Source: Candidatus Heimdallarchaeota archaeon B3_Heim
GTDB lineage: Archaea; Asgardarchaeota; Heimdallarchaeia; Hodarchaeales; Hodarchaeaceae
Direction of reading: 5' to 3'
Assembly (NCBI GenBank): GCA_003144275.1
Contig: NJBF01000098.1
Location: forward strand, 1 to 6,028
DNA: 6,028 bases
The translations under genes were made by a program, and so were the position numbers. The notes beneath the pieces are model-generated. The model was not told the origin of the DNA, made no database searches, and saw nothing but the letters and a program-made list of their open reading frames with translations. Within the stretch, counting starts at the first letter, position 1. Each line of letters begins with the position of its first letter. Shown piece by piece: positions 1 to 6,028 of the stretch.

Positions 1-2
1 AG

Positions 3-236
3 TCACTGATGAGAGCCCTCACTACTGACAAAGAAAGTCGTGTGCGATGGAGGGCAGCATTTGCACTTGGAAGTATCGGAAGTGAGAAGGCGGTTGAGCC
101 ACTCAAGCGGGCTTTAAAAGACGAGAACAAATCGTTTTTGGGAAAAGTGAACGACAGAGCATTCTCATCCCTTGAGGAAATCAGCAAGAGAATAAAGAAG
201 AGAATTGCTTTAGACGCGACGCAAGATTCCTTCTGA
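3..236 (+). CDS. HEAT-repeat (PBS lyase HEAT-like) protein, C-terminal part; 5' end lies outside the window
   Basis: The frame is open from position 3 (SLMRAL...), so the ATG at 9 is probably internal. The translation SLMRALTTDKESRVRWRAAFALGSIGSEKAVEPLKRALKDE matches the HEAT/PBS-lyase repeat pattern L..AL..D....VR..AA.ALG.IG...AVEPL..AL.DE. Stop is TGA at 234-236. Confidence 0.85.
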   Translation, partial: SLMRALTTDKESRVRWRAAFALGSIGSEKAVEPLKRALKDENKSFLGKVNDRAFSSLEEISKRIKKRIALDATQDSF

Positions 237-1085
237 AAAAATGTCGCTGACACAAACCAGCTGCCTCCACGAGTGCGGATGCACACGTTCCCATCCCCAG
301 ATTAAGCACATTTGAGTTTTTCCCTGTGCCCCAGAGATAATCACCTTTAGAATTTCAGAACTTCTATAGTCACCAAATGCAGTGGTGAGCAGGTACTTCG
401 CAACGGCGGTATGATAGGATTGTATTCGCTGATACGGTTCTCGACTTTGGATTATTTTAGGAAAAGTCAGGACTTCTTGTTTGTGTGGTCTATCTTTCGC
501 TTTAATGAATTGTTCGATCTCTTTCCTTGTACCCGAATGTGACGGGGCATTTCACTTTTTCGAGAATGTTTGCATCGTTTCTTTAAGTCTCTCAAAATGT
601 TCAAAGCAGCCTCCATCGTTGGCTGACTGACAGTATTGCCCCACATTCTTCTTTATCATAGCCCAATGATATTTGGTGTAATAACTATAACATTCCCACA
701 CAAATTCCTTATTGATTGGACTCTTTTCTACCAGCGGTGCCCTTTTCTTGAAAGAACTCCAAGCTGCACTCCGGGCTTTACCTATGCCGCTACTCTGATT
801 TTGGTGATCCTTATATATAGTTTCCTTATCCTTCATTATGGAGTCACTGCTCCGGATCACGAGAAATTCATTTATAGTGTGAAGCTTATTGGCATATCTA
901 CTTAATTTTACGTGGCTGGGTGTATGAACAAAAGGGTAACAACTACGATGACGCTTTGCACCATTAGCCAAAACCATTCACAGCCCTTGGCTAAAGACAA
1001 ATAGGCTTTGACTAGCAGTCCACGTGGCGATAATAGTCTTCACTTGGCTACCATAATCCCTTTTTCTAATTGCAATCTGGCCTAT
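210..1085. pseudogene. Probable decayed coding region, strand and product unresolved (includes track ORFs 552-977 - and 636-905 +)
   Basis: One minus-strand frame runs 1085 to 210 (292 codons) with only two internal stops, both TGA (978-980 and 552-554). The complementary plus frame runs ATG 411 to TAA 905 with only two internal TGA (540-542, 624-626). The minus translation is Leu-poor and His/Tyr/Gln/Cys-rich, which is typical of an antisense shadow. The plus translation is hydrophobic (FTYAATLILVILIYSFLILHYGV). Confidence 0.3.
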
Positions 1086-1262
1086 CTATCGTACAGGAAA
1101 TCTTTCGAGGGGTTAGGTTATCCGTTTTTTTCTCCATGATTATCATAGATGGCAGGTACGGAATCATGCAACCGCTAATCGGCTAGTTGAACTAATCTTT
1201 AGAGTCTTATTTAGTTAATCTATGGCGTGAATTGAACATGAATCTCACTTTGACCAATCTCC

Positions 1263-1282
1263 ATTTCTTGCATACAAGAAAT
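1263..1282. promoter_or_regulatory. Perfect inverted repeat, possible operator
   Basis: ATTTCTTG-cata-CAAGAAAT has 8-bp arms and a 4-nt spacer. It ends 15 nt upstream of a sigma70-like -35 box at 1298. Confidence 0.25.
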
Positions 1283-1297
1283 TAAACATAAATCTAA

Positions 1298-1326
1298 TTG
1301 ACGCGTAGAATGATTAACTATTTAAT
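1298..1326 (+). promoter_or_regulatory. Sigma70-like promoter candidate
   Basis: TTGACG (1298-1303), a 17-nt spacer, then TTTAAT (1321-1326). Each box matches consensus at 5/6 and the spacing is optimal. The context is AT-rich, so a chance match is possible. Confidence 0.35.
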
Positions 1327-1348
1327 TTTAGGGTAGTACTGAAAAAGC

Positions 1349-1690
1349 CTAAAAATGAATAATAAAGGCAATTTCGAAAATTATTGTTTTTTTTGGATTT
1401 TTGGGTCTAGATTTTTGGGATTTGAGATTAGAAAAATCTCTATAATCCGGCTGGCAAAAGCTATGTGATCTCTTATTTTTTGAATTAACTTCATTATCAA
1501 TCATCTTATCCCGGTAATAGCTTAGCGCGTACCTTCCTTTTACTTTATGTCTACTTTTTGATTTCGGCCTTCTGTCTTTGTTCAGGAAACTCTGGTAGGT
1601 ATTAGCTCTTCTATTGATTTCTTTCCTTGGGAGAACATGGGTAGTTACGAATACGCTAATTGTCTTAGTTTGTTTGTGAAGACAGTCCAT
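1349..1690 (-). CDS. Doubtful hypothetical ORF (113 aa)
   Basis: Open frame from the ORF track with no recognisable motif and a K/R/S/N-rich, low-complexity composition. AGGAG sits only 1 nt from the ATG, too close for a normal ribosome-binding site. Confidence 0.2.
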   Translation of the reverse strand: MDCLHKQTKTISVFVTTHVLPRKEINRRANTYQSFLNKDRRPKSKSRHKVKGRYALSYYRDKMIDNEVNSKNKRSHSFCQPDYRDFSNLKSQKSRPKNPKKTIIFEIAFIIHF

Positions 1691-1792
1691 TCTCCTGCCG
1701 CTGCCGCAAACAACAGGAGAGGGATTAGAGGACTTTCCGCAAAGGACAGATTAAACTCTGTTCTGAAGAAATCAAAAAATCAAGATTAGCAA

Positions 1793-1827
1793 AAACCAAA
1801 ATGGCCCAGCGTTGGGCTTTTTGGTTT
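1793..1827. terminator. Long hairpin, possible bidirectional intrinsic terminator
   Basis: The inner stem is GCCCA-gcgt-TGGGC (1804-1817) and the outer stem is AAACCAAAA/TTTTGGTTT (1793-1801/1819-1827). T-runs follow the GC stem on both strands: TTTTT at 1818-1822 on +, and TTTTGGTTTTT on -. Confidence 0.5.
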
Positions 1828-1886
1828 GTGAAGTTGTTTAGAAGGAAAGGGAGAAAATTTGCCCTTTTGGGAAAAGTCATCCCCGT

Positions 1887-1916
1887 TGGCTGCGTCTATG
1901 CGACGACGTTAGAACC
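1887..1916 (-). other. Possible att-site remnant resembling a tRNA 3' end and a recombinase C-terminal tail
   Basis: The minus strand reads GGTTCTAACGTCGTCGCATAGACGCAGCCA, which begins like a T-arm (GGTTCGAA) and ends in ...GCAG-CCA, but is too long for a real tRNA 3' end. The plus strand encodes WLRLCDDVRT, similar to the W-x4-D-x-VRT tails I recall from recombinases that overlap tRNA att sites. No tRNA body or recombinase is present. Confidence 0.3.
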
Positions 1917-2077
1917 GGTTCAATGACAATATAGTTTTACCTTGCTCTATCGCCCATTATTTTCTCTTTAATTACCAACAAAACTGGCATTCGGACATGG
2001 CGAACTGAATTTTTTTGCGGAGCTACAAAACCAAAGGGTGGGGGTGGGGTCAGACTTCCTACGCATACAAACTCTTA

Positions 2078-2965
2078 CTACCAAGAAAGTTTGTTAATTC
2101 GTTGCCCTAGTGCTTCAGAGATCTCGAGGAATTTTTCTAGTGAACCGTTAAACATACCAACTTGTAGGGGAGGCCATCTTCCTCCTTTTCTCTTAGCTTC
2201 TTCTACTACCTGACTAAATGGGCTTTCCCCCATACCACGACCATGTTTCCATCCAAATCTACCTATTGGTCCCCAATTACGTCCTGTTGCATCCGCATAA
2301 ACAAGTGCGGAATAAACTTCAAAGTCATCAAACAGTCGTTCATAACTCTTACCAACAAAAAGAAGATCTTCAAGAACAGGTTCCAAGATTTGAAAGAGAT
2401 GTTCACTGCGCGGAACATATTTCTTCTCCTGACCAGGTATCCACTTAAATGCATCATTTATATCAGAAAGGTTTGAAGCAACCGTGACAACGATAGGAAG
2501 ATGTTCTTTTTCTACTGAAGATTTTTGTACAGGAGTTGTTAATATTACTTTTAATGCATCATACTTCCCAGCGGATAGCGCTGCGATTCCGGCTGAATAC
2601 ATAAGAATTTGAACTGGATACCAGTCAAAATTGAGCCAAAGAACCGTACCCGCTGACCCTTTATCTGTCTCCGCTAGACGACTGAAAACTTTCTCCAAGA
2701 GAGACAACTGTTCTTGTTCTCCCCATCTCGAGAGAAGAATGACAATCTGTTGAAGCTCTTCCACGGCCCCCTCATACTTCTGTATCCGCTCCAAAAAATC
2801 TTCTTTCTGCACATTTACGCCCTGGACAGGAAAGTGCTCAAGGTCGGTTGCGGTAAGAAACGCCTTTATGTGCATTGTAACATAATCATCAAGTCTGATC
2901 CTATTTTTAGGATCTGAGAGCAACTCTTTCATTTCTTCGATGACTGTTGTTTTAGGATTTGTCAT
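2078..2965 (-). CDS. Conserved hypothetical protein (295 aa); stand-alone version of a helical domain usually found C-terminal to defence effectors (caspase/peptidase C14, SIR2-like and others)
   Basis: Long ORF with normal composition, ending TAG-TAA. The motifs KELLSDPKNRIRLDD, WYPVQILMYSAGIAAL, PGQEKKYVPRSEHLF, FDDFEVYSALVYAD, WGPIGRFGWK and WPPLQVGMFNG match, from memory, that C-terminal domain. CDS confidence is high; the family assignment needs an HMM check. Confidence 0.85.
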   Translation of the reverse strand: MTNPKTTVIEEMKELLSDPKNRIRLDDYVTMHIKAFLTATDLEHFPVQGVNVQKEDFLERIQKYEGAVEELQQIVILLSRWGEQEQLSLLEKVFSRLAETDKGSAGTVLWLNFDWYPVQILMYSAGIAALSAGKYDALKVILTTPVQKSSVEKEHLPIVVTVASNLSDINDAFKWIPGQEKKYVPRSEHLFQILEPVLEDLLFVGKSYERLFDDFEVYSALVYADATGRNWGPIGRFGWKHGRGMGESPFSQVVEEAKRKGGRWPPLQVGMFNGSLEKFLEISEALGQRINKLSW

Positions 2966-2983
2966 AAAAGGGTATTGGTAGGC

Positions 2984-4147
2984 TCATAATTTTTGTGTAT
3001 ATCTTTGAATAATTTCTTGTCCTCTTTGTATTAGATCAGTATATGTTAAGACCTCGATTCCATGCAAAGAATAGTTGAGTTTTCTCAGGGCCTCTTTCCT
3101 TGTCTCATTCCATCCTTCTTTTGTACCAACGACAATAAAGGCACGTGGTTTTATTACGAATACATCCCAACCATATTCTCTCTTGATCGCCCTACTTAAT
3201 TCTAACTGTAGCCGTTCTATATCGTTAAGATAATTTACCACTTGCCCAATGGCTTTATTGGTCTCGCCACACCATCTATAAGAGCCCGGTCGAGAACTAT
3301 CTTCAATTACTACATCATTTGACGGCAACTTAATTTCAAGGATATCTAAGAAACCATTGATAGTAGGAAATAAGTAGTCTGGCATACTGCCGGATAAATT
3401 TATCTTTTGTTTCTCTATGGGTTGCTGATATTGGACTCCCAAAAGCCAATTATTTTTATAGATCCAACTTTGCCATGAATTTTTTCCTCTTGTCTCGGCG
3501 TATTGCTTAGTTGACTTGAGGCGCTCCTCAAGCTCTTTTATTCTGCTTTGGAAAAGAGCGATATTGGAGCTCTTTTGCAGTTCTTCCAGTTGCTCTATTT
3601 CAGACTTTAAGATTCTTTTCTGCTCTCTTAATCCCTTAACAGTCTCTGTTGTTTGCTGGAATAAAATTTTCTTGTTTTTGGTTTTTTTTGACAGGTCCTG
3701 CAATACTTGGAGGAAATTCTTGTCAACTTTTTTCAGCTGGCTTTCCGTAACTCTCCCCTTGTCATAATCAAATTCCTTTGGGAATCGCGAATTGAGAAAT
3801 AAATTGGCTGAATCCAAACCTGTCTCTCGATAAAAAACATAGAATTTGGCCTGCGTAACTTTTCGATAATCCTCAAAGTTGATACGGAATTCATTTTTTG
3901 TTCTTTTAGTCTCGCCATCGGAAAAAATAATCTTTGCCTTACCGTTTTTGGTTTTAATTACCTGGATTAGGTGCTTGAAGCCGCGCAGGGCCCTTCCGTT
4001 TTTGAATAAGTCCAAAAGATTTCCATCGCGGGTTTTTTGTTTGGTTAAAGATTGTTCGAGTCCTTTAGTAAGAAAAACCTCAACGCCGTTGAGTTTCCCC
4101 AGTGCCCTTGGGTTAACAACTTTAATTTTGACTAAATTATTCTTCAT
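2984..4147 (-). CDS. sduA: Shedu anti-phage nuclease SduA (DUF4263, PD-(D/E)XK) with a variable N-terminal domain and coiled coil
   Basis: The C-terminal half carries Shedu/DUF4263 hallmarks: WQSWIYKNNWLLGVQY (W225), PD257YLF, ILE271IK273LP, AIGQ302VVNY, KPRAFIVVG, and LRKLNYSLHGIEVLTYTDLIQRG. A heptad-like stretch at about residues 165-212 (LREQKRILKSEIEQLEELQ...IKELEERL) precedes the nuclease domain. Confidence 0.9.
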   Translation of the reverse strand: MKNNLVKIKVVNPRALGKLNGVEVFLTKGLEQSLTKQKTRDGNLLDLFKNGRALRGFKHLIQVIKTKNGKAKIIFSDGETKRTKNEFRINFEDYRKVTQAKFYVFYRETGLDSANLFLNSRFPKEFDYDKGRVTESQLKKVDKNFLQVLQDLSKKTKNKKILFQQTTETVKGLREQKRILKSEIEQLEELQKSSNIALFQSRIKELEERLKSTKQYAETRGKNSWQSWIYKNNWLLGVQYQQPIEKQKINLSGSMPDYLFPTINGFLDILEIKLPSNDVVIEDSSRPGSYRWCGETNKAIGQVVNYLNDIERLQLELSRAIKREYGWDVFVIKPRAFIVVGTKEGWNETRKEALRKLNYSLHGIEVLTYTDLIQRGQEIIQRYTQKL

Positions 4148-4240
4148 GTTTTGTGATTGAAAGAACTTTCAACAATCTTAATCTCCTCCGGCGTGAGACC
4201 GTAGAGTTTATAAACCAATTAGTCAGTCTGTTTCAAATTG
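4144..4240 (-). pseudogene. Degenerate 3' end of a type IIG / Eco57I-like restriction-modification gene
   Basis: The minus strand reads ...QFETD, then a frameshift, then D*LVYKLYGLTPEEIKIVESSFNHKT*. This is the characteristic 'ID.LVY.LYGLT.EEI.IVE' terminus of type IIG RM proteins. It contains an in-frame TAA at 4219-4221. Its TGA (4144-4146) overlaps the sduA ATG (4145-4147) as ATGA. Confidence 0.72.
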
Positions 4241-4288
4241 ACTAGTCTATGGCCAAGTCCTTCTTGCTCGCCTGACCTGCCCCCATTA

Positions 4289-4316
4289 ATAGTACCACTT
4301 GTTAAGTTAGAGTCAA
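4289..4316 (-). promoter_or_regulatory. Sigma70-like promoter candidate pointing into the RM remnant and sduA
   Basis: The minus strand reads TTGACT (4316-4311), a 16-nt spacer ending TGG, then TACTAT (4294-4289). This gives an extended -10 (TGn-TAnnnT) about 140 nt upstream of the sduA ATG. Confidence 0.4.
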
Positions 4317-4863
4317 CTGAACGATGGCCTCCGGAGCAGGTGGTCCATTGGAATTCGTTGACTGGAATAGCTTAATCAATTGGCTTGATACGTTTTACGG
4401 CGAATAATTGTACCGTATCTTAGATTAAATAGCAGTATAATCGAAAAATCATGATGCCGCTTGACACTCGACTATATGTTTATTCATCTGATGCAGATCG
4501 TGGAAGATGACCTCATAGCGGAAAATGAAGATGTGTGACAGGAACTGCCAGAAGCATGGAAGGAAGTAGACTAATCTCTAATTCTACGCTTTAAATGTGC
4601 AGTATGACAACCTTGGTCGTTGGGTCACATCCTCAATTAATTCCGGCATAGCTTAAATTATTAGCTTTTATGGAAGAGCACTTCAATTTCTAATATTCAG
4701 GGGCTGAACACTTCGAGTGTCCTTTAGCCATCCTTGTTAGCTATCTTCATATGGGGGTCAAAGGACTAGTTCTTCATCCGAGGCGGAATGAGGAACACAA
4801 AGTCAGAACGATTGGGCCAAAGAACGTCCCAGAAGTGTGCATTCTCAAAGACCAATTTTCATT

Positions 4864-4879
4864 CTGTTGACATCAACAG
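4864..4879. promoter_or_regulatory. Inverted repeat, possible operator
   Basis: CTGTTGA-ca-TCAACAG has 7-bp perfect arms and a 2-nt centre, and contains TTGACA (4867-4872). No well-spaced -10 box is present. Confidence 0.2.
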
Positions 4880-4976
4880 GATTTAATTTAATGTCTGAGA
4901 GGTAAAAAGAGAGTATCTCGAGGGTTTGTAGGAGATAGCGAAACTCACACGCATATTCGCTAGTGAAAGTATTTTT

Positions 4977-5522
4977 TCATTGTTGGCTATCATTGCCCCC
5001 TTCTTTTTTCCGCGAATTTTTTTTCATTTTTTGCCGCACTAAATCTTCAATAAGTTCTCGTTCGTATTTTGAAATTTCCTTCTTTCGAACCAATCCTATT
5101 ACGGCTATAGTATACGCAATCAACAACCCGAATATGACTGGATAAGTAACTGATATGATAAATCTGATCGTCTCGATATCTTTTTTCATATTTGCCATTG
5201 CGACTGCTGCCTCCGGATTCTCCGTCAGCAGCTTACGTATATCTTCAAGGCCTCTTTCAACTTTTTTTATCCTTCGTGCTAACACTATATCTTCAGAGCT
5301 ACCGTCTTTTGATACCTCAAGCGCTTTGGTGCTAACTATGGAAGGCTCTACTTGATTGTCATTGGCATAAGCCTCAACTATCAAAGATTCGTTTCTTCCC
5401 ACTTTACATTGGAACATCTCTACTAATAGAGCAGGGGAAAAAAGGAGGATTGTGGATGTCAGCAAAGTAAACATGCAAATAGCAATTCCAGTAGGTTTAA
5501 ATATGATCCTAGGTGAATTCAT
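4977..5522 (-). CDS. Hypothetical membrane protein (181 aa) with two hydrophobic segments flanking a coiled-coil region
   Basis: Hydrophobic stretches GIAICMFTLLTSTILLFSPALLV and FIISVTYPVIFGLLIAYTIAVIGLV, the second followed by basic RKK (positive-inside). A helical segment lies between them (ARRIKKVERGLEDIRKLL...MKKDIETIR). The gene starts 63 nt after the TPR stop on the same strand. Confidence 0.8.
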   Translation of the reverse strand: MNSPRIIFKPTGIAICMFTLLTSTILLFSPALLVEMFQCKVGRNESLIVEAYANDNQVEPSIVSTKALEVSKDGSSEDIVLARRIKKVERGLEDIRKLLTENPEAAVAMANMKKDIETIRFIISVTYPVIFGLLIAYTIAVIGLVRKKEISKYERELIEDLVRQKMKKNSRKKEGGNDSQQ

Positions 5523-5585
5523 ATCAATTTTTTCTCATTGGGAAGTCGACTTTTAGCTCAATTAATAATAATGTGCAGTTAGTAG

Positions 5586-6026
5586 TTATTGTACCATCTC
5601 TCGTGCTCTCTCCAAATTTGTCATTACTTCCTTATGATGCAAAGGATATTCCTCAATGGTGAATATTTTCAGAGCCTCTTCATAGGCCCAGATTGCTCTA
5701 GCTAAGTTTTTCTCCCTATCTCGGACCTCTGCAAGAGTGCTATAGACAAATCCAAGATTATTCTGTGTTGCGGCATACTCAATAGGGTATCTCTCAATAG
5801 TTCTAATTTTCAGAGCCTCTTCATAGGCCCGGATTGCTCTAGCTAAGTTTTTCTCCCTATCTCGGACCTCTGCAAGAGTGCTATAGACAAATCCAAGATT
5901 ATTCTGTGTTGCGGCATACTCAATAGGGTATCTCTCAATGGTGAATATTTTCAGAGCCTCTTCATAGGCCCAGATTGCTCTAGCTAAGTTTTTCTCCCTA
6001 TCTCGGACCTCTGCAAGAATCCTATA
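5586..6026 (-). CDS. Tetratricopeptide-repeat protein, C-terminal part; 5' end lies outside the window (absent from the ORF track)
   Basis: The frame is open from 6026 to TAA at 5586-5588 (146 aa). It contains 47-aa TPR-like units such as YSTLAEVRDREKNLARAI(W/R)AYEEALKI(F/R)TIERYPIEYAATQNNLGFV and ends YPLHHKEVMTNLERAREMVQ*. The YP..YA.TQNNLG motif is typical of long TPR proteins. Confidence 0.93.
   Translation of the reverse strand, partial: YRILAEVRDREKNLARAIWAYEEALKIFTIERYPIEYAATQNNLGFVYSTLAEVRDREKNLARAIRAYEEALKIRTIERYPIEYAATQNNLGFVYSTLAEVRDREKNLARAIWAYEEALKIFTIEEYPLHHKEVMTNLERAREMVQ
5652..6018. repeat. Intragenic tandem repeat, 141-bp period, about 2.6 copies in the window
   Basis: Copies start at 5652, 5793 and 5934. 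Copies 1 and 2 differ at 6 of 141 positions, and the partial copy 3 (85 nt) is identical to copy 1. Confidence 0.97.
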
Positions 6027-6028
6027 GG

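Follow-up and report, generated by a model that had tools for sequence, protein, structure and literature searches.

Shedu is usually treated as a self-contained nuclease, which senses infection via its own N-terminal domain. It is described as a single gene, and its neighbourhoods are those of R-M, BREX and mobile elements. Structures of type 1 Shedu have been solved for SduA from B. cereus and E. coli (PDB codes 8ti8/8ti9, 8ps4/8ps5; bioRxiv 10.1101/2023.08.10.552793; 10.1101/2023.08.10.552762, Loeff et al.). A precedent for Shedu as a two-gene system is KELShedu (KELA + KELB), where a DUF4263 nuclease needs a second, operon-coupled protein; KELA is a 12.6-kDa dsDNA-binding protein, which is encoded upstream with a gap of 3 bp (PMC12577705). 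In type IV Thoeris, a caspase possesses a C-terminal regulatory domain proposed to control the effector, and an adjacent TIR gene is required. PADLOC's PDC-S65, for which a full-text literature search found no paper, combines SIR2 and a C-terminal helical domain in a single gene.

The window, i.e. the whole analysed stretch of 6,028 nucleotides assigned to Candidatus Heimdallarchaeota archaeon B3_Heim (contig NJBF01000098.1), contains an sduA gene and, next to it, a second gene, ORF2:

2984-4147, minus strand: sduA (ORF1), by prediction a complete Shedu nuclease of 387 aa (4147 to 2987) plus TGA stop (2984-2986)
2966-2983, minus strand: intergenic spacer of 18 nt between this TGA and the ORF2 ATG, six sense codons (AYQYPF) in the SduA frame
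2078-2965, minus strand: ORF2, a free-standing, all-helical module of 295 aa (ATG at 2965, TAG at 2078-2080), which corresponds to the C-terminal half of PADLOC PDC-S65
2061-4343, minus strand: two-gene cassette with about 97% nucleotide identity to other metagenome contigs, the flanks being unrelated outside

The ATGs of the two genes are separated by 1182 nt (394 codons), which places both genes in a common frame, and hypothetical read-through of the single UGA would yield a product of 689 residues and roughly 79 kDa. All these positions and lengths, which a preceding sequence-only reading had listed, were re-derived. That reading had proposed either a nonsense-split or read-through fusion, or a two-gene system with the second protein acting in trans. 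No obvious Shine-Dalgarno sequence was found in the 18-nt spacer.

ORF1 was identified as SduA by Pfam SduA_C (PF14082, E 2e-16, residues 223-373) and by PADLOC SduA (PDLC00390, E 2.4e-70). Its AF2 model (pLDDT 84.6) consists of an α/β N-terminal domain (approximately residues 1-121), a long helix (156-211) and the PD-(D/E)xK DUF4263 nuclease (225-384 in the model, approximately 223-384 as annotated), i.e. the N-terminal domain, linker and nuclease of the type 1 architecture. The catalytic residues D257, E271 and K273 are invariant in an alignment of 60 homologues. In sequence and in fold, the protein matches the solved Shedu chains best: the PDB entries closest to the model are E. coli and B. 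cereus SduA, and the SduA profile extends to the C-terminal ends of 8ps4 and 8ti8. The protein resembles described Shedu with respect to the C-terminal DUF4263 nuclease, the intact D/E/K residues, the helical linker behind an N-terminal domain, and the length class; the lengths of 575 homologues cluster at 385-400 aa, and the orthologues L087 and L094-L096 (81-88% identity) end at the same terminal residue. Judged from its sequence, gene 1 encodes a type-1 Shedu nuclease that is complete and has an intact catalytic site.

What distinguishes this locus from described Shedu is the specific second gene at a distance of 18 nt, which recurs across SduA clades. An SduA_C gene is located directly upstream of an ORF2 homologue in nine lineages (L004/L090, L021, L087, L091, L094, L095, L096, L125 and the lineage of the window). 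These belong to at least four deeply diverged SduA clades with only 24-36% SduA identity between them; in all nine, the distance between the coupled genes is -4 to +18 nt, some of them overlapping as ATGA. The difference from KELShedu, as far as its description allows comparison, is that the partner is encoded downstream, is a helical protein of 295 aa and is also used by non-Shedu effectors. A KELA-like upstream gene is absent, as the 830 nt upstream of sduA contain no ORF of at least 50 aa.

In addition, the two genes have common borders. The nucleotide identity of about 97% to other contigs starts 196 nt upstream of the SduA ATG and stops 17 nt past the ORF2 stop, where the downstream flank of L086 departs; L175 and L176 align to minus-strand positions 1686-3442. 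The alternative flanks of the cassette were not found in this genome. In this lineage, sduA and ORF2 move as one 2.3-kb cassette. Conserved two-gene pairs, for which the sequence-only reading had suggested a search, do exist, and we regard a conserved pair expressed without read-through as very probable. Of that reading's two-gene option, the pair itself has been confirmed as conserved (nine lineages) and co-mobile (common cassette borders); the action of ORF2 in trans is a matter of interpretation.

ORF2 matched no Pfam or NCBIfam family. It aligns with the C-terminal halves of the PADLOC profiles PDLC05061 (E 2.5e-48, positions 306-588 of 592) and PDLC05060 (E 1.5e-37, positions 215-503 of 503), that is, with the C-terminal approximately 290 aa of PDC-S65. 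The full PDC-S65 profile is covered by a SIR2 protein of a Bradyrhizobium plasmid; in contrast, ORF2 has no N-terminal SIR2 domain, so that it is not the single polypeptide that defines this system, and the enzyme next to it, a Shedu nuclease, has a gene of its own. Most of the 170 ORF2 homologues have about 295 residues, and the ATG of ORF2 is at the position of that of stand-alone homologues. Y64, W81, Y123 and E216 are among its invariant residues. The AF2 model is all-helical (pLDDT 92.4, pTM 0.92). A solved relative was not found by Foldseek (best E 0.08), VIA-align (best Z 7.3) or a sequence profile (best E 0.69); the fold-search matches reflect generic helical-repeat similarity only. 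Structure and profile searches recognised no catalytic fold in the module itself. A search of phage genomes gave zero matches, an Atlas feature search returned nothing usable, and a literature search for a C-terminal domain common to caspase and SIR2 proteins found nothing specific.

The module family comprises 2897 representative clusters at E 0.001 or better. Among the N-termini fused to the module, caspase was found in 65 of 68 cases, and the best 120 longer homologues listed are all caspase proteins (120/120). These fusions of about 580 aa, whose modules share 40-61% identity, are the commonest form of the family, and in a tree the stand-alone forms are nested inside the caspase-fused diversity. 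They carry the same module as the locus studied here, but their effector is a protease in cis, whereas here it is a nuclease in trans. Fusions with SIR2, TIR and Schlafen were found by structure and tblastn, and kinase and ParA-like fusions occur among the listed representatives. In every fusion among the 150 listed representatives (of 2897) the module is C-terminal. The statement of the sequence-only reading that the 295-aa domain is located C-terminally to effectors such as caspase and SIR2 could therefore be verified and extended to TIR, kinase and others; its further statement that ORF2 starts at the domain boundary agrees with the PADLOC profile positions and with the fusion structures.

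Stand-alone copies follow, at gaps of -11 to +40 nt, genes for TIR, Hypoth_Ymh, DUF3644, GmrSD, S24, a methylase or a split caspase. HEPN-type genes figure among these in-trans neighbours. The order of effector and module in the gene pairs is identical to the domain order in the fusions. Altogether, the module family accompanies at least ten effector types in cis or in trans; the module goes with an abortive-infection-type effector, either fused or next door. As exceptions, some ORF2 homologues, among them L005 and L006 at 80% identity, have no tightly coupled neighbour. The caspase-fused forms have no conserved partner, as 56 different families occur in 90 neighbours; consequently, the module needs no third partner. 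Compared by description, the caspase fusions are similar to type IV Thoeris, as both combine a caspase with a C-terminal domain proposed to control the effector. Assigning them to this system was rejected, because only one of the 90 neighbours is a TIR gene and the remainder is spread over the 56 families. Likewise, the window contains no TIR or caspase gene, which separates it from type IV Thoeris.

The explanation that accounts best for these results, and which we favour with moderate confidence, is a separate pair having ORF2 as its control or sensor subunit. The two genes would form an operon in which ORF2, 18 nt past the sduA stop, is translated on its own. The module would be the sensing or control part of defence proteins; in the split form it would act in trans on the SduA oligomer, and a phage cue would cause it either to release or to enforce autoinhibition of the nuclease. 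Control or sensing for Shedu in trans is the most likely role of ORF2; that it actually regulates SduA in this manner has, in our view, an even chance of being correct. A complex prediction with the full-length chains of SduA and ORF2 gave a score of 0.00, which is evidence neither way. ORF2 diverges faster than SduA (72% versus 88% identity to L087), and compared to L086 it has 10 non-synonymous changes and one synonymous change, plus an exchange of the stop from TAG to TGA. This is as expected of a sensing surface; the 10:1 count is too small for proving positive selection and may be explained by relaxed constraint.

A broader view, which is possible though clearly less probable, is that the module is a portable, free-standing trigger for unrelated effectors, namely Shedu, TIR, HEPN-type RNases, GmrSD and split caspase. 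These would be switched on or held off generically, e.g. by cue-induced oligomerisation. A point against control of SduA in trans is that ORF2 relatives at 66-72% identity are paired with the unrelated genes DUF3644, GmrSD and TIR; a specific contact surface between two proteins would hardly fit this, except where activation works generically. A BLASTP comparison between the classes of upstream partners (SduA, TIR, Ymh, DUF3644, S24, GmrSD), a test of low sensitivity, detected no common docking domain.

The same diversity of partners might alternatively indicate that the genes are independent neighbours: ORF2 would be self-sufficient or unrelated, would have been dropped behind defence genes by island shuffling, and would not interact with SduA. 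SduA relatives of the same length class and 54-71% identity are located elsewhere, in type I R-M or DUF499 loci, and lack the module, which indicates that this SduA type can exist without it. Orphan copies of ORF2 exist, its close relatives adjoin unrelated genes, and Shedu is described as a single-gene system. We nevertheless consider this reading rather unlikely. It does not account for the tight coupling, ATGA overlaps included, in nine lineages and at least four deeply diverged clades, or for cassette borders common to both genes. Moreover, thousands of proteins carry the module, in which no catalytic fold can be recognised, in covalent linkage to an enzyme that serves as effector, and effector and module follow each other in the same order as genes and as domains.

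Improbable, too, is that the module is the receptor of a small-molecule immune signal, as proposed for the caspase tail of type IV Thoeris, and not a direct phage sensor. TIR genes adjoin stand-alone ORF2 homologues in five loci and many polar residues are invariant among the homologues, both in line with a receptor. Against it, TIR genes are almost missing beside the caspase-fused forms (1/90), the window has neither a TIR nor a cyclase gene, and fusions of TIR or SIR2 with the module would join a signal maker or an NADase to its own receptor.

The first option of the sequence-only reading, a fusion, did not hold. Programmed read-through, or recoding, of the UGA would produce an SduA of 689 residues with a C-terminal module. 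In its favour, the two genes share a frame, no stop codon is leakier than UGA, and four other metagenome contigs (L086, L175-L177; about 97% identical) have the same TGA and, with one substitution, the same 18-nt spacer; due to this recurrence, the TGA is not a sequencing error. However, neither stop nor frame nor context is conserved in orthologues. The orthologous SduAs L087 and L094-L096 end with TAA or TAG, and their spacers of 10-17 nt, unrelated in sequence to the one here, place ORF2 in frame +1 or +2; in more distant pairs the spacer is 9 or 13 nt long or replaced by an ATGA overlap. Only two of the nine distinct lineages have both genes in frame. Given a chance expectation of three, the shared frame is no more than chance; the sequence-only reading had itself named a one-in-three prior. 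A reassignment of TGA in this genome was ruled out: 451 of 1573 long open frames end in TGA, translating TGA as a sense codon brings no greater gain than doing so with TAG or TAA, and aRF1 is present, so that TGA is an ordinary stop. Scans of the window with Rfam and for repeats detected no element at the junction or the cassette borders, and no structured RNA element was found. ORF2 has its own ATG. A full-length fusion of SduA or DUF4263 with the module, for which a search had been suggested, was found neither among the best 120 longer homologues nor among the 150 listed representatives of 2897; module proteins of odd length in this listing are kinase, ParA-like or without assignment. For these reasons, and because SduA ends normally, read-through is not supported and is very improbable; that the UGA lies in frame is coincidental in this lineage, and no hidden fusion stands behind it.

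Even less credible is a recent nonsense mutation that split an ancestral SduA-module fusion gene: the shared frame and the C-terminal extension beyond the nuclease, longer than 100 residues, that is reported for about 12% of unclassified Shedu proteins (Gu et al., bioRxiv 10.1101/2023.08.10.552793) would fit, but SduA ends at the usual C-terminus of its family, all relatives found, including basal ones, have the split arrangement, and no fused relative is among those listed.

For the in-frame UGA of this locus, a tempting recoding reading has been corrected. In some Shedu lineages, a second gene that recurs and is co-mobile suggests that control has an additional level. The module belongs to a large family without a Pfam entry or a solved structure, and the split Shedu form offers a clean experimental handle on it, with genes that are both small and a nuclease read-out that is well understood; it could reveal what the module senses and how effectors are controlled. 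If the module is indeed a portable trigger, Shedu at this locus would not be a single-gene system that senses for itself but the output side of a shared sensor cassette, and the module would be a widespread and so far undescribed device by which prokaryotic immunity receives its input.

Two open reading frames lie in one frame on the minus strand, separated by a single UGA. For this layout, the sequence-only reading was confirmed with respect to the coordinates, the ATG-to-ATG distance of 1182 nt and the 689 residues that result if the UGA is suppressed. The window, which is the entire 6-kb contig, contains the following features.

Features of the window
3-236, plus strand: HEAT/PBS-lyase-type repeat protein, truncated by the contig end to a C-terminal fragment
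2061-4343, minus strand: shared two-gene cassette (limits of identity with other contigs)
4147 to 2987, minus strand: ORF1 (sduA), 387 aa, with stop TGA at 2984-2986
Between this TGA and the ATG of ORF2, minus strand: spacer of six sense codons (AYQYPF)
2965 (ATG) to 2078-2080 (stop TAG), minus strand: ORF2, 295 aa
5586-6026, minus strand: partial TPR-repeat gene of three tandem units, running off the contig end

The three units of the TPR-repeat gene are near-identical; each comprises 141 nt (47 aa), and their DNA identity is 91-95%. The approximately 830 nt upstream of sduA (4148-4976) contain no ORF of at least 50 aa, and the approximately 1.1 kb 3' of ORF2 (978-2077) are AT-rich (32-38% GC), with short ORFs only, none of which matches a family. 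The sduA-ORF2 cassette apparently sits within non-coding DNA.

ORF1 is a complete Shedu nuclease, whose C-terminus lacks no part. It matches Pfam SduA_C (residues 223-373, E 2e-16) and the PADLOC SduA profile (E 2.4e-70) up to profile position 334 of 339; the lengths of the homologues listed, out of 575, are tightly grouped at 385-400 aa. Residues D257, E271 and K273 are invariant in an alignment of 60 sequences. In the AF2 model, a long helix lies between the alpha/beta N-terminal domain and the nuclease; the best fold matches of this model are the solved Shedu chains 8ps4 and 8ti8, with which the SduA profile aligns to their final residues.

The in-frame UGA had been taken to indicate either a fusion, by read-through or split by a nonsense mutation, or a two-gene system. 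The TGA itself is real, because four contigs of other samples, about 97% identical to the window pair, share both stop and spacer. The fusion is nevertheless rejected, given the full-length SduA, the differing stops, spacers and frames of orthologous pairs, and the normal use of TGA as a stop. The SduA orthologues of four other loci (L087, L094, L095 and L096; 81-88% identity) end at the same residue, but their stop is TAA or TAG, their spacers of 10-17 nt are unrelated in sequence and their frame is +1 or +2; more distant pairs have spacers of 9 or 13 nt or ATGA overlaps. In-frame pairs occur in two of nine lineages, three being expected by chance. In the genome, TGA ends 451 of 1573 long open frames, and reading it as sense brings no more gain than doing so for TAG or TAA. 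Moreover, the N-terminus of ORF2 lines up with those of stand-alone homologues, and no SduA-module fusion was seen among the relatives listed (120 longer homologues and 150 representatives). What stood was the two-gene alternative, as the pair recurs in nine lineages.

ORF2 stands alone as a copy of a module that normally occurs in fusion with effectors. It matched no Pfam or NCBIfam family; its PADLOC match is confined to the C-terminal half of PDC-S65, a profile fully covered by a SIR2 family protein of a Bradyrhizobium plasmid. The AF2 model is all-helical and confident (pLDDT 92.4, pTM 0.92), and no solved relative was found by fold or by sequence. A whole-library profile search gave 2897 representative clusters, and in every one of the 150 representatives listed the module is at the C-terminal end. 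The N-terminal part is a caspase in 65 of the 68 genomic fusions and in each of the best 120 longer homologues; fold and sequence place the module also behind SIR2, TIR and Schlafen-AlbA2 domains, and it is likewise C-terminal in protein kinases and one ParA-like ATPase. These proteins and the PDC-S65 match bear out the caspase and SIR2 context given in the sequence-only reading, and ORF2 indeed begins at the domain boundary. Stand-alone homologues of about 295 aa are common.

In most cases, a stand-alone module gene in the loci fetched begins -11 to +40 nt after the gene before it, and the commonest upstream gene is SduA_C. This pair was found in the lineages of the window, L004/L090, L021, L087, L091, L094, L095, L096 and L125; the paired SduAs form at least four clades with only 24-36% identity between them. 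Coupled partners besides SduA are TIR (5' of the module in three loci, 3' in two), Hypoth_Ymh (three loci), DUF3644, GmrSD, an N6-methylase/HSDR_N protein, a split caspase, and LexA-like S24 peptidases of 241-255 aa directly upstream (L008, L011, L097, L099). A further such peptidase lies near an SduA pair (L004:2596-3219); these peptidases may be either effectors or regulators. In a split caspase locus (L145:2669-6878), a 234-aa caspase gene and a 304-aa module gene lie 109 nt apart, and a 768-aa Piwi-domain (Argonaute-like) gene comes next. Judged by topology alone, the module tree places the stand-alone forms mostly in a single clade inside the caspase-fused diversity; within it, partner types are intermixed and SduA occupies several positions, some of them basal.

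In the window lineage, identity with other contigs begins 196 nt 5' of the SduA ATG and ends 17 nt past the ORF2 stop. The flanks beyond are unrelated between contigs, those of the other contigs being absent from the window's genome; consequently, both genes share the borders of one cassette. On one contig of another sample (L175:2-1150), a Schlafen AlbA_2 protein gene lies upstream of the 97%-identical cassette, a flank differing from that of the window. sduA and ORF2 are a recurring, co-mobile pair of separate intact genes.

Several findings make an obligate partnership less likely. SduA homologues of the same architecture (54-71% identity) occur without ORF2 in type I R-M or DUF499/DUF1156 loci; settings of this kind have been described for Shedu at large (Gu et al., bioRxiv 10.1101/2023.08.10.552793). 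Some ORF2 homologues, including those of L005 and L006 (80% identity), have no tightly coupled neighbour, and relatives at 66-72% identity are paired with unrelated enzymes.

The assignment of the contig to its archaeal host is uncertain. The genome is archaeal, because it encodes aRF1 but neither of the bacterial factors RF1 and RF2. The GC content of the window is 40% versus 36% for the genome, its tetranucleotide correlation (0.904) is the fourth-lowest of 103 contigs in the bin, and tblastn of four flanking ORFs found no paralogues in the rest of the genome. Among 300 genomes sampled from the phylum, only one other was found to contain the module, and 20 genomes of the same genus gave no copy; that other copy (L178, G175:C358:809-1681) lies inside a 597-codon open frame and is presumably a fused form. 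Among the matches listed, the closest relatives of both SduA and ORF2 belong to metagenome bins of bacteria. Both a recent horizontal transfer and mis-binning are possible.

Apart from the copies without a tightly coupled neighbour, the module goes with an enzyme of the abortive-infection type, either in cis or as the next gene, and the order effector-then-module is the domain order of the fusions. No conserved third partner was found among the examined neighbours of fused caspase forms. The likeliest role of the module is sensing or control; ORF2 would then work in trans and either activate or restrain the SduA oligomer, the nuclease of which is autoinhibited (Gu et al., bioRxiv 10.1101/2023.08.10.552793). 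ORF2 is the faster diverging gene: L087 shares 72% identity with the window in ORF2 versus 88% in SduA. Between ORF2 (2078-2965) and L086:190-1077 there are 10 non-synonymous changes and one synonymous change, and the stop differs (TAG-to-TGA). The adjacent 189 nt (SduA 3' end and spacer) differ by one base. In this small sample, the fast divergence and the 10:1 ratio hint at a sensing surface.

PDC-S65, whose C-terminal half corresponds to ORF2, is a computational candidate only, and a literature search found no paper naming it. The caspase of type IV Thoeris has an uncharacterised C-terminal domain, the proposed binder of a TIR-made signal; the caspase-module fusions found here, unlike type IV Thoeris, nearly always lack a TIR neighbour. 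Shedu has been described as a single-gene system (Gu et al., bioRxiv 10.1101/2023.08.10.552793). In KELShedu, the sole two-component Shedu published, a 12.6-kDa DNA-binding partner is encoded upstream (PMC12577705), whereas the 295-aa partner of the window pair lies downstream of the nuclease. In agreement with the initial impression of an undescribed architecture, the literature searched yielded no account of Shedu paired with this module. Shedu itself is known; new is a Shedu with a recurrent accessory module.
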